A stretch of DNA of 64,000 nt from a candidate division WOR-3 bacterium. GTDB taxonomy: Bacteria; Hydrothermota; Hydrothermia; LBFQ01. The notes below the pieces were generated by a model. The model had not been told where the DNA came from and did no database searches. It worked only from the letters and a program-made list of their open reading frames with translations. The stretch lies in NCBI GenBank assembly GCA_027003075.1, contig JALWYV010000020.1, forward strand, positions 902 through 64,901. Direction: 5' to 3'. A program made the position numbers and the translations under genes. Positions 1 through 64,000 of this stretch are shown here, one piece after another (within the stretch, counting starts at the first letter, position 1; every line of letters starts with the position of its first letter).

Positions 1-1
1 G

Positions 2-1405
2 AAAGAGTACGTAGGGGCTAAGTACATATCGGGTCCCCTTATCATAGTTGATAAGGCAAAGGAACTTCCCTACGGAAGCCTTGTGGAGATCATTTTACCC
101 GACGGCACGAGCAGAAGCGGTCAGGTTCTGGAGGTTTCGGAAGATCTCGCCGTTATACAGGTGCTTGAGGGTACCCTCGGTCTTGACGCTTCCTCCATCC
201 GCATAAGGCTGGTGGATAACGTCGTAAGGATAGGGGTGTCCAAAGATCTGATAGGGCGGGTCTTCAACGGTAGAGGGGAACCTATAGACGGCCTCCCCCC
301 CATCGTCCCCGAAAAGCGCCTCCCAATAATCGGTGAGGCCATAAACCCCGTAGCAAGGAACAAGCCGTCGGACTTCATACAGACGGGTATATCCTCCATA
401 GACGGCTTCAACACCCTCGTCCGTGGCCAGAAGCTCCCCATCTTCTCCGGCGCCGGTCTCCCGGCCAACGAGATAGCCGCCTTCATAATGAGGAACGCCA
501 CCGTCCGTGGCGAAGGGGAGCAGTTCCTGGTCGTATTCGCCGCCATGGGTATAACCCAGAGGGAGTACGCTTTCTTCAAGCAGCAGTTTGAGGAGATGGG
601 GGCCGCGAGCCGTCTGATCGCCTTCATTAACCTCGCCGACGACCCTCCCATTGAGAGGCTACTTACCCCGCGCTTCGCCCTCACTGTGGCCGAGTACTTC
701 GCCTTTGACCTCGGTTATCAGGTCCTCGTAATCCTGACGGACATGACCAACTACGCCGAGGCCCTCCGTGAGATAGCCGCCGCCCGTGAGGAGGTTCCCG
801 GAAGGCGCGGTTATCCGGGGTACATGTACACCGACCTCGCCACCATCTACGAGCGTGCCGGCCGTATAAAGGGCCGTAAGGGTTCCGTCACGCAGATCCC
901 CATACTCACGATGCCCGACGACGACATAACCCACCCCATTCCCGACCTGACGGGGTACATCACCGAGGGTCAGATCGTGCTGTCCCGTGAACTTCACGCC
1001 GCCGGCGTCTTCCCGCCTATTGATCCTCTGCCGTCCCTTAGCCGTCTAATGAACCTCGGTATAGGTAAGGGGAAGACGGCGGAGTTCCACAGGAACTGGG
1101 CGGACCAGCTCTTCGCTGCCTACGCCCGCGGTAAGGATGTGCGCCGTCTGGTCTCCATCGTTGGTGAGGACGCCATAGACGAGAACGAGAGGATATACCT
1201 CCGCTTCGCCGACAGGTTTGAGCAGGAGATGTTGAACCAGGGGAACAGACCGAGGAGCATAGAGGAGACCTTTGAGATAGGCTGGAAACTCCTTGCCATG
1301 TTCCCTGAGACGGAGCTGACCCGTATAAAGAGGGAGTACATAGAGAAGTACCTGAAGCCTATAAAGGAGCGCCTTCAGAGGAAGAAGGTGGAGGGAGAGG
1401 AGTAA
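2..1405 (+). CDS. atpB: V/A-type ATP synthase subunit B (5' partial; reading frame enters window at nt 2)
   Basis: Translation [30 protein letters not shown]... continues into the listed ORF and matches the N-terminus and nucleotide-binding core of V/A-ATPase B subunits; no in-window start. Confidence 0.9.
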
Positions 1406-1422
1406 TTCAAAAACGTTCTGAA

Positions 1423-1456
1423 GAGGGCGGCGGGCCTGAGCTCGCCGCCTTTTTTG
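1423..1456 (+). terminator. Rho-independent terminator after atpB (7-bp GC stem GGCGGCG/CGCCGCC, 10-nt loop, T6 tail)
   Basis: Seen directly in sequence 1426-1455. Confidence 0.5.
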
Positions 1457-1648
1457 ATCTGTCCTTTTCAACAAAAGGGTAGACCGTTCCGGTACTCTAT
1501 GCACCGGGATTAGGTGGATGGATGGAAGGGAATCTGGGCAGGCCGGAGTTGTTTGCAAAACGAACGGACTCCATAGAGGAGCGGTATTCGGTGAATGGAG
1601 GGATAGAGAATATAACGCAATCCTCTCCTATCGTTTACTTGGTAAAAA

Positions 1649-1725
1649 TTGCAAATTGCAACATATTTTCGCATAATTTATGATAGATTTACAAAAATAT
1701 TGCAAATTTCAGGTGTTGAATTGCA
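1649..1725. promoter_or_regulatory. AT-rich intergenic tract carrying four TTGCA(A) hexamers (1649, 1656, 1700, 1721)
   Basis: Repeated motif in a 240-bp AT-rich spacer abutting the 3' end of tRNA-Arg; function unknown. Confidence 0.25.
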
Positions 1726-1800
1726 CATCCTTACTGGCCACAAAATTCCCTGTACCACTGAAATAACGTTTTAAATTATCATAGGTTAAAACAAAAAAAG

Positions 1801-1874
1801 CGCCCCAGGAGGGACTCGAACCCCCGACCTACGGCTTAGGAAGCCGCCGCTCTATCCTGCTGAGCTACTGGGGC
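1801..1874 (-). tRNA. tRNA-Arg (anticodon CCT)
   Basis: Reverse complement folds as cloverleaf: acceptor GCCCCAG/CTGGGGC, D arm GCTC-AGCAGGATA-GAGC, anticodon loop TTCCTAA, T arm GGGGG-TTCGAGT-CCCTC; CCA not encoded. Confidence 0.85.
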
Positions 1875-1883
1875 GCCTGAAAG

Positions 1884-2252
1884 TGGAGGCGGCGGGAATC
1901 GAACCCGCGTCCGAACGGGCTACTCACCCCCGGGTGTTTTACAGGCTTAGCCCCTTCTTTTAGTTTACGTCCCGACCCATGGGCATCGGGGCCTCTCCCG
2001 TAAGCCGGGACGCCTCCTCTTTGTTACCTCCTGCACCGGGAGAGGAGGAAGACCGGGGCAGGAGGCCTGCCCTCAGGGACCCCCCGACGGGTGCCGGGCA
2101 GGGAGCATCCCGTGGGAGGCTGGCGGTTAATTACGCCGCCAGAGCATAAGAAGCGTTCGCACTTATTTTGTTTTTGGGCTTGGTAACGGGGTTGCCCGAC
2201 CCCGGCCTGCACCCGGCAGGTTTTCACCCGCCGTCGAGACCTTTTCGCCCCC
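1884..2252 (-). ncRNA. ssrA: tmRNA (SsrA)
   Basis: Reverse complement begins GGGGGCGAAAAGGTCTCGACGG and ends GGACGCGGGTTCGATTCCCGCCGCCTCCA (tRNA-Ala-like acceptor and T arm). Internal tag ORF GCG AAC GCT TCT TAT GCT CTG GCG GCG TAA reads ...ANASYALAA*. Confidence 0.85.
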
Positions 2253-2297
2253 AAACGCAGGTTCTCATACTCCCGTCAGGAAACTATTATAAGGCTG

Positions 2298-3413
2298 TCA
2301 GATTACTCCCGTAAGGAGGGGGTGCCTCCGTTTGAGGTAGGATACTACCCCCTCCACTTCCACCCGTACGTTGGATGACGATCCCGTAGGATCTTCTGGG
2401 GCCAGACTTTTCAGCCGTACACCGTACTTCTCACCGAGGGGAATCCACTCCGGGGGAACCTCCGTATCCGTCTCCCTTCGGGTAAGTACGGCCAGGACCC
2501 ACGTCCACGCCCTCACAACGTTGGCTACGTTGTACCCGCCGCCTCCGAGGGCCACCCACGGGAGGTTGAGGGAGTCCAGAAAACGGAGAACCTCAAGGTA
2601 GGAATTCAGGGTAAGGTTCCAGTGGGTCAGGGGATCACCGGAGAGGGCGTCCGCACCGAGCTGGGACACGATCACCTGAGGGTTAAAACGCCTTATGGCC
2701 GGTATAACTACCTCACCGAAGGCGTAGGTGTAGACGTCGTCCCCCGCTCCCGGAGGGAAGGGGACGTTCAGGGCGTAACCGTACCCTTTACCTTCGCCCA
2801 TTTCGTACTCGTACCCCGTACCGGGGAACAGGTACCTTCCGCTCTCATGCGTGCTTACGGTTAGAACCCTATCGTCGTAGTAAAAGGCTAACTGTACTCC
2901 ATCGCCGTGGTGGGCGTCTATGTCAAGGTAAAGGATGCGATCGTACCTCTTAAGGAGTTCGTAGATGGCCATTACAGGGTCGTTCAGATAACAGAAACCG
3001 TAAGCCCTGTCGGGCATGGCATGATGTAACCCTCCAGCCATGTTGAACGCCCTCTCGGCCTTTCCCTCCACTACCTGCTTTGCTGCAAGAGATGAGGCAC
3101 CAGCGACAAGGCGGGAGTAGTCGTAAACTCCCGGAAACACGGGGTTGTCTCCGTATCCGAGACCGTACACCGCCATGTAATCCCTGTACTCCCCTGTATT
3201 GGCCATCTTCAAAATATCAAGGTAGTCGCGGGTGTGGAATAGTAGAAGTTTATCTTCGTCTATAGGTTCAGGTGTCAATAGTTTCACCCCTTCTAAAAGT
3301 CTCTTCATCTCCTGCATCTTCTGTGTGAGCATGAGGCGGTAGAGTCTGAAAGGATGAGCAGGTCCATAGGAATACTTCCAGAAGGGTGAGGTATCTACGA
3401 AGGCAACCCGCAT
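2298..3413 (-). CDS. Histone deacetylase-family amidohydrolase (AcuC/AphA-like)
   Basis: DIDAHHGDG zinc-binding motif and overall HDAC/arginase-deacetylase fold signature. Confidence 0.8.
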   Translation of the reverse strand: MRVAFVDTSPFWKYSYGPAHPFRLYRLMLTQKMQEMKRLLEGVKLLTPEPIDEDKLLLFHTRDYLDILKMANTGEYRDYMAVYGLGYGDNPVFPGVYDYSRLVAGASSLAAKQVVEGKAERAFNMAGGLHHAMPDRAYGFCYLNDPVMAIYELLKRYDRILYLDIDAHHGDGVQLAFYYDDRVLTVSTHESGRYLFPGTGYEYEMGEGKGYGYALNVPFPPGAGDDVYTYAFGEVVIPAIRRFNPQVIVSQLGADALSGDPLTHWNLTLNSYLEVLRFLDSLNLPWVALGGGGYNVANVVRAWTWVLAVLTRRETDTEVPPEWIPLGEKYGVRLKSLAPEDPTGSSSNVRVEVEGVVSYLKRRHPLLTGVI

Positions 3414-3568
3414 TTACGGAATTCTAAGCCGGCTCAATTCGTACAATGTCAGGAAACCGGCACGCTTTCGTTGAAGGAACGGATGCGGCGAGGGGGTTGG
3501 AAGGTGTTAAAATAATTGCATAACTTAAAATAAGACGATCGCCCGCTATGGTGAAAGAAAACAAAAAG

Positions 3569-3592
3569 AGGGGTGGGCCCAAGCCCACCCCT
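3569..3592. promoter_or_regulatory. Perfect 10-bp inverted repeat AGGGGTGGGC-ccaa-GCCCACCCCT overlapping a TATAAT (3592-3597) 23 nt upstream of the 3620 start
   Basis: Seen in sequence in a divergent intergenic region. Confidence 0.3.
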
Positions 3593-3619
3593 ATAATATC
3601 CGTGTGCGTGGATTAACCT

Positions 3620-5413
3620 ATGCTGTGGATGTTCCTTGCAAAGGACACGTTGTATTTAAAGGACAAAAAGCCACTTGTCCTCAAGCCCGTAGAGACCACG
3701 GTTGAGGAAGAAAACTTCAGACATAGGTTCAGCATCAACGAGTTCGTTTATCCTACGCAGGTAAGCAGGGGACACTTCGGAGGAACGGCATACTTCTACC
3801 AGATGATAGGGGGTCTCCTCCCCTCTGCGGGTTTCTCCTTCAGCGTCAGGGGACTGCCACCCACAAGCAACAGGATGTACATCAACGGCATACCCCTGCT
3901 CAACATGATGTTGAGCAGCCTCGCACCCCTGCCCATAAACGAGAATCTCGTATCCTCTGCCCGTGTTTACCGTGGAGATGCCCCCATAGAGTACGACGGC
4001 TTCTTAGGTGGGGTGATAGACATGAACGTTGAGCCTGTGTACAACAAAGCACAGGTAGGTGTCCCCACGACTTACGTCTTTTTCAAAGGACTCTTTGGCC
4101 AGTACAACAACCCCGCCTACGTAAAGGTGGGTGATGAGCCGAGGTGGAGGACCGAGGACTACTCCGCAGCGTTCATAAGGAACTTCCTCAAGGGCAGGAT
4201 CAGACTCAACGTCCTCTACGCCCACTCGTGGATGGACTTCAGGAGTAGTTTTCAGGGTATGTTCGGAGATAAGGTCAGCTCCTTTACGAACTCGTCCGAA
4301 ATGGCGGGGGCCTCCGTCGTGCTGTGGAGATCCCTCAAACTTTACTACGTTCAGGGAAACGCTCTGAACGATCTAAACAACACTTATGGCTCCGTATTGA
4401 CCAGTACCTTTCAAACTTACCGGAACACGTTGGGCATTATCGGAACTTTCAGATACGGCGGTTTTGAGATAACTTACGACAGCCTGTATAACACCTCCCG
4501 CCTGATTAACTTCTACAGTAGATTTGTGGGTTTTTCCGCCTTCTTGAACCTTGATCGCAGGACAGACAGGATGCTCCTTTATATCGGCGGTAGGCTAACC
4601 CTCGCCCTGTCAGGATCCGGACCGGGTAAGTTCTCGCACGAATTAAAAAAACTCCTGCCCACTTTCAGACTGAAGTTCAAGTACTTTACAGGCGAAAACG
4701 AGGCCTACAGGGTCACACTCGGAACGGCCTATCAGTACACAACGCCGTTCATCCCCATGGGAAACGTAAACATCTTCCCGTCCTCCTACTTTAAAGACTA
4801 TCCGTACGGTGGGGTCTTCACTCTCGGCAGGGAGACTCTCCACAGGTTCGCCATAACCGAGGTGGAGATTTACGTCGGTGCCTTCCAGCCTTACATCTTC
4901 TACAACTGGGGAACGGACGTAGGTTCATCCGCAGAGGACTTCCTAAAGCGTTCGGTAAATGCGACCGTACTGTCCTATGGCTTTGATCTTACGATTACGG
5001 ACAGGTCAAAGGACAACTTCAGGGTATCTGCTACGGTAGGAAGGAGCAGGTTTATAAGGGGTGTGGAGGGGGCATCTCCGTGGGAGAGGAGGTACGCCCT
5101 GTCTTTAACGACACTGTACCTTTCAATCCTCTTCGCCGACGGCATCCCGACCTACGGGTGGTACTACACCTGCAGAGCCTCAGGGAAGTTGCTGTGCAGT
5201 GATTACGTCCTATCCTACACCTTCAACAGGAGCAGCCCCACGCTTATGGTGGCCAGTGGGAAGGAGTGGAGGTACAGGGGTTTTAAGGTCAGGGCCGGTG
5301 TGGGTAACTTCCTATTCTTCTTCAACCGCCTCATATCCACGACGAAAGTTGACCCAACGGCGGTATATCTCATTTACCCCGTGGCTTACCTCTACGTCGT
5401 AAAGGAGTGGTAG
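3620..5413 (+). CDS. Outer-membrane protein with TonB-dependent-receptor plug-like N-terminal region
   Basis: VRGLPP...INGIPL...ARVYRG...YDGFLGGVIDM resembles the TBDR plug; aromatic-rich, ends in W; no clear signal peptide at the listed start. Confidence 0.45.
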   Translation: MLWMFLAKDTLYLKDKKPLVLKPVETTVEEENFRHRFSINEFVYPTQVSRGHFGGTAYFYQMIGGLLPSAGFSFSVRGLPPTSNRMYINGIPLLNMMLSSLAPLPINENLVSSARVYRGDAPIEYDGFLGGVIDMNVEPVYNKAQVGVPTTYVFFKGLFGQYNNPAYVKVGDEPRWRTEDYSAAFIRNFLKGRIRLNVLYAHSWMDFRSSFQGMFGDKVSSFTNSSEMAGASVVLWRSLKLYYVQGNALNDLNNTYGSVLTSTFQTYRNTLGIIGTFRYGGFEITYDSLYNTSRLINFYSRFVGFSAFLNLDRRTDRMLLYIGGRLTLALSGSGPGKFSHELKKLLPTFRLKFKYFTGENEAYRVTLGTAYQYTTPFIPMGNVNIFPSSYFKDYPYGGVFTLGRETLHRFAITEVEIYVGAFQPYIFYNWGTDVGSSAEDFLKRSVNATVLSYGFDLTITDRSKDNFRVSATVGRSRFIRGVEGASPWERRYALSLTTLYLSILFADGIPTYGWYYTCRASGKLLCSDYVLSYTFNRSSPTLMVASGKEWRYRGFKVRAGVGNFLFFFNRLISTTKVDPTAVYLIYPVAYLYVVKEW

Positions 5414-5420
5414 GCACCCC

Positions 5421-5999
5421 TCATTTCATCCAGTCAACGGACCTCTTACCTATGATCTGGAGGAACTCGTTCCTGGTCCTTATATCCTTCCGGAATATTC
5501 CCAACATGGCGCTCGTTATCATCTTGTTGCGGGGTTTCTTCACGCCGCGCATAACAGAGCAGAGGTGTATGGCCTCAACCACCACCGCCACACCGAGGGG
5601 GTTCAGGAGTTTTTGCAGGGTTTCGGCTATCTGGACGGTCATTTTCTCCTGTATCTGAAGGCGCCGGGCATACATATCAACTATGCGGGGGATTTTGGAC
5701 AGACCGATAACTTTATCGCGGGGTATGTAGGCCACGTGTACCACACCGAAGAAAGGGAGCATGTGATGTTCGCACATGGAGTAGAAGTCTATGTCCTTAA
5801 CGATCACCATCTCGTCGTATCTCTGATGAAATACGGCGTTGTTCAGTATCTTCTCCGGATCCTGTCTATACCCGGCGAATATCTCCTCGTACATGCGGGC
5901 TATACGCTCCGGTGTCCCCCGGAGACCCTCGCGGTCGGGGTCTTCCCCTATCTCTTTGAGGAGTTCCCGTATAAGGTGTGCTATTCTGTCCTTATTCAC
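5421..5999 (-). CDS. folE: GTP cyclohydrolase I
   Basis: Full-length match to FolE (EHHMLPF, catalytic Cys/His region); GTG start preceded by GGAGG. Confidence 0.9.
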
Positions 6000-6002
6000 C
6001 CT

Positions 6003-6710
6003 TTACCTCCTTCCTGCGAAGAGCCTTATCCAGAACATGCCTATACCTCCGGCAACGGATGCGTTCAGGGACTGTACCCTGCCGAACATGGGGATCTTAA
6101 CGAGATAGTTTACGCTCTTTCTTACCACATCCGATAGCCCTTTACCCTCACTACCCACGACCAGAGCCACGGGAGTGGGGAGTTTCGTGGTCGTTATATC
6201 CTTACCGGCCATGTCCAGGCCTACGGCCACACCACCCCTGCGTTTGTACTCCGTTATGAACTTTGCGGCGTTGTATATGGATATCGGTATATGGAAGATA
6301 GCCCCGGCAGAAGTTTTTACGACGGCCGGAGTTATAGGGGCGGTCCTGCGCGGCGGGATTATGACCCCCGCAAAGCCGAAGGCTTCGGCGCTCCTTATCA
6401 GGGCACCGAGGTTCCGCACATCCTGTATACGGTCAACCACGAGGACGGGCTTACCCGTCTTCAGGGAAACGTTTATTATGGGTTTTCTGTCGTAGGTTCT
6501 GAATTCCCCTATGTCGGCCGCCACACCCTGATGGTCCCTAACACTTGTAAGCCTGTTCAAATCCTTTGAGTTAACAAGTTCAACCTTATGACCAGCCATC
6601 AGCTCAAGGAGGTCGTCGTCAAGACGCACTCCCTTCTGCACGTATATAACCTTCGGTTTTCCTCCGGCCCTGAGGTACTCGTAAACGGGCCTCCTTCCGT
6701 ATATGATCAT
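6003..6710 (-). CDS. rlmB: SpoU/TrmH-family RNA 2'-O-methyltransferase (RlmB-like)
   Basis: N-terminal substrate-binding domain plus SPOUT motifs (LVVGSEGKGLS, IPMFGRVQSLNASVAGGI). Confidence 0.75.
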   Translation of the reverse strand: MIIYGRRPVYEYLRAGGKPKVIYVQKGVRLDDDLLELMAGHKVELVNSKDLNRLTSVRDHQGVAADIGEFRTYDRKPIINVSLKTGKPVLVVDRIQDVRNLGALIRSAEAFGFAGVIIPPRRTAPITPAVVKTSAGAIFHIPISIYNAAKFITEYKRRGGVAVGLDMAGKDITTTKLPTPVALVVGSEGKGLSDVVRKSVNYLVKIPMFGRVQSLNASVAGGIGMFWIRLFAGRR

Positions 6711-6791
6711 GGAGGGTATTCTACGAGGGTTTTGTTATTTTCGGCACTCCGGCATTCACCCGTGGTGCTTTCCTCAAATTACACGTTCAGG

Positions 6792-7367
6792 TTATCTCTC
6801 AAAAACCTTCTTTAAATCTATCTCCAGCCCTTTCAACACCTTACTTCTGACCTTTCCTTCACCCTCGGCTACGTTGAAGAGGTCGTACTTACCCTCATCG
6901 TTCAAAACCCATACCTCAACGGCCTTTTCCTCAGGATAGACGACCCAGTACTCCTTGAGTCCAAACTTCTCATATATGCCCTTCTTAACGACCGTATCCC
7001 TCCTCACCGTTGCAGGTGAGATTATCTCAACGACCAGATCGGGAGGCCCCATTATGGCCTTCTCGCCTATTATCCCGAGTCTCTCCCTGGATATGAAGAC
7101 TATGTCAGGCTGAAGAACGTACTCTTCCTTCAAAACTACGTCCAGAGGAGCATGCAGAATTTGTCCCGCTTCCCTCTTCCGGACAAAATCCCACATTAAG
7201 AACACAATATTCCCTGAGATGCCCTGATGTAAAGGGGTAGGTGTGGGTATCTCGCACAACCTCCCGTTTATGACCTCATAGCGCTTATCGTCTGCAAGCT
7301 TCAAGTAGTCCTCGTAAGTCCATACCTTTTCTTTCTGATTATTGACCACGTTTTCCTTCATCTTCAA
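6792..7367 (-). CDS. Uma2-family (DUF820) PD-(D/E)XK putative endonuclease, paralogue 1
   Basis: WTYEDYLKL..DDKRYEVINGRL...PDLVVEIISP...KKGIYEKFGLKEYWVV family signature. Confidence 0.8.
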   Translation of the reverse strand: MKMKENVVNNQKEKVWTYEDYLKLADDKRYEVINGRLCEIPTPTPLHQGISGNIVFLMWDFVRKREAGQILHAPLDVVLKEEYVLQPDIVFISRERLGIIGEKAIMGPPDLVVEIISPATVRRDTVVKKGIYEKFGLKEYWVVYPEEKAVEVWVLNDEGKYDLFNVAEGEGKVRSKVLKGLEIDLKKVFER

Positions 7368-7914
7368 CCTCCTTAAGCAGGTCTTTGAGTTTGAATTTCA
7401 CACCTTCCAGAAGTTCTACTTTCTCATTTTCCCCAAATACCTTAACCCCTTCCCCATCAATCACCACAACCTTCCCGTCCTCCGGAAATACCCAAACCTG
7501 CCTCTTTACTCCCCACCTCCTGTAATCCTCCATCTTCTCAATGGTGTAGGGTAGGCTGTCAGAAGGGGAGACTATCTCAACTATCAGGTCCGGGGGTACC
7601 TCTATGGCTCCCTTCGGTATTCCCTTTAGCCTGTTCTTAGATATAACGACCACGTCCGCCCCACGGAGAGTTAGGGGAGAGCGGGAGAGTAGTAACGCGA
7701 CTTCGCCCACGGCAGCGAAGTATTTATTCTTCGGAAGATTCAAAAGCAACGTGTATATTTTACCTTCTAAAAAACCATGTATGAAGCTCGCAGGCATCTT
7801 CCTTACCTCCTTACCCTTTACTATCTCCGAAACTTCCGCCGGGATTCGCCCGTTAAGGTAATCCTCGTACGTCCAGACTTTATCCTTTGGCCTTTCAAGT
7901 ACCGCTTCCTTCAT
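7339..7914 (-). CDS. Uma2-family putative endonuclease, paralogue 2
   Basis: Same family signature; 29-nt overlap with paralogue 1. Confidence 0.75.
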   Translation of the reverse strand: MKEAVLERPKDKVWTYEDYLNGRIPAEVSEIVKGKEVRKMPASFIHGFLEGKIYTLLLNLPKNKYFAAVGEVALLLSRSPLTLRGADVVVISKNRLKGIPKGAIEVPPDLIVEIVSPSDSLPYTIEKMEDYRRWGVKRQVWVFPEDGKVVVIDGEGVKVFGENEKVELLEGVKFKLKDLLKEVEDEGKRGQ

Positions 7915-8468
7915 TTCAGTACCTCCTCAACTCTGACTTTAAAACCTTTCAGAACACACGACTCAACCTCTCCCTTTTCAGCGGCCACCGAGTGCAGAAC
8001 GTATCTACCATCCTTCAAGCACCAGACCTCAATAACCTTTTCCCCCGGCAACACGATCCAGTACTCTTTGACACCGTATCTCTCGTAAAGAACAAACTTT
8101 TCGTACCTGCCCCTCCTATAACTACCCGGTGAAACCACTTCAACGGCGAGATCTGGGGGGCCAAAGAGTCTATCGTTCTTTATGCTTTTCATATTATCGC
8201 TTGATATGAAGACTATGTCAGGCTGGACGACCACTGTCTCTGATAGGATGACGTCAAAGGGCGCATCCACGATTTCTCCCAGATCGTTTTTATAAACGAA
8301 GCCCCTCAGCAAGAACTCTATCAATCCCGATACCTTCTGATGTTCAAATCCCGGTGCAGGCATCTCGTACAACCTCCCGTTTATGACTTCGTAGCGCTTG
8401 TCATCGTTGAGCCGTAAGTATTCCTCGTACGTCCACATCTCAGGCCTTTCCTTCAAGTTGCTCGCCAT
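7911..8468 (-). CDS. Uma2-family putative endonuclease, paralogue 3 (start trimmed to internal ATG at 8468 with GGAGG RBS)
   Basis: MASNLKERPEMWTYEEYLRLNDDKRYEVINGRL...; the N-terminal 54 aa of the listed ORF look like read-through. Confidence 0.7.
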   Translation of the reverse strand: MASNLKERPEMWTYEEYLRLNDDKRYEVINGRLYEMPAPGFEHQKVSGLIEFLLRGFVYKNDLGEIVDAPFDVILSETVVVQPDIVFISSDNMKSIKNDRLFGPPDLAVEVVSPGSYRRGRYEKFVLYERYGVKEYWIVLPGEKVIEVWCLKDGRYVLHSVAAEKGEVESCVLKGFKVRVEEVLK

Positions 8469-8592
8469 TTCTTGCCTCCTTCGTGAATTATACCGCCGGA
8501 AAGCAGATCTGGAAGGAACGGTGGGGACTACCTTTCTTTCTTCCCATAGCCCCGTTAAAATACCTCCCTTGGTAAAGGCCCGACTGACCGTA

Positions 8593-8967
8593 ATGTACAG
8601 GGACGTGGATACCCTCGGACACGTCAACAACGCCGTGTACCTTTCCTACATAGAGCATGCCCGCGTCCTCATGTTCAAGGAGTACTTCGCAAAGTACGGG
8701 AACTTCCATTTCGTCATAGCACGGGCGGAAATAGACTACCTCCGGCCGTTGTTCCTGCTTGACGACGTTGAGGTCGTGGCGTGGGTGTCCCGGATAGGGA
8801 GGACGAGTTTCACGATTGACTACGAAGTTTACAACGGTAGAGGGGAACTGTGTGTGAGGGCAAGGACGGTTCAGGTGGCGTACGACCCCCAAACCCGCTC
8901 CAAACGGGATATAGACCCCGTATTCCTTCGCTACCTCAAGGCCCACCTTCGGGAAGGAGACTCCTGA
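8593..8967 (+). CDS. Acyl-CoA thioesterase, hotdog fold (YbgC/FadM-like); start uncertain
   Basis: MYRDVDTLGHVNNAVYLSYIEHAR... 4HBT thioesterase signature; upstream part of the listed ORF overlaps Uma2-3. Confidence 0.65.
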   Translation: MYRDVDTLGHVNNAVYLSYIEHARVLMFKEYFAKYGNFHFVIARAEIDYLRPLFLLDDVEVVAWVSRIGRTSFTIDYEVYNGRGELCVRARTVQVAYDPQTRSKRDIDPVFLRYLKAHLREGDS

Positions 8968-10093
8968 CGGCTCTCTCCAGATCGTGGACGTCCACCCGCT
9001 TCCCTATCCACCGCCTAACGACCCTTCCGGATGGGGATACGAGGACGTAGGAGGGAACACCGAAGATGGAAAAGGCATCAAATACGTGCGCCCCTCCGGG
9101 AACTATAGGGTAAAGTGTATTGAAGTCCTTCAATCTGTCCGGCGGTTCTTTACTTACGGCCAGCATAATAAAAGGTTTTCCTTCCATCCTCCTACTAAGG
9201 GTAGACAGGAGGGGTATCTGTTCCGTGCATGCGGAACACGTACTGTTCCAGAAGACGAGCAAGACAACTTTCCCCTTGAGGGATCTCAGGGATATGGTAT
9301 CTCCGTCCAGTGTACGTAGGACGATATCCGGAACCTCAGGATACCTTACCTTCACACTCGCTCCGAACTCTCTCAGGGTTGATAGGGCGGACGTGTCCCC
9401 GTATACCGCCCACGCGTACCCCATGGCATCAAGAAAAAGGGAGGTATCCCCTGAATAGAGGGAAGCCCAGGCGAAGTCGTAGAGGTGAAGGCCAAGGAGG
9501 GCCGGGTCCCGCTGGAAAGCCGGGTAAAGTAGGGATCTCATGGCGTCATGGTTTCCCGTGGCCTTGTAATAATCAACCTCGTAGGAATAGAGGGGGCCCA
9601 GAAAGGAGGAGAGCGTATCGGGCTTTTCTCCCCACGTAAGGAGATCAACGGCCTGATGTAAGGGGGACGTCAACCTTTTCATACTGTCTAAAACGGCTCC
9701 GGCCTCCCGTACGTCCCCCCGCTTCAGATATAGCCGGAACAGGGTGGCGTAATCGTGTAGGGTCTTCAGGCTATCCGGGATCCGGGACAGGTACCGGTTA
9801 ACGTACTCCTCAGGTTCCCAGTTATACCTCTCTGCCATCGTCCGCAGTGCCAGACGTACCCCCGGATAGGGTGCGATGTTCTCAACGCACACCTCTTCAA
9901 TGCCAACGGAAGGAAGGGAGTCGTAGGTTAACCTTCTTCCTTCAACCCTTACAACCGTACCCCCTTTCACTTCCCCCTGGACCGTCCTCAGGGACATCTT
10001 CAAAGGGGAACCGGTGTACGTCCCCACAACCGAAACTACCCCCTCACCTCTGCAGGACAGCAAGAGAAGTAGAGGTAAGTACCTCCACCTCAC
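8936..10093 (-). CDS. Lipoprotein with C-terminal TlpA/ResA-like thioredoxin domain
   Basis: Lipobox LLLLLSC; WNSTCSACTEQ CxxC redoxin motif. Confidence 0.75.
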   Translation of the reverse strand: MRWRYLPLLLLLSCRGEGVVSVVGTYTGSPLKMSLRTVQGEVKGGTVVRVEGRRLTYDSLPSVGIEEVCVENIAPYPGVRLALRTMAERYNWEPEEYVNRYLSRIPDSLKTLHDYATLFRLYLKRGDVREAGAVLDSMKRLTSPLHQAVDLLTWGEKPDTLSSFLGPLYSYEVDYYKATGNHDAMRSLLYPAFQRDPALLGLHLYDFAWASLYSGDTSLFLDAMGYAWAVYGDTSALSTLREFGASVKVRYPEVPDIVLRTLDGDTISLRSLKGKVVLLVFWNSTCSACTEQIPLLSTLSRRMEGKPFIMLAVSKEPPDRLKDFNTLYPIVPGGAHVFDAFSIFGVPSYVLVSPSGRVVRRWIGKRVDVHDLERAVRSLLPEGGP

Positions 10094-11013
10094 TCCTTCT
10101 TCTTCATACCCCGCATCCTCCAGTCAAGCACGAGGGAGGAGACCACGAATATTGAGGAGTACGTACCCACGAATACTCCTATGGTAAGAATAAAGGCGAA
10201 GTTGAAGAGCACTGGACCGCCGAAAAGGAGAAGGGAGAAAACGACGAGGAACGTTGTGAAGGACGTTATGATGGTACGGGAGAGGGTGGAGTTTATGGCG
10301 TCGTTGAATATGCGCTCAAGATCCCTCGGAGAGACGTCCACGAGCCTGAACCTTCCGAGGTACTCCCTTACACGGTCCGCCACGACTATAGAGTCGTTGA
10401 TGGAGTAACCGATAAGGGTCAGGAGGGCGGCTATCACGGTCATATCGGTCTCAAAGCCGAACAGGGAGTGTATGCCCCACGTTATTATGACGTCGTGGAA
10501 TAGGGCGAGTGTAGCCCCCAGGCCGAAGAGTATATCAAACCTCAACCAGATGTAAAACAGTATGACTATTAGCCCTACTACCGTCAGAATAAGGGCCTTT
10601 TCACGAAGCTCCGCCCCCACTTTGGGACCCACGTGTTCCGCCCTGTCAAGGCGTACGCTCTTGCCAAGGAACTTCTCAAGGCCCTTGACGAGGCTGTCAG
10701 GTTCTATGTTCTCCTTGTACTTTATGAGGTATTCGTTCGCAATCCCAACGTTCTGGATCTCCGCCTTTATGCCCATCTTAAGGGTGGCACTACGGACGGC
10801 GTCAATCGGTGCCTCAACGTGGATCTGAACGAGCCTTCCACCCGTGAAGTCTATGGACCAGGTCTGCTTGATACCTGCGAATGAGCCAAGGGGTGTAAGG
10901 CGAAGCAGAAGGGAGATGAGGCCTACGGTCACCAGAAGAGCAGAGATTACGTAGGCTATACGCCTCTTCCCCATGAAGTCTATGTTGGGATTTTCAAGCC
11001 ATTTGATTCTCAT
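10090..11013 (-). CDS. secF: Protein translocase subunit SecF
   Basis: Full-length SecF-like topology and conserved C-terminal TM bundle. Confidence 0.85.
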   Translation of the reverse strand: MRIKWLENPNIDFMGKRRIAYVISALLVTVGLISLLLRLTPLGSFAGIKQTWSIDFTGGRLVQIHVEAPIDAVRSATLKMGIKAEIQNVGIANEYLIKYKENIEPDSLVKGLEKFLGKSVRLDRAEHVGPKVGAELREKALILTVVGLIVILFYIWLRFDILFGLGATLALFHDVIITWGIHSLFGFETDMTVIAALLTLIGYSINDSIVVADRVREYLGRFRLVDVSPRDLERIFNDAINSTLSRTIITSFTTFLVVFSLLLFGGPVLFNFAFILTIGVFVGTYSSIFVVSSLVLDWRMRGMKKKE

Positions 11014-11026
11014 CCTTTAACCTCCT

Positions 11027-12607
11027 TTAAATGGGAACAGCCTGCCACTTCCTGTCCTCTATGAGATAGCCGAAGATCCAGCGGGTCATAACTATGGACG
11101 TGAAGAGGTTCACAATAATTCCGATAGCGAGGACTACGGCGAACCCGCGGATGGGTCCCACACCGAGGAACATCAGGACGAGAGCGGTCAGTAGCGTGGT
11201 TATGTTGGCGTCAAGGATGGTACGGGTAGCGTTGGCGTACCCCACCTCTAAGGCCGTCCGGAAGGACTTACCCTTTCGCAGCTCTTCCCTTATACGCTCA
11301 AATATCAGGACGTTGGCGTCCACGGCCATACCCACGGTCAGGATAAGGCCCGCCATACCGGGCATCGTCAGGGTGGCGTTGAGCATGGCCATTATGTCAA
11401 GGATGAAGATGAGGTTGGCGAGCAGGGCGAGGACGGCTATTACACCGGCTACACGGTAGTAGAAGATCATGAAGAGGACAACGAGTACGAAGGCGACGGC
11501 GAGGGCCATCATACCCCTGCGGATGGAGTCCGCACCGAGGGTAGGACCGACGATCCTCTCCTCCTCAACCTTCACCGGAACCGGAAGGGCGCCCGCCCGG
11601 AGTATAGCGGCGAGGTCCTGGGCCTCCTGAAGGGAGGGTATACCGGTTATCTGGGCGTTACCCGTGGGTATCCTCTCCTGTATTCTCGGAGCGGACTGTA
11701 CCACACCGTCCAGAACTATGGCCAGCCTCTTACCCACGTTCTCACCCGTAAGCCGGGCGAATATGGTGGCACCCACACGATCAAACGTGATGTGGACGAC
11801 GGGTTGCCCCGCCATCTGCTGCTGACCGAGGGAGGCCCTCGCATCCACAAGATGGGCCCCCGTAAGGGGTGTCCGTTTCTGCACGAGGAAGAGTTTACGT
11901 ATCTTCTTACCGTCCTTGGTAACGATCGTACGCCCCCAGAGTATCTGGTACCCCGGAGGGATCAGCCTCTTCACATCGGGAAGGTTCAGTATACTATCAA
12001 CCTTATCCCAGTTCTCTTCAAGGACAGCCACGTCCCCCTCGTATCCGATGAGAAGACGGGTGAACGGCCCGGCCTTCCCGGTATCCGACGCAAACCCCTC
12101 CTTCTTTCTGAGGAGGTCGTCAACGCTTTTCAGGAAGTCGGCAAAGACCTTATCGTCGGCAAGGAGCTTAAACTCCAGAAGTGCGGTTTTACCGATGATG
12201 TTCCTCGCCCGTTCCTTACTTACAACGCCGGGCAACTGGACTATTACCCTGTCCTCACCCACCTTCTGAATTACAGGCTCAAATACACCCAGCTGGTCCA
12301 CACGGTTCCTTATGACCTCCACCACCCTGTCCGCTGCGTCCTTCAGCTGTTCAGGATCCTTTACCTTTGACCTGTCCACGGACAGGACTATGTACATTCC
12401 TCCCTGAATATCCAGACCGAGGTTTAAGGCTCGCTTTTTGAGTTCAAACAGGGCCTGTCTGCCCATCTTCTCCTGCTCCTCGTGGCTCATCGTGAGGAGC
12501 TTATACGTTGGCATCAGGAGGTATATGCCTCCGGCGAAGAGTGCGACGATCAGGCCCAACCTCCACAGGTACTTACCGGACATGAGCCGGTGATTATAGG
12601 GCGGCAA
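11027..12607 (-). CDS. secD: Protein translocase subunit SecD
   Basis: Full-length SecD with periplasmic domain and RND-like TM region. Confidence 0.85.
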   Translation of the reverse strand: MPPYNHRLMSGKYLWRLGLIVALFAGGIYLLMPTYKLLTMSHEEQEKMGRQALFELKKRALNLGLDIQGGMYIVLSVDRSKVKDPEQLKDAADRVVEVIRNRVDQLGVFEPVIQKVGEDRVIVQLPGVVSKERARNIIGKTALLEFKLLADDKVFADFLKSVDDLLRKKEGFASDTGKAGPFTRLLIGYEGDVAVLEENWDKVDSILNLPDVKRLIPPGYQILWGRTIVTKDGKKIRKLFLVQKRTPLTGAHLVDARASLGQQQMAGQPVVHITFDRVGATIFARLTGENVGKRLAIVLDGVVQSAPRIQERIPTGNAQITGIPSLQEAQDLAAILRAGALPVPVKVEEERIVGPTLGADSIRRGMMALAVAFVLVVLFMIFYYRVAGVIAVLALLANLIFILDIMAMLNATLTMPGMAGLILTVGMAVDANVLIFERIREELRKGKSFRTALEVGYANATRTILDANITTLLTALVLMFLGVGPIRGFAVVLAIGIIVNLFTSIVMTRWIFGYLIEDRKWQAVPI

Positions 12608-12665
12608 AACGGGTAAAAACGAAGTTCAGGTTGTTGTACCGACCCTTATTCCCATCAATTGGCGA

Positions 12666-13253
12666 TCAGGCCCTGAGAATCCCGTTGAGTATGAGGTTAA
12701 CGACCGTATCCTCAACTTCGGAGAAATCCTCCTCCCCCTTCTCCTCAAACAGGTACCTCATGGCACCGTATATCGTTCCTCGTATGGCGTAGGAAAACGC
12801 CTCCGGACTACCGGGAATAAACTCTCCCCTCTCCTGCCCCTCACGGATTATATCGGACAGCAGACCGAAGTACCTGTCTCTCCTTTTCAGGTTGCTGACG
12901 ACGTCTATCCTCCGGGCCATGGAGGAGAAGACGAAGTTGTAAACGAAACGGAGGAAGTCCGGATTCTCCCTCACCTGCCTGAAGTGTTCCCTTATCCAGA
13001 TCTCCAGCTTTCTGACGGGGTCGTCCACGTTTTTAAGAGCCTTCTCCAGCTCCATCAGCGCCCTGTCTTTCAGGTGCTGGAAGATGCTGATTATCAGGTC
13101 CTCCTTGGACTTAAAGTAGAAGTAGAAGTAACTCTTGGTAGTCCCAAGAGCCCTGGCCAGATCTTCCATGGAAGTGTTGTCTATACCTTTTTCTATGAAA
13201 ACCTTCATCGCCGACAGGATGATCTCCTGACGCCTTTTCTCCCTGTTGCTCAC
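12666..13253 (-). CDS. TetR/AcrR-family transcriptional regulator
   Basis: N-terminal HTH FIEKGIDNTSMEDLARALGTTKSYFYFYFKSKEDL. Confidence 0.8.
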   Translation of the reverse strand: MSNREKRRQEIILSAMKVFIEKGIDNTSMEDLARALGTTKSYFYFYFKSKEDLIISIFQHLKDRALMELEKALKNVDDPVRKLEIWIREHFRQVRENPDFLRFVYNFVFSSMARRIDVVSNLKRRDRYFGLLSDIIREGQERGEFIPGSPEAFSYAIRGTIYGAMRYLFEEKGEEDFSEVEDTVVNLILNGILRA

Positions 13254-13277
13254 GCCGATTCTATTCTACGGTCGTAC

Positions 13278-14600
13278 CTACTGCGTAATCTTCCATACGA
13301 AGGAAAGGCCGAAGGAGTAGGCGTAGAGTTCCTTCGTTATGAGGGGGATCTTGAAGTCCACGTAAGGGTAGGAGATGTGGCCAAAGGCCCTTGAGATCTG
13401 GAAAGAGAATATGAAACTCTCCGAGGCGTAGAAAGCTCCCAATTGCCAGCAGGATAGCCTTTCCCCCTGAAAGCGGAGGTCAAGGCCTCCGAAGCCCCCG
13501 TACTCCCCTCCCGCCCGCCAGAAGAGCGCCAATCCCTCACCGGATACTTTCGCCGTGGCATAAACGTTCTCCCCCGTGTAAGAGAGGGTAAGAAACGGAT
13601 AGGTCCCACCCCGCACCGGGAAGGCGTGAGTTCCGGTAGTACTTACGCTGTCCCTCAACGACCCTTCCGTTTTCAGACCCACCGTGGCGCTTCCCCGCAG
13701 ATATACGGTATCGGAGTCGGCCGAATACTCGGCGTAGAGGTCGTTGTTGAACAGTTCGCTCCTGACCCAGTTTCCCACAAGATCCGAGATGTAGTTGTAG
13801 TAAAGGGAGTCCGAGAAGTTGAGGGTTAGGGTCCTGAAGGTTTCAACACCTCCACCCAGCCTGAACCTTCCGAAACGCCTCCCGAATTGAAAGCCGGCGT
13901 TGTAGAGTATAGTCGGGTCCATCTCAAAGGAGTACACGTACCTCGCAACGTTCTCTTCGGCGAACTGGAAGCCGAAAACGGCCTCGTTCTGGACACCCGA
14001 TAGGGCGAAGGTGTCCTCGTATATCTGCCCTCCCACGTACCTTATATCCCATCCCCCTTTACCGGAAAACCGGCTAACGTTTCCCTCAACGTTGAGGAAG
14101 TAATCTCCGAAGTTCTTACCTATTCCGAAGGTTATGGGCAGATAGGAGAATCCACTCTCGGACGTAAGGATGGGCTGGATCGTGACGTTCCCTTTTATCC
14201 TCCACGTAACCGGCACCTTTCCCCTCAGGTCGTCCACCTCAACGGGTAGTAGTGTGTCCTCTATGGTGGCGTCTATCTCCCCCCAGATAACCTCCGGAGG
14301 GTTTCCCTGAAGGGCGCTCGTGCCAAGGGGAGGGGTGGAGACGTATACGGAGGGCAGGGCGATATAGAAACTCCAGTCCCCTGACCACATGAGGGAAGTA
14401 TGGAACCGCATACCGTTTGAAACCTTGAAGGCCACGGGAAAGGTGTAGTTGTCGGGAAGACCTTCGGGCTTAACGAAAGTCTGGAGGTTGTCTATCTGGG
14501 CGAAGTTGAAACCACCGGACACATACGTGGTTTCGGCAGGAACCTCGTACAGGAACAGGGGTGGGGGTGGAAGGAAGTAAAATAGCGAGAACTCTACCAT
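13278..14600 (-). CDS. Hypothetical aromatic/glycine-rich protein (possible outer-membrane beta-barrel)
   Basis: Long ORF with coding-like composition; no recognised family. Confidence 0.5.
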   Translation of the reverse strand: MVEFSLFYFLPPPPLFLYEVPAETTYVSGGFNFAQIDNLQTFVKPEGLPDNYTFPVAFKVSNGMRFHTSLMWSGDWSFYIALPSVYVSTPPLGTSALQGNPPEVIWGEIDATIEDTLLPVEVDDLRGKVPVTWRIKGNVTIQPILTSESGFSYLPITFGIGKNFGDYFLNVEGNVSRFSGKGGWDIRYVGGQIYEDTFALSGVQNEAVFGFQFAEENVARYVYSFEMDPTILYNAGFQFGRRFGRFRLGGGVETFRTLTLNFSDSLYYNYISDLVGNWVRSELFNNDLYAEYSADSDTVYLRGSATVGLKTEGSLRDSVSTTGTHAFPVRGGTYPFLTLSYTGENVYATAKVSGEGLALFWRAGGEYGGFGGLDLRFQGERLSCWQLGAFYASESFIFSFQISRAFGHISYPYVDFKIPLITKELYAYSFGLSFVWKITQ

Positions 14601-14672
14601 GGGTTACCTCCCATTTGAAGGATACCGACCATTAGAATAGGGTATTCTACACTTGAGCGTGGATTGTTACCG

Positions 14673-15062
14673 TCAGCCCCACCCGTGGTACACCTGAAAA
14701 CAGGCTTCCCCGGTCCTTCTGTTAAAGTACAGATAGACCTTTGTAACCTTCAGTTCCCTCCGGGCGGTTTCGTTGTCCCTCTCCGCCCTGTAGAACAGTA
14801 TATCCGGATCTTTGAGGTACCTCCTACCCATAGGGCAGTGGACCCGGAAGTCGGCATTACTGAACTCACTCATATGGATGTCGTAGAAGTCCCTTTGAGT
14901 TACGCTGTCAAGCCTGAGAATTTCTACGATCCGCCTTATCTGACTCTCCGTAGCCTTAAACCTGTGCAGAAATATCCGGTAAGGGGCGACCTGCCGGGTC
15001 TGGTTCACCCTCAAACCGAGGTCGTGCCGGTCAAAGAAGTCCTGAACACTTTTCCGTTCCAT
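14673..15062 (-). CDS. Hypothetical protein (129 aa)
   Basis: AGG-rich Arg usage consistent with host genes; a Pro-rich 158-aa ORF on the opposite strand judged antisense artefact; strand call tentative. Confidence 0.35.
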   Translation of the reverse strand: MERKSVQDFFDRHDLGLRVNQTRQVAPYRIFLHRFKATESQIRRIVEILRLDSVTQRDFYDIHMSEFSNADFRVHCPMGRRYLKDPDILFYRAERDNETARRELKVTKVYLYFNRRTGEACFQVYHGWG

Positions 15063-15131
15063 CGCAAGGCTTATCCGGTTGCCGGGATAGTTGAACGGTC
15101 TATCCCGCCTTTCCCCATACGTACCACATGT

Positions 15132-16091
15132 TTATTTTAGAACATTTTTGAAATATCTGCGACCTTTTGCTGTAATATCAAGAATTCGCGCATACCCCCT
15201 ACTATCCTTTAAAATTTTCAAATATCCCCTTTCTGCAAAATAATCTAATAAGTTGTTAACTATTATTCTATCACATCCTACTCTCTCGGAAATCTCATAA
15301 TCATTTTTTATATTTTCATTGACTATATATGCAATTACTCTTTTAAAAATATCTTCCCATCCTTCTAAAAAAACTTCACAATACTTTATAAAACCCCGAG
15401 TACTCATAACAATCATTGTCCAACCTGCTGGAAATCTTGTGAGTTTTATTAGCCCTTTTTCTTCAAGTATTTCCAGAGATTCGCTAACTTCATCTTCTGT
15501 GATGCCATACTCTTCAGATTTATGAAGAATTTCAATTGATGTTAATATCTTACTTAAATCTCCCTTTTGTAGAATGATATCTCCCATTATTTTTAACACT
15601 AACTCATCAATTTTGTTATAATCCGAAGTTTTACGTTCAACTATGGCAAATTTAGGTGGCTCGCCCAGAGGAGACTTATCTATCACTTCATAAATTGTTT
15701 TGAGTATCTGCTGAAACTCCTTCTCATAATTGGATAGGTCTCGTACTTTCACCCACATGAGATGCTTTAGACTTGTTGGAACCCCGACATCTTCGTCAAT
15801 TATTATCGGGATTATTCTTGTTTTTCCTTCAATCCTTTTTATAACAGCGGAATTTAATTCTTCTTTAATCCATTTTTTATTAGCGCTATACTTTGATAGG
15901 ACTATTATAAATACATCGCAATTTTTAATTCCTTCCTCAAAAATTTTCTCCACAATACTATCGCCAGGTTTTATTTCCCATTTATCTACCCAAGCATCAA
16001 CACCTTTTGACCTAAGCTTTTTTGCAAATTCCAATACGAACCGTTCTTTATCTTCGCTCGCATGGCTTATAAACACTTTCGGATTCTTCAC
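15132..16091 (-). CDS. TIR-domain protein with C-terminal tandem winged-helix-like extension
   Basis: KVFISHASEDKERF...GVDAWVDKWEIKPGDSI...CDVFIIVLSKYSANKKWIKEEL bacterial TIR signature with conserved Glu; gene lies in a roughly 37% GC island. Confidence 0.8.
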   Translation of the reverse strand: MKNPKVFISHASEDKERFVLEFAKKLRSKGVDAWVDKWEIKPGDSIVEKIFEEGIKNCDVFIIVLSKYSANKKWIKEELNSAVIKRIEGKTRIIPIIIDEDVGVPTSLKHLMWVKVRDLSNYEKEFQQILKTIYEVIDKSPLGEPPKFAIVERKTSDYNKIDELVLKIMGDIILQKGDLSKILTSIEILHKSEEYGITEDEVSESLEILEEKGLIKLTRFPAGWTMIVMSTRGFIKYCEVFLEGWEDIFKRVIAYIVNENIKNDYEISERVGCDRIIVNNLLDYFAERGYLKILKDSRGYARILDITAKGRRYFKNVLK

Positions 16092-16179
16092 AGTAGGAAT
16101 TATACACCCGGCTATACCTCCGTCCCCGACCCAAAAAGGGGAGGGTTCCCCCTCCCCCTCTTATTTTTAAGCCCCACCT

Positions 16180-18510
16180 CTACCTTACCACCACCTTCCG
16201 GGTCTTACCCTTCGCCGAAACGAAGTAAACGCCTCTGTTAAGGTGTACCTGACCACCGTCCGAAAGCTCGGAAACGAGCCTGCCGGAGAGGTCGTAGACC
16301 CTTAGGTTAGCCTTTGCCTTCAGGACATTTCCGGCAAGGGAAAAGCCGTGCAGCTCCGCAGCTATACGCTCCCGTACTTCGGTTGTGACGGGCAACTGCA
16401 CCTTCCACATACCACGGCCGTGGGTGGCGACTATCAGATACGTATGTGTAGGCTCTATCTCAAGGTCGTAGATAGCCGTTGAGGGAACACCGTTTATCTT
16501 CGTATACGTACTCTGATCCATGGAGTAATACAGGCCGTTGTACGTCCCTACGTAGATCGTGTGGGGAGTCGTGGTGAAGTCCACCTCAAGGGCGAGGGCA
16601 GGGGTGTTGGGTAGGTCACCGCTTATATCCGTCCACGTTGCGCCGGCATCGCTGGAGTAAACTACCTTCGCCCCGTAACTCTGCTTTATCGTGGCGTATA
16701 CCTCGGCGGCGTTATCGGGGTTTATGACGATGTCAAAGATGTCCTCCCACGTACTTACGTCGGGCAGGGTCCTGTCTATCCAGGTGCTACCACCGTCAAA
16801 GGAGACCTTGAAGTCCGCAGAACTGGATCCCACGTAAAGGGTGTCCATAGTGGGAGATACGGCCATAGACATGAGGTATCCGGAGGATGAGGAGACGAGA
16901 GAGCCGGATATGGCGGACCAGTTAAGGCCTCCGTCCGTACTCTTCCATAGCCTGTAAGTCCCGGCGAAGACCGTCTGAGTGTTCCCGGTGGGATCGGCCT
17001 CAAGGGGTCCACACGTCCAGCAGGCCCTATCTCCGGACCAGGGGGTCCCTATGTAATTGACGTACTGGAAAGCTGTACCGTCCCATTCGTGCAACTTCAG
17101 GCTGCTCATCTGGACGTAGGTCGTCAGTATACTATCGGGGGCGAAGGGGAACCATAGGACAGGACCACCATCGCCGCCGCGGATGTTCTCCCAGTCGTCT
17201 CCCCACGGAGCGTACCAACCAGCCGTACCGTTGTCCTGAGTACCTCCGGCTACGAGAGAGGAGTCGTCAGGATGAACGTCAAGGGTGTAGAACTGGGTTA
17301 TGCCGAGGCCCCCGTTGAGGTTCTCCCATGAATCTCCGTAATCGTAACTACGCCATAGACCACCGTCGCAGGCGACGTAGAGGGCACCGTCCGCTCCCCA
17401 CGCGAAGTGCTGAATATCAGGATGTACCTTACCGCCGGTTCCACGGTCTGTAACGTCCGTCCACGTGTTTCCACCGTCAAACGTTCTGACTATACCGTGA
17501 TGGTTGGAGTCGTAAGGAAACACCCCTCCGGCGAAAACGGTGTCGGGATTGGTAGGATGTACTATAATGGCGTGGTCGTAACTACCCTGAGAGTAAAGGT
17601 AATCGGGTGTGTTGGTGAGCTGTATCCATGTGGCACCTCCGTCCGTTGTCTTATACAGACCTTCCAGCCCACCTACGGTATTCGCAAAACTGGCGTATAC
17701 GACGTTGGGATCGGAGGGAGATACGGCCAGCTCAACCCTCGTTATGTTGCTTGTGGGTAGGGAGGTTATGACGTTCCACGTGCTGCCTCCATCCGTACTC
17801 TCATAGACTCCTTCGCCGTACACCCCTATGAACATGTGGTCGTAGTCGTCGGACCTCACGGCTATGCTGTTTACGTCGTTGGTGGTAAAGACCCAGCTCC
17901 AGGTGGCTCCTCCGTCGGTGCTTCGGGCCAGGCCGTCGTTACTGGCTACGAATATGACGTTCGGGTCGTTCGGTCTTATCCATATCTGGTCTATGTAGTC
18001 TCCTACCTCACTACGGGTGGCTATCTTGGTCCACGTTGCCCCGGCGTCAGTACTCCTGTAAAGACCATCACCGGTAAAACAGCTCCACCCACAGTAATGC
18101 AGCTCTCCCGTCCCGTAGTAGATGGTGTTGGGATCCGTGGGATCAAAAGCGAGTGCCCCACTCGCTATATTGGGAAGGCCATCTGTGAGTGGCGTCCACG
18201 TGCTCCCTCCATCCGTCGTCTTCCAGACACCCCCGCTGGCGGCTGCTATGTATATGGTATTTGGATCTGTAGGATGGGGGAGAATGTAGGAAATGCGCCC
18301 GCTAACCGTACCGTCGGACCACGGTTCGTCGTACATAGGACGTGGCCCTATGAACGTGGCCGATAGCGTAAAAACAGAAGGTACCCCATTGAAAGTTGCA
18401 CCTTTGGGAACGACCTCCACCATCCGACTCGCCTGAGCGTCCAGGCTCTCTGCGGGGACGATCTGAATGTCCCCATCGGTATAACCGAGAATTAAACATG
18501 TTAAAATCAT
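16180..18510 (-). CDS. BNR/Asp-box repeat beta-propeller protein with T9SS C-terminal sorting domain
   Basis: At least 8 SxDxGxTW motifs (TDGGSTW, TDGGATW, FDGGNTW, YDYGDSW...); C-terminus ...GVYFVSAKGKTRKVVVR. Confidence 0.75.
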   Translation of the reverse strand: MILTCLILGYTDGDIQIVPAESLDAQASRMVEVVPKGATFNGVPSVFTLSATFIGPRPMYDEPWSDGTVSGRISYILPHPTDPNTIYIAAASGGVWKTTDGGSTWTPLTDGLPNIASGALAFDPTDPNTIYYGTGELHYCGWSCFTGDGLYRSTDAGATWTKIATRSEVGDYIDQIWIRPNDPNVIFVASNDGLARSTDGGATWSWVFTTNDVNSIAVRSDDYDHMFIGVYGEGVYESTDGGSTWNVITSLPTSNITRVELAVSPSDPNVVYASFANTVGGLEGLYKTTDGGATWIQLTNTPDYLYSQGSYDHAIIVHPTNPDTVFAGGVFPYDSNHHGIVRTFDGGNTWTDVTDRGTGGKVHPDIQHFAWGADGALYVACDGGLWRSYDYGDSWENLNGGLGITQFYTLDVHPDDSSLVAGGTQDNGTAGWYAPWGDDWENIRGGDGGPVLWFPFAPDSILTTYVQMSSLKLHEWDGTAFQYVNYIGTPWSGDRACWTCGPLEADPTGNTQTVFAGTYRLWKSTDGGLNWSAISGSLVSSSSGYLMSMAVSPTMDTLYVGSSSADFKVSFDGGSTWIDRTLPDVSTWEDIFDIVINPDNAAEVYATIKQSYGAKVVYSSDAGATWTDISGDLPNTPALALEVDFTTTPHTIYVGTYNGLYYSMDQSTYTKINGVPSTAIYDLEIEPTHTYLIVATHGRGMWKVQLPVTTEVRERIAAELHGFSLAGNVLKAKANLRVYDLSGRLVSELSDGGQVHLNRGVYFVSAKGKTRKVVVR

Positions 18511-18598
18511 GAGGCGACTATTATAGAGTTAGCATTCAAATAAAATCAACATTTTTGCAATGGTAATCATTTACCCTGCTCAAATTCTTACAGCCCCC

Positions 18599-19945
18599 TT
18601 AAAACATCACTTTGAACACCTTCCTCCCGCTCTTTACGAAGTACACACCCGGTTTCAGACTCATCTTCCCGTACTCCCCCTCGTATATCAGCTTCCCGCT
18701 CACATCGTACACCTTCACATATCCGGAGGGCGTACCCTCACTTATAACCTCGCGGGTTTCCCTGACCTTCACCAGGGATATGGGCGCCTTACTGAAGAAG
18801 AGGTCAAGGTCCCCCTCCCTGCCGTCCGCCCATACGGCATAAACGTAATTGCTATCGGCGTATATGGTGTGGTAATCGCCCATGAATCCGACCGGTGAGG
18901 TGAAGGTCGTGTCCGTTATCCTTATCTCCGGGTTCCACGTCTGGCCGAAGTCGGGGGAGTAGCGGTACTTCACGGACCATAGGCTGAAGGTGTCCGTAGG
19001 CCACGAGGGGGTGTCGTAGTAGAAGACGTGAAGCCCTCCGTAGGGGTCAAACGTGGCCCATCCCTTACACTGGCCACCCGAAAGGTTCTGGTTCACGACG
19101 AAAGTGGGGGACCAGGTGTTTCCTCCGTCGTAGGAATAGGCGCCGAGAATGTCCCACGTGCCGTTGCGGTCGTCCACCCAGGTCACGAATACGGTATCGT
19201 CCCCGAATACGGCTATGGAGTTTATGGGGGCCCGGTCGCCGTAGCCGGAGTTGTAGGAGACGTAGTCTATCCTGACCGGCGAGGTCCACGATGAGCCGTG
19301 ATCGTAGGAACGCCTGTAGGTTATGTTTCCTGAAGTCCACTCAATGATAGCGAGATGGAGTATTCCACCCGGGGAAACGGCCAGAGAAACGAGGCCAGTG
19401 GTCGTTGGGTCAACGGTGAACCTCTGCCACGTCCTTCCCCTGTCGTAGGACCGGGCGAACCTTATCCCCTCCTCCGATCCTCCGAACTCCTGCCACGCCA
19501 CGTAAACGGTATCCCCCTTAACCACCATCCAGGGCTTATCAACGTCCCCACCTGTAGAGAGGTCGCTTATATTTGAAGTGTCGTGCCAGGTTATTCCTCC
19601 GTCCCTTGAGAGGTAATGCCGTACGACGTAAATTGAGAACTGCACCAGAAGATGTACGTACCCGGAGTCGTCTATTCCCACTACCGGATCTGTATGCCAG
19701 GTTATCCCCACGCTGTTGTCCACGAAGTTGTAGTTCGTCGGGAAGGTCGTTCCTCCGTCGTAAGATGCTGCAAACGGAAGGGCGGCGTACGATCCCCTCT
19801 CGTTCGTATTGCAGGCTACGAATATGCTGTCTCCGGAGGACGAGACGGCGAAGGAGGATTCCCCCTGATTGAGGGTAGGACCCGGATCCGCCGATATTTT
19901 CACGTTGGGCATGAAGGGGTAGTCTGTAAGGAGTAGCAGGATCAT
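18599..19945 (-). CDS. BNR/Asp-box repeat (sialidase-like propeller) protein with T9SS CTD
   Basis: DGGITW, DRGRTW, DHGSSW, DGGNTW, FGQTW repeats; ends GVYFVKSGRKVFKVMF. Confidence 0.75.
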   Translation of the reverse strand: MILLLLTDYPFMPNVKISADPGPTLNQGESSFAVSSSGDSIFVACNTNERGSYAALPFAASYDGGTTFPTNYNFVDNSVGITWHTDPVVGIDDSGYVHLLVQFSIYVVRHYLSRDGGITWHDTSNISDLSTGGDVDKPWMVVKGDTVYVAWQEFGGSEEGIRFARSYDRGRTWQRFTVDPTTTGLVSLAVSPGGILHLAIIEWTSGNITYRRSYDHGSSWTSPVRIDYVSYNSGYGDRAPINSIAVFGDDTVFVTWVDDRNGTWDILGAYSYDGGNTWSPTFVVNQNLSGGQCKGWATFDPYGGLHVFYYDTPSWPTDTFSLWSVKYRYSPDFGQTWNPEIRITDTTFTSPVGFMGDYHTIYADSNYVYAVWADGREGDLDLFFSKAPISLVKVRETREVISEGTPSGYVKVYDVSGKLIYEGEYGKMSLKPGVYFVKSGRKVFKVMF

Positions 19946-20292
19946 CGTGCCTTCACCTCCACTTTCTCAAGGGATATGGGGGTGTCACCTATGTTCTGGA
20001 TTACGACTATACCTTCAGGAGATTTCCCACCCACGAGGGCGTAGGGGTAGTTGGAGGAGTATATCGGTTTTTCAGGTTTAAGGAAAATTTCAATCTCCGG
20101 AGTTTTGCCCAGATCCACGTTTAAAGAGGACATGAGGTATATACCGTCGGGTCTCTTTTTCAGTGCGATGAGCTTTACCGTTCCACTCTCCCCTCTGAGG
20201 TGAACCACGAAGCCCGTCCGTACTTTATCGTAGGTGAAGATCTCCTTCGCCTTCGCCTGAAGTTGAAAATGCAAACCTAATAACCACAGCAT
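19942..20292 (-). CDS. Hypothetical small exported protein, translationally coupled to the BNR gene (4-nt overlap)
   Basis: ORF with hydrophobic N-terminus; no family recognised. Confidence 0.4.
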   Translation of the reverse strand: MLWLLGLHFQLQAKAKEIFTYDKVRTGFVVHLRGESGTVKLIALKKRPDGIYLMSSLNVDLGKTPEIEIFLKPEKPIYSSNYPYALVGGKSPEGIVVIQNIGDTPISLEKVEVKAR

Positions 20293-20339
20293 CGCCGTAT
20301 TATACGCCCGCAGATTTCAAGGGTAAAATATCGGACTCT

Positions 20340-21323
20340 ATGGGATACATGTGGGTGTTATATCTTTTGTTATTCGGGGTTTTGATTATAATATTGTTAA
20401 TTTCTCTTTTAATTTACACAATATACAAGAATTCGCATGTTTTTGATAGTGCCACGCTAGAAAATATTTTGGAAAATGTCATTTCCAAAATATGGATATC
20501 TTTAGGAATAAATAAAACCACAACTGAAATATCCATATATGCTGAGGAAATTAAGAAAATTGCATCAGGAATCAAAGAAGATATAAATACAAAAATAGGG
20601 GAAATTTCCACCTACACAAAAGAAATTAAAGATATACATAAAAATCTTGAAATAATGTTGAAATCTCCTGGGCCAAGAGGTGCTTTTGGTGAAATTGTTC
20701 TAGAACGTATATTACAGGATCACTTACCTCCTGACATGTATGAGATCCGAAAACAAATTCCCAACGGTAAGAAACCGGATGCTTACATAAAAACAATAGA
20801 GGGCATTATTTGTATAGATTCAAAATTTCCTCTTGAGAATTATATCAAAATGATTGAAAGTGAAGATGATAAAGAGCGTGAAAAATACAAAAAAGCATTC
20901 TTGAAGGATATAAAAGGGCATTTAATGAAGATAAAAGATAGTTATGTATCTCCAAGACACGGTACTTTGGACCTTGCTTTTGCATTTATACCATCTGAAA
21001 GTGTTTATTATTTTCTAATAAGCGAGGCGTATGATACCCTTAATGCCTTTATAAAAGACGGAGTCCATGTGGTGTCACCTCTTACGCTTGCGCACAAATT
21101 AGAACTGATAAAACTGGGAATTCATGCTAAAAAATTATCAAAGGAAGCGGAAAAGATTAGGGGTGTTATTTTATATCTTGGTGAAGAGTTTAACAAACTG
21201 GATAAAGAATGGAACACCTTGAACAACCATCTTAGGAATCTTTCAAACAAGGTACAACAAATAGGCGAAATTTATAATCAAATCAAAAAACAATTTGACG
21301 CTGTGAGGCAACAGTACAGTTAG
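20340..21323 (+). CDS. rmuC: DNA recombination protein RmuC homologue (low-GC)
   Basis: N-terminal TM, coiled coil, then RGAFGEIVLERIL...PDAYIKTIEGIICIDSKFPLENY RmuC nuclease-like core; about 30% GC. Confidence 0.75.
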   Translation: MGYMWVLYLLLFGVLIIILLISLLIYTIYKNSHVFDSATLENILENVISKIWISLGINKTTTEISIYAEEIKKIASGIKEDINTKIGEISTYTKEIKDIHKNLEIMLKSPGPRGAFGEIVLERILQDHLPPDMYEIRKQIPNGKKPDAYIKTIEGIICIDSKFPLENYIKMIESEDDKEREKYKKAFLKDIKGHLMKIKDSYVSPRHGTLDLAFAFIPSESVYYFLISEAYDTLNAFIKDGVHVVSPLTLAHKLELIKLGIHAKKLSKEAEKIRGVILYLGEEFNKLDKEWNTLNNHLRNLSNKVQQIGEIYNQIKKQFDAVRQQYS

Positions 21324-21970
21324 CTTCTCAACACCCCCTCTATCCTCCTCAGAACCTCCTCCACTTTCCCCACACCGTCCACCTCGTAGAAAATGCCCCT
21401 ATTCCTGTAGTAGTCTATCAGCGGAGCCGTACTCTCCCTGTACACCTTCAGCCTGTTCCTTATTACGTCCTCCCTGTCGTCTGACCTCTGCACCAGAGGG
21501 GTGCCGCATACGTCACAGATCTCGTCCCTCTTCGGAGGGTTATATATCATGTTGTAAACCGCACCGCAGTTGGGACATACACGACGGGCCGTCAGCCTCT
21601 TAACTATCTCCTCGTCCGGCACGTTGACGAATATAACGTGGCTCAGAGGCTTACCCCTTTCGGAAAGGAGTCTGTCCAGAGCCTCGGCTTGCTTCATAGT
21701 TCGGGGAAAACCGTCAAGGATGAAGGAGTCTACCCCCTGTATCTGCTCCTCTATAAGGCCGATTATGATATCGTCCGGCACCAGCTCCCCGGCATCCATG
21801 TACTTCTTTGCCTTCTTTCCCAGTTCCGTTCCCTTACGCACGGCCTCCCTGAGTATATCTCCTGTTGATATCTTCTTTATGCCGTACTTCTCAGACAGAA
21901 GGGAGGCCTGAGTTCCCTTACCGGCACCGGGGGGACCCAGAAAGACTATCCTATACCCGTTGTTCTCCAT
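21320..21970 (-). CDS. adk: Adenylate kinase (zinc-finger LID type)
   Basis: GPPGAGKGTQ P-loop; CPNCG...CDVCG lid. Confidence 0.9.
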   Translation of the reverse strand: MENNGYRIVFLGPPGAGKGTQASLLSEKYGIKKISTGDILREAVRKGTELGKKAKKYMDAGELVPDDIIIGLIEEQIQGVDSFILDGFPRTMKQAEALDRLLSERGKPLSHVIFVNVPDEEIVKRLTARRVCPNCGAVYNMIYNPPKRDEICDVCGTPLVQRSDDREDVIRNRLKVYRESTAPLIDYYRNRGIFYEVDGVGKVEEVLRRIEGVLRS

Positions 21971-23286
21971 GATCTTACCTTCGCTTTTCCGAGAAGGCTG
22001 TCGTACCTGTACATCACGAGGTAGGAGTTTATCTTCTGGAGCAGGTCAAGGGCCACACCCACGATGATGAGGAGCCTCGTTCCGCCGTAGTAAATAGGTA
22101 TGTTCATTGCCTTAGAAATATGGTACGGCACTATAGCGACGAGAGCGAAGAATATGGCGGCAGGGAAGATTATACGGGTCAGTATACGGTCAATGTACTC
22201 CGCTGTCTCCTCGCCTGCCCTTACACCGGGTATGAAGGCGCCACTGCGCTGGAGGTTATCCGCCACGTCCTTGGGGTTGAACATGATGGAGGTGTACAGA
22301 TAGGCGAAGAATATGATCAGGAAGGCGTAGGTCACATCGTAAAGCCACGTACCGGGCTGGAACATGGCCGCTATACCGGACATGAACTCCAGTTTACCTC
22401 CCCCACCCGTAAGCATGGTCTGGGGGAAAAGCAGGATACTCTGAGCGAAGATTATGGGCATCACGCCGGCCGTGTTGACCGTAAGGGGAAGGTACCCCGT
22501 CTGGGTGGTCGGACTTAACCCAACCGTCCTCTTGGCATAACTTATGGGGACCCTCCTCTGGACTTCCGTAACGGCGACCACCGCCCCGGTTATGAGGAGG
22601 AAGAACGTCAAGGCGAATATAAGGGCCGGCGTCTCTATCGCGCCGTTCTTCCAGAGGGTGTAGGTGGATATGATCTCGTTGGGTATGGATTCAAGTGAGC
22701 CAGCGAATATGAGAACGGAAGCACCGTTCCCTATACCCCTGTCGGTTATCTGCTCACCCATCCACATCAAAAGTATGGCACCACCCACCAGAGATATGAC
22801 TGTGGAGATCACGAAGAGAGGCCCGGGATTGGGAACTATGAGCTGACCGGAGGGACTGGGTGGAAGGTTCGTGAGGAACGTGGTTATACCGATAGCCTGA
22901 ATGGTGGATATGGCCACGGTGAGCCACCGGGTATAACGGGTTAGTATTCGCCTTCCGGCTTCACCTTCCCTCTGAAGCCTCTCAAAGTAGGGAACCGTGG
23001 CGGCCAGCAGCTGGATTACGATAGAGGCAGAGATGTAGGGCATTATTCCGAGGCCGAAGATAGCGGCACGCGACAGGGCACCACCGGCGAAGATGTCAAA
23101 CATGCCGAAGGCCGTGTTGGCGAGGGCCTGACGGAAGTACTCAACGAGGGCGTGGGAGTTCACACCCGGAACGGGTATATGCGTGCCGACACGGTAGAAG
23201 AAGAGGATGATGAGCGTAAAGAGTATCCTATCCCTGAGTTCCTTTATCTCCCACAGACCGCTCAGGGACCTCCACAGCCTCTCCAT
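21946..23286 (-). CDS. secY: Preprotein translocase subunit SecY
   Basis: Full-length 10-TM SecY. Confidence 0.9.
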   Translation of the reverse strand: MERLWRSLSGLWEIKELRDRILFTLIILFFYRVGTHIPVPGVNSHALVEYFRQALANTAFGMFDIFAGGALSRAAIFGLGIMPYISASIVIQLLAATVPYFERLQREGEAGRRILTRYTRWLTVAISTIQAIGITTFLTNLPPSPSGQLIVPNPGPLFVISTVISLVGGAILLMWMGEQITDRGIGNGASVLIFAGSLESIPNEIISTYTLWKNGAIETPALIFALTFFLLITGAVVAVTEVQRRVPISYAKRTVGLSPTTQTGYLPLTVNTAGVMPIIFAQSILLFPQTMLTGGGGKLEFMSGIAAMFQPGTWLYDVTYAFLIIFFAYLYTSIMFNPKDVADNLQRSGAFIPGVRAGEETAEYIDRILTRIIFPAAIFFALVAIVPYHISKAMNIPIYYGGTRLLIIVGVALDLLQKINSYLVMYRYDSLLGKAKVRSWRTTGIG

Positions 23287-23287
23287 T

Positions 23288-23737
23288 TTACTCTATCCTC
23301 CCACCCGCCTTCTCTATCTTCTCCCGAGCGGTCCGGGAAAAGGCGTGAATACCCTTAAATACCAGAGCCTTCGTGATCTCACCCTTTGCCAGAATCTTTA
23401 TAAGCTTACCCTCAAGTTTCCCTTTTATCAGCCCCTTTTCCTTCAGGGTCTGCGGGCTTACCTCTTCCCCTTCCTCAAACTTAATCTCTATCTGGGAGAG
23501 GTTAACCACGTCGTACACCTTCGCAAAGGGGTTGGTAAAGCCCCTCTTGGGAATCCGCCTGTAAATGGGGGTCTGACCACCTTCAAACCATATAGGTTTC
23601 GTTCCACCGGAACGGGACTTCTGACCCTTATGCCCTCGACCAGCCGTTTTACCGTGGCCGGAACCGGGGCCCCGTCCCACCCTTTTCCTTCTCTTCTTGG
23701 CTCCGGGGTTTGGACTCAAATTGGAGAGCGTAAACAT
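23288..23737 (-). CDS. rplO: 50S ribosomal protein L15
   Basis: [28 protein letters not shown] signature. Confidence 0.9.
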
Positions 23738-23825
23738 AGGCGGGTATTATACTGGTGTTGGACATCTTACGTAGGGTACGGACGGAAAGGATGAATTTAC
23801 CCCGCCGTCCATAGAATGCACAGCT

Positions 23826-25808
23826 ATGCTGCCTGGCATAGTTTCCCTCACGCTCCAGCCCGTGAAGATAAGACACCCGGAGGAGATCCGTCGCCTGAGT
23901 GACACCCTCTCCCCCTACCGTCTGGCCAGAGTACTCCCGGATATGGACCCACAGCCGGAGGACTCCGCCCTCGTATGGATAGGATACACCCCGGATGAAC
24001 TCGTAGTCTACGCCCGCCTTTACCAGAGGGGAATAAACGCTAACAGCAGGAGAAGGGACGCACCGACCCTCATGAGAGGGAGGGAGGACCACATTAAGGT
24101 AATACTGAATACGAAGGGTTGGGGAATGGTCTCGCCTTACTATGCGGTACTGGTTAACCCCCTCGGTACGGTTGCAGACAGGTACGGACACTCCCAGTGG
24201 GACGGTGAGAATTACGCCGAAGCCCGAATCCACGACTGGGGGTGGGAGGTCCTGCTGAAGATATCCTTCTCCACACTTGACTACACCCGGAAGCCCTGGG
24301 CCATAAACGTGACACGTACGATAATATTAAAGTCCGAGCTTCAGATGCTCTCGCCCAACCTCAGGGGAGATCCCGAACACGACGCCAGACTCGTACTTGA
24401 CTGGAATTACATAAAACCGAAGAAGGGGGTAGAGGTCGTACTCATACCATCGTTCCGTCTTCAGAGTGAGGCGGACAGCTCGTGGAATGGTGACCTGAGC
24501 AGAAGGGAGATCCAGCCAACGGCCGGCATAACGTCCCGGGTAAAGAGAGGGCAGAACGAGCTTTTAGACGCGACCCTACTGCCGGATTTCTCGGACGTTG
24601 ACGTGGACATAGTGGAGTTCAGTCTTAGCAGGCTACCCGTTGACTATCCGGAAAAGAGACCTTACTTCACGGAGGGGAGAACGTACGCTCCGGAGGGGCG
24701 TCTGATACGCACCCGCAACCTGATACAGCCCCTTTTCGGTGTGAAGTTCTACTCCGCGAGGGAAAGGAACGACGTTTACCTTAACACCCTCAAAGACGTA
24801 TACCTCGGTTCCGTTGCCTTCGGTAAGGCCACATGGAGGCCCCTGAAGGAACTCTCCCTTTCCTCATCTTTCGTTATAACGGACAGTGCGAACTATCAGG
24901 TCTTCGGGGGTCGGGGAACGTACTATTTCAGGCCCCTGAATCTCAATTTCTCCTCCTCGTTTTACCGGAACTTTCCGGAGGATGCGGGCAGGTTCTCCGC
25001 GAGCCTTGAAAGACACCTTGAGAAGGGCCTGTCCTTCGTACTCTGGTATTCCCGAATCGGTGAGGGCTTTCTATCACCCTTCAACGTGAGGGCCATCAAC
25101 TTTGATAACAACGAGGCGAGGGGTGGATGGATGGGCTACAACGACTACCTCAAACTCTACGGCAATACGCTCTCCTACGAGGCGGGGATCCATTACAGGT
25201 TCAACAGGGAGATCGGGGGTGTCGTCCTGAGCGAGAACTTCGGAGGGTACTACCACCTCCTGATGGTCCCCTGGACCCTCAACGGCTCCTTCACCGTGGC
25301 CTACTACGGCTACTTAAAGTACCTGTACGGGTACGATAGGCTGTACGGTATAGACGACTTCACGGCCCGATACGCCGAGATGAGCCTTCCGGGGTACTTC
25401 AGGTCGGAATGGCAAACGGCCTCTTTAAGCGTCGGTTTCGGTGAGTACCTCGGCCATCCCATGCGTTCCTACACGGCTTCCTTACGGGTATCACCTTTCG
25501 GAGTGAACACCGGACTTGTGGTGTACGTTTACAGGACGATCCTTGACGACCTGAGGATGATCCAGTACTACGGCGAGGTCCCTCTACCCTTCGGCGTGAT
25601 CCTCAAACCCTACCTGAACTACACGGAAGATGTGAAATGGGATTACTCCTACCTTGAGGGAAACTTCGTCCTCCTCTGGGAACCACGGCCTCTAACGGGC
25701 GTTTACCTCGCCGTCAACAAGAGGCTCGTGGGGGACACTCCGAAGGCTCTCCATCACGTGCACGAAAAGGAGGTCTTCAAGGTTCAGGTTCGCTGGAAGG
25801 TCTGGTAG
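23826..25808 (+). CDS. Hypothetical large aromatic-rich protein (possible outer-membrane/carbohydrate-binding protein)
   Basis: 660-aa ORF, coding-like; no confident family. Confidence 0.45.
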   Translation: MLPGIVSLTLQPVKIRHPEEIRRLSDTLSPYRLARVLPDMDPQPEDSALVWIGYTPDELVVYARLYQRGINANSRRRDAPTLMRGREDHIKVILNTKGWGMVSPYYAVLVNPLGTVADRYGHSQWDGENYAEARIHDWGWEVLLKISFSTLDYTRKPWAINVTRTIILKSELQMLSPNLRGDPEHDARLVLDWNYIKPKKGVEVVLIPSFRLQSEADSSWNGDLSRREIQPTAGITSRVKRGQNELLDATLLPDFSDVDVDIVEFSLSRLPVDYPEKRPYFTEGRTYAPEGRLIRTRNLIQPLFGVKFYSARERNDVYLNTLKDVYLGSVAFGKATWRPLKELSLSSSFVITDSANYQVFGGRGTYYFRPLNLNFSSSFYRNFPEDAGRFSASLERHLEKGLSFVLWYSRIGEGFLSPFNVRAINFDNNEARGGWMGYNDYLKLYGNTLSYEAGIHYRFNREIGGVVLSENFGGYYHLLMVPWTLNGSFTVAYYGYLKYLYGYDRLYGIDDFTARYAEMSLPGYFRSEWQTASLSVGFGEYLGHPMRSYTASLRVSPFGVNTGLVVYVYRTILDDLRMIQYYGEVPLPFGVILKPYLNYTEDVKWDYSYLEGNFVLLWEPRPLTGVYLAVNKRLVGDTPKALHHVHEKEVFKVQVRWKVW

Positions 25809-25839
25809 GGGAGCTTTCGCTTTCACGTCCGGATGGCCC

Positions 25840-25950
25840 CTTACCTTTCGGCTCCGAGGGTTTCCCCTTTCCGTAAGGTCTTCGCCCTCTCCTCCTTCCC
25901 CTGCCCTTCTTCCCCTTACCCTCTCCTTTTCCGGCTCCCCCACCTATCAA
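25840..25950. repeat. Polypyrimidine (C/T) tract about 110 nt
   Basis: Plus strand almost exclusively C/T; opposite strand yields Gly/Lys/Arg low-complexity ORF 25777..25974. Confidence 0.6.
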
Positions 25951-26039
25951 TCCTCCCGGACCGATTATAAACACGCTCCATTATACGGCCGATGGACGCT
26001 CCCGCGACACGTTCGGGTCGGCCTTAAAATAGTGTCGCT

Positions 26040-26399
26040 ATGATAGCGATGCTTTTAAGCTGGATGTGGATAACGCCCGAATGGCTCCACGGCTACATCC
26101 AGAAGAAGGGGAAGGCCATAATAATAGACGTACGCACCCCGCGGGAGCATGCCATGGGGTACATCCCCGGCACCGACCTCCTCATACCCCACAACCAGAT
26201 AGCCCGCCGCATATCCGAGATAAAGGCCGACCCTGAGAAGGACACCGTGATCGTGTACTGCCGCTCCGGTAACAGGAGCACCTTTGCCGCCCGTATCCTT
26301 GAAGCCAGGGGCTTTAAGCACGTCCTTAACCTGAAGGGGGGTATACGGGCGTGGAAGGCCAAAGGATACGAGGTGGAAAGGAAAAATAACAGGAGGTAA
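26040..26399 (+). CDS. Rhodanese-domain sulfurtransferase
   Basis: Active-site loop YCRSGNRS. Confidence 0.8.
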   Translation: MIAMLLSWMWITPEWLHGYIQKKGKAIIIDVRTPREHAMGYIPGTDLLIPHNQIARRISEIKADPEKDTVIVYCRSGNRSTFAARILEARGFKHVLNLKGGIRAWKAKGYEVERKNNRR

Positions 26400-26402
26400 A
26401 CC

Positions 26403-26606
26403 ATGAAGTGTAACGTGGGTAAGACGGATCGCATAATCAGGGCGATCCTCGGTATAGTGTTTCTGGGGCTGGCCTTCGGCCTCGGTCTCGCCGGGATAAC
26501 GAAGATCATCCTCGTAGTCCTCGGAGCGATAATGCTCTTCACGGCGGCCGTCGGCTTCTGCCTCCTCTACCTTCCGCTCGGCGTAAACACCTGCAGGAGG
26601 GAGTAG
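26403..26606 (+). CDS. DUF2892 (YgaP-like) small membrane protein
   Basis: Two-TM 67-aa protein of the type commonly paired with rhodanese. Confidence 0.65.
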   Translation: MKCNVGKTDRIIRAILGIVFLGLAFGLGLAGITKIILVVLGAIMLFTAAVGFCLLYLPLGVNTCRRE

Positions 26607-26632
26607 GACGGCTCTCCTGTGGAGTCTTCTGA

Positions 26633-26677
26633 ATCCCACCCCCGATAAACTCCAGCATCTGGGGGTGGGATTTTTTA
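26633..26677 (+). terminator. Rho-independent terminator (11-bp stem ATCCCACCCCC/GGGGGTGGGAT, T6)
   Basis: Seen in sequence downstream of the DUF2892 gene. Confidence 0.55.
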
Positions 26678-26883
26678 CTTACACCCTGACCTATGCGACC
26701 ACTCAGAGGGGTACCGTAAGTCTGGGGGTAGTCGTAACCGCAGGTTCGTCAAAGGAGCTCTACGACCTCTACACCCGCAGGGGACACCCGGAGGTGTCCG
26801 ACCTCCTATGGACGGTGTTAGGAGGGCTGGCAGGGTTCATTATTACAAATGGGAAGTACGTTTCTGACTTACAATAGCCGCCT

Positions 26884-28383
26884 ATGTTTCCCAATTTAAG
26901 GCGCAACCTTACGAGGGCCACACTTATAGAGGAAGCCGTAAAAAACGGTTACGGATTGCTGGCCGACTTCGGTGCTATAGTAGTGGATACGAGACCTTAC
27001 ACGGGGAGATCCCCTAAGGACAGGTTCTTCGTGAAGGACGATTTCACAGAGTCCCTTATACACTGGAGTGACATAAACGTTCCAGTATCTCCGGAGGTTT
27101 ACGAGCGCCTCAGGCGCAAGGTGATAGGGTACCTGTTCGGAAAGACCGTGTACCTTCAGCAGGTATACGCGGGTGCGCATCCCGATCACCGGGTAAACAT
27201 TGAGGTCTATACCGAAGGACCGGTACACTCCCTCTTCGTCCGTAACATGTTCCTGATACCTGAATCTTACGAAGGTTTCAAGCCCTTTATAAGGATCTTC
27301 CACGCCCCGTACCTGAAGGCCAACCCGGAGGAGGACGGGACCAGGAGCGAGGCATTCATTATCCTGAACTTTAAGCGGAGGGAGTTTATAATCGGTGGCA
27401 CATCGTACGCTGGCGAGATAAAGAAAGCCGTTTTCACCTTCCTCAACTATTACTATCCCCACGAGCACGGCGTCCTTTCTATGCACTCCGGCGCCAACAT
27501 GGGTAAGGAGAAGAAGGACGTGGCCGTATTCTTTGGCCTCTCCGGTACGGGAAAGACCACCCTTTCCACGGATCCCGAGAGACCGATCATAGGGGACGAC
27601 GAGATAGGTTGGGCGGACGATGGAGTCTTCAACTTTGAGGGAGGGTGCTACGCGAAGGTGATCCGACTCAACCCGAAGTACGAACCGGGTATATATAAGG
27701 CCTCAACCCGATTTGGGGCAATCCTTGAGAACGTGGTTATGGATCCGGAAACGAGGCAGGTGGACTTCAACTCGGCCGAGAAGACGGAAAATACCCGGTC
27801 ATCCTATCCCCTTGAGTTCCTTGATAACGTGGTACCCGACGGGAGAGGAGGCCATCCGAAGAACATATTCTTCCTCTCCCTTGATGCCTACGGCGTACTT
27901 CCCCCTCTGGCCAAACTTGACGGGGATCAGATAAAACTCTACTTTCTCGCCGGGTACACGTCCAAGATAGCCGGAACGGAGAGGGGCATAAAGGAGCCTC
28001 AACCCACCTTCTCCATAGGGTTTGCCGAGCCTTTCCTTCCCCTCCACCCCCGCGTATACGCCGACATGCTCTTTGAGAAGGTGCAGAAACACGGTACGTC
28101 CGTCTGGCTCGTTAATACCGGCTGGGTAAAGGGTCCCTACGGCGAGGGGGAGAGGATACCCCTACCCTACACCCGGCGCCTCGTCAACGCCGCCATCAAC
28201 GGCGAGATAGAGGAGTACGAGCGGGAACCCCACTTTGGCCTTCTGGTGCCGAAGAAGGTGGAGGGGGTGCCTTCGGAACTCCTGTACCCGGAGAGGGCGT
28301 GGAAGGATAAGGAGAGGTACAGGGAACTCGCCCAGAAGATAAGGAAACTCCTTGAGGAGAACGCCCACCGCTGGTTAAGATAA
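26884..28383 (+). CDS. pckA: Phosphoenolpyruvate carboxykinase (ATP)
   Basis: FFGLSGTGKTTLSTD kinase-1a motif and full-length similarity. Confidence 0.9.
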   Translation: MFPNLRRNLTRATLIEEAVKNGYGLLADFGAIVVDTRPYTGRSPKDRFFVKDDFTESLIHWSDINVPVSPEVYERLRRKVIGYLFGKTVYLQQVYAGAHPDHRVNIEVYTEGPVHSLFVRNMFLIPESYEGFKPFIRIFHAPYLKANPEEDGTRSEAFIILNFKRREFIIGGTSYAGEIKKAVFTFLNYYYPHEHGVLSMHSGANMGKEKKDVAVFFGLSGTGKTTLSTDPERPIIGDDEIGWADDGVFNFEGGCYAKVIRLNPKYEPGIYKASTRFGAILENVVMDPETRQVDFNSAEKTENTRSSYPLEFLDNVVPDGRGGHPKNIFFLSLDAYGVLPPLAKLDGDQIKLYFLAGYTSKIAGTERGIKEPQPTFSIGFAEPFLPLHPRVYADMLFEKVQKHGTSVWLVNTGWVKGPYGEGERIPLPYTRRLVNAAINGEIEEYEREPHFGLLVPKKVEGVPSELLYPERAWKDKERYRELAQKIRKLLEENAHRWLR

Positions 28384-28387
28384 AAGT

Positions 28388-28409
28388 GTCCCCGCCGCAG
28401 GGCGGGGAC
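28388..28409. terminator. 9-bp perfect hairpin GTCCCCGCC-gcag-GGCGGGGAC between convergent pckA and Ig-like gene
   Basis: Seen in sequence; no T tract on plus strand, short T-rich run on minus. Confidence 0.4.
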
Positions 28410-28432
28410 GAGGTGGGAACGTGCTCTAAAAG

Positions 28433-29224
28433 TTACTTTTTACGTTTACGTCTGCTCTTTTTTGGTTTACCCTTAACCACGACCATGGCCTTTGCGGATA
28501 TCACCTTACCGTCCTTCCCCCTGACACGGGCTACCACCACCGTGCGACCCGGTCTGAGGGCGACGAAGAGGCCTTCATCCGTTATCCTGCCCACGCGCTG
28601 GTTAACGACGTACCATTCTACTTTACCGCTGTACTCTCCGGAGAGATTGAACTGTACGGCGTCTCCTACTCTAAGCCGGGTAAACCTCGGAGTTATCGTT
28701 ATGCTCGTATCCTCGTCCACAACTATCAGGCGTATGGGAAACTCCCTTACGACCACGTTCCCCCTCACTATGTGGACCTGAATTATTCCCCTCCCTTCGC
28801 TGAGTCCCTCAACGGAGTCACCTACGATCTTGGCGATCCAGCGGGGTTTTACGAACCACTTGACCTCGTGTCCCTTCGGGACGTCAACCTTTGGCAGGGC
28901 TATCTTCTCCCCGACTCTCAGGACCATGAGCCGTTTCGGTGGCCGCATCTCTCCCCGTTTCCGGTCCGACACCACCGCCACGATCACCCTCTTATTGTCT
29001 CTGTACCTGCATCCGACGAGGCTTCTGCCCACCTCAACGCCTATGAGACGGTTGCTGGCTGCCTTTATGGACTTTCCTTTTATAACGCTGCATTTGGGCT
29101 TTACCCTCTTTTTTTCTCCCTTCTGTACGAGGAATGCAGGCACCTCTACCGTATCGCCCACGGCAAGGAACACCCTCGCCGGCATAACCAGTTTCGCGGC
29201 TGTTAGAGTTATCCAGATCATCAC
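28433..29224 (-). CDS. Bacterial Ig-like (BIG2-type) domain protein, Lys/Arg-rich C-terminus
   Basis: GEYSGKVEWYVVNQRVGRITDEGLFVALRPGRTVVVARV Ig-like group-2 pattern. Confidence 0.5.
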   Translation of the reverse strand: MMIWITLTAAKLVMPARVFLAVGDTVEVPAFLVQKGEKKRVKPKCSVIKGKSIKAASNRLIGVEVGRSLVGCRYRDNKRVIVAVVSDRKRGEMRPPKRLMVLRVGEKIALPKVDVPKGHEVKWFVKPRWIAKIVGDSVEGLSEGRGIIQVHIVRGNVVVREFPIRLIVVDEDTSITITPRFTRLRVGDAVQFNLSGEYSGKVEWYVVNQRVGRITDEGLFVALRPGRTVVVARVRGKDGKVISAKAMVVVKGKPKKSRRKRKK

Positions 29225-29271
29225 CGATTAGACTCAGGGATGTTCCACAACGGCCTTAAGATACGGGCGCA

Positions 29272-29685
29272 ATGTTTATGGACCCCACTCTGGCGGTGTT
29301 GTACTTTTCACTATCCTACCTCGGTACGCCTTACAGGTACGGTGGAACGGATTCAACGGGGTTTGACTGTAGCGGCTTCGTGGGTACCGTACTCAGGAAG
29401 TTCGGCTATTCACCTCCCCGTACGGCCAGCGCCATGGCGAGGTGGGCGAAACCCGTTCCGATTGATAGCATGAGACCGGGAGACCTGCTCTTCTTTGATT
29501 ACTACAAGAAACCCATAGGACACGTCGGCATATACCTTGGCAACGGCAAGATGATACACGCCTCCTCAAAGAGGGGTGTGGTAATAGACGACCTCAGATG
29601 GCACAGGAAACACTTAGTTAAGGTGGGGCGTGTCCCCCTTCCCCTGCGGATAGCCTCCACGTTTGACGTACCGGAGGACCTCTGA
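29272..29685 (+). CDS. NlpC/P60 (C40) peptidoglycan endopeptidase
   Basis: YRYGG...GFDCSGFV...GHVGIYLGNGKMIHAS catalytic Cys/His arrangement. Confidence 0.85.
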   Translation: MFMDPTLAVLYFSLSYLGTPYRYGGTDSTGFDCSGFVGTVLRKFGYSPPRTASAMARWAKPVPIDSMRPGDLLFFDYYKKPIGHVGIYLGNGKMIHASSKRGVVIDDLRWHRKHLVKVGRVPLPLRIASTFDVPEDL

Positions 29686-29718
29686 CCGTACCGGTACAAC
29701 GGCAATAGAATAAGCAAC

Positions 29719-31089
29719 ATGTTGATATTCTCACGGGCGTTAGTGGGAAGGTACATCTACGATAACGTGTTAGTTGAGAGCAGAGGGGGTGTTATATCGT
29801 CCGTTAAGGTGAGCCTTGACAGGTACGACGTCGCCGGATTCCTTATCCCGGGTTTTGTGGATACGCATTCTCACTTCACATCTTACGCCCTGAGCCTGAA
29901 CAGGCCCCGTCTTGACGGTATAAAGGACCTGGAAGAGGCCCTGAAGTTCGTCGCCCGCAGAGTGAACGAGGTTGAATCCGAGGTGGTGGTTATGGAGGGT
30001 TACGACGATACCCCATGGGGACGCACCTTTAACCGCAGGGACCTTGACCGTATAACCGACCGTCCTCTGATTCTGAGGCGGGTATGTGGCCACAAGGCCG
30101 TTTTGAATACGGCCGCCATAAGGTGGCTGAAAGAGAGGTACGGTGATATAGAGGGTCTGGACGAGGAGACCGGCCTCGCCGTTGAGCATCTTCCTCTCAA
30201 CCTGAGTAAGTATATCGTTCCCTCCGAAGAAGAGGTGGAAAGGGCTATACGAAAGGCGGAGGATCTCGCCAGAAAACTGGGGATAGTGGCCGTGGGAGAA
30301 AATACGAAGGCCATATACGTCAGAAAGCTCGTGGAGATGGACAGGAGGGGAGAACTCACCCTCCGGTGGAGGGTGGCCGTTTACTACAGCGAGTTAGACG
30401 AGGTTTCGGATCTCCTCAACTACAGGAGCGACCACTTCCGCATAGTGGGCGTAAAGGAGTTCCTTGATGGATCGGTCGGGGCCCGTACGGCCGCCTTCTC
30501 CTTCCCCTACGGGGATACGGGTAAAGATGGTCTTCTGCTTCACGACGACGACTACCTTACTGAGGTGGTCGCGAAGGCGGAGAGTCTGGGCCTGGGGGTG
30601 TGGTTCCACGCCATTGGGGACAGGGCTATAGATCAGGCCCTGAGGGTGATAGAAAGGAGCAGGGACCCGTCTGTTCACAGGATTGAACACTTCCTGTTTC
30701 CGAGGAACGAGCATTACCGCAAGGCTGCTGCCCTGAGGGTGGGCATATCCGTGCAGCCTAACTTTACGAGGAGGTGGGGAAGGTTGGGTAGTCTGTACCA
30801 TAGAGTCGTGGGGGACGCCATATACTGGCACAACAGGTACCGCACAATGGAGAACCTCGGCATCCGTTACGCCTTTTCATCCGACACCATGCCGCCCGGC
30901 CCGATCTACGGCATATCCGGTGCGTTATACCATCCCGTGGAAGACGAGAGGCTCACGCTTGAAGAGGCCCTGTACCGGTACACGGCGGCCGGTGCCGACC
31001 TCCTTGGGGACCGCGACTACGGAACGATAGAAACGGGCAAACTCGCCCTCATGAGCGTCTTCTGTCCCGAATGCCTGGGAAGACCTTAA
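29719..31089 (+). CDS. Amidohydrolase-family metal-dependent hydrolase
   Basis: GFVDTHSHF metal-binding motif; TIM-barrel amidohydrolase_3 layout. Confidence 0.7.
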   Translation: MLIFSRALVGRYIYDNVLVESRGGVISSVKVSLDRYDVAGFLIPGFVDTHSHFTSYALSLNRPRLDGIKDLEEALKFVARRVNEVESEVVVMEGYDDTPWGRTFNRRDLDRITDRPLILRRVCGHKAVLNTAAIRWLKERYGDIEGLDEETGLAVEHLPLNLSKYIVPSEEEVERAIRKAEDLARKLGIVAVGENTKAIYVRKLVEMDRRGELTLRWRVAVYYSELDEVSDLLNYRSDHFRIVGVKEFLDGSVGARTAAFSFPYGDTGKDGLLLHDDDYLTEVVAKAESLGLGVWFHAIGDRAIDQALRVIERSRDPSVHRIEHFLFPRNEHYRKAAALRVGISVQPNFTRRWGRLGSLYHRVVGDAIYWHNRYRTMENLGIRYAFSSDTMPPGPIYGISGALYHPVEDERLTLEEALYRYTAAGADLLGDRDYGTIETGKLALMSVFCPECLGRP

Positions 31090-32744
31090 GGAGAAGGGAC
31101 CGTATAACCCGCGCGTACCTGATGCACCGTCTGGCGGCTTTCCGCATCCTCGTGATAGTGGTTGTGGTCGCCGTTCTGGGGAAGATCCTGCACTTCGTCA
31201 TCTTCAAACCGGAGCCTTACCGATCCATGGCGGAGAAACAGCATATCATAGAGGTCAAGGTTTCCGGAAAGAGGGGAACGATATACGACCGCATGGGCAG
31301 GCCTCTGGCCTTCAGCGGCGAGGGTCTGACCCTTGAGATAGTTGACACCATCTCCGTTAAGGACTCTATAAAGCTATCCCGGTGGGGTATAAACGTCAGC
31401 AGGACCGCTCTACACAGGCGTATAGAGGGCCTTCCTCCCTTCCTCTGGGACTCCCTCAGGGGGATAAAAGGGATATTCCGGACGATCCGGAACAACCGCA
31501 GGTACTATCCGTGCGGTGAGGCGTGCGAGGATATAGTCGGAAGGGTGAGAGGGATACACGGGGTTTCCGGCATTGAGTACGGGTACGACAGCGTACTCGT
31601 CCCCCGGTATACGGTGAGGAGGTATCTCAAGGACGCCTCCGGGAAGGTTTACCCCATGCCCGTATCCCTCTTTACGGCCATAAGGCACCTCCTGTTCGGT
31701 GAGGACATATCGGACGGTCAGGACCTCCACACAACCATAGACATGAACGTCCAGCGGATAGCGTACACGCTCCTGAAGGAGAGGGTGGAGAGGGTGGATG
31801 CCCGCGGCGGTATGGTGGTGGTAGCCGACGCCCGAACGGGGGATATACTGGCCTACTCCTCCGTAGGATCCCTGAGGAGGAACCACATATTCAACTACGA
31901 ACCCGGATCCAACTTCAAGATCGTGGTCTATACGGAGGGTTTTGAGAGGGGCATAAAACCGGAGGATACCTGCGGGATATCGGATGGTGTACTGAACCTC
32001 GGCGGAGGGGTCCAGATCAGGGATATAACGCCCTTGAAGGATAAGACGACCTGGTACTGGGCGCTCGTTAAGTCTTCCAACGCCTGTGCCGCCAGGCTCG
32101 CCCTCATGATGGACAGCCTTCGTAAGAACGGTCTGTATCGGAGGGCGCTCCTCTATGGTTTCGGCGAGCCGGCGGATATAGGTCTACCGGAGGATCCGGT
32201 GAGGTTTGAGAAGCTCTCAAAGTACAGGATGTGGAGGAGGGTGAAGATAGCCAACATGGCCATAGGGCAGGGGATATACGTCAACCCCATCCAGATGATC
32301 CGGGCGTACATTATCGTTGCCAACGACGGAAAGTTCATATTCCCCAAACTGATTCAGGGGCCTGCGAGGTACTACCCCATACGGACGGTGGCAAGTAAAA
32401 GCACCTTCCAGACCCTCAAGAGGCTCCTCGTGGGTGTGGTTGACAGTGGAACGGGCCGGTGGGCCCGGATAAAGGGGATAAAGGTGGCGGGTAAGACCGG
32501 AACCGCCCAGAAGTACGACCCCAAGGCTCGTAGGTACAGCATGGCCAGATCCCTGACGTCCTTTATAGGGTTCTTCCCGGTTGAAGATCCCAGGTACGTG
32601 ATATACGTACTTTTAGACGAGCCTAAGAAGGTGCGTACGGGGGGTACGGCGGCTGCCCCCCTGTTCAGAAAGGTGGCGCTGGCTATTATTAAGCTGGACA
32701 GTCTGTATGAGAAACGCTTACCGTCCATAGAACGGGGAAATTAG
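31071..32744 (+). CDS. Penicillin-binding protein 2-type transpeptidase
   Basis: SNFK (SxxK), KSSN (SxN), KTGTA (KTG) motifs in order. Confidence 0.8.
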   Translation: MPGKTLRRRDRITRAYLMHRLAAFRILVIVVVVAVLGKILHFVIFKPEPYRSMAEKQHIIEVKVSGKRGTIYDRMGRPLAFSGEGLTLEIVDTISVKDSIKLSRWGINVSRTALHRRIEGLPPFLWDSLRGIKGIFRTIRNNRRYYPCGEACEDIVGRVRGIHGVSGIEYGYDSVLVPRYTVRRYLKDASGKVYPMPVSLFTAIRHLLFGEDISDGQDLHTTIDMNVQRIAYTLLKERVERVDARGGMVVVADARTGDILAYSSVGSLRRNHIFNYEPGSNFKIVVYTEGFERGIKPEDTCGISDGVLNLGGGVQIRDITPLKDKTTWYWALVKSSNACAARLALMMDSLRKNGLYRRALLYGFGEPADIGLPEDPVRFEKLSKYRMWRRVKIANMAIGQGIYVNPIQMIRAYIIVANDGKFIFPKLIQGPARYYPIRTVASKSTFQTLKRLLVGVVDSGTGRWARIKGIKVAGKTGTAQKYDPKARRYSMARSLTSFIGFFPVEDPRYVIYVLLDEPKKVRTGGTAAAPLFRKVALAIIKLDSLYEKRLPSIERGN

Positions 32745-32810
32745 AAAGTTCGTACTGAGGGCACTAATGGGCAAAATTACATTACTTACTCCTTTATAAT
32801 CCGGTTTCCC

Positions 32811-34646
32811 ATGGTTATTTTGATATCTATCACTTTTATAGTTGATGAGGATCACTTCCGCGCAGGATACGAATACTACTACACTGGCAACCATCCCCTG
32901 ACGTGGGAGGACTCATCCTACGCCCTGAGGAAGTGGAGGGTAGGGCTACATCTGTACGTCCGTAGGGGGCTTAGGATAGTGGGTAACGACCTTGACCTGA
33001 ACGACGACGGCCTTCCGGACATAGTCCTGCTAAACAACGAATGGTACTTCAGACACGACTACCAGCCCTATTACCTGAACCTTGGAGGGGGGAGATTTTC
33101 CGTCCACCTGTGGAAGTACAAGTCGGACACCATGACGGCCATAGACGCCGGGTGGCTCGGGGATATGGACGGAGACGGGAGGCTTGACTTAGTAATAGGC
33201 GTGATGGAGAAGAGAGCGATGTCGGGTGTACTGATATACCACGACTATCCGTGGGACGAGTACAGGAGGGACACCCTCGCCGCAGGGTCGGTGGAAACCC
33301 CCACGGTTGCGGATTTGAACAACGATGGGTATCTGGACATAGTGGCCGGAGTATGGAGAGACGACGAGGAGGAACATCCGGACGGGATGGAGTGCAGCAG
33401 GGTCTTTTACGGTGGTCCTGAAGGATACCGCTCTTCCGGGTGTCTCTGGGGAGGGGGAACGCACGTCGTACTTGTGGCGGACTTCAACTACGACACCTAC
33501 TTAGACGTCTTTGTAGGGAGTACGTACTACGACTTTGAACCGGTGTACCCGCCGAGGATATACTACGGAGGGCCTGACGGGATAGACACCGCGAGGTACA
33601 GTCTGGTATGGACCGATCCGCCGCCTTACGACTCCTTTGGCACCTATGGGGGTACGGTTGCGGATGTGAACGGTGACGGGTGGCTTGATATCGTGGGGTG
33701 CCACAACGACCGCATATTCGTTCTCTGGGGGAACTGGAAAGGTGAGTACCCACCCGATTCGGAGAGCATCTTCAGGTCGGAGGCTTGCAAGGCCGTACAG
33801 GTAACAGACCTTGACGGGAACGGTCTTCTGGACATAGTGGCTTCTGAAAAGACGATAAGCGAAGACTGGCATAACGGAAGGGTAGTCCTGCTTTTCAACT
33901 ACGGGGGTGGAAGGTGGAGGAGGGAGGAGCTGTTATCGCCCGGTAGCAACGGTATACTGCTCAACGACTTCAACGGGGACGGGTGGACGGATATCGTCTC
34001 CTTTGAAAAGGAACACGATTACTCCGTCGTCTTCTGGAACCTCGGGTATGGCAAATTTTCACCGGGGAACCTGACACTGCTTCCGGGTACCCACAGGGCA
34101 TCCCGTGGTCTGTCCGTTCAGATATTCGGTAACGTTTATGACAGATCCGACACCGTGGGCTTCCTCTCTGCCCCCATCACCTTTGACACGGCGGTCAACC
34201 TCTACGGCGTGGAGGTATTCGGAGAGGTGAAGGATATAAAGGTCTACGTCAGGGGGGAAACCAACGGTACAAAGACGCCGTGGATCATGGTTGACGTAGG
34301 GAAAGTGAGGGATTACCCTATACTATCCGGGATAAGGGAACTGGAGTACAGACTGACCGTAAACCTGAAGGAGGGAGCGGGTTTCCACATTGACAGCATC
34401 CGGTTCCGTACGGGTCCCTCCAGCCATGAGGACGGATGGATGGCGAGGGTTATACCCTTCGGAAACGGAATAACGATCTACTCATCTGTGCAGGCGACCT
34501 ATTCGGTTTATGATATGGCCGGGAGAAGGTTGAGGAGCGGTAGAGTAATCGGCACCGTGGACGAGATCGGTCTCACCAGAGGTGTGTACTACGTCGTTAT
34601 GGAAGGTAGGGGCGGAAGCAGGAGGTTCAAGGTTATAGTCAGGTAG
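32811..34646 (+). CDS. FG-GAP/VCBS repeat beta-propeller protein with T9SS CTD
   Basis: Repeated DxNxDGxxDIV motifs; ends GVYYVVMEGRGGSRRFKVIVR. Confidence 0.7.
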   Translation: MVILISITFIVDEDHFRAGYEYYYTGNHPLTWEDSSYALRKWRVGLHLYVRRGLRIVGNDLDLNDDGLPDIVLLNNEWYFRHDYQPYYLNLGGGRFSVHLWKYKSDTMTAIDAGWLGDMDGDGRLDLVIGVMEKRAMSGVLIYHDYPWDEYRRDTLAAGSVETPTVADLNNDGYLDIVAGVWRDDEEEHPDGMECSRVFYGGPEGYRSSGCLWGGGTHVVLVADFNYDTYLDVFVGSTYYDFEPVYPPRIYYGGPDGIDTARYSLVWTDPPPYDSFGTYGGTVADVNGDGWLDIVGCHNDRIFVLWGNWKGEYPPDSESIFRSEACKAVQVTDLDGNGLLDIVASEKTISEDWHNGRVVLLFNYGGGRWRREELLSPGSNGILLNDFNGDGWTDIVSFEKEHDYSVVFWNLGYGKFSPGNLTLLPGTHRASRGLSVQIFGNVYDRSDTVGFLSAPITFDTAVNLYGVEVFGEVKDIKVYVRGETNGTKTPWIMVDVGKVRDYPILSGIRELEYRLTVNLKEGAGFHIDSIRFRTGPSSHEDGWMARVIPFGNGITIYSSVQATYSVYDMAGRRLRSGRVIGTVDEIGLTRGVYYVVMEGRGGSRRFKVIVR

Positions 34647-34668
34647 GACGCTCTTAAAATTACGGTCT

Positions 34669-34986
34669 ATGATCAGGGACGTTGAGATGAGGGTGGGCAG
34701 AGTGATAGAGGCGAAACCGCATCCTAAGGCCCGCAAACCCGCCTACATCCTGAAGATAGACTTCGGGGAGTACGGCGTAAAAACCTCCTCAGCCCAGATA
34801 ACGGACCTGTATCGTCCGGAGGACCTCCTGGGCAGGATGGTGGTATGCGTCACCAACCTCCCTCCCAAGAACATAGCAGGGGTGATATCCGAGGTCCTGG
34901 TTCTCGGCGTGCCGGACCGGGAAGGGAGGGTCGTACTCCTCAGGCCGGATACGGACGACGTTGAGCCGGGGGCCGAAGTGTTCTGA
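34669..34986 (+). CDS. tRNA-binding (CsaA/Trbp111-like) protein
   Basis: VGRVIEAKPHPKARKPAYILKIDFGE...VVCVTNLPPKNIAGVISEVLVLG OB-fold tRNA-binding signature. Confidence 0.75.
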   Translation: MIRDVEMRVGRVIEAKPHPKARKPAYILKIDFGEYGVKTSSAQITDLYRPEDLLGRMVVCVTNLPPKNIAGVISEVLVLGVPDREGRVVLLRPDTDDVEPGAEVF

Positions 34987-35000
34987 GGCCCAAAATTCTA

Positions 35001-35552
35001 TCAACCTGCTACCTCCCTATCCACCATTTCAGCGATGATGTGGAGCAGGAAGCGGTGGACCTCCTGGACCCTCTGCGTGTTCTCCGTGGGGACCGAAATC
35101 ACCACGTCCCCTTTGACGCCGGCATTTTTCCCGGTCAGGTATATTACCCTTATACCCTTCCTCATGGCCACGGCAACCGCCCTGTTTACGTTCTCCGACC
35201 TCCCCGACGTGGATATGGCCACCAACACGTCCCCCCTGCTGCCCAGGGCCTCAACCTGTCGGGAGAAGACCTCAGAATAACCGTAGTCGTTGGAAATGGC
35301 CGTGAGAACGGCCGTGTCGGAAGTGAGGGCCACGGCCGGAAGCGGATCCCTATCGTTCCGTAGCCTTCCGACCAGTTCAGCAACGAAGTGCTGGGCGTCG
35401 GTCGCACTTCCTCCGTTTCCGCATACGAGGACCTTGTGGCCGCTGCGTATGGCCTCCCCTATCATCTCCGAAGCCCGTACGACTTCGCCCTCAAGCGCCT
35501 CTATAAGGTCCAGCACCCTCTTCAGTTCCCTTAGAGCCTCCCTGAACTCCAA
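35001..35552 (-). CDS. gmhA: SIS-domain phosphoheptose isomerase (GmhA/DiaA-like)
   Basis: VCGNGGSATDAQHF...AISTSGRSENV. Confidence 0.75.
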   Translation of the reverse strand: MEFREALRELKRVLDLIEALEGEVVRASEMIGEAIRSGHKVLVCGNGGSATDAQHFVAELVGRLRNDRDPLPAVALTSDTAVLTAISNDYGYSEVFSRQVEALGSRGDVLVAISTSGRSENVNRAVAVAMRKGIRVIYLTGKNAGVKGDVVISVPTENTQRVQEVHRFLLHIIAEMVDREVAG

Positions 35553-35553
35553 C

Positions 35554-35952
35554 CTACCCCTCCATCACCTTAACGTATACCTTCCTGCTTCTGGGACCGT
35601 CAAACTCGCAGAAGAATATCCCCTGCCACGTCCCCAGTATAACGTCCCCGTCCTCAACTATCAGGGTAATGGAAGAGCCCACCAGTACGCTCTTTATGTG
35701 GGAATCGGCGTTCCCCTCAAGGTGGTGGTAGCGTTTGCCGGCAGGTACCAGTTCGCTCAGATGCTCGTTTATGTCCACCTTCACGGAAGGGTCGGCGTTC
35801 TCGTTCACCGTTAGGGCGGCCGTGGTGTGGGGACAGTACAGTACACATATACCAGATTTGATACCGCTCTCCCTGACTACCCGTCTGACAGCATCGGTTA
35901 TATCAAGGAGTTCGTTTCTCCTGTTCGTTCTAACGTTAATGACCTTCAGCAT
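35554..35952 (-). CDS. YjbQ/UPF0047-family protein (start trimmed to internal ATG at 35952)
   Basis: MLKVINVRTNRRNELLDITD...YHHLEGNADSHIKSVLVG family signature. Confidence 0.7.
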   Translation of the reverse strand: MLKVINVRTNRRNELLDITDAVRRVVRESGIKSGICVLYCPHTTAALTVNENADPSVKVDINEHLSELVPAGKRYHHLEGNADSHIKSVLVGSSITLIVEDGDVILGTWQGIFFCEFDGPRSRKVYVKVMEG

Positions 35953-36030
35953 AGAGATAATTCTACCGACGACTAAAGTACCCGGGCATACTGTATGCAC
36001 GGAACCGTCCGGCGGGATTAAAATATAGAC

Positions 36031-36882
36031 GTGGAGAAGAGGCATATTTTACTTTTAGTTCCCGGAACCCTTCTGTTTACGGGGTGTTTTTTCGGGACTT
36101 TTCAGACCGCCCAGCCCCTGAAGCCGGGCGAGATAGACGCAGGATTGTACGGGAACGTCCCCGCCCACGTCCTTCCCGAGTCCAAAAACGCAGCCATTTA
36201 CGGTAAATACGGGGTATTTCCTACGTTCGGGGGGTTCTTCGGTATAGGAGCCGTGAAGAACCTATCCGTCGGTCTTACGGCTAACTTCCTCGGCCTCGCC
36301 CCCTATGCGAAGTGGACCTTTTACAAGCACCCCCGGTACGAGTTCTACGCCTCCGTCCTGCCCAAGCTTTACGTGGACGTGTTCAGCACATCTTATATAA
36401 CCCCGGAGATTGACTTCATAACCGGAGCACGGGTGAACAGGTACTTCTCATGGTACGTCTCCTACCAGCTCCTGTACTCCATAACGGGATACAAGTACGA
36501 TCCCAACTTCACGATAGACACAATAAGGATACCCGGAGCCATAAGGCGCCTTCCCTACCTGCACCAGTACATTGCCTTCGGTATAGACCTGACCGGCCAC
36601 TTCAGGGGAAAGACGGGTAAGATACCCTACGGTCTACGTCTGGAGTTCGGCGGATCCTACTTCTATCACGATGGGAAATACTACCCCTTCCTGAATTTCG
36701 GGATAGCCCTCACGGGAGGGACAGCCCTCGGATGCCTGAGTCTCGTGGCAAGGAATCCCCAGTGCTGTATGTACGGTACTCTGGTGGGTTACCAGCTCAT
36801 GATGAAAGCCTACACCACACCGGAGGAGGACGAGGACAACAAGCAGGAGAAGGAGACAGGAACCGGGAAGAAGCAGAAGTAG
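36031..36882 (+). CDS. Hypothetical lipoprotein
   Basis: Lipobox LLFTGC; aromatic-rich. Confidence 0.5.
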   Translation: MEKRHILLLVPGTLLFTGCFFGTFQTAQPLKPGEIDAGLYGNVPAHVLPESKNAAIYGKYGVFPTFGGFFGIGAVKNLSVGLTANFLGLAPYAKWTFYKHPRYEFYASVLPKLYVDVFSTSYITPEIDFITGARVNRYFSWYVSYQLLYSITGYKYDPNFTIDTIRIPGAIRRLPYLHQYIAFGIDLTGHFRGKTGKIPYGLRLEFGGSYFYHDGKYYPFLNFGIALTGGTALGCLSLVARNPQCCMYGTLVGYQLMMKAYTTPEEDEDNKQEKETGTGKKQK

Positions 36883-36900
36883 TGGACGTAGAATACCCAC

Positions 36901-37923
36901 TTGAGGGATAGGTTCCTTTTTTTCGTAGTTTTTGTCGTACTTTTCCTTATACCGACCGTGTACTTTGGCTCTCTCGGGGGTTCGGTCAGCGATTGGGTAG
37001 CCTCGTACTGGCACGTGAACTATACGTACGGTTTCGTCAGAAGGGGTCTCGTGGGGACTCTGGCCCTACCCTTCGGGGATGTAAAACGGTTCGCCTTCTG
37101 GTCAACTTTTATGGCCTCTATCCTGATGGCCCTGATATTCACTTTTCTCACGGAGGATAGACGGTTGTGGCTTCTCTTCCTCCTGTCCCCGGCTACCGCC
37201 CTCCACCTCGGGTTTGACGTTGGAAGGTACGACCACTTCAATCTGCTCCTTATGGCCGTATCCCTTCTGCTCATAAAGCGTGAGAGGTACCTCTACGTTA
37301 TCCCCCCTTTAACGGCTCTGGGGGTACTCGTACACGAAGCCTACGTAATTTACGCCGTTCCCGTCCTGACGGCTATTCTGTGGTTAAAGAGTAAGCGGGT
37401 GGCCATATTAAACGGAATCGTGGCCATATCTCTGGTGTTCGCCGTAGTAATGTGGGGTAATCTGTCTCCCCAGATGGAAAGCTATCTTCTCTCAAGACCG
37501 GAGGTTATCCCCGATGCTATAGAGGTTCTATCGGCCGGTGTTAAGGATACCATCTTCTCAAACCTGTCCTACATTCTCGGGGAAGTATTACGTAGACCGT
37601 GGGACTTCCTTTTACCCATCCTTATCCTCTCCGGATACACGGTCGTTTATCTCCACTCTGCCAGAGACCTCCCCCCTTACGTGCGGATGTCTCCCTTTAC
37701 CGGACTCCTCCTGTTCCTTCTCGGATACGATTATCCCCGATGGGTTTCCATTATGGTGATGCTCCTCCTCTTCCTCATGGCGTTCTCCGGGGTAACGGTA
37801 CACCGGAAGGTCCGGAAACTCTCCTTTCTACTTATGGCGACCACACTCCTCGGCCCCCTGGGGGCAGGACATTACGCCTTTCCCATCCTTGAGGCCCTTA
37901 TTTTCGGCACACCACCCTACTAA
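36901..37923 (+). CDS. Hypothetical polytopic membrane protein
   Basis: Multiple hydrophobic segments. Confidence 0.5.
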   Translation: MRDRFLFFVVFVVLFLIPTVYFGSLGGSVSDWVASYWHVNYTYGFVRRGLVGTLALPFGDVKRFAFWSTFMASILMALIFTFLTEDRRLWLLFLLSPATALHLGFDVGRYDHFNLLLMAVSLLLIKRERYLYVIPPLTALGVLVHEAYVIYAVPVLTAILWLKSKRVAILNGIVAISLVFAVVMWGNLSPQMESYLLSRPEVIPDAIEVLSAGVKDTIFSNLSYILGEVLRRPWDFLLPILILSGYTVVYLHSARDLPPYVRMSPFTGLLLFLLGYDYPRWVSIMVMLLLFLMAFSGVTVHRKVRKLSFLLMATTLLGPLGAGHYAFPILEALIFGTPPY

Positions 37924-39533
37924 CGTACCTTCAGTATCCTCTTCACCTTCCCGTCCTTAACCACGAAGTACACACGTCCGCTCTTTATATCCTCCGATCT
38001 GCGGCCGTCCACCGTGTAAACGCTCCCTTCGTAGGTACGGATCTGGGATCTTTCAACCACGTCCACGGCCGGGGTATCAAAGTCTATCTGGAACACCCAC
38101 GTGGTCCACCGGTCGTCGTAACCGTCCCTTACCAGTTCGGCTATTACCCATAGGGTAGAATCAACGGGATCCGGCCCCCCACCGAAGTAATCACCCCAAC
38201 GGTTTCTGCCGGTTCCCTTATCGTTGAAGTACCATGAGAGGCCGGCCCTCATCCTGACCGGAGAAAAGGCGGTGTCGTAAGATGCGCGCGCTATGAAGGC
38301 GGCCGATGGGTAGTCTCCTGCAGACGTCCCCACCCTCGTAAAGCTCACGGCTATCCCCCTGGGTGATACGGTGACGGCCGGGTATATCCACGAAACTCCG
38401 TTCTCGTAAAGCGCCCTATCCTCAACGACGCTCCCTGAAGTGTCCAGTATAACGAGCCTTCCGGCAGCAAGGGAAGAGTTCAGGGGATGCTCGTCGTGGA
38501 ACGTATAGTAGAGCTTCCCGTTCATGTAGTACACCTGAAACGTTGCTCCAACGACCTCAAGTTCCTGATAACCTCCACCCTGAGGCGCGTCCGGAGGGTA
38601 ACTGTAAGATGAGAGAGACAGGGTTATGCAGGACGAGAGCTGGGGGTTGTTCGTGGGGCCGTATAGTTTGTACATCCTGTTAAAACGTACGAGGTATACG
38701 TCGGTGGAGTAATCGTAGGTGGACCTGGAAGGTCTCGGCCAGTTGTACATGCAGCTGAGTTCGCTGTCCACGAAGTCCTCTATCCACCCGCTTAAAGTAC
38801 CGTTATATGCGGCTGCCTTATCCAGAACCCTGACCTTGGGGTAGTAGTCGTAAGAGGAGAAACCTATCTGCTGGGAGGTAAGGACTATCCACCGGTCGTT
38901 GAAACCTATCTCCGGATAGTCCGCCCAGTTGTTCTGCAGGGTGTTATCGTCGTACTTGGCGTTCAGGCGGTAGAAGTACCATCCGCCCATCGGGTCATCC
39001 GTCCGGGAGACGGCAAGGAGGTAGTGGGCGGATTGGGTTGAGCCGTTGTAGTACAGTGCGAGGACGAGCCAGCGGCCTGCGAGGAGGTCGTAGGCTATCT
39101 TGGGATCAAAGGCCATTCCCCCGGATGGTATAATGGAGGAGAAGAAGCCCCTCAGCGTGTTGTAGTAGTCCTCCGAGCCGTCGGTTTTATCGTAAAAGGC
39201 TATATGAGAGTTAACGACCACACCCACGTACGTACTCCCCGGCACCATCTGGGGATCCGGAGGTATCCAGTTAGTGTAGTCTATTGTCTCAAAGTCTATG
39301 AGAACCGTGTCTGAAGGGTAGGGGAGAAAGTTTATACCATCGGCGTTATTTCCCGACTCATCCTTTAAATCGTTCTCCCGGCCCTTTTCAAAGTGGTTAA
39401 TACGGGCCAGCCCTCTTATCTCCTCCAGCGTGAGGGGTACGTACTCGGATGGAGGTGAGGGAAGATGGGCTTTAAACACTTTCACCGTATCAACGGTGGA
39501 TCTAACGGAAGAAAAAAGCAGAATTGCGAGCAT
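37920..39533 (-). CDS. Hypothetical secreted protein with T9SS CTD
   Basis: Ends GRVYFVVKDGKVKRILKVR. Confidence 0.6.
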   Translation of the reverse strand: MLAILLFSSVRSTVDTVKVFKAHLPSPPSEYVPLTLEEIRGLARINHFEKGRENDLKDESGNNADGINFLPYPSDTVLIDFETIDYTNWIPPDPQMVPGSTYVGVVVNSHIAFYDKTDGSEDYYNTLRGFFSSIIPSGGMAFDPKIAYDLLAGRWLVLALYYNGSTQSAHYLLAVSRTDDPMGGWYFYRLNAKYDDNTLQNNWADYPEIGFNDRWIVLTSQQIGFSSYDYYPKVRVLDKAAAYNGTLSGWIEDFVDSELSCMYNWPRPSRSTYDYSTDVYLVRFNRMYKLYGPTNNPQLSSCITLSLSSYSYPPDAPQGGGYQELEVVGATFQVYYMNGKLYYTFHDEHPLNSSLAAGRLVILDTSGSVVEDRALYENGVSWIYPAVTVSPRGIAVSFTRVGTSAGDYPSAAFIARASYDTAFSPVRMRAGLSWYFNDKGTGRNRWGDYFGGGPDPVDSTLWVIAELVRDGYDDRWTTWVFQIDFDTPAVDVVERSQIRTYEGSVYTVDGRRSEDIKSGRVYFVVKDGKVKRILKVR

Positions 39534-39664
39534 AAAACCATTATACGGCCGTACGAGACCGTTCTACTATTACCCTTGTCACGTTTCTAAGCATATTGTA
39601 TTACACAATAAAAAACACGTTTATACCGTATATTGCAGATCGGAAGTGGCACGATCCGGCCCTA

Positions 39665-41161
39665 TCACGCCGCTTTCCGTACCTTCTCCATTTCCCACTC
39701 CCACACGCTTTCCGGTACGCTCTCCCCCTCTATCCTGATAACCGAAGAGGTGCCAAGCCAGAGTAGGCCGAAAGTGCTGGTCGCGAGGGCCAGACCCAGT
39801 ATCATCTGGAAGGTTATAGCACTGAAGATGACAAGGCTCAGCAGGTAAGTGGCGGATACGACCTCCAGCTTTGAGATCACCAGGTTCTTACTGATACCCC
39901 TCGTGATTATGGTTCCCCTCTCACCGGCCTTCGGTGTCCTTTCAAATACTCCCCTATCTCCGAAGAGTCCTTCCAGTATGGCGTTGGTATTGTTAAGAGC
40001 CAGACCACCCACTATGGACATACCGAGGGGGACCGTAATGAGGGCTTTCCAGTCACCGTGGGCCTTTACGTATGCTACGGCGAAGGCCATCCAGACCACG
40101 GCTATAGTGAATATAGCCCAGGCGCCCATGGCGAGGAAGAGGTCGGGATACTTGCCGGAGAACTTTATGTACAGGACCGCGGGGAGCAGGAACATCAGGA
40201 GGAGACCGAGGGGGTATCCGAGGTTTCCGAAGGTCTGCATGAGTACCTCCATCTTCCAGCCGAGGGGCCATTCGGGAGACAGGATCTTTCTCCAGTGCTT
40301 ACGAAGGACCTGAGCACCTCCCTTGGCCCACCTCTTCTGCTGCGCCTTAAAAGCCAGAACGGAGTCGGGAAGCTCGGAGGGAACGACCACATCCGGCAGG
40401 TAGAGTATCCTATACCCCCTGTCGTACAACCTTATAGAGAGGTCGGAGTCCTCAGTCAGGGTCTCCGTCTGCCATCCCCCCACCCACTCAACTGCCGACC
40501 TCTTCAGGACCCCGGCCGTACCGTTGAAGGTCATCCAGAGGCCGAGGCGGCTCCTCACGAACTGCTCTATTACGAAGTGTAGGTTAAGCATGAAGGCCTG
40601 AGCCTTCGTAAGGAGGCTGGCATCTTCGTTGAGAAAGCCCCAGCGGGTCTGAACACCCGCCAGTTTAGGATCCGCCTCAAGGAAGGGTACCGTCCTCAGA
40701 AGGAAGTCCTCTGGAGGAACGAAGTCGGCGTCAAATATGGCGAAGTACTCCGCATCCGTGAGTTCCATACCGTAGGCCAGGGCCCCAGCCTTGAACCCTT
40801 TCCTGTTACCACGCCTTATGTGGCGTACGTTTATACCCTTCCTTCTCAGTTCCTTAACCACCCGCGCGACCACCTGCGGCGTTTCGTCGGTTGAGTCGTC
40901 CAAAACCTGAATCTCCAGCTTATCCGCCGGCCACTTCATACGGGCCGCCGCCCTGATCACCCTCTCAACGACGAAAGGTTCGTTGTAAACGGGAAGCTGC
41001 ACGCACACCTTCGGATGGCGCTTCAGAGGAGGTGGTTTAAGGCTCCATTCCTTCCTCAGGAAGTAAAAGGCGATAACGTGAAAGAGATACCTGAGGGACA
41101 CGGCTCCGAAGAAGCCGAGAAGCAATATATAAACTCCCAGAACTACCACTTCCCATTCCAT
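39665..41161 (-). CDS. Family-2 glycosyltransferase, processive beta-glycan synthase type
   Basis: DDSTDET, DAD, QQKRWAKG (QxxRW) motifs; flanking TM segments. Confidence 0.8.
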   Translation of the reverse strand: MEWEVVVLGVYILLLGFFGAVSLRYLFHVIAFYFLRKEWSLKPPPLKRHPKVCVQLPVYNEPFVVERVIRAAARMKWPADKLEIQVLDDSTDETPQVVARVVKELRRKGINVRHIRRGNRKGFKAGALAYGMELTDAEYFAIFDADFVPPEDFLLRTVPFLEADPKLAGVQTRWGFLNEDASLLTKAQAFMLNLHFVIEQFVRSRLGLWMTFNGTAGVLKRSAVEWVGGWQTETLTEDSDLSIRLYDRGYRILYLPDVVVPSELPDSVLAFKAQQKRWAKGGAQVLRKHWRKILSPEWPLGWKMEVLMQTFGNLGYPLGLLLMFLLPAVLYIKFSGKYPDLFLAMGAWAIFTIAVVWMAFAVAYVKAHGDWKALITVPLGMSIVGGLALNNTNAILEGLFGDRGVFERTPKAGERGTIITRGISKNLVISKLEVVSATYLLSLVIFSAITFQMILGLALATSTFGLLWLGTSSVIRIEGESVPESVWEWEMEKVRKAA

Positions 41162-41286
41162 GGTGAAGTCTGGATTCTAACGTAGAACTCTGGGGATGTT
41201 AAACCGGATCGTTTAAGTATGAGATTTGCAGGCCTCCCTGCAACTAACAGGAGGGGAGATAAACAACGTTTTTAAAATTAACGGTA

Positions 41287-41862
41287 ATGAAGGGGTTGTT
41301 GAGATTGATTTTAGTTCTGATGATGGCGATCACGTTAGCGACGTGTAAATCCGGTTCATCCACGGGACCGGACGTGGGTGAGGACAACCCCACGGATACT
41401 CTACCCGGTAGCGATACCACATCGTGGGTGCTTCTGGCCGAAGGTACGTTTACAGCCTATGAGAGGGACATAACGGGAGATACGGTGTGCGACGAGTTCG
41501 TACTATCGTGGCCCAGAGACGCCTACGACGATCCCGAAGGCTCAAGGTTCCCTTTGAACGAGCCGGTATATCCGGGAGACTACCTCAGGGTGTTCGGCAG
41601 GTACGAGGCCGGAAACGATGTGGGGACCTTCGCCTTTGCGGGAGATACGTCCAACCCCGGATTTCAGGAACTGGCCCTCGCCGTTCTACCCGACACCCTC
41701 AGAAGTCCGGGGGACACGGCCTCATTCGCTCAGCCCTACGGTGGTACGGATACCCTCTCCTTCTACATAGTGGTGGCCATGATAGACAACGGAAACATGA
41801 GGTGCAGGCCCAACTCAACCGATTCCGTAAGGTTCTACTACAGGCTTGAAAAGAGGAGGTGA
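41287..41862 (+). CDS. Hypothetical lipoprotein
   Basis: Signal peptide with ITLATC lipobox. Confidence 0.5.
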   Translation: MKGLLRLILVLMMAITLATCKSGSSTGPDVGEDNPTDTLPGSDTTSWVLLAEGTFTAYERDITGDTVCDEFVLSWPRDAYDDPEGSRFPLNEPVYPGDYLRVFGRYEAGNDVGTFAFAGDTSNPGFQELALAVLPDTLRSPGDTASFAQPYGGTDTLSFYIVVAMIDNGNMRCRPNSTDSVRFYYRLEKRR

Positions 41863-42026
41863 GCATGCGGAAGGTTGGCCGTATGCTCCATTCGGATAAC
41901 TCCCTATCCAAACCGTTCCATAATTGGAATCTCCAGACCCTCCCCTTTGACCACTACGCCCGCATCTGGTCCGTGGGAGACCGCGACTCGGCGAGGGTAT
42001 ATTACAAGATATTGAAATTGAAGATA

Positions 42027-42488
42027 ATGAAAAGGTTATCTCTCTTTGCCGTACTGCTTCTGGTAGGCTGTGGCGGTAAAAAGGCCGAGGAGAAGGCCAA
42101 AAAGGGTGCCGTGAAACCCGTCGCCGAACAACAGGTTCAGATAAAGCCTCCTGCCAACCTATCCCACCCTGCTATGGCCCAGCAGTGGGAGGCCTTCAAG
42201 AAGAGCGAGGCCGTAAATTACGCCCCTCCCGGATTCCAGCTTGAGGGTTTCGGAGAGGACGAGAAGGGTTTCGTAGCCTGGGGAAACGTAAAGGGTAAAA
42301 CACAGGAGGATATCGTAAGTTTCTACACCTCCAAGTTCGGGGAACCCACGAAAAAGGCTCAGAATCCCGTCATAGGGAACGCCGTCACCCTCGTATGGGA
42401 AGGTGAGAAATTCTCGGTGATGGTCCGGCAGAAAGAAGGTGGCGTAAGCGTTCATTACTCCAAGGGCAGAAAAGGAGGCGGGAAATGA
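42027..42488 (+). CDS. Hypothetical lipoprotein (start trimmed to MKRLSLFAVLLLVGCGG)
   Basis: Lipobox; paralogous to the next gene. Confidence 0.55.
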   Translation: MKRLSLFAVLLLVGCGGKKAEEKAKKGAVKPVAEQQVQIKPPANLSHPAMAQQWEAFKKSEAVNYAPPGFQLEGFGEDEKGFVAWGNVKGKTQEDIVSFYTSKFGEPTKKAQNPVIGNAVTLVWEGEKFSVMVRQKEGGVSVHYSKGRKGGGK

Positions 42489-42940
42489 GGCGGGTCTTTC
42501 TGATCCCCGTGTTTCTTCTACTCTCCTGCATGCCCGGGGGATGCCAGCAGAGAATGGCCGAAAGGATGGGAGAGAGGGTTGTTGAAAAAGCCATAGAGAG
42601 TCAAATGAAGGCGGCAGGGGGACGGGAAGTTGATATAGGTTCCGTAAATCTAAAAGGTGAGGCCAGGGAATATGCCCCTCCCGGTTTCAGAGCCAGCTTT
42701 TTGGGCGAGACGGAGGACGGTTTTATGATGGCCGGGGTAGTGAAGGGTAAAACTCAGGAGGATCTGGCCGAATTCTTTATATCTAAACTCGGAAAACCTT
42801 CCGGCCGTTTTGTGATGGGAAACCAGCTCCATCTCGCATGGAATGAAAAGGATACCTACGTGGTGATAAATGGTAAGTCCGGGAGTATAGAACTCTACGT
42901 GGCAAAAGGTAAAAAGGCAAAAGGAAAGATAGGGAGGTGA
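42485..42940 (+). CDS. Hypothetical lipoprotein, tandem paralogue
   Basis: Shares YAPPGF...G..KGKTQED...F...K.G.P with the preceding gene. Confidence 0.55.
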   Translation: MRRVFLIPVFLLLSCMPGGCQQRMAERMGERVVEKAIESQMKAAGGREVDIGSVNLKGEAREYAPPGFRASFLGETEDGFMMAGVVKGKTQEDLAEFFISKLGKPSGRFVMGNQLHLAWNEKDTYVVINGKSGSIELYVAKGKKAKGKIGR

Positions 42941-42943
42941 AAC

Positions 42944-43843
42944 ATGAAAAGGTTAAGCGCGCTTTTCCCTCTGATCGTGGTAGCCGGCTTCGTAACGGCC
43001 GGATGTAAGAAGGATACCGGTCCCGAAGAGGACACTTACGCCGGTACGACCCTCTACGTCTACTCCAACGAGGGCGGAAACTACGACATCTACACCCTCA
43101 AACCTGAGGACGGAACCCTGACCAAGGTTGTAGGTACAGCCGCGGATGAGAAGCACCCCTTCGTCTTCGGTGACAAGATATACTTCGCCGCCAACGACGA
43201 CGGCGATTACGACATCTACGTGGCCAACAGCGACGGCTCCGGACGGACGAAGGTAACGGACCTGTCGGGAGACGAGATTCAACCTGTAGTAAGTCCTGAC
43301 GGCAGGTATCTCGCCTTCACATGGGGGACCTCCGGAAACCTGAAAGTCGTCCTATATGACCTCCAGAACAACACCACGGTGAGGACATTCGGGGACGACG
43401 GTAAGACGAACCTATCCCCCGAATTTATCGGAAACGATACCCTCCTGATGACCCTTCAGGATTACAACGGTGCCTACTCTCAAGAGCCGTGGATTTACGT
43501 AATATCGGCCGATACCCTCGTACACCTCTCTGGAGACAACTCCCTGCAGGAGTCCCACTGGAGGGTGAGAAACGGTAAGGTGGCCTACGCACGGATGGGC
43601 CTTTACGGGGATAATCCCCGCATAGCCGTCGCGGATTTCCCTTCCCTCGGCAACGTTCAGGACGTGTATTCCCACAGTATCCGTTCCATCTACCCCGTCT
43701 GGAGTCCCGACGGTACGCATCTGGCCGTCTCCCACAGCGGCACCTGTCTCATCGTTACGGTTGATGCCTCCGCCGGAGGCGTTACGGATACGCTCTATCA
43801 AAAGAGCGGAGCAGAGTGCTACACCTACGCGACGTGGAAGTAG
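42944..43843 (+). CDS. TolB-like (PD40/WD40-like repeat) beta-propeller lipoprotein
   Basis: Lipobox VTAGC; repeated DIY...DG...SPDG PD40 motifs. Confidence 0.65.
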   Translation: MKRLSALFPLIVVAGFVTAGCKKDTGPEEDTYAGTTLYVYSNEGGNYDIYTLKPEDGTLTKVVGTAADEKHPFVFGDKIYFAANDDGDYDIYVANSDGSGRTKVTDLSGDEIQPVVSPDGRYLAFTWGTSGNLKVVLYDLQNNTTVRTFGDDGKTNLSPEFIGNDTLLMTLQDYNGAYSQEPWIYVISADTLVHLSGDNSLQESHWRVRNGKVAYARMGLYGDNPRIAVADFPSLGNVQDVYSHSIRSIYPVWSPDGTHLAVSHSGTCLIVTVDASAGGVTDTLYQKSGAECYTYATWK

Positions 43844-43850
43844 AGGAAAG

Positions 43851-43880
43851 GGGGGCCTTCGGCCCCCTTTAACGAATTTT
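43851..43880. terminator. Hairpin GGGGGCC-ttcg-GGCCCCC plus T-rich tail between convergent TolB-like gene and ruvB
   Basis: Seen in sequence. Confidence 0.5.
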
Positions 43881-44822
43881 CTGGGCCACGTGTTCGGCCC
43901 CTTTCATGGTGAGGATCCTTCCCCTCGGTGTCCGCTCTATCAAACCCATCCTCAGCAGGTAGGGTTCAATCACCTCCTCTATGGTGCCTTCGTCCTCTGA
44001 GAGGGCGGCGGCCAGCGTCTTCAAACCCGCCGGGCCACCCCTGAACTTCTCGTAAAGAACCTTCAGGTACCTGAGGTCGTCCGGAGTTAGGCCCAGCTCG
44101 TCCACACCCAACCTCTCAAGGGCCATGCGGGCGGTTTCTCCGTCTATTACACTCTTACCTTCGGCCTGAGCGAAGTCCCTCACCCTGCGGAGCAGGTTGT
44201 TGGCTATACGGGGGGTGCCTCTGGCCCTGCGGGCGATCTCAATCAGGGCGTCCTCCGTGACCTCTATCCCCAGAAGGTCGGCGGACCTCTTCAGTATCTG
44301 AGCCAGTTCCTCAACCGAGTAGTAGTCCAGACGGAGGATTATACCGAAACGGCTTCTTAACGGCTTGGTAAGGAGACCCATACGGGTGGTCGCCCCTACG
44401 AGAGTAAAACGGGGGAGGGGAAGGCGTACCGTCCTCGCCCCCGCCCCCTTGTCTATGACGACGTCTATGTAGAAGTCCTCCATAGCCGTGTACAGGTACT
44501 CCTCAACCGCCCTCGGTATACGGTGGATCTCGTCTATGAAGAGGACACCACCGGAGGGCAGGGAGGTGAGTATTCCGGCCAGATCTGCCGGCCTCTCAAG
44601 GGAAGGACCGGATGCCGTCTTTATCTCGGTACCCATCTCGGCGGCCACGAGGTAGGCGAGGGTCGTCTTACCCAGGCCCGGAGGCCCAACCAAAAGGACG
44701 TGTTCCAGCGGTTCACCCCTCTCCTTCGCCGCCTTTGTGAAGACCTTCAGGTTCTCAACAACGTCCCTCTGACCGACGAACTCGTCTAAACTCTTCGGCC
44801 GGAGGTCAACCTCTTTCCTCAG
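43869..44822 (-). CDS. ruvB: Holliday junction branch-migration helicase RuvB (5' boundary uncertain, no canonical start)
   Basis: LRPKSLDEFVGQ...GPPGLGKTTLA...FIDEIHR... full RuvB; frame open only back to 44846 with no ATG/GTG/TTG; CTG at 44822 follows AGGGAGGAG. Confidence 0.85.
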   Translation of the reverse strand: MRKEVDLRPKSLDEFVGQRDVVENLKVFTKAAKERGEPLEHVLLVGPPGLGKTTLAYLVAAEMGTEIKTASGPSLERPADLAGILTSLPSGGVLFIDEIHRIPRAVEEYLYTAMEDFYIDVVIDKGAGARTVRLPLPRFTLVGATTRMGLLTKPLRSRFGIILRLDYYSVEELAQILKRSADLLGIEVTEDALIEIARRARGTPRIANNLLRRVRDFAQAEGKSVIDGETARMALERLGVDELGLTPDDLRYLKVLYEKFRGGPAGLKTLAAALSEDEGTIEEVIEPYLLRMGLIERTPRGRILTMKGAEHVAQKIR

Positions 44823-46156
44823 CGTGATAACTCCTCCCTTGCAGCCTTCAGGGACTCCTCCAGTATCTCAACGGCGACGTCTACGTGTTCCTTGCGTATT
44901 ACGAGCGGAGGAGAGAAACGGAGGGACGTGGGTCCGCATCCGAGGGTAACCACCCCCCTCCTGAACATCTCGTAAACCACCCTATCCCTGAACTCCGGAT
45001 AGGGCTCCTTACTCTCCCTGTCCTTTACGAACTCTATGCCTATCATCAGGCCCTTACCCCTCACGTCCCCCATCTCCTCGTAGGACTTCTGAAGTTCCCT
45101 GAGCCTGCCGAGGAAGTACTCCCCGACAACCCGCGCGTTCTCCATGAGACCGTTCTCTATCAGCTCAAGGGTCTTTATGGCGGCTGCGGCGGCCACCGGG
45201 TTCCCCCCGAAGGTGTTGGCGTGCGCCCCCTGGGGCCAGTCCATTAGTTCGGCCTTCGCTATCATCGCTCCCATGGGAAGACCGGAGGCTATGCCCTTGG
45301 CCACGCCGATGATGTCGGGAACGGTGTTCCAGTGTTCTATACCGAACCACTTCCCCGTCCTTCCGAGGCCGGCCTGAACCTCGTCGGAGATCAGGAGTAT
45401 ACCGTACTTATCCGCCAGCGCCCTGAGTTTGGGGAAGAAGTCGGGCAGGGGAAGTACGTACCCGCCCTCTCCCTGTATAGGCTCAAGCACAAAAGCGGCG
45501 ACCTCTTCGGGTGGCACTATCCTGTCAAACAGTACGTTCTCTATGTAGTCTATGAGCTGGTCGGAAGCCTTATCGGGAGGGGCGTTGAAGGGCGGACGGT
45601 AGGCGTTAGGATAGGGTATAAAGAAGACCCCCGGAACAAGGGGGGAGAAACGGGCTCGGTGTACCGTCTTTGAGGAGGTTACGGAGAGGGAACCGAAGGT
45701 CCTGCCGTGGAAGGACCCTTCAAAGGCTATAAAGTACTGCCTTTTAGTGTGCCAGCGGGCGAGTTTAAGGGATGCCTCCGTGGATTCAGTACCGGAGTTG
45801 GTGAAGAACACCATCTGGTTGTCCCCTTCACGGGGGAAGATGGAGGCCAGTTTTTTGGCCAGAGTTACCTCAAGGTCGTGGTAGAAGTCCGTACTGACGT
45901 GCAGGAAACGGTTCAAGACTTCATGAACGGCCTGAAGCACTTCGGGATGCAGGTGGCCGGTGGAGTTAACGGCCACGCCGGCGAGCATGTCAAGGTACTT
46001 GTTCCCGTCCACGTCCCAGATCCATACGTCCTTAGCGCGGTCAAACACGAGTTCCGGACCCTTGGGGTAGGAGTGGGAGATGTACTTCCTGTGTTCCTTC
46101 AGTATCGCCTTTGCCTTTGGCCCCGGAGGTGGGGTCTTTATCTCTGGTCTCTCCAT
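44819..46156 (-). CDS. Class-III (omega) aminotransferase (GabT/ArgD family)
   Basis: PLP-fold signature, DEVQAGLGRTGKWF lysine region. Confidence 0.85.
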   Translation of the reverse strand: MERPEIKTPPPGPKAKAILKEHRKYISHSYPKGPELVFDRAKDVWIWDVDGNKYLDMLAGVAVNSTGHLHPEVLQAVHEVLNRFLHVSTDFYHDLEVTLAKKLASIFPREGDNQMVFFTNSGTESTEASLKLARWHTKRQYFIAFEGSFHGRTFGSLSVTSSKTVHRARFSPLVPGVFFIPYPNAYRPPFNAPPDKASDQLIDYIENVLFDRIVPPEEVAAFVLEPIQGEGGYVLPLPDFFPKLRALADKYGILLISDEVQAGLGRTGKWFGIEHWNTVPDIIGVAKGIASGLPMGAMIAKAELMDWPQGAHANTFGGNPVAAAAAIKTLELIENGLMENARVVGEYFLGRLRELQKSYEEMGDVRGKGLMIGIEFVKDRESKEPYPEFRDRVVYEMFRRGVVTLGCGPTSLRFSPPLVIRKEHVDVAVEILEESLKAAREELSR

Positions 46157-46324
46157 AAGGAGGATATTCTACCGTGGTTTTCGGGGGATGTCCACGGTTT
46201 GTTTCTTGCGATTTTTTAAAGGGTGTCCATAGCGGTGGAAAGTGTCGGGTACAGGGTGCAACGGATCGTGGGAAGAAGGGTAAGAGAGATTTTTGACAAC
46301 AGATTCACCCTTAAAATTTAACTT

Positions 46325-46921
46325 ATGCTGCTTTCCATATTACTTTCGGTTGAGCCTGCACCGGACTCCCTCTTTGGGAGATGGGAGGTATGGGAGTACT
46401 TTCAGGAGGCTGACACCACACCCCTGCCGGAGGAACCTCAGGGGTACGACCTCAAACTCGGAAACCACATAGCCCTTCAGGACACGTGGTACCACGTTTA
46501 CAGGAAGGGTTCCAAAAAGTACCATGGAGGCACACCTTACATGCTCATCAGAGGCAAGCTCTTCCTTGAGGATATTGACAGTATAGTCCTCTTCGTGAAG
46601 TGCAACTTCCCGTTTACAGTTGCAGGTTCGGGTTTAACGAGAACTGGCAAAGGAAAATTACGACCTATATACAATTTCCCCGAAGGAACAGACGGATGGG
46701 AAAAGGTGGTGCTAAGACCCGCGGATATTGTTGAGGTTGATACGACGGACACGAGTTATGTGATGAGGAGGTTTATTGAAGATTACCTCGGAGATAAACG
46801 CATGTATCCCAACGGTATGATACGGGTTGTAATTTCGGCCTACGAGAAGGTAGGTGTATTCTACGTCCGGTTTGAGGTATCGCCTCTTTACGTGTATCTG
46901 AAGAAGGAGGAGGAGAGATGA
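46325..46921 (+). CDS. Hypothetical protein, cassette copy A
   Basis: C-terminus VFYVRFEVSPLYVYL resembles copy B YEYEMELSPIYLVR. Confidence 0.45.
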   Translation: MLLSILLSVEPAPDSLFGRWEVWEYFQEADTTPLPEEPQGYDLKLGNHIALQDTWYHVYRKGSKKYHGGTPYMLIRGKLFLEDIDSIVLFVKCNFPFTVAGSGLTRTGKGKLRPIYNFPEGTDGWEKVVLRPADIVEVDTTDTSYVMRRFIEDYLGDKRMYPNGMIRVVISAYEKVGVFYVRFEVSPLYVYLKKEEER

Positions 46922-47049
46922 TCACCCTGATGCTCGTATGGTTTGAGAGCAGGGTAACTAATTACGTCCACTCGGACAGGTACACTGAACCTGCGGGTGC
47001 GTATTTCGTTAAAACGAGGGGTAAGGTGTTTAAGGTAGTGGTCATATAA
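46918..47049 (+). pseudogene. Detached T9SS CTD tail (43 aa, ATG overlaps preceding stop as ATGA)
   Basis: ...YVHSDRYTEPAGAYFVKTRGKVFKVVVI* matches the final strands of the CTDs found on other cargo proteins in this window. Confidence 0.5.
46991..47049 (+). repeat. Direct repeat copy 1 (about 60 nt, 27-nt identical core GGGGTAAGGTGTTTAAGGTAGTGGTCA)
   Basis: About 85% identical to 47991-48049, offset exactly 1000 nt. Confidence 0.8.
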
Positions 47050-47092
47050 AAGTACTTGAAAAATCTTCGCTTCACCCTCAAAATATGACCTT

Positions 47093-47737
47093 ATGTTGTT
47101 TTTCGTTTATCTCTTCGCCGATCTTGACGAGAGCAAACAGATGGACAGCATACTCAAGGCTGTCGGTGCAGTGAAGTACGAGTACGGAGGCTGGGAGATA
47201 GCCAACTTTGACACCCTGCCCGTTAGCGATAGCATACCCATACCCGATGGGGAATACAGGATCGTGAATGACTACAAGGCCCTTCATCTAAGGGGGGTGT
47301 GGGAGTACAGGGATAGAAAATTCAAGACGAGGCTCCTTAAACCTGGAATGGCATCCTATCTCAGAGGCTATCCTCTTGACCTCCTTGACTGGGGGAGGTA
47401 TCTCGTCTTCTATATCAGGGGGAAGGGAAGGTACGAAATAGGAGGAGAGATCGCATATCAACAGTACTGTAGAGGATTCATCATTAGGAATCTAACGCTT
47501 GACACATTGTGGAGAGAAATACGGATAGATCTTGATTCTTTAAAGAAGGGATTTGACGTCAATAATCCTCCCGGGTGGATATGGAACGATGGAGGCTCCC
47601 CGGCCTGCTGGGCATGGGGGAAGGACGGTAAGAAAAGTGGCTTTGTTCCCATGAGATGGGCTATTATACCCCTTGCCGACACCTTTGGAACCTACGAATA
47701 CGAGATGGAACTAAGCCCGATATATCTCGTGAGGTAG
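47093..47737 (+). CDS. Hypothetical protein, cassette copy B
   Basis: Paralogous C-terminal motif to copy A. Confidence 0.45.
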   Translation: MLFFVYLFADLDESKQMDSILKAVGAVKYEYGGWEIANFDTLPVSDSIPIPDGEYRIVNDYKALHLRGVWEYRDRKFKTRLLKPGMASYLRGYPLDLLDWGRYLVFYIRGKGRYEIGGEIAYQQYCRGFIIRNLTLDTLWREIRIDLDSLKKGFDVNNPPGWIWNDGGSPACWAWGKDGKKSGFVPMRWAIIPLADTFGTYEYEMELSPIYLVR

Positions 47738-47890
47738 GAGGTGAAACGTGCTGCCGTTAGCGGTCTCCTTCTTCGCCACACGTATAAACAGCGATATACC
47801 CAACTACTGCTACCAGAGTTACCTTGAAGGGGACCTCGCACTTAACGACGGCTATTTAGTGGCAGCAGTACTAAACAGAAACTGGCCTAA

Positions 47891-48049
47891 TAAGTTCTGG
47901 ACGATAAGCATCTTCGTTGATACCACCAGAGGCACAAATTGGCTTCCAGCGGAAGGCTCGTTTTCAGGGGCGAGGGCAGGGTCTCCTTGCCTGCAGGTGT
48001 GTATTTCGTTAAGGTCGGGGGTAAGGTGTTTAAGGTAGTGGTCAGATAA
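47891..48049 (+). pseudogene. Detached T9SS CTD tail fragment without start codon
   Basis: Open frame ...SGRLVFRGEGRVSLPAGVYFVKVGGKVFKVVVR*. Confidence 0.45.
47991..48049 (+). repeat. Direct repeat copy 2
   Basis: See copy 1. Confidence 0.8.
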
Positions 48050-48185
48050 CTTACACGTATACGAACGTTTATCGGCCGTCGCATTCACGACCGCAGAATC
48101 CTACCCCGATGGAGCAACTCCCTATCTGTTCCCATTTGCTGAACTTTTAAACTCCCACAGATGCAAGGTTCCGTTACCCCGGAAC

Positions 48186-49298
48186 CTATAGAACCTCCTC
48201 CAGAGGCGTGTACTCCAGACCGAAGGCCTCGGCCACCGCCTTATACGTCACCTTGCCGAAGACGAGGTTTACACCCCTCGCAAGGGCCTTATCCCGCTTC
48301 ACGGCCTCCTTCCATCCGAGATCGGCCAGCTTTATGACGTAGGAGAGGGTGGAGTTGGTAAGGGCGAAGGTGCTGGTACGGGGTACGGCTCCGGGCATGT
48401 TGGCCACACAGTAGTGTACCACACCCTCGGCCACGAATACGGGGTTGTCGTGGGTTGTAGGCTTTGAGAACTCCGATATCCCTCCCTGATCTATGGAGAC
48501 GTCCACCAGGACCGCCCCATCTTTCATATCGGCGAGTATATCCTTTGTCAGGAGTTTGGGGGCACGGGCTCCGGGTTTCAGGACAGCCCCTATGACGAGG
48601 TCGGCGTTCTTAACGGCCTCCCGCAGCGTGTACTCTGTTGAAAACAGGGTCTTCACGTTGGCGGGTATTATCTCCTCCGCGAGGCGCATCTTCTGGACGT
48701 TTATATCCATGAGAGTAACGTCCGCCCCCATACCGGCGGCCACCATCGTGGCACTCATACCCACAGATCCCGCCCCTATGACCACGACCTTGGCTGGAGG
48801 CACACCGGGGACACCTCCGAGAAGGACCCCGAGTCCTCCGAAGGGCTTCTCAAGGTACTTGGCACCCTCCTGAGGGGCCATCTTACCGGCTATTTCGCTC
48901 ATCGGGGCCAGGAGGGGGAGAAAGCCGTCGTCCGTCTCCACCGTCTCGTAGGCGATTCCCACGATCTTCCTCTCCATCAATGCCCTCGTAAGGTTCTCGT
49001 CGGCTGCGAGGTGCAGGTACGTGAAGAGGACCTGTCCCTCACGAAGTAGATTGTACTCCTCCGGCTGCGGCTCCTTCACCTTGACGATCATCTCTGCCCT
49101 CTCGTACACCTCCTCAATGCTATCTACCAGTTCTGCCCCGGCTCCGGCGTAATCCTCATCGCTCAATCCGGCACCGAGTCCGGCAGTTTTCTGAACTATT
49201 ACTTTATGGCCGTGGCGGGTCAGCTCCCTCACACCTGCGGGAGTCATCGCGACTCTGTACTCTTCCTTCTTGATCTCCTTGGGGACTCCAATTACCAT
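48186..49298 (-). CDS. ald: Alanine dehydrogenase
   Basis: Full-length AlaDH; [13 protein letters not shown]-binding motif. Confidence 0.9.
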
Positions 49299-49336
49299 AG
49301 GAGTCCATTCTAAAGGCGGGTCTTCCCTATTCTGCC

Positions 49337-51466
49337 CTACCTCACGATAATTTTTAATGTTCTGCCCTTCACCCTCACGAAGTACACACCTTTGGGTAAA
49401 TCTATCGGAACCTTGACCCAGCCGACGACCTCACCCAGGTCCCTGCTCATAACCGTACGGCCGGACGGGGAGTACACCCTGAGGATCACCCTCTGGGGGT
49501 AGGGGACCATAACCGTGACCTTGTTGTCGGAGTACGTCAGGTTCACATCGCCGTTATAGGCCGCTTCGTCGTAGGACGTGATTGAGCAGTTTACGGTGGT
49601 ATCCCTCTGGTAAAGGATGGCGTCGGCTATCACCACGTCTCCGTCGGGAGCATCGTCGTACATGACGACGTGAAGGGTATCGGCACAAACGGTATCCAAG
49701 AGTATCCAACCGGTATCGGAGGTCGCACTGTACTGACTGACGTAAACGTCCCTTACGCCGTCGTCGGCGTATATCCTGTAGTGTACGGAGGTGCTGCGGT
49801 TGGAACCCTTGCGGACCCACGCGTACACGACGTACCCGGAGAAGCATCCGAGGTCGGAGAACCATACGGAAGAGTCGGGCGCACCTCCCACGTAGGCGTA
49901 TCTGTAGTCGCCGTTGTATCCGCTGTAGGAGCTGAGGGTCCAGGTTCCGAAACCACTCCATCCGGCGTCTCCGTCGTCCACGACCTTGTCGCCGCATACC
50001 GTGCTACCTCTCCAGGACCACCTTATGGCGTCAAAGGCTATCCTGTCCCCGCTTATTGTTGAGGAGTCAAGGAGGATCACGTAACCGGAGGAGCCGGCGT
50101 TGAAGTTGTAGGTACCGAGGCTCACCCACTCGGAGGAGTAGTTACCCTGATCTATCCACACCGTATCCGTGCCACCGGCGTGGTTTACGATGTATGGGAC
50201 GTAGGCGTCGTACTGGGTGCCGGCCGGGATGTAGGCGAAGACCTCGTAGGGTCCGGTGTAGGGGAGGTTTGGGGTCCACTTCGCCCAGTTTGCAACACCG
50301 CTCCACGACCCCGTATGCCACATGTGGCCGTAGGCACCGTAGCCGTTGGCGGAGTCGTAGTACCAGTACTGACTTGGGCCGTACTTTCGGAACCCCTGAG
50401 AGAGCTCGTCCACTATCGTATCTACAGACGGGAGGCCGTTCACCAGAACCGTATAGTACGCCCAGTCCCAGTAATCTCCCGGGTCCGTGTGGGTCGCTCC
50501 GGGAACTTCAACGTGGCCGATAATATGGGCCCTGTCTTTAGGAAATCCGAAAGTGTTGGCAGCCATGCGGCTTATGTATGCGGACTTACGGTAGAGCGTA
50601 TCCGTGTACCATCCGTTCTCATCCACGTACCCTTCGTGTTCTATACCTATGGACTGGGTGTTGTAGGTCCAGTTTCCGGCGTGCCAGCCGATATCCTTGT
50701 GGCACACCATCTGAGTGGCTTCCCCCACGGGGGCCCCATCCGATGGGTTGTACTCGGAGTTGACAACGTAGTGGGCGGAGACGTTGGCTGAAGAGTTCTG
50801 GAACCACGAAATCGCCCCGTAGTACGTTCCCTGAGTGGTGTGAATTATTATGTAGTTTATGGGGTAGTCCGACGGCCTGTTGGCGCTGGTGTAGTTAGAG
50901 GAGTGGGCAGGCACCCACCTCTCAACTAACGGAAATTCCGGTCCCGGAGGACACGCAAGGAGACCCTCCCCGGAACCGTTCTCCACCTCCATCAGGTATT
51001 CGGGTATACGGATGTCCGGATGTGGGCGGGTTCCGAGTACGGGGAACTTCACGCCGGATTTAAGGAGCATAAGTATATCTCTGGCGAATACCTTTTCTGC
51101 ACCGGGAGGAGCGTACATCTCAAGGGCGCACACGAGATCTCCACCGCAGGCGTCAAGGTAATGTCTGAGCAGCAGGGCGCCGGCTTTTATGCCCGCCCAA
51201 TTGTCGTTAACTATACGATCTCGGGTAATACCGGAAACCTTTTCGGCATCTTCGATCTTAAATATACCCATCACACCGTACTGGGGAACAGCTTCGGCGT
51301 TGGGGTACGGTTTCGCTCTGTGAAATCTCGTCAAACGGTATGCTATAACCCTCAGGAGATCCCCATCCACACCTATCTCCACCTCAGCCCTATAGAAGTA
51401 CGATTCAAGGGTCTTCAACCTCGCCACATCTTCCGGCGAGGGACCGGACAGGAAAAATACCAGCAT
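49337..51466 (-). CDS. N-acetylmuramoyl-L-alanine amidase (Amidase_2/PGRP) domain protein with T9SS CTD
   Basis: IIIHTTQGTY...HAGNWTYNTQSIGIEHEG...HIIGHVEV zinc amidase core; ends GVYFVRVKGRTLKIIVR. Confidence 0.75.
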   Translation of the reverse strand: MLVFFLSGPSPEDVARLKTLESYFYRAEVEIGVDGDLLRVIAYRLTRFHRAKPYPNAEAVPQYGVMGIFKIEDAEKVSGITRDRIVNDNWAGIKAGALLLRHYLDACGGDLVCALEMYAPPGAEKVFARDILMLLKSGVKFPVLGTRPHPDIRIPEYLMEVENGSGEGLLACPPGPEFPLVERWVPAHSSNYTSANRPSDYPINYIIIHTTQGTYYGAISWFQNSSANVSAHYVVNSEYNPSDGAPVGEATQMVCHKDIGWHAGNWTYNTQSIGIEHEGYVDENGWYTDTLYRKSAYISRMAANTFGFPKDRAHIIGHVEVPGATHTDPGDYWDWAYYTVLVNGLPSVDTIVDELSQGFRKYGPSQYWYYDSANGYGAYGHMWHTGSWSGVANWAKWTPNLPYTGPYEVFAYIPAGTQYDAYVPYIVNHAGGTDTVWIDQGNYSSEWVSLGTYNFNAGSSGYVILLDSSTISGDRIAFDAIRWSWRGSTVCGDKVVDDGDAGWSGFGTWTLSSYSGYNGDYRYAYVGGAPDSSVWFSDLGCFSGYVVYAWVRKGSNRSTSVHYRIYADDGVRDVYVSQYSATSDTGWILLDTVCADTLHVVMYDDAPDGDVVIADAILYQRDTTVNCSITSYDEAAYNGDVNLTYSDNKVTVMVPYPQRVILRVYSPSGRTVMSRDLGEVVGWVKVPIDLPKGVYFVRVKGRTLKIIVR

Positions 51467-51556
51467 AACACGGCAATTATACGGATGGGCACCCTTACAA
51501 ATTTACCTCAATTAACCTGTATAACCCGCCGGGGGCGGCCTTAGAATAACCGACTT

Positions 51557-53323
51557 ATGCGCAAGAACGATATAGCGATAAAGATCGCTGGCCTTGCCGG
51601 AGATGGTAGCCTTACGACCGGTGAGATGCTTTCCAAGGTTCTGAAAAAAATGGGCCTTTACGTGGTGACTGTAAAGGACTTCCCGTCCAACATCCGTGGC
51701 CTTCCCACCAACATGACTGTCCGCGCCAAGTACGAACCCATATACGGACCCAAAGACGAGATAGATTACCTTATAGCCTTCAACGTCGCCAACCTGTACA
51801 ACCACGTCCACGAGGTCACCTCCGGAGGGGTGATCATATACGATTCTTCCGTAAAGGCCTTCCCCGAGGAGCTTAAGAGGGACGACGTCTTCATTTACGA
51901 GCTACCCCTCGCCAAAACTGCCCGGCAGGAGCTGGGCCTTGAGATCATAAAGAACGTGGTGGCCGTAGGCATAGCCGGGGAGATCTTAGGGTTTGATCAC
52001 GACCTCGTCCACAAGGTCATAGCGGCCTGGTTCAAGGAGAAGGGTGAAAAGATAATTAAGAAGAACATAGACGCCTACGAGCTGGGAAGGAAACTGGCTT
52101 CCCAGAAGGAGAAGAGGGACGAGTACGTAATTGAGAACCTCGGAGATCCCGGCCGCATAATGATGGTCGGGAACGAAGCCATAACCCTCGGGGCTCTGGC
52201 AGCCGGTGTACGTTTTGAGGCCGCCTATCCCATAACGCCCGCCTCGGAGATACTGGAGATGCTCGCCCGTTACCTGCCGGAGTTCAACGGTGCCGTCGTT
52301 CAGGCTGAAGATGAGATAGCCGCCATAAACTTCGCCCTCGGTGCCGCTTACGCTGGCGTCAGGTCAATGACCTCCTCATCCGGCCCCGGTCTGTCATTGA
52401 AGACGGAAACTATCGGCATGGCCTACAATAGCGAAACTCCGGTAGTTATAGTTGACTCCCAGAGGGCGGGGCCCTCCACGGGGTTGCCCACGAAGACGGA
52501 GCAGTCGGACGTACATCACGTACTCTTCGGTGGTCATGGAGATCTCCTTAAGATCGTAATTGCTCCCGCTACACTTGAGGAGGGGTTCTACCTGACGGCC
52601 GAGGCCTTCAACCTCGCCGAGAAGTACCAGACCCCCGTCGTAATACTCACGGAACAGGCCTTCGCTCAGAACAAGTACACGGCCGAGCCCAATGCCCTTG
52701 ATCCCTACAAGGTGAAGATAGACCGTGGTAAGCTCATATCCCGTGAGGAGGCCGAGAGAATAGCCCGGGAAGGTAAGACCTTCCTGAGGTACCAGTTTAC
52801 GGAGGATGGCGTATCACCGCGGACCATTCCCGGTTACCCCGGAACCTTCTTCAACGCCAACTCCAACGAACACGACGAGACGGGCTACACGACGGAGGAC
52901 ATCGTAATCCGCAAGAAGATGGTGGATAAGCGCCTCCGCAAGTACAGGACGGCCCTTGAGAGGGGAGATCTGCCGGAGCCGGTGTACTACGGGGACGAGA
53001 ACGCCGAGGTAGGTATAATAGGTTTCGGTGCCACGATGGGACCCATCCTTGAGGCCATGGAGCAGCTCAAGGAGAAAGGTATACCCTCCCACTACATGCG
53101 GCTCCGCACCCTCATGCCTCTGCACGAGGAGGAGGTCAGGAACTTCATATCACGCCATAAGTACGTCTTCGTGGTGGAACTGAACGCCCTCGGGCAGCTC
53201 TACAACTACCTGAAGAGGTACACGGAGGAACACGAGAAGATGTACCTCGTCAACAAGTACGTCGGGCAGATGTTCCGCCCGCGTGAGATAGCCGAGGCCA
53301 TAGAGAAGGTGGTCAAAGGCTGA
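51557..53323 (+). CDS. korA: 2-oxoacid:ferredoxin oxidoreductase, fused gamma-alpha subunit (KorA-type)
   Basis: N-terminal POR gamma-like domain then ITLGALAAGVRF...YPITPASEI alpha domain. Confidence 0.8.
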   Translation: MRKNDIAIKIAGLAGDGSLTTGEMLSKVLKKMGLYVVTVKDFPSNIRGLPTNMTVRAKYEPIYGPKDEIDYLIAFNVANLYNHVHEVTSGGVIIYDSSVKAFPEELKRDDVFIYELPLAKTARQELGLEIIKNVVAVGIAGEILGFDHDLVHKVIAAWFKEKGEKIIKKNIDAYELGRKLASQKEKRDEYVIENLGDPGRIMMVGNEAITLGALAAGVRFEAAYPITPASEILEMLARYLPEFNGAVVQAEDEIAAINFALGAAYAGVRSMTSSSGPGLSLKTETIGMAYNSETPVVIVDSQRAGPSTGLPTKTEQSDVHHVLFGGHGDLLKIVIAPATLEEGFYLTAEAFNLAEKYQTPVVILTEQAFAQNKYTAEPNALDPYKVKIDRGKLISREEAERIAREGKTFLRYQFTEDGVSPRTIPGYPGTFFNANSNEHDETGYTTEDIVIRKKMVDKRLRKYRTALERGDLPEPVYYGDENAEVGIIGFGATMGPILEAMEQLKEKGIPSHYMRLRTLMPLHEEEVRNFISRHKYVFVVELNALGQLYNYLKRYTEEHEKMYLVNKYVGQMFRPREIAEAIEKVVKG

Positions 53324-53361
53324 GAAAACGGATTGAGATAATAATCGCAGAAGCCGGCAGG

Positions 53362-54045
53362 GTGAGGAGGTACACCCTTGCCGGCCTTTCTTTAACCCTG
53401 TTCAAGGTAGGGGTGGGTCTTCTCGTCTTCTTCGGCCTGATAGGTTTCGTCGTAACTGCGCTGGCTTTAATAGCCCTCGTATTTCAGGGGAAGGTGATAA
53501 AGAAGTACTACGACCTCCTGACAGCCGAGGAGCAGCTCAACGAGTTGAAAAGGAAGTACGTTCTCCTTGAGAAGAAATTGCGGAGGATAGATTCCGCCCT
53601 CATAAGCGGACTTCCGGGGGACACCCTCCCGGCGGGGGAGAATACGGGGACGATAGTACCCCTACCGATATTCGTTCAGGAGTGCGATACGCCGTGCGCC
53701 TATCCGGTCTCTGCTCCGATAATCAGGGGGATGCACGGAGATTACCACGTGGGTGTAGATCTGGCCGTCCCCGAAGGTACTCCGGTTTTCGCTACGGCCA
53801 GAGGTGTGGTGAAAGAGGTGGGGAGAGATAAGAGGCTCGGGTTGTACGTACGAATAAAACACGTCAGAGGGTACGAAACCGTTTACGCCCACCTTGACAG
53901 TGCGGTGGTTAAGGTCGGCGATACGGTACGGACGGCCGACATGATCGGTTTCGCTGGCAGGACGGGTTTGACCACGGGTCCCCACGTCCACTACGAGGTC
54001 TACAGGGATGGCAGGCCCGTTGACCCGGCGAAATTGGTGGAATAA
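53362..54045 (+). CDS. M23-family metallopeptidase
   Basis: HVGVDLAVPEGTPV...GPHVHYEV. Confidence 0.85.
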   Translation: MRRYTLAGLSLTLFKVGVGLLVFFGLIGFVVTALALIALVFQGKVIKKYYDLLTAEEQLNELKRKYVLLEKKLRRIDSALISGLPGDTLPAGENTGTIVPLPIFVQECDTPCAYPVSAPIIRGMHGDYHVGVDLAVPEGTPVFATARGVVKEVGRDKRLGLYVRIKHVRGYETVYAHLDSAVVKVGDTVRTADMIGFAGRTGLTTGPHVHYEVYRDGRPVDPAKLVE

Positions 54046-54063
54046 TCCGCAGTAAAATACCCC

Positions 54064-55569
54064 GTGCGGAAACTTTACGTTTACGATTTCGGTTCCCAGT
54101 ACACGCAACTAATAGCGAGGCGTTTCAGGGAACTCGGTTATTACAGCGAGATTTTACCTTTCGACTCCCCTCTGCCCGAGGATGCGGGGGCGGTCGTACT
54201 GTCGGGTAGTCCCTACAGCGTTTACGAGGAGAACGCTCCACTTCCCCGGAGAGAGGTGCTGACGAAAGGGGTGCCGGTCCTCGGCATATGCTACGGCCTT
54301 CAGGTTATAACGCACCTTCTTGGAGGTAAGGTAGCCCCGTCTCAAAGGAAGGAGTACGGACCGGCGGAGCTGGAGGTTCTGGACGAGGATCATCTCTTTA
54401 AAGGGCTGCCCGAACGGTTCCGCGTATGGATGAGCCACGGGGACAGGGTTGAGGAGTTACCTGAGGAGTTTTACCCCCTTGCCCGGACGGAGGGGTCACC
54501 GTACGCCGCGATCTTTAACCCGGATAGGCGTACGTTCGGGGTCCAGTTCCACCCGGAGGTGGTGCATACGGAGTACGGCACGGATATACTGTGGAACTTC
54601 GCGAAGTTCGCCGGTCTTGAGAGGACGTGGACACCGAGGAACATCGTGGAGCACCTGAAGGAGGAGATAAGGAGAAGGGTGGGCAAGGATAGGGTACTTC
54701 TGGCCCTCTCCGGTGGTGTGGATTCAACGGTTCTGGGATACCTCCTGAAGGAGGCCGTACCCGGCCAGACAGTTTTCGTTTTCGTTGATACGGGGCTGCT
54801 GAGATGGGGAGAGAAGGAGAGGGTAAGGAGGCTGTTCCCGGAGGTTAACGTCATAGAAGCGGGAGACAGGTTCCTCTCAGCCCTTAAGGGGGTAACCCAC
54901 CCGGAAGAAAAGCGTAAGATAATCGGTCACCTCTTCGTTGAGGTGTTTGAGGAGTTCGCCTCAGGTCTGGATCCAAAGCCGAGGTTTCTGGCTCAGGGGA
55001 CCCTCTACCCGGACGTCATAGAGTCCGTCTCCGTGGTGGGGCCGTCGGCAACCATAAAGACCCACCACAACGTAGGGGGACTGCCGGAGAGGCTCGGTTT
55101 TGAACTACTTGAGCCTTTCCGTTTCCTCTTCAAGGACGAGGTAAGGGCGATAGGGAGGGTCATGGGACTCCCGGAGGAGGTGATAAGCCGACATCCGTTC
55201 CCCGGTCCTGGCCTCGCCGTCAGGATAATCGGTGAGATTACGAGGGACAGGTTGGAGAGGGTACGCCATGCGGACCGGATAGTGGAGGAGGAGGTGAGGG
55301 CGGCCGGTCTGTACGAAAAGGTCTGGCAGGCCTTCGCCGTTCTGGTGCCGGTAAGGACGGTAGGCGTTCAGGGGGACTTCAGGACAGAGGGGGAGGTGAT
55401 AGCCGTGAGGATCGTTGAGAGCCTTGACGGTATGACGGCGGACTGGAGCAGGGTTCCCCACGATCTCCTGGCCAGAATAAGCGAGAGGATAACCGGGGAG
55501 GTCCGGGGTGTCAACAGGGTAGTTTACGACATAACCTCCAAGCCTCCGGGGACGATTGAGTGGGAGTAG
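54064..55569 (+). CDS. guaA: GMP synthase (glutamine-hydrolysing)
   Basis: GATase (GICYGLQ) plus SGGVDSTV PP-loop; C-terminal dimerisation domain. Confidence 0.9.
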   Translation: MRKLYVYDFGSQYTQLIARRFRELGYYSEILPFDSPLPEDAGAVVLSGSPYSVYEENAPLPRREVLTKGVPVLGICYGLQVITHLLGGKVAPSQRKEYGPAELEVLDEDHLFKGLPERFRVWMSHGDRVEELPEEFYPLARTEGSPYAAIFNPDRRTFGVQFHPEVVHTEYGTDILWNFAKFAGLERTWTPRNIVEHLKEEIRRRVGKDRVLLALSGGVDSTVLGYLLKEAVPGQTVFVFVDTGLLRWGEKERVRRLFPEVNVIEAGDRFLSALKGVTHPEEKRKIIGHLFVEVFEEFASGLDPKPRFLAQGTLYPDVIESVSVVGPSATIKTHHNVGGLPERLGFELLEPFRFLFKDEVRAIGRVMGLPEEVISRHPFPGPGLAVRIIGEITRDRLERVRHADRIVEEEVRAAGLYEKVWQAFAVLVPVRTVGVQGDFRTEGEVIAVRIVESLDGMTADWSRVPHDLLARISERITGEVRGVNRVVYDITSKPPGTIEWE

Positions 55570-55605
55570 AAGTTTACCACGTGCAGACCTTATAATATAC
55601 ATGCT

Positions 55606-57036
55606 ATGAGAGTAGGATTTGCAACATTTACAATTACTCTGGCGGCATCGGTGCTTGATGCCGCCAGTACGGGGTTCGTCTACACCTTCGGGAAAAACCA
55701 GAACGATTACTCCTACGGAGCCGGTGTTCTGGTACTTGAGGACGGCTACCTCACGGTCGGTGGGGGACTTCTCGGTGGAGGAGGAAAGACGGACGGTACG
55801 GTTATCAAAATTGACGCCCTCGGAAATCTACTGTGGTACTCAACCTATGGGAGGGATACCAGAGACGAGCTGAGGTTCCCGTTTGAGAGTGATTGGGGTA
55901 CGTACCACGTATTTGGTAAGTTTGGAAGCTCTCCCATCCTTTTGGAACTGGACGTTGATGGCTCTTTTCTCGGCAGCATCTCCTACGGTATTGAAGGATA
56001 CTTTACCGACGTGGTACGTCTGAGTGACGGTTACGCGGCCGTTGGGTGGCTCAAAGGGGCCGAGATGCCTTTCCTTATGGTAATGGACGACTCCGGAAGG
56101 GTCAGGCTGGCCAGATACTACACGGTCGGGAACTTCTCAGGTGTCTATCCCGACGGTAGCGGAGGTTTCGTAATCGTAGGAAGCGTAGGGTCGGCGGGTC
56201 TCGTACTGAGGGTGGACTCTTCCGGAAACGTGGTATGGGCGAAGGGGTACGACGGCATACATCAGGAGTACCTTAAGGACGTTTACGTGGCTGCCTCAAG
56301 CATCTTCGTGCTTGGATCAACGACATCTGAGGGAGCCGGGAACTGGGACCTCTGGCTCCTCGTCCTTGATCTCACAGATGGAAGCGTAAACCTCTCCCGA
56401 ACCTACGGAGGGAGGAACGAGGACCACGCCCGTACCCTCATGCCCTCCTCCGGGAAACTGGGGGTATTCGCCTACACCAGATCCTGGGGAGCAGGAGCCG
56501 AATGGTGGCTCATGGAGGTGGACGCCCTTGGAAACGTCATAACATCCTTGACCATCGGTGGAAGCGGGGACGACTTTCCGGAGAACGGCGCCCCTACTCC
56601 CGACGGCGGCTACTTCCTCGTCGGCTACACCCAGACCCCGGCCTTCAACTCCGGAGGGGCGTACGACCACATGGTTGCCAAACTCCCCGCCGATAAGTAC
56701 GTGTGTATAGAGAGTGGAACCCCGACACCGGAGGTTTACGACTTCCTTCCCGACACCTACTCCGTAAGCGTTGGCGTCTATTCGCTGTCCGTTCCCGAAA
56801 CCTATCCTACGGTGGTATCTACCATGCCGGATATAGACGTTAAGAACGTATGTGTCCCCTTCGGCGACGGTGACGAACTCGGTGTATCCGAACGGACGAA
56901 GTGCGGTGATCTTGATCTACAGGGAGGAAACGTCCGCATCTACACCGTGGATGGCAGGAGGGTAACCGGAGACCTGAAGCCCGGCGTGTACGTGGTCGTT
57001 GCAAAGGGGCAACGCTACAAAGTGTTGATCAGGTAA
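55606..57036 (+). CDS. Hypothetical beta-propeller-like secreted protein with T9SS CTD
   Basis: Ends RIYTVDGRRVTGDLKPGVYVVVAKGQRYKVLIR. Confidence 0.6.
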   Translation: MRVGFATFTITLAASVLDAASTGFVYTFGKNQNDYSYGAGVLVLEDGYLTVGGGLLGGGGKTDGTVIKIDALGNLLWYSTYGRDTRDELRFPFESDWGTYHVFGKFGSSPILLELDVDGSFLGSISYGIEGYFTDVVRLSDGYAAVGWLKGAEMPFLMVMDDSGRVRLARYYTVGNFSGVYPDGSGGFVIVGSVGSAGLVLRVDSSGNVVWAKGYDGIHQEYLKDVYVAASSIFVLGSTTSEGAGNWDLWLLVLDLTDGSVNLSRTYGGRNEDHARTLMPSSGKLGVFAYTRSWGAGAEWWLMEVDALGNVITSLTIGGSGDDFPENGAPTPDGGYFLVGYTQTPAFNSGGAYDHMVAKLPADKYVCIESGTPTPEVYDFLPDTYSVSVGVYSLSVPETYPTVVSTMPDIDVKNVCVPFGDGDELGVSERTKCGDLDLQGGNVRIYTVDGRRVTGDLKPGVYVVVAKGQRYKVLIR

Positions 57037-57067
57037 GGCTTTACAGCACATCTTTATAATTTCCATC

Positions 57068-57898
57068 GTGCCGTACGTGGACGTAAGGAACTCGCACTAC
57101 TACTACGAGGAGAGGGGAGAGGGGGACAGGACGATCGTATTCTCCCACGGCTTCCTCCTTGACTCGGAGATGTTCCGGTACCAGATGGAGGAGTTTGCGA
57201 GGGATTACAGGTGCATAGCCTTTGACTGGAGAGGGCAGGGGAAGAGCGAGCCGGCTCCGTGCGGATACGAGATAGAGGAATTATACAAAGATGCCGTGGA
57301 CCTGCTGAAAATTTTCGGATGCGATAAGAAGCCCTGCGTGTGGGTGGGGGTCTCCATGGGTGGTTTCGTTGGCATGAGGCTGGCCGCCCGCAATCCGGCC
57401 CTCCTCAGGGGCGTGGTACTGTCCGACACCGGTGCCACCGGGGAGAAGCTGAAGAAGAAGTTCGTCTGGACGCTTATGGCCGTCATATCCTACCTCTTCG
57501 GGATCGGTCCAGTGGCCGGAGGCGTAAAGAAGGCCCTCTTTTCACCCAGGTCCCTGAATAAACCTTTCGTAAGGGAGTACGAGCAGAAGTGGAAGGAGTG
57601 GTTTAAGGATAAAAAGAAACGGGATGCCCTTGTAAAAACGGCGTGGGCGATATTCAACAGACCGTCCTTTGAGGACGAGGTTAAGAGTATCGGGATACCC
57701 ACCCTCGTACTCGTGGGGGAAGACGACAGATCCCGGCCCTACGAGGAGGCCCTGCAACTTCACAGGGCGATAGAGGGGAGTAAGCTGTACGTTATACCGG
57801 AGGCCGGGCATAGCGCACCGCTTGAGAACCCCGAGGAGTTCAACCGCCGTCTGAGGGATTTCCTCAGGGAGGTGTTCGGTGAAGGTAGGACGGGTTGA
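57068..57898 (+). CDS. Alpha/beta-hydrolase-fold protein
   Basis: HGFLLD, GVSMGG nucleophile elbow, C-terminal His region. Confidence 0.8.
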   Translation: MPYVDVRNSHYYYEERGEGDRTIVFSHGFLLDSEMFRYQMEEFARDYRCIAFDWRGQGKSEPAPCGYEIEELYKDAVDLLKIFGCDKKPCVWVGVSMGGFVGMRLAARNPALLRGVVLSDTGATGEKLKKKFVWTLMAVISYLFGIGPVAGGVKKALFSPRSLNKPFVREYEQKWKEWFKDKKKRDALVKTAWAIFNRPSFEDEVKSIGIPTLVLVGEDDRSRPYEEALQLHRAIEGSKLYVIPEAGHSAPLENPEEFNRRLRDFLREVFGEGRTG

Positions 57899-58814
57899 CT
57901 TCGCAGGTAAGGTATCCGTCGCGATAGAGAAGGACGGAGGGTGGGTTCCCCTTGACGATCTGGGGTTAAGTGAGTACGGTCAGGACCTCCTCGCCCTCCT
58001 GAGGGACTGGGAGAGTGTAAAGGGCAGGGTTGAGGAGACCTTAAAGGACGCCCGTCCCCGTAACGGTAAACCCCTTATACCTTTCAGGCCCCTGTCCTTC
58101 AGGGACTTCATGCTCTGGGAAAGGCACTACGTTCAGGCCAAACTCGGCCTGATCCGAACCTTCAGACCCGCCCTTTACCCACTGTTTAAACTCCCCATCC
58201 TGGGCCGTTCCCTGAAGCCTCCCCGTATGTTTTACGAGAGACCGGTTTACTACGTGGGCAACCACCTCCAGATGTACACGGACGGGGACGTCGTGCCTTA
58301 CCCATCGTACACCCGCTACCTTGACTACGAGTTTGAGCTGGGCCTGGTTATAGTTAAGGGTGGCAGGAACCCCTCACCGGAGGAGGCCGAAGGTATGGTC
58401 GGAGGGGTCGTAATCCTCAACGACTTTACAGCGCGGGACATGCAGGTGAAGGAGTTCTACGAAAGCCCCTTCGGACCCGTCGTAAAGGCAAAGAACTTCG
58501 CCACCTCCATATCCTCCTTCGTGATACCAGCACCCGAGATCCTCCCCCGCTTCACGGACCTGAGGGTACGGGTTTACATAAACGGAGAACTCGTATCGGA
58601 GTCCACTACCGCCGACCCCCAGCACCTCCCCCGGGACATGGTAGCGTACGCCGGACTTGAGGAGAACCTGTACCCCGGTGAACTCATGGGTACGGGAACA
58701 GTCCCCGACTCCTGCGGCGTTGAAATTGGCAGGTTCCTGAAGGAGGGGGACGAGATTACGCTTGAACTGGTGGGTTTCGGTAGTCTGACCAACCGTATAG
58801 GCGGGAGAACCTGA
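57879..58814 (+). CDS. Fumarylacetoacetate hydrolase (FAH)-family protein
   Basis: FAH-fold C-terminal half, metal-binding acidic residues. Confidence 0.7.
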   Translation: MKVGRVDFAGKVSVAIEKDGGWVPLDDLGLSEYGQDLLALLRDWESVKGRVEETLKDARPRNGKPLIPFRPLSFRDFMLWERHYVQAKLGLIRTFRPALYPLFKLPILGRSLKPPRMFYERPVYYVGNHLQMYTDGDVVPYPSYTRYLDYEFELGLVIVKGGRNPSPEEAEGMVGGVVILNDFTARDMQVKEFYESPFGPVVKAKNFATSISSFVIPAPEILPRFTDLRVRVYINGELVSESTTADPQHLPRDMVAYAGLEENLYPGELMGTGTVPDSCGVEIGRFLKEGDEITLELVGFGSLTNRIGGRT

Positions 58815-59530
58815 TGTACTTAAGGCTCGGAATATACGACTCCCACGTACTTCTGAGGCTTCCTCCCTCCCTCGTGGGGGTTATGGACGTGGTTGAGAGG
58901 ATAAACGTCTACTACCCGTGCGAATGTAAGAGGCACATGTGCGCCTTCCCATCCCACAGGAACGAGTTCCTTCCCACGCCCGGCGTGATCCACGTGAGGC
59001 CCGAAGACAGATGGAAGGTCGCCGCCTTTCTGGGGAGGGTCCTGAGGAACTACTACGGTCCCGAAACGGAACGTTTTGCCCTCTTCCATGCCAGCGCCGT
59101 GTCCGACGGCAGGGAGGCCATCCTGTTCCTCGGCTATCATGCCGGAGGAAAGAGTACCCTCTTGAGGGGATTCGTTGGGGCCGGGTACCGCTACCTGTCC
59201 GACGACATGGTGGCCTTCGGCCTTGAGGACGGGCTGGTGTACCCCACCCTTCCCGTGGATCATACCCTGAGGTTTGAGAAGGTGTCCTATCCCGTCCCCA
59301 TAGGTACGGTTTTCCTCGTACAGTACTCCTCCGAAAAGCCCACCGAGATAGAGGAGGCAGAACCCCACGAAGTCCTGCTCTTTGCCATGGAGAACCTGCT
59401 GAATCCCGGATCTATCGGTAAGAGAGGTCTGGACCTGCTTATGAAAGCCCTTTCAGAGGCGAAAACGTACAGGAGTCTCCATTCTGATTGGAGGGACGTC
59501 CTTGAATTCTACTCCTCCAGATCCCTGTAG
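58814..59530 (+). CDS. HprK C-terminal-domain-like P-loop protein
   Basis: LFLGYHAGGKSTLLRGFVGAGYRYLSDDMVAF resembles the HPr kinase Walker A plus downstream ADD motif; start overlaps FAH stop (TGATG). Confidence 0.5.
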   Translation: MYLRLGIYDSHVLLRLPPSLVGVMDVVERINVYYPCECKRHMCAFPSHRNEFLPTPGVIHVRPEDRWKVAAFLGRVLRNYYGPETERFALFHASAVSDGREAILFLGYHAGGKSTLLRGFVGAGYRYLSDDMVAFGLEDGLVYPTLPVDHTLRFEKVSYPVPIGTVFLVQYSSEKPTEIEEAEPHEVLLFAMENLLNPGSIGKRGLDLLMKALSEAKTYRSLHSDWRDVLEFYSSRSL

Positions 59531-60081
59531 GTGAACTTGTCCACCGTGTAGTACCTGACCACCGTGCGGGGGTCGTCGTAAACCGAAGGATCAAGGCTGG
59601 CCTTGTACGCCAGCTCCGTAAGGAACCGTACCGGATCGGGTATCTTCTCCCAGACCTGAGGGAGGAACGTGGCCCTGCCCTGGGGATGCTCCAGAATTAT
59701 GCCCATATCCGGTCGGAGTTTCCTTACGAGATCCTCAAAGTTTTCATAGGGTAAGATCTTCGGTTCGGAGAGGACGCTCACCTCCACCTCCGTGTACGGC
59801 CACTCGTCCGGGTGGAGAGGGGGGAAACGGGGATCCCTGAAGGCCGCTGCTATGGCGTTGTAGTGTACGTCAAGGGCGAGGGGACGGTATGCCTCCACGC
59901 TACCTATACACCCCCTCAGCCTACCCCCCTGTGTCAGGGTAACGAAACTCGCCCCCTTCTCAAGGAGACGGGGAGGGAGGTCGGAGAGGTCCGGAGGGGT
60001 GAGATCCCCCCTGAAGGCCCGGGATATGGACGAGTGGGCTATGTCAAGGAGTACCCTCTTCTCCTCCCTGTTCAGGCGCAT
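59509..60081 (-). CDS. AMMECR1-domain protein
   Basis: LRGCIGS motif. Confidence 0.75.
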   Translation of the reverse strand: MRLNREEKRVLLDIAHSSISRAFRGDLTPPDLSDLPPRLLEKGASFVTLTQGGRLRGCIGSVEAYRPLALDVHYNAIAAAFRDPRFPPLHPDEWPYTEVEVSVLSEPKILPYENFEDLVRKLRPDMGIILEHPQGRATFLPQVWEKIPDPVRFLTELAYKASLDPSVYDDPRTVVRYYTVDKFTYRDLEE

Positions 60082-60135
60082 AACGAATTATAAACCTGAA
60101 CGATTTGTTAAACTTTCCCCCAGTTGCAAAGAGTC

Positions 60136-60351
60136 TTACTCTACGTCCTCCTCCACTCTGAAGGCTACCTGAAGGACGACCTGAAACTCGGATACCTTCC
60201 CGTCCCTTATCGCCCCCCGCAGTTCTTTCACCTCAAACCACAGGAGGTGCTTCAGCGTCTTCGCCGCCCTTTCAACGGCCACCTTTATGGCGTCTTCAAA
60301 GGACTCCGTACTCGTCCCTACGAGTTCTATCTTCTTGTAAACCCTGCTCAT
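60136..60351 (-). CDS. Dodecin-family flavin-binding protein
   Basis: 71 aa; IELVGTSTESFEDAI...WFEV...QVVLQVAFRVE. Confidence 0.65.
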   Translation of the reverse strand: MSRVYKKIELVGTSTESFEDAIKVAVERAAKTLKHLLWFEVKELRGAIRDGKVSEFQVVLQVAFRVEEDVE

Positions 60352-60435
60352 ACCACGGGTATTTTAAACCTGAGAACGGCGGAACCGCCCGAAAATTTCC
60401 CAATCAAACGTAAAACGGGGGTATAATTCCCGGTT

Positions 60436-60726
60436 ATGCGAGAGTACGAAGTGGCTCTTGTGCTGAGCCCCCAGCAGAGCGACGAGGAACAGGCTGGGTC
60501 CATAGAGAAGGTCAAGGCCTTCATAACGGAGAACGGTGGGGAGATAATCGGCGAGGAGGACTGGGGAGTCCGGGAGCTCGCCTACCCCATCAAGAAACAG
60601 ACGCACGGAAGGTACTACTTCATACAGTTCAAGGCCAGTCCTCAGGTGGCGTACGACCTCAACACCCATCTGAGGCTCATGCGTACCTTCCTCAGGTACA
60701 TGGTCGTTCGGAGGGACGAAGAATGA
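60436..60726 (+). CDS. rpsF: 30S ribosomal protein S6
   Basis: YEVALVL...HGRYYFIQF signature. Confidence 0.9.
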   Translation: MREYEVALVLSPQQSDEEQAGSIEKVKAFITENGGEIIGEEDWGVRELAYPIKKQTHGRYYFIQFKASPQVAYDLNTHLRLMRTFLRYMVVRRDEE

Positions 60727-61172
60727 GAGAGGAGCGCAGCATACGTTTACCAAACATAAACTTCGTTATACTGTCGGGGAGACTGGTCTCCGACGCGGAG
60801 CTGAGGAATACGTCCGACGGCAGGAACTTCATAAAGTTCCGTCTGGCGTCGGATGCGCCTTACAGAAGTGGAGGGGAGTGGAAGAGTAACACCGTCTTCA
60901 TAGACGTTCTCTACTCCCTCGGCAGGAACGATCTTAACGAGAGTATATCCCAGAGGTTGCTCCGGGGTACGCCCGTGGTCGTGGAAGGGCGACTCCGTTA
61001 CAGGGAGTGGGAGGCGGAGGGCAGGAAGTTCAACACTTACGAGATAAGGGCGTACAGGGTGCAGATTCTTGAGAGGTCCGGAGCGCCTAAGGAAGAGGGG
61101 ATAGACCTGTCCCGTTACGAGCCACCTTCGGAGGAGGATCTCGGCCTGCCTCCGGAGGAGATGCCCTTTTAA
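60723..61172 (+). CDS. ssb: Single-stranded DNA-binding protein
   Basis: OB fold, acidic tail ending EEMPF; position between rpsF and rpsR. Confidence 0.8.
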   Translation: MREERSIRLPNINFVILSGRLVSDAELRNTSDGRNFIKFRLASDAPYRSGGEWKSNTVFIDVLYSLGRNDLNESISQRLLRGTPVVVEGRLRYREWEAEGRKFNTYEIRAYRVQILERSGAPKEEGIDLSRYEPPSEEDLGLPPEEMPF

Positions 61173-61186
61173 AAAGGAGGTGAAAG

Positions 61187-61381
61187 ATGGCGAAGAAGAA
61201 AGGGAAGACCTTTGATTACAAGGACGTGGAGACTCTAAAGCGGTACATATCCCCTACGGGTAAGATCCTTCCCCGCAGGTACACCCGTCTCACGGCAAAG
61301 GAGCAGCGCCGTCTGGCCCGTGCCATAAAGCGCGCCCGCATGCTGGCTCTCCTGCCCTTCATAAAGGAGTACATAGTATGA
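61187..61381 (+). CDS. rpsR: 30S ribosomal protein S18
   Basis: Full-length S18. Confidence 0.9.
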
Positions 61382-61833
61382 AGCAGGTAAACGTTCTTCT
61401 CGTTAAGGACGTTCCCAAGCTCGGGAAGGCGGGCGACATAGTAAAGGTCCGCTGGGGATACGCAAAGAACTACCTCATACCCAAAGGGTTCGCCTTAGAG
61501 GCCACGCCGTCGGTGATAAAGCAGTGGGAGAACCAGAGGAAGATGAAGGAACTCTCCCTGAAGCGGAAGAAGGGTAAGATGGAACAGGTGGCGAAGAAGC
61601 TCTCCGGGGAGAGGCTCCTATTCGTCCTCAAGACCAACGAGGAGGGCAAGCCCTTCGGTTCCGTCTCCGCTAAGGACATAACCGATAAGCTCAGGGAGAT
61701 GGGGTACGACGTGGACAAGGCCCAGGTCCTCCTGGAGGAGGGTATAACCGAGTTCGGAACCCACGAAGTGGAGATAAAGCTCCACCCGGAGGTGATCGCT
61801 AAGATCAAGGTTAAGGTTGAACCTGAGGAGTAA
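61378..61833 (+). CDS. rplI: 50S ribosomal protein L9
   Basis: Full-length L9. Confidence 0.9.
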
Positions 61834-62300
61834 TGAGTAACCTCGTAGAGCTTGAGGTCAAGAACGTCGCCCTCGTACGGACCGAGGGCGGTATGGGGAT
61901 GGCGGTCATCCTTCAGGAGAAGGATGGCAGTCGCCATCTTCCGATAATCGTGGGGCCGTTTGAGGGAAAGGCTATCAGCATGGCCCTGACGGGTGAGACC
62001 TTCAGTCGTCCCCTCACTCACGATCTCCTCCACAACGTCATAGAGACGCTCGGGGCCCGCGTGGAGAAGGTGGTAATAAACGACCTCGTGGACGGCACCT
62101 TCTACGCCCGCCTTATCCTCAACCACGAGGGCAAAACCTACAGCATTGACGCCCGTCCCTCCGATGCCATAGCCGTGGCTCTCAGGGCCGGTGCTCCGAT
62201 ATTTGCGAGTTCCACCGTAATGGATAGTGCCTCCGAGTACCTTCCCGATCTCGGGGAAGAGGAGGAAGGCTGGGAGGGGGGTGGGGAGCTCGGAGGGTAG
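61833..62300 (+). CDS. Bifunctional nuclease (BFN/DUF151) family protein
   Basis: LPIIVGPFEGKAI...RPLTHDLL...DARPSDAIAVALR. Confidence 0.7.
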   Translation: MSNLVELEVKNVALVRTEGGMGMAVILQEKDGSRHLPIIVGPFEGKAISMALTGETFSRPLTHDLLHNVIETLGARVEKVVINDLVDGTFYARLILNHEGKTYSIDARPSDAIAVALRAGAPIFASSTVMDSASEYLPDLGEEEEGWEGGGELGG

Positions 62301-62301
62301 A

Positions 62302-62760
62302 ATGTTATTCCTCCTGGTCCTGCCCCCCAGCGACCTTGAAATACTTTACGCTGCCGTAGATTCCGCGTGTAAGGGTAAATGTACCCTATCGGTAAACACT
62401 TACTTCAGCGGAGCGAACGTTCCAAAGGCGATGTACGAGTACCTACGCTTAAAGTACACCGATACCACCCTTACGTGCACGACCAGAGTTAACGTGGTAG
62501 ATGCCCGTGTAGTGTATAAGAAAACCTTCTGGAACGTGAAGCGAACGGCTTCATTCCGGGCTATCGTTTCCGGGTGTGGATTTAACGGTGAGGTTTCCGG
62601 CACCTACGAGGACCACGTCTCCACGTCCGACATTAACGCCGTTCGGGTACCGGGCATATCCCCTTCGGAGACCCCAACCGGTGGACCCATGGAGATCTTG
62701 GTTTCCGCGGCGGTCGTCTTCGGTATCCTTTACGCTTTCTACACCATAGAGGGAAGATGA
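62302..62760 (+). CDS. Hypothetical exported protein with C-terminal TM anchor (start trimmed)
   Basis: MLFLLVLPP signal-like N-terminus; hydrophobic C-terminus. Confidence 0.4.
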   Translation: MLFLLVLPPSDLEILYAAVDSACKGKCTLSVNTYFSGANVPKAMYEYLRLKYTDTTLTCTTRVNVVDARVVYKKTFWNVKRTASFRAIVSGCGFNGEVSGTYEDHVSTSDINAVRVPGISPSETPTGGPMEILVSAAVVFGILYAFYTIEGR

Positions 62761-62763
62761 GCC

Positions 62764-63045
62764 ATGATCTTCAAATATACGGCGAAGATAACCCTATCCG
62801 TGGAGGGGGACTACGTCCTTGAAATACCCGCCATAAGGGGGTTACGCGTAAAGAGCGTGAGCCTCCCGGAGGCGATACAGAAGGGGGAGGTGGAGCTTCG
62901 CCGTTACCTTGAGGAGCAGTTGAGGTACGGAGAGTTCATACCGGAGGATATATCCGAGATACGGATAAGGACGGACGATATAAGCGAAGTCATCATCCTG
63001 AAACTCGTCGTCATGATAGACGAGGACGGCTTTATAAAGGCATGA
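62764..63045 (+). CDS. HicB-like/UPF0150-family small protein
   Basis: YTAKITLSVEGDYVLEIPAIRGL...LPEAIQKGEVELRRYLEE resembles the HicB N-terminal domain. Confidence 0.5.
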   Translation: MIFKYTAKITLSVEGDYVLEIPAIRGLRVKSVSLPEAIQKGEVELRRYLEEQLRYGEFIPEDISEIRIRTDDISEVIILKLVVMIDEDGFIKA

Positions 63046-64000
63046 GGTTCCTCTTACTCGGAGACGCGTCCTCCTACCACACCCACAGGTGGGCCGAATC
63101 TATAGGCGGGGAGGGACACGACGTCCACATCGTCTCTCTGGAGCCTCCCATAAGGGGAAACGTCGTCCCGTTTCGTCCTCCCCCCGTGGGGAAGTTCAAG
63201 TACGTAGCGTCCGTTCCGGGCATAAGGAAACTGGCCAGAGGTCTGGAACCTGACGTGATCTTCGCCCATTTCCTTCCCAACTACGGACTTATCGGGACGT
63301 TTTTGGGAGCGAGGGTGAAGGTACTGGCCCTGTGGGGTTCCGACATACTGCACTGGGCGTTCAAGACCCCCCTTCACAGGGTTCTGGCGGGAAGGATACT
63401 GAGGGGGTACGACCTTATAGTGGTTGACGCGAACTTTGTGGTAGACGTTCTGAAGAGGAACTTCAACGTACCTCCCGAAAGGGTGAGGGTCATACCCTTC
63501 GGCGTACCGAAGGAGGTGAGAGACCTGGGCCTTCGGGATCTACCTGAGGAGCCTCTACACTTCGTCTCCATGAGGAGGCACGAACCTCTGTTCAACCATA
63601 CGGAGATCCTGAAGTTCCTGAGTATGCTTAAGAACGATTACCCCATAAGGGTAACGTACCTCCAGAGTGGTAGTCTGTCGCGCGAGATAGAGAGGTACGC
63701 CAGAGATATGGGGCTTGACGTCCGTTTTACGGGAAGGATAGGTTACTCCGAGTACCTTGAGGTGTTGAGAGCCGCCCACTTCTGCATATCCGTACCGGAC
63801 AGGGATACCTCATCGGTCTCCCTCCTTGAGTGTATGGCCCTGGGTGGGGTTCCGATCGTCTCGGACATACCGGCCAACCGGGAATGGGTGGATGAAGAGA
63901 GGGGGATCCTGACCCCACCGGATGCCGATGAGATGTACGCCCGGTTTAAGGAAAGGTTCAATTTCCGATGGTGGAAGCGGGCGAGGGAGGCGAACCGTTC
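63042..64000 (+). CDS. GT4-family (group 1) glycosyltransferase, 3' partial
   Basis: MRFLLLGDASSYHTHRWAESIGGEGHDVHIVSL... open frame with no stop in window (so absent from the ORF track); ATG overlaps preceding stop. Confidence 0.7.
   Translation, partial: MRFLLLGDASSYHTHRWAESIGGEGHDVHIVSLEPPIRGNVVPFRPPPVGKFKYVASVPGIRKLARGLEPDVIFAHFLPNYGLIGTFLGARVKVLALWGSDILHWAFKTPLHRVLAGRILRGYDLIVVDANFVVDVLKRNFNVPPERVRVIPFGVPKEVRDLGLRDLPEEPLHFVSMRRHEPLFNHTEILKFLSMLKNDYPIRVTYLQSGSLSREIERYARDMGLDVRFTGRIGYSEYLEVLRAAHFCISVPDRDTSSVSLLECMALGGVPIVSDIPANREWVDEERGILTPPDADEMYARFKERFNFRWWKRAREANR

Follow-up and report, generated by a model that had tools for sequence, protein, structure and literature searches.

A single gene in the 64-kb stretch of DNA analysed here (the window) encodes a protein that joins an N-terminal TIR domain to two winged helices (wHTH). 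It probably represents a self-contained, horizontally acquired one-protein conflict system, most likely antiphage and of the abortive-infection type. The single-gene status of the system is supported by comparative genomics across 76 loci. If the protein acts as proposed, the family is a very widespread, compact defence gene (about 320 aa) that does not have a catalogue name of its own. A stand-alone TIR-wHTH defence or abortive-infection module had already been suggested in the initial annotation, and this part is favoured by the comparative evidence (76 loci without a conserved neighbour, a defence and mobile-element context, and exchange of the C-terminal module). The antiphage systems with TIR proteins named there, Thoeris, CBASS, Pycsar and SPARTA, do not fit by membership tests.

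Gene organization and composition

The coding sequence is complete (15132..16091, minus strand; GTG start, 319 codons plus stop), and 56 homologues have N-termini that agree with this GTG as the start. The recorded protein P0001 is identical to it. Upstream, an intrinsic-terminator-like hairpin (GGGGGAGGGGGAACCCTCCCC followed by a T run; 16139..16158, minus strand), found by a terminator scan and visible in the sequence, ends a 776-aa gene and separates it from the TIR gene. An extended -10-like box, TGTATAAT (16099..16106, minus strand), can be read 8 nt upstream of the GTG. This box is a possible promoter of the gene's own, from which a nearly leaderless mRNA would be transcribed. A two-hexamer promoter scan called no promoter for the TIR gene, TGTATAAT included.

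The gene lies, as first described, between a secDF block and T9SS cargo genes. Its upstream flank codes for a Sortilin/BNR protein whose C-terminal tail is of the T9SS type, and downstream are a 129-aa ORF, a 440-aa ORF, TetR and SecD/SecF. The window copy is thus surrounded by ordinary genes (secretion cargo, TetR, SecDF) and not by a classical defence island. Only a single RmuC island is found nearby, 4 kb from the TIR gene.

The composition of the gene differs strongly from that of its surroundings. The ORF has a GC content of 0.327 and a GC3 of 0.263, against about 55% GC and a GC3 of 0.64-0.72 in the native flanking genes, and lies 5.1 standard deviations under the mean of all 960-nt windows. 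A change-point fit delimits a low-GC segment at 15125-16104 (GC 0.327 inside, 0.551 outside). Its edges coincide with those of the ORF within about 13 nt, so that it is essentially the coding sequence alone, and the intergenic DNA on both sides has a host-like GC (0.545-0.551). The AT-rich single-gene island described initially is therefore a large and real break, although the values attached to it (about 37% against 55-60%) were slightly off; the GC is 0.346 over 15132-16180 and 0.540 over the whole window.

Turnover in close relatives

The gene is foreign-looking and acquired horizontally, but not necessarily recently. In L091, a relative whose flanking genes are about 88-90% identical at the nucleotide level, a decayed 54-codon remnant of the TIR gene is found at the same site, so the gene predates the split from L091. 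This genome keeps the same hairpin upstream of the remnant, as well as the TATAAT of the -10-like box. In addition, the GC of the gene is below that of its flanks in 72 of the 76 loci; low GC is a family-wide trait and hence not simply a mark of recency. The recent acquisition first proposed is not borne out by these two observations.

The gene is absent from this site in L086-L088. It is not fixed in close relatives; the initial annotation had named its presence at this locus in all relatives, with housekeeping synteny, as an observation that would speak against its reading, and this is not what is seen. Intact gene, decayed remnant and absence together represent fine-scale defence-gene turnover in one thermophilic lineage. 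The neighbouring adk junction is a separate insertion hot spot, which is occupied by RmuC here and by GmrSD in two relatives, and is empty in four others.

The TIR domain

The TIR domain (residues 1-133; 15693..16091, minus strand) is recognized by Pfam TIR_2 (PF13676) with 106.8 bits (cutoff 28; E = 1.4e-30); the match extends over residues 6-130 and the full 122-position model, in agreement with the original TIR assignment. The conserved Glu that had been noticed in KWIKEEL is E78 (W74-I-K-E-E78-L; codon at 15858..15860, minus strand). It is invariant across 57 homologues and aligned to the Glu of the AbTIR motif W-x-x-x-E-L, and is the predicted catalytic residue on both grounds. This motif Glu is the catalytic E208 of AbTir (PMC10022894), a protein that depletes NAD+ by cleaving it and has been described as a producer of v-cADPR (2'cADPR) (PMC10022894). 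In the 57 homologues, 16 residues are invariant, E78 among them, and the window copy has all 16.

With the family profile, bacterial TIR chains are matched at E-values from 5e-18 to 5e-24, among them the NAD(+) hydrolase AbTIR, and the motifs FISHASEDK and W-D-x-x-E-x-x-x-GDSL are near-identical in the matched chains. The domain combines the TIR fold with the conserved catalytic Glu in a W-x-x-x-E motif, as expected of an enzymatic TIR. Judged from its sequence, it belongs to the AbTIR/TcpB/PdTIR class of NADases and is likely to cleave NAD. The core is 30-45% identical to those of AbTIR, TcpB (BtpA) and PdTIR, and has the motifs FISHASEDK, W-x-D-x-x-E-x-x-x-GDSL and W-x-x-x-E-L in common with them. 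Proteins of this class have an N-terminal coiled-coil or other region ahead of the TIR domain. In AbTIR, the TIR domain is C-terminal (residues 157-292; PMC10022894), whereas in the window protein it is N-terminal and followed by the tandem winged-helix unit. The archaeal NADase TcpO, which has been biochemically tested, was considered as a family member and rejected, its TIR domain being C-terminal as well (residues 204-341; PMC10022894). In its predicted N-terminal fold, the window protein most resembles a prokaryotic SEFIR structure.

The tandem winged-helix module

Structure prediction returns two winged helices (pLDDT 96.7) and confirms that the protein is a genuine TIR-wHTH fusion with a tandem winged-helix-like C-terminus, as had been suspected. 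Modelled alone, the C-terminal unit reaches a pLDDT of 96.7 and a pTM of 0.89, and residues 160-319 are predicted to form one rigid pair of packed winged helices. The full-length AlphaFold2 (AF2) model has a pLDDT of 89.4 and a pTM of 0.55, so that confidence is low in how the TIR domain and the module are placed relative to each other. The two are connected by a linker (residues 134-159; 15615..15692, minus strand) of low pLDDT (49-74) with the motif K139-P-P-L-G-x-x-P146. K139, P140, G143 and P146 are conserved in at least 95% of the family; the window copy has a Ser at position 140.

Winged helix 1 (residues 160-230; 15402..15614, minus strand) is acidic, with an invariant D162 and conserved Glu on helix 3 (200-210). 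Winged helix 2 and the C-terminal helix (residues 231-319; 15135..15401, minus strand) are delimited by AF2, sub-threshold Pfam matches and conservation. N258 shows almost no variation, and conserved basic residues (K/R311, R312, R/K315) form a patch on the last helix.

The winged helices are structurally most like the MarR, SarA, HrcA and RosR regulators. All Pfam wHTH matches are below their gathering scores (TrmB, with 21.3 bits against 25.6, HTH_Crp_2, wHTH-PRTase_assc and HTH_34). In comparison with MarR/TrmB-type regulators, the winged-helix fold is present, but neither a match above the HMM threshold nor a basic or polar recognition helix is found. The module has an acidic character throughout the family (median pI 5.0, net charge -7), and helix 3 of winged helix 1 carries conserved E200, E201, E204, E207 and E210 where DNA-contacting residues are expected. 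The acidic nature of the module and the Glu on the would-be recognition helix suggest that the winged helices are probably not classical DNA binders, and sequence features of this kind make an ordinary pair of DNA-binding domains unlikely.

The same data bear on whether the protein is a transcription factor or nucleoid-associated protein that binds DNA, with the TIR as an interaction or ligand-sensing domain and no immune role. Such a role would fit the regulator-like folds, the faint TrmB and Crp-type HTH matches and the basic patch K/R311-R312-R315. It is nevertheless highly improbable in view of the acidic module (median pI 5.0, charge -7) with Glu on helix 3 of winged helix 1, the invariant catalytic Glu and full NADase-type motif set, the patchy, AT-shifted distribution, the gain and loss of the gene in closely related genomes, and the presence of the same module behind caspase, kinase and deaminase heads.

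Distribution and genomic context of the family

The full-length TIR-wHTH architecture is found in more than 1,100 proteins and is very patchy across phyla. The gene occurs in at least 287 species representatives from very distant phyla, archaea included. Only one plasmid-borne copy was found, on a mobilizable plasmid, and no full-length copy is phage-borne.

The genomic context was surveyed at 76 loci from reference genomes, using a naive ORF caller and the 2023 PADLOC library. No partner gene is conserved across the 76 loci. The most frequent neighbour is present in only 15 of them. A separate scan covered 133 immediate neighbours, excluding 13 of the HmaC genes that recur upstream, and no family appears in it more than four times. 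In the window, the absence of a ThsA, SIR2, SLOG, pAgo, cyclase or STING partner, already remarked upon in the initial annotation, is confirmed by PADLOC, which, run on the other 61 ORFs, gave matches only to the candidate model PDC-S03. The 129-aa downstream ORF was considered as a partner and rejected, as it has no family match, a host-like GC3 and no relative at any other locus.

Across the family, defence genes or mobile elements are often close by; they include Type ISP/IIG restriction enzymes, SLATT/2TM effectors, AriA, AbiLi, integrases and transposases. An overlap of 4 nt with the upstream gene is seen in 19 of the 76 loci; at these loci the TIR-wHTH gene probably forms the end of an operon and may act jointly with other genes. 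In 14 of the 76, it overlaps the stop codon of HmaC, with HmaA, HmaB and HEC-02 upstream, and the neighbours give full-length PADLOC matches to HmaA, HmaB and HmaC at E = 0. An assignment of these DUF499/DUF1156 neighbours to MADS, from weak mad2/mad3 matches, was rejected on account of the E = 0 matches. In five other loci, the 4-nt overlap involves small upstream genes, which are unrelated to each other except for one near-identical pair.

Another reading is that the protein has an accessory or regulatory role in larger, restriction-like systems such as Hma, as a subunit that provides a NAD-depletion back-up or control. The window copy would then be an orphan that no longer has its system and is perhaps inactive or decaying. 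The HmaC overlap in 14 of the 76 loci, the five further loci with small overlapping genes and the decay of the gene in L091 point in this direction. Still, we consider it quite unlikely. The Hma association is restricted to one sequence clade (14-15 of the 76 loci), most loci being without Hma. Furthermore, Hma loci harbour unrelated, independently active defence genes (10.1101/2024.01.29.577857), so that adjacency to Hma is evidence of a defence function and not of subunit status. There are no Hma genes in the window and the protein matches no HEC model, while the gene itself is intact, has 16 of 16 invariant residues, and follows a terminator with a -10-like box of its own.

Comparison with known defence systems

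bSEFIR consists of one protein only and depletes NAD+ through its N-terminal SEFIR domain (10.1101/2022.05.11.491447; 10.1101/2024.02.11.579819). The bSEFIR of Bacillus sp. NIO-1130 resembles the TIR-wHTH protein in being one protein with an N-terminal TIR-superfamily domain and a non-catalytic C-terminus, and both families extend over many phyla, including archaea. They differ in that the window protein has a TIR of the TIR_2/AbTIR type by sequence and not a SEFIR domain. For this reason it fails the inclusion rule of the bSEFIR authors (Millman 2022), a SEFIR match stronger than the TIR match. Moreover, the C-terminal half of bSEFIR, as represented by the PADLOC model, has no similarity to that of the window protein. 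Identity with bSEFIR was rejected on these two grounds. Plain membership in this single-gene family has little probability, despite the common layout (one gene, N-terminal TIR-like NADase, C-terminal region) and a PADLOC bSEFIR match over residues 1-276 (E = 3.9e-26): TIR_2 (1.4e-30) outscores SEFIR (6.3e-8), the family profile matches AbTIR at about 1e-22 to 2e-22 but 5y8f only at 2.6e-6, and residues 141-319 alone have no PADLOC bSEFIR match at E <= 1. The TIR-wHTH protein is analogous to bSEFIR but outside its membership criteria.

TIR domains can also serve as signal generators or scaffolds. Thoeris ThsB is likewise a TIR protein, responsive to phage, and the ThsB_TIR and PADLOC ThsB models match the window protein weakly. 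ThsB proteins are without the tandem-wHTH module, and ThsB acts together with an adjacent ThsA-type effector. The 61 other ORFs of the window include no such effector (SIR2/SLOG, Macro-TM or caspase-like ThsA), and none recurs among the 133 immediate neighbours or in the clustering of the 76 loci. The ThsB_TIR score (30.9 bits, cutoff 21.2) is far weaker than that of TIR_2, and the Thoeris type III model ThcB4 scores 32 against 220.

A Thoeris-like generator, in which the TIR domain makes a cyclic-ADPR-type messenger for an effector encoded unlinked elsewhere in the genome, is rather unlikely. It would agree with a TIR core closest to AbTIR, a described v-cADPR (2'cADPR) producer (PMC10022894), with the ThsB_TIR score above its cutoff and the weak matches to several PADLOC ThsB models, and the window covers only 64 kb of the genome. 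Against this, ThsA, SLOG, SIR2, Macro and caspase effectors are absent from the window, no such effector recurs within 10 kb in the 76 loci, the NCBIfam Thoeris type III model stays at 32 bits against a cutoff of 220, and the same module is carried by caspase, kinase and deaminase heads, whose action is direct and does not pass through a messenger.

The remaining TIR-containing systems do not fit the window protein. In place of the APAZ region of SPARTA and short pAgo TIR-APAZ proteins there is a tandem winged helix, with no pAgo in the window, and TIR-APAZ chains match the family profile through the TIR only (E about 1e-5). The CBASS/Pycsar effector model CAP12-PCTIR_TIR gives E = 0.056, below the cutoff, and neither a SAVED/STING fold nor a cyclase in the window accompanies it. 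The retron type XII RT-TIR model NF042941 (NCBIfam) reaches 85.9 of the 600 bits required, through the TIR part only, and there is no RT domain.

DSR2 is comparable in that a NAD-degrading head and a C-terminal sensor are combined in one polypeptide. Single-protein sensor-effector defences such as DSR2 have a SIR2 head, are much larger proteins and use unrelated sensor domains. For DSR1/DSR2, the summary in 10.1101/2024.02.11.579819 describes a sensor that presumably binds a component of the phage.

Of the PADLOC models, PDC-S66 scores best on the TIR core (1.2e-26), and it is also a single-gene candidate. This model covers only residues 5-96 of the window protein, leaving the tandem wHTH uncovered; these residues align to positions 150-240 of its 282, and PDC-S66 therefore has the TIR at the opposite end. 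The 2023 PADLOC library matches the TIR-wHTH protein only via generic TIR/SEFIR models, and a literature search on TIR-wHTH/TIR-HTH names, on "bSEFIR" as a word and on PDC-S66 gave nothing informative.

Proposed mechanism and exchange of the module

In the one-protein conflict system favoured here, the N-terminal TIR domain would be the effector, which once active would convert NAD+ to nicotinamide and ADP-ribose and/or a cyclic ADPR isomer. The C-terminal 160 residues, with their two packed winged helices, would act as sensor of the trigger and as regulator. In the resting state, the module and the conserved proline-rich linker might prevent TIR assembly. This auto-inhibition step goes beyond the predicted structure, in which the orientation of TIR and module has low confidence (pTM 0.55). 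Binding of an infection-derived ligand would then lead to TIR self-association, and this oligomerisation would create the composite active site required by TIR NADases. The resulting NAD+ collapse would leave an infected cell that no longer supports the phage. Given the acidity of the module, a phage protein, presumably a basic one, is a more likely ligand than canonical double-stranded DNA. If it works in this way, the protein could provide a minimal system for how ligand binding licenses TIR assembly.

A search with a profile of just the C-terminal unit recovers 1,110 cluster representatives. The module is also fused to a caspase (P0147), to an APOBEC-like cytidine deaminase (P0190) and to a Ser/Thr kinase (seven proteins, one with AbiJ_NTD3 too), and is present in a TIR plus WD40 protein (P0223). 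A constant tail with a variable enzymatic head is the pattern of sensor-effector immune proteins. We tentatively propose, as a rather speculative extension, that the rigid acidic tandem-wHTH unit might be an unnamed, widely exchanged immune sensor, by which one infection signal would be coupled to at least four effector chemistries (NADase, protease, kinase and deaminase). In a bolder form, the acidic helix surface may mimic nucleic acid, so that a basic DNA- or RNA-binding protein of the phage is trapped and serves as the trigger. If true, the sensor role of the module would define a new multi-effector, one-protein defence family in bacteria and archaea, and its ligand, once found, would explain the activation of a whole effector set. 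The kinase-headed version is located within a type I RM/GmrSD island.

Architecture of the TIR-wHTH protein

The TIR-wHTH coding sequence (15132-16091, minus strand, GTG start, 319 aa) is the sole ORF in the region singled out by the initial annotation. Residues 1-133 form a TIR fold in the AlphaFold2 model. Pfam TIR_2 matches residues 6-130 (E = 1.4e-30), and TIR, SEFIR and ThsB_TIR match far less well. With a profile built from 57 family members, AbTIR, TcpB, PdTIR and the bacterial TIR protein 7uxr were retrieved from the PDB at E = 5e-18 to 5e-24, whereas the prokaryotic SEFIR domain 5y8f was reached only at 2.6e-6. Sixteen positions are invariant in the family alignment, all of them in the TIR domain except D162. 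E78 is invariant and aligned to the motif glutamate of AbTIR; in AbTir, which depletes NAD+, the catalytic residue is E208 (PMC10022894). The canonical TIR domain with a conserved glutamate that had been proposed is thus borne out: judged from its sequence, the protein has an intact, conserved AbTIR-type TIR domain, keeping the predicted catalytic glutamate.

The full-length model, built from the family alignment, is confident (mean pLDDT 89.4), with an uncertain inter-domain geometry (pTM 0.55). The TIR domain is followed by a low-confidence linker, predicted to be disordered (residues 134-159; window 15615-15692). Its motif, K-P-P-L-G-x-x-P, shows at least 95% conservation in the family; in the window copy the first P is replaced by S. 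Beyond the linker lie two helix-helix-helix-hairpin modules (residues 160-229 and 245-306) and a final helix. Modelled alone, this C-terminal unit of 164 residues gave a pLDDT of 96.7 and a pTM of 0.89, so the two winged-helix modules, already suspected at the C-terminus, are predicted to pack as one rigid body and not as two beads. Structure matches to the unit each span one module only (at most 111 residues), and no counterpart of the whole tandem was found among solved structures or in the viral structure library.

Winged helices could point to a DNA-binding regulator. Classical DNA binding is nevertheless doubted from the sequence, because every Pfam wHTH match to the window protein stays below its threshold and the module is acidic family-wide (median pI 5.0, net charge -7). 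In addition, the first module has conserved glutamates at 200, 201, 204, 207 and 210 on its helix 3, which usually serves for recognition, and the sole conserved basic patch of the module is K/R311-R312-R315 in the last helix. A regulator of this kind is considered a minor alternative.

The C-terminal module on other effector domains

The result weighing most in our reading of the gene is the exchange of this module between effectors. A profile of the C-terminal unit, compared with 1.84 billion representatives, retrieved 1,110 proteins, 796 of them at E ≤ 1e-10. The TIR architecture makes up the majority. The same module is also joined to a caspase domain (protein P0147), to Ser/Thr kinase domains (P0164, P0174, P0183, P0250, P0257 and P0261), to an APOBEC-like cytidine deaminase (P0190) and to a combination of AbiJ_NTD3, zinc ribbon and kinase (P0162). 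It stands between TIR and a WD40 propeller in P0223, and the order is reversed in P0161, with the module preceding TIR. The AbiJ-kinase version adjoins an integrase and is part of a type I RM/GmrSD-Schlafen cluster. The module's behaviour is that of a common tail, sensory or regulatory, carried by effector heads that can replace one another.

Family distribution and genomic context

The full-length architecture gave 1,163 matches at E ≤ 1e-3; the best 120 of these all measure 312-358 aa and share 38-52% identity over 91-100% of the query. When one genome per species was scanned with a pattern, relatives came up in at least 287 species, a lower bound. Carriers include Zixibacteria (best match, 50%), Methanobacterium, Chloroflexota, Acidobacteriota, Nitrospirota, Planctomycetota, Bacteroidota and many Proteobacteria, including Methylococcus capsulatus and Vibrio cincinnatiensis. 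One family member resides on a mobilizable Rhodoferax plasmid; the phage collection held no full-length copy.

ORFs were called in 80 loci with a simple longest-ORF caller and all neighbours were clustered; 76 loci were usable. No general neighbour emerged among these 76, the most frequent being HmaC (15/76). The HmaC stop codon falls within a 4-nt overlap with the TIR-wHTH gene in 14 loci (e.g., L009, L057 and L013), a sign that the two genes may be translationally coupled in a beta-proteobacterial clade. The neighbouring HmaA, HmaB and HmaC, together with the embedded gene HEC-02, match PADLOC models (PADLOC-DB, 2023 version) at E = 0. Complete Hma systems (HmaA, HmaB, HmaC) are present in L009 (13-10004), with HEC-02 embedded, and in 13 similar loci. 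Embedded genes occur in 62.7% of Hma loci, and seven of nine tested candidates were active (Payne et al., 10.1101/2024.01.29.577857), so that adjacency to this restriction-like system counts as evidence for a defence role. The overlap would also suit an accessory subunit of Hma, a minor alternative given how few of the loci have HmaC beside the gene.

The other immediate neighbours are a mixture that includes Type ISP/IIG restriction enzymes, SLATT/2TM effectors, AriA, AbiLi, AAA_21 ATPases, additional TIR genes, integrases, transposases and a phage lysozyme. Among 133 immediate neighbours scanned, with 13 of the recurrent upstream HmaC genes excluded, no family occurred in more than four. In the window itself, the downstream 129-aa ORF has a host-like composition and no family match, and nothing related to it lies close to the other family members. 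The initial annotation had seen no partner gene, and PADLOC agrees: among the 61 other window ORFs, only the candidate single-gene model PDC-S03 was matched, by three ORFs (best E = 5e-45). The main alternative is a signal generator of the Thoeris type whose effector gene lies elsewhere in the genome; interchangeable heads on one module argue for a self-contained protein.

Proposed function and relation to known systems

For such a self-contained protein, we infer an NAD+-cleaving, infection-aborting function from sequence, structure prediction and genomic context. The C-terminal tail would sense an infection cue, which its charge suggests to be a protein rather than duplex DNA. TIR NADases need self-association for their composite active site, and sensing may free or nucleate this association. 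NAD+ would then be cleaved and the infection aborted, by analogy with bSEFIR and other NAD+-depleting systems, for which both outcomes have been reported (10.1101/2022.05.11.491447; 10.1101/2024.02.11.579819).

Functionally, bSEFIR is the closest system, likewise a single protein with an N-terminal TIR-superfamily NADase, an activity predicted here. Plain membership in bSEFIR is a minor alternative and was rejected: its inclusion rule demands that SEFIR outscore TIR (10.1101/2022.05.11.491447), and the window protein scores TIR above SEFIR. The bSEFIR model and the window protein have nothing in common outside the catalytic domain. Thoeris, SPARTA, CBASS/Pycsar and retron-TIR were also rejected on their defining features. 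The gene would be a single-protein TIR NADase defence, a known kind, with a new sensor module. A TIR-tandem-wHTH system was not named in any paper that the literature search, of incomplete coverage, brought up; earlier descriptions in comparative genomics are possible.

Composition and history in the host lineage

The low-GC segment, delimited at 15125-16104 by a two-state change-point fit, coincides with the TIR coding sequence. GC is 0.327 in the ORF, 0.346 over 15132-16180 and 0.540 in the whole window; relative to all 960-nt windows, the ORF falls 5.1 sd under the mean. Native genes on the flanks have a GC3 of 0.64-0.72 and the ORF one of 0.263; the intergenic DNA on either side is host-like (GC 0.545-0.551). 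The single-gene compositional island described initially is thus confirmed. It represents the extreme end of a tendency of the family, since the gene has a lower GC than its flanks in 72 of the 76 usable loci (median difference -5.8 points; 17 loci below -10).

Upstream, a strong hairpin and the T run after it (16139-16158) mark the end of the 776-aa Sortilin/BNR gene. An extended -10-like box, TGTATAAT (16099-16106, minus strand), lies only 8 nt before the GTG start, suggesting a nearly leaderless transcript beginning close to this codon. A two-hexamer scan did not call the box as a promoter.

Relatives of SecY (21946-23286), encoded 6 kb away, reach at least 90% identity, and some are named Thermotogae/Thermotogota bacterium MAGs; as the window encodes proteins with Por/T9SS-type sorting tails, the phylum label is perhaps worth checking. 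No second sequence at least 90% identical to the TIR protein was present in the protein collection.

Locus L091 (JGI metagenome 3300003872; 85-90% nucleotide identity) retains the SecY-adk-114aa-449aa ... 440aa-TetR-SecD-SecF backbone. Where the window has the TIR gene, L091 carries a 63-aa ORF (13734-13925), corresponding to the first 54 codons at 68.5% identity, with the same upstream hairpin and TATAAT. The substitutions H10Y, D14G and W34R remove family-invariant residues, and a stop lies just before the 440-aa gene. This decayed remnant indicates that the gene was present before the lineages split and was then lost in L091. In the closer loci L086-L088 (94-95% identity) synteny ends directly after the 448-aa gene and the site holds no copy. 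Of the proposed recent horizontal acquisition, foreign origin and accessory status stand; "recent" is not supported, as the gene predates the split. In L087, the 448-aa BNR gene is immediately followed, at the synteny break, by 1.9 kb (13683-15615) that contain no called gene (GC 0.47, no Ns).

The 776-aa and 448-aa BNR/Sortilin genes (16180-18510 and 18599-19945, both minus strand) have similar T9SS-type C-terminal tails. L091 lacks the 776-aa gene and its 449-aa gene has a tail aligning with that of the 776-aa gene, which suggests deletion or duplication through recombination between the paralogous tails.

The sole other comparably AT-rich spot in the 64-kb window, 20315-21299, marks a second single-gene island (20311-21326; GC 0.32, GC3 0.30). 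It carries an RmuC-family ORF (20340-21323, plus strand; PF02646, E = 1.4e-45) with an N-terminal membrane helix. At the junction of adk with its next gene, L087, L088, L091 and L092 have only a short spacer (16 nt in L087 and L088); L086 and L089 have a 628-aa GmrSD_N gene. From these sequences, the junction resembles a small hot spot at which genes of defence type insert.

Follow-up and report, generated by a model that had tools for sequence, protein, structure and literature searches.

The window, the whole 64,000-nucleotide stretch of DNA analysed here, comes from a thermophilic bacterium of candidate division WOR-3 and carries two intact genes of about 200 codons (S-A and S-B) and two pseudogene relics of larger genes (Big-A and Big-B), with the following features:

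46304 to 46322, forward strand: conserved box TTCACCCTTAAAATTTAAC, directly 5' of the start codon of S-A, and TTGACA at 46295-46300
46325 to 46921, forward strand: S-A gene (ORF A), 198 aa, intact and conserved, possibly a beta-sandwich
46918 to 47049, forward strand: relic A (tail A), the two ends of a Big-A gene, comprising its first ~25 codons and its last ~18-19 codons plus stop
46990 to 47049 (copy 1) and 47990 to 48049 (copy 2), forward strand: 60-nt direct repeat, 87% identical, the conserved 3' terminus of Big genes
47056 to 47089, forward strand: putative promoter-like TTGAAA-17-CAAAAT from a consensus scan, with conserved box TTCACCCTCAAAATATGAC, 5' of S-B
47093 to 47737, forward strand: S-B gene (ORF B), 214 aa, intact and conserved, predicted beta-jelly-roll like that of carbohydrate-binding modules
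47748 to 47946, forward strand: relic B, 5' piece, GTG start with GGAGGTGA 5 nt upstream, then the first 66 codons of a Big-B gene
47948 to 48049, forward strand: relic B, 3' piece, the final 33 codons and stop codon of a gene of Big-B type, end of a T9SS-like C-terminal domain

Both ORFs from which the sequence-only reading had started are thus present, and the ATG of tail A does overlap the stop codon of ORF A as ATGA. That reading had taken each ORF and the tail behind it for pieces of a frameshift-disrupted cargo gene; the homologues of the S proteins indicate, instead, that S-A and S-B are each a complete gene. Specifically, S-A has six homologues (195-200 aa, 61-93% identity, all ending at the same place) and S-B has 22 (205-217 aa when full-length), and these 28 proteins, whose full-length members span 195-217 aa, stop where the window ORFs stop, conserve the C-terminus (...ELSPIYLVR or ...FEVSPLYVYLKK), and in no case carry a fused sorting domain. 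Purifying selection is directly visible in dN/dS ratios of 0.14-0.30 for S-A and 0.10-0.26 for S-B. Moreover, a B-family profile search of 1.84 billion proteins recovered no longer S-CTD fusions; its sole long match, a protein of 886 aa (E=6e-4), covers a 38-residue stretch only. For this undescribed family, which is restricted to WOR-3, the search returned just 7 clusters among the 1.84 billion representatives.

The AF2 model of S-B (pLDDT 81.8) is predicted to resemble carbohydrate-binding modules with a beta-jelly-roll, the Foldseek matches in the PDB being CBM11/CBM4/CBM30, FlaA1, and CIA30, with E values down to 9e-6 and TM scores of 0.36-0.46. The S-A model is weak (pLDDT 64.5) and its Foldseek matches are non-significant (best E=8e-3), some of them being jelly-roll CBMs. 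Both models are mostly beta-strand, and the jelly-roll is supported for S-B alone, the S-A model being too weak. The description of the two ORFs as paralogues finds no backing in their comparison: BLASTP returns no significant similarity (E=2.4), shuffle tests give z of about 0-0.8, and hhalign of the two family alignments gives a probability of 1.4%, the match being a 15-residue C-terminal motif only. Profile comparisons of the S-A and S-B families with a third subfamily yield 1.3-1.7%, and the A-type proteins are not retrieved by the B-family profile from the 1.84 billion proteins searched. What the two proteins share is limited to short collinear motifs (G.W...DT.P and FE[VL][SG]P[IL]Y), and paralogy, which does hold for the Big genes, is not demonstrable for the S pair.

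In the relatives, designated here by L numbers, the place of the tail is taken by a separate Big gene of 472-498 aa that follows the S gene, has its own start codon, contains Asp-box (BNR) motifs, and ends in a C-terminal domain like that of T9SS cargo. L005 carries S-B, S-B, and a 498-aa gene whose start lies 10 nt past S-B; L008 carries S-B and then a 494-aa gene; L007 carries S-A and then a 472-aa gene; and L017 carries an S-A 83% identical to that of the window, followed by an intact 472-aa gene at the same AGATGA overlap, so that the ATGA overlap of the window is the native S-A/Big-A gene junction. This comparison with orthologous loci bears out the pseudogene half of the earlier proposal and refutes the fusion of ORF and tail: the frameshift as cause gives way to deletions of ~1.2-1.3 kb in separate genes, and a split gene or programmed frameshift, also considered, is rejected on the same grounds, namely the lack of any fused S-CTD homologue and the separate gene at that position. 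Likewise, the tails do not represent an unrecognised gene architecture, being the ends of separate Big genes of which relatives carry intact versions. Identity between Big-A (L007) and Big-B (L005/L008) is 26-29% over their full length (E 1e-35 to 1e-42), by which measure the two downstream genes are paralogous. Big is probably a beta-propeller because of its Asp-box/BNR motifs, three of which are visible per protein in Asp-box-like form; its propeller scores are below the cutoffs (BNR_2, 20.5 bits against 31.4; BNR, 21.7 against 27), and phmmer against the PDB finds only the sialidase 2ber_A (E=0.014).

In nucleotide alignments, the two pieces of relic A correspond to the beginning and the end of the Big-A genes that are intact in L017 and L007. 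The 5' piece (46918-~46991) and the 3' piece (46990-47049) retain 75 + 57 nt of a 1419-nt gene, and they are joined in frame at a 2-nt CC microhomology, from which we infer an internal deletion of ~1287 nt. Residues 1-25 of Big-A are matched by tblastn; MITLMLVWFESRVTNYVHSDRYTEP of the relic corresponds to MIALMLVWFESRVTAYSHTARHDEP at the N-terminus of the L017 protein and AGAYFVKTRGKVFKVVVI to AGVYFVKVKDRVFKVVVR at its C-terminus, and the first 41 nt agree at 39 positions, the break lying at GAACC|TGC. Five other assemblies, which come from different samples (L001, L002, L003, L004, and L009), have exactly this junction. In L003, L004, and L009, a further 1-nt deletion within tail A shifts the frame, so that the tail ends in ...KGKCLR and a stop. 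Since the junction recurs in five assemblies and the frame is lost in three of them, relic A is neither an assembly artefact nor a conserved ORF.

Relic B has the same composition in a larger format. Its 5' piece is 75-78% identical in amino acids to residues 1-65 of the intact Big-B of L005 and L008 and 98-100% identical in nucleotides to the syntenic L003/L004, whose gene runs on beyond the point (47946) where the alignment with the window ends. Its 3' piece shows 88% nucleotide identity to L005 6051-6152 and 91% amino acid identity to residues 466-498 of the L005 Big protein. Relative to L005, window 47057-47914 aligns to 3965-4822 and window 47948-48049 to 6051-6152, and the junction at 47946/47948 leaves 199 + 102 nt of a ~1497-nt gene, with ~1.2 kb lost. 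Because 302 nt remain in total, the 3' piece is out of frame with the 5' piece. The claim that the tail follows ORF B in a different frame is right as to the end of that frame at 48049 and wrong as to the simple succession: a 96-aa ORF (47748-48038), with its own Shine-Dalgarno-like GGAGGTGA, begins 10 nt past ORF B and intervenes, and the frame of tail B joins it at the deletion junction. The junction is known from this assembly alone; no independent contig spans 47946/47948 (L001 stops 43 nt short), the junction 24-mer had no match in a JGI metagenome scan, and an exact look-up of the 96-aa ORF found no other record.

Relic B could also have arisen through a larger rearrangement, in which a deletion or recombination event fused the 5' end of the local Big-B gene with the 3' end of another Big copy lying beside ald and took out all the DNA in between, a reading that is unlikely though worth weighing. 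The synteny with L003/L004 stops exactly at the junction, and the DNA that lies downstream in those relatives (three tRNA-Pro genes, a PorV-like gene, and a response regulator) is missing from the window. Moreover, the right flank of the window, with ald at 48186-49298, is not syntenic with any relative examined, and the neighbours of ald differ in L027 and L028. As to the ancestral right flank, the ald protein of the window has no match in an exact look-up, and its homologues (96% and 93% protein identity) sit among different neighbours and are therefore uninformative. Against the larger rearrangement, the relatives have themselves been rearranged at this point, the tRNA-Pro cluster truncating the Big-B gene of L003, and therefore do not show the ancestral state. 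The 3' piece is, furthermore, of Big-B type and 88-92% identical to L005/L013/L015, as expected of a local gene, which favours an internal deletion of the local Big-B.

The direct repeat of ~60 nt that had been reported between the tails is confirmed as 60 nt with 87% identity and a 27-nt identical core, GGGGTAAGGTGTTTAAGGTAGTGGTCA. It encodes PAG(V/A)YFVK...VFKVVV(R/I) with the stop, and the corresponding end shows 70-93% nucleotide identity among 10 Big genes and relics from five genomes, so that the repeat is simply the 3' end that Big genes conserve throughout the family; the 3' ends within a genome show only a hint of extra similarity. The postulated recent tandem duplication with gene conversion is not supported in that form, given that the Big types are 26-29% identical, that similarity between S-A and S-B is undetectable, and that the repeat is family-wide; the two cassettes are old and have diverged widely. 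The spacing of the repeat copies is indeed 1000 nt from start to start. As a property of the locus, the period does not survive, because lengths differ in the relatives: in the closest ones, ORF A is 3 nt shorter, tail A is 1 nt shorter, and tail B is absent altogether. The exact 1000-nt spacing is a coincidence.

The S genes seem to be preceded by promoters of their own. The TTCACCCTTAAAATTTAAC box, which is also found 5' of S genes in L005, would mark the promoter of an S gene that is leaderless or nearly so, and its positions 46304-46322 pair with 47071-47089 at 84% in the repeat family D3. The TTCACCCTCAAAATATGAC region is conserved in L005 upstream of both its S-B genes. These assignments are putative; the terminator and promoter scan returned consensus-level matches only. 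The possibility that the tail serves as a promoter element for the next S gene was considered and rejected: the S-B pair of L005 has the same 43-nt spacer and no tail.

Erosion of Big genes is not confined to this locus. Relics that retain the C-terminus only are directly observed in L007 (861-950), L012 (~4772-4953), and L018 (838-903), relics that retain the N-terminus only in L016 (999-1094) and L005 (3148-3258), and Big-B is frameshifted in L015 and both frameshifted and truncated in L003, at the tRNA-Pro cluster. As far as alignment with the intact genes can tell, the tails of the window are very probably the first and last codons that survive from two distinct downstream genes after deletion of their interiors (~1.2-1.3 kb), and the locus is in all likelihood a case of ordinary gene decay within a recombining array of lineage-specific genes in a thermophilic WOR-3 bacterium. 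The proposed course of events would be as follows. The region consists of two neighbouring cassettes of two genes each, from a family that only thermophilic bacteria of candidate division WOR-3 have; an intact cassette comprises an S gene (~200 aa, with its own promoter-like box and no sorting domain) and then a Big gene of 472-498 aa, the two apparently being tightly coupled through an ATGA overlap or a 10-nt gap with a Shine-Dalgarno sequence. Both Big genes would have lost their interiors through illegitimate deletion, at microhomology or no homology. Relic A, with ~25 N-terminal and ~18 C-terminal codons in frame, would be old and is shared with related strains; relic B, in which 66 codons from the N-terminal end and 33 from the C-terminal end remain in different frames, is known in this lineage only. 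On the 5' side, a longer deletion would hurt the S gene, whose stop codon overlaps the start of Big or lies next to it, and on the 3' side, it would hurt the next S promoter, which begins 6 nt past the Big stop; erosion may have halted at both borders because going further would cause such damage. The parent genes are the source of the ATGA overlap, of the 60-nt repeat, and of the CTD-like peptide ends, and we infer that the tails themselves are non-functional remnants.

A different significance would attach to the relics if the S/Big cassettes formed a recombination-driven variable surface system in thermophilic WOR-3 bacteria, an idea that is speculative and rather improbable. The cores of S genes are swapped between strains (flanks 93-99% identical, cores 59-83% for S-A and 75-85% for S-B), and the Big 5' and 3' ends and the S-gene ends are nearly identical between strains. 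If such a system existed, the relics would be by-products or silent donors of cassette exchange, not plain decay, and the conserved termini would act as recombination anchors. Two further observations would fit such a system: the Big 3' ends within a genome are slightly homogenised, and relics are scattered through the arrays.

Sequencing or assembly error, by which each ORF and its tail would really be one gene or intact Big genes would have been collapsed by the assembler, is very improbable. The Big and S genes are multi-copy, and assemblers struggle with the family, many of whose loci sit at contig ends; the relic B junction, moreover, has no independent confirmation. These concerns are outweighed for relic A by the recurrence of its junction across samples and for the ORFs by the absence of CTD fusions in any S-A or S-B homologue, and in relic B, where codon 66 is joined to codon ~465, the sides share no k-mer-length homology, so that a de Bruijn collapse is unlikely.

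Least credible of all is that the tails are functional small genes or a regulatory or recombination DNA element. One candidate would be a 43-aa, cargo-less T9SS substrate from relic A, composed of a short hydrophobic N-terminus and the last CTD motifs. The relic is in frame and has kept both its native start codon and its translational coupling; according to the review PMC10202324, the 22 residues at the end of the HBP35 CTD are enough for T9SS-dependent GFP secretion in P. gingivalis; and the Big 3' ends are 70-93% identical in nucleotides, compared with 53-68% for the similar CTD end of a neighbouring amidase. Translation of short peptides is possible because both relic ORFs retain start codons with good Shine-Dalgarno-like sequences. 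However, the frameshift inside tail A in three close relatives, the out-of-frame relic B, the arbitrary pieces kept by relics elsewhere (N-terminus only, C-terminus only, frameshifted), and the directly successive S genes of L005, which show that the tail is not needed for the next promoter, all speak against a function.

The decay of the two Big genes changes little by itself, other than removing one candidate new architecture. It does carry a warning for annotation: a short ORF with a T9SS-like end beside an unrelated gene may be the eroded end of a neighbouring cargo gene. The family is multi-copy, mosaic between strains, and repeatedly deprived of its large partner, and in it stand-alone S proteins (CBM-like by prediction in the case of S-B) go together with proteins that bear a CTD and have Asp-box motifs. 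This could bear on the surface or glycan biology of an uncultured lineage of thermophiles. A literature search on WOR-3 with T9SS and on CTD pseudogenes found nothing relevant.

[quoted passage not shown] The Big C-terminal domain does resemble the T9SS type A CTD, though below threshold: intact Big proteins score 17.7 and 20.3 bits against TIGR04183 (cutoff 23; the L007 protein has no match) and 15 against PF18962 (cutoff 27), and their end, ...SGRLVFRG.G.VSLPAGVYFVKV...VFKVVVR, aligns to the distal part of these profiles. In the relatives, this region lies at the extreme C-terminus of Big, the host clade falls in the FCB group, and one gene of L003 is PorV-like, a weak match to the PorV family and the sole sign of T9SS machinery. 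On the other side, the organism belongs to WOR-3 and not to Bacteroidota, and the tails keep only 18-19 (A) and 33 (B) residues of a ~70-80-residue domain, giving no match to PF18962 and, for tail B, none other than DUF6383 (E=0.085). Neither the amidase nor any of 20 ORFs scanned in the window matched a T9SS component, and the Big N-termini (MLLLMALFFATRINKD... and MIALMLVWFESRV...) are short hydrophobic stretches without a positively charged n-region.

The S proteins, in turn, invite comparison with the CBM-type sandwiches, since the predicted fold of S-B matches CBM11/CBM4/CBM30, FlaA1 (spirochaete), and CIA30 at Foldseek E values of 9e-6 to 1e-3; they differ from them in that the TM score is only 0.36-0.46 at 9-16% identity, and they are stand-alone proteins with no Pfam or NCBIfam match. 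In Rhs/CdiA-type polymorphic loci, orphan C-terminal fragments hold the toxin tip, which is variable, and immunity genes come after them. The S/Big arrays may be likened to these in their tandem organisation, in the fragments of large secreted genes beside small intact partners, and in conserved segments that could aid recombination, but the fragments here are conserved ends, the small gene lies upstream, and there is no sign of toxin or immunity activity. Lastly, the relics compare with the pseudogenes that internal deletion leaves behind where bacterial genomes evolve by reduction or with a deletion bias. As there, a gene that relatives have intact keeps its two ends and has lost what lay between them, at junctions with microhomology or no homology; close relatives differ in the frame; and relic A, the older of the two, is smaller (132 nt) than the younger relic B (302 nt). 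What sets the locus apart from that class is that two neighbouring paralogous genes were hit and that relics recur in many copies of the cassette family while the partner S genes are kept.

The locus shows plain gene decay within a recombining family of cassettes that is undescribed and restricted to one lineage, and its two short C-terminal tails, A and B, are best read from homology as the two ends of the larger cassette genes, here called Big. The features involved are as follows.

46325-46921: ORF A (S-A), 198 aa
46918-47049: 43-aa ORF (tail A, relic A), whose ATG start overlaps the stop of ORF A (AGATGA)
47093-47737: ORF B (S-B), 214 aa
47748-48038: 96-aa ORF with a GTG start and GGAGGTGA upstream, beginning 10 nt past ORF B
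ending at 48049: reading frame of tail B (relic B), encoding ...GRLVFRGEGRVSLPAGVYFVKVGGKVFKVVVR and a stop
46990-47049 and 47990-48049: direct repeat of 60 nt, 87% identical, with a 27-nt identical run (repeat search)
48186-49298: ald (alanine dehydrogenase), right flank of relic B

The coordinates and sequence features of the sequence-only reading are correct, including the overlapping ATG and the repeat; tail B does lie in a different frame, but that frame follows the 96-aa ORF, which had been overlooked. The proposed paralogy of ORFs A and B is not supported: no similarity between them is detectable by BLASTP (E=2.4), profile-profile comparison (probability 1.4%) or shuffle tests (z about 0). 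The G+C content is 48.5% locally vs 54% over the whole window.

Contigs bearing homologues belong to candidate-division WOR-3 MAGs, although one source MAG (L019, L024, L025) is labelled Thermotogota, and typically carry an S gene followed by a separate Big gene of 472-498 aa, in arrangements such as these.

L005: S-B, S-B, then a 498-aa gene beginning 10 nt past S-B
L008: S-B, a 494-aa gene, S-A
L007: an S gene of a third subfamily, S-A, a 472-aa gene
L017: S-B, S-A (83% identical to the window's), an intact 472-aa gene from the same overlap position

Big proteins contain Asp-box-like motifs, with sub-threshold BNR/BNR_2 and sialidase matches, and their C-terminus (...SGRLVFRGKGRVSLPAGVYFVKVGGRVFRVVVR) resembles the distal portion of the profile for the T9SS type A sorting domain (CTD), scoring 17.7-20.3 bits vs a cutoff of 23; A-linked and B-linked Big proteins share full-length identity of 26-29% (E 1e-35 to 1e-42). 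After the intact Big gene of the paralogous array in GCA_027081455.1 comes a 550-aa protein (L005 6196-7848) rich in GGDD/GNDTY-type repeats and without a Pfam match. Elsewhere in the window, three intact genes end in CTD-like tails, and three ORFs form a separate group for which no Pfam match was found.

16180-18510, minus strand: 776-aa Sortilin-Vps10/BNR protein, CTD-like tail
18599-19945, minus strand: 448-aa BNR_2 protein, CTD-like tail, with a distant resemblance to Big (27% over 240 aa)
49337-51466, minus strand: 709-aa Amidase_2 plus Golvesin_C protein, CTD-like tail
41287-42940, plus strand: three overlapping ORFs in a row (191, 209 and 151 aa) upstream of a PD40 beta-propeller gene

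Relic A encodes MITLMLVWFESRVTNYVHSDRYTEP (5' piece) joined to AGAYFVKTRGKVFKVVVI (3' piece), which align to the N-terminal 25 residues of the L017 Big-A protein (MIALMLVWFESRVTAYSHTARHDEP...) and its C-terminal 18 (...AGVYFVKVKDRVFKVVVR), with 39 of the first 41 bases identical. The homology switches at GAACC/TGCGGG, a two-base CC microhomology, and about 1287 nt (429 codons) are missing, the deletion being in frame. Since the tail ends are homologous to Big ends, the native Big start sites are the ATGA overlap and, in the 96-aa ORF, the GTG that a Shine-Dalgarno sequence precedes. The identical junction occurs in five other assemblies (L001, L002, L003, L004 and L009), and relic A (132 nt) is called the older one, common to four lineages. 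An extra 1-nt deletion in L003, L004 and L009 turns tail A into ...KGKCLR and a stop; therefore, the residual ORF is not conserved.

For relic B, window positions 47057-47914 align to L005 3965-4822 (S-B and the Big 5' end) and 47948-48049 to L005 6051-6152 (the Big 3' end), and the syntenic relatives L003 and L004 align up to 47946, beyond which their gene continues. What is left amounts to 302 nt of a gene of ~1497 nt, a remainder not divisible by three, so that the C-terminal piece falls in another frame. This relic is called younger than relic A; its junction is seen in the window assembly only, L001 ending 43 nt before it, a JGI metagenome scan did not find the junction 24-mer, and an exact look-up found no record of the 96-aa product. 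Rather than from a simple 1.2-kb deletion, relic B may, with lower probability, stem from a larger rearrangement, because the neighbours of ald differ from the window's in the two closest relatives compared. An assembly collapse is unlikely, given that no long identical stretch is common to both sides of the junction. In L003, the orthologous Big-B gene suffered its own, independent destruction, through an extra base near codon 24 and truncation at residue ~184. That truncated gene abuts a tandem of three minus-strand tRNA-Pro(TGG) genes (L003 5201-5488, GCA_027081455.1), beyond which lie a PorV-like gene and a response regulator; the window lacks this rearrangement point. The join in relic B also creates a small perfect hairpin around the junction (CTTCC-AGC-GGAAG, 47943-47955), which may be due to chance.

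Ten Big genes or relics, drawn from five genomes, have final 60-nt stretches with 70-93% mutual identity, except for the decayed, frameshifted L012 relic (50-65%), even between paralogues with protein identity otherwise below 30%. The similar CTD end of the neighbouring amidase gene shares only 53-68% with them; on these grounds, the 60-nt repeat is the conserved 3' terminus of the Big family. Within-genome pairs (0.87 for window A/B and 0.87 for the L007 gene and relic, vs 0.72-0.80 between orthologous types) give a hint, not proof, of gene conversion. The spacing of the repeats is indeed exactly 1000 nt in the window; it is nonetheless coincidental, because it hinges on a deletion specific to this lineage and is not the same in relatives.

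Decay recurs across the family, as surveyed by tblastn over 27 loci.

L007 861-950; L012 ~4772-4953 (frameshifted); L018 838-903: C-terminus-only relics
L016 999-1094; L005 3148-3258; L013: N-terminus-only relics
L015: frameshifted Big gene
L018 (residues 1-73 plus 152-214); L022: damaged S genes

Arrays of several S genes with one Big gene are common (L005, L014, L017, L018), and each WOR-3 MAG holds 2-5 S-family loci. Many family copies (L009, L010, L016, L017, L019-L026) sit no more than a few hundred bases from a contig end, a position to be expected of repeated genes, and the cassettes act as repeats that break assemblies. Big genes would be dispensable and repeatedly lost via illegitimate deletion. 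Deletions into the upstream S gene, whose stop overlaps or abuts the Big start, would probably be selected against, as would those reaching the following S gene's promoter-like box, which begins 6 nt past the Big stop; because of this selection, erosion would halt at both borders and leave a start-plus-end stub. Divergence from L003, L004 and L009 forms a mosaic: housekeeping DNA on the flanks keeps 93-99% identity to the syntenic relatives, the S-A interior (46390-46839) falls to 59-83%, and the S-B interior (47140-47589) falls in L003 to 75-85%, though not in L009. Together with near-saturated synonymous sites in the S-A segment aa 120-172 (pS ~0.8), this suggests exchange of S-gene cores between alleles or paralogues within conserved ends.

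S-A and S-B themselves are complete genes. The 6 S-A homologues measure 195-200 aa (61-93% identity) and the full-length ones among 22 S-B homologues 205-217 aa (47-82%), the latter sharing with S-B the C-terminus ...TFGTYEYEIELSPIYLVR; a C-terminal sorting domain occurs in none of either set. When 1.84 billion representative proteins were searched with a profile, only seven clusters matched, none of them a fusion, and pairwise dN/dS is low (0.14-0.30 for S-A, 0.10-0.26 for S-B). Lengths, lack of fusions and dN/dS thus rule out that either ORF is a truncated cargo gene. In the strain assembly L001 (ERZ27262687), 99.4% identical to the window, a 7-nt deletion by GGGAGAT repeat slippage (window ~46376-46382, L001 63-69) frameshifts the conserved FGRWEVWEY motif, and S-A is therefore inactivated in that population. 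Upstream of S genes, a conserved box, TTCACCCT(Y)AAAAT(W)T(R)AC (window 46304-46322 and 47071-47089; L005 3291-3322 and 3979-4010), ends 2-3 nt before the ATG with no Shine-Dalgarno sequence, which suggests that S mRNAs are leaderless or nearly so; Big genes, unlike S genes, have GGAGGTGA or the ATGA overlap at their start.

Lastly, S-B is predicted to form a beta-jelly-roll (pLDDT 81.8), which, with the Asp-box motifs and CTD-like end of Big, makes it plausible that the cassette acts at the cell surface or in the handling of glycans. The S-A model is poor (pLDDT 64.5), and its non-significant matches include some of the fold class of S-B, whose predicted fold resembles CBM11, CBM4 and CBM30, and also FlaA1 and CIA30 (E to 9e-6, TM 0.36-0.46).
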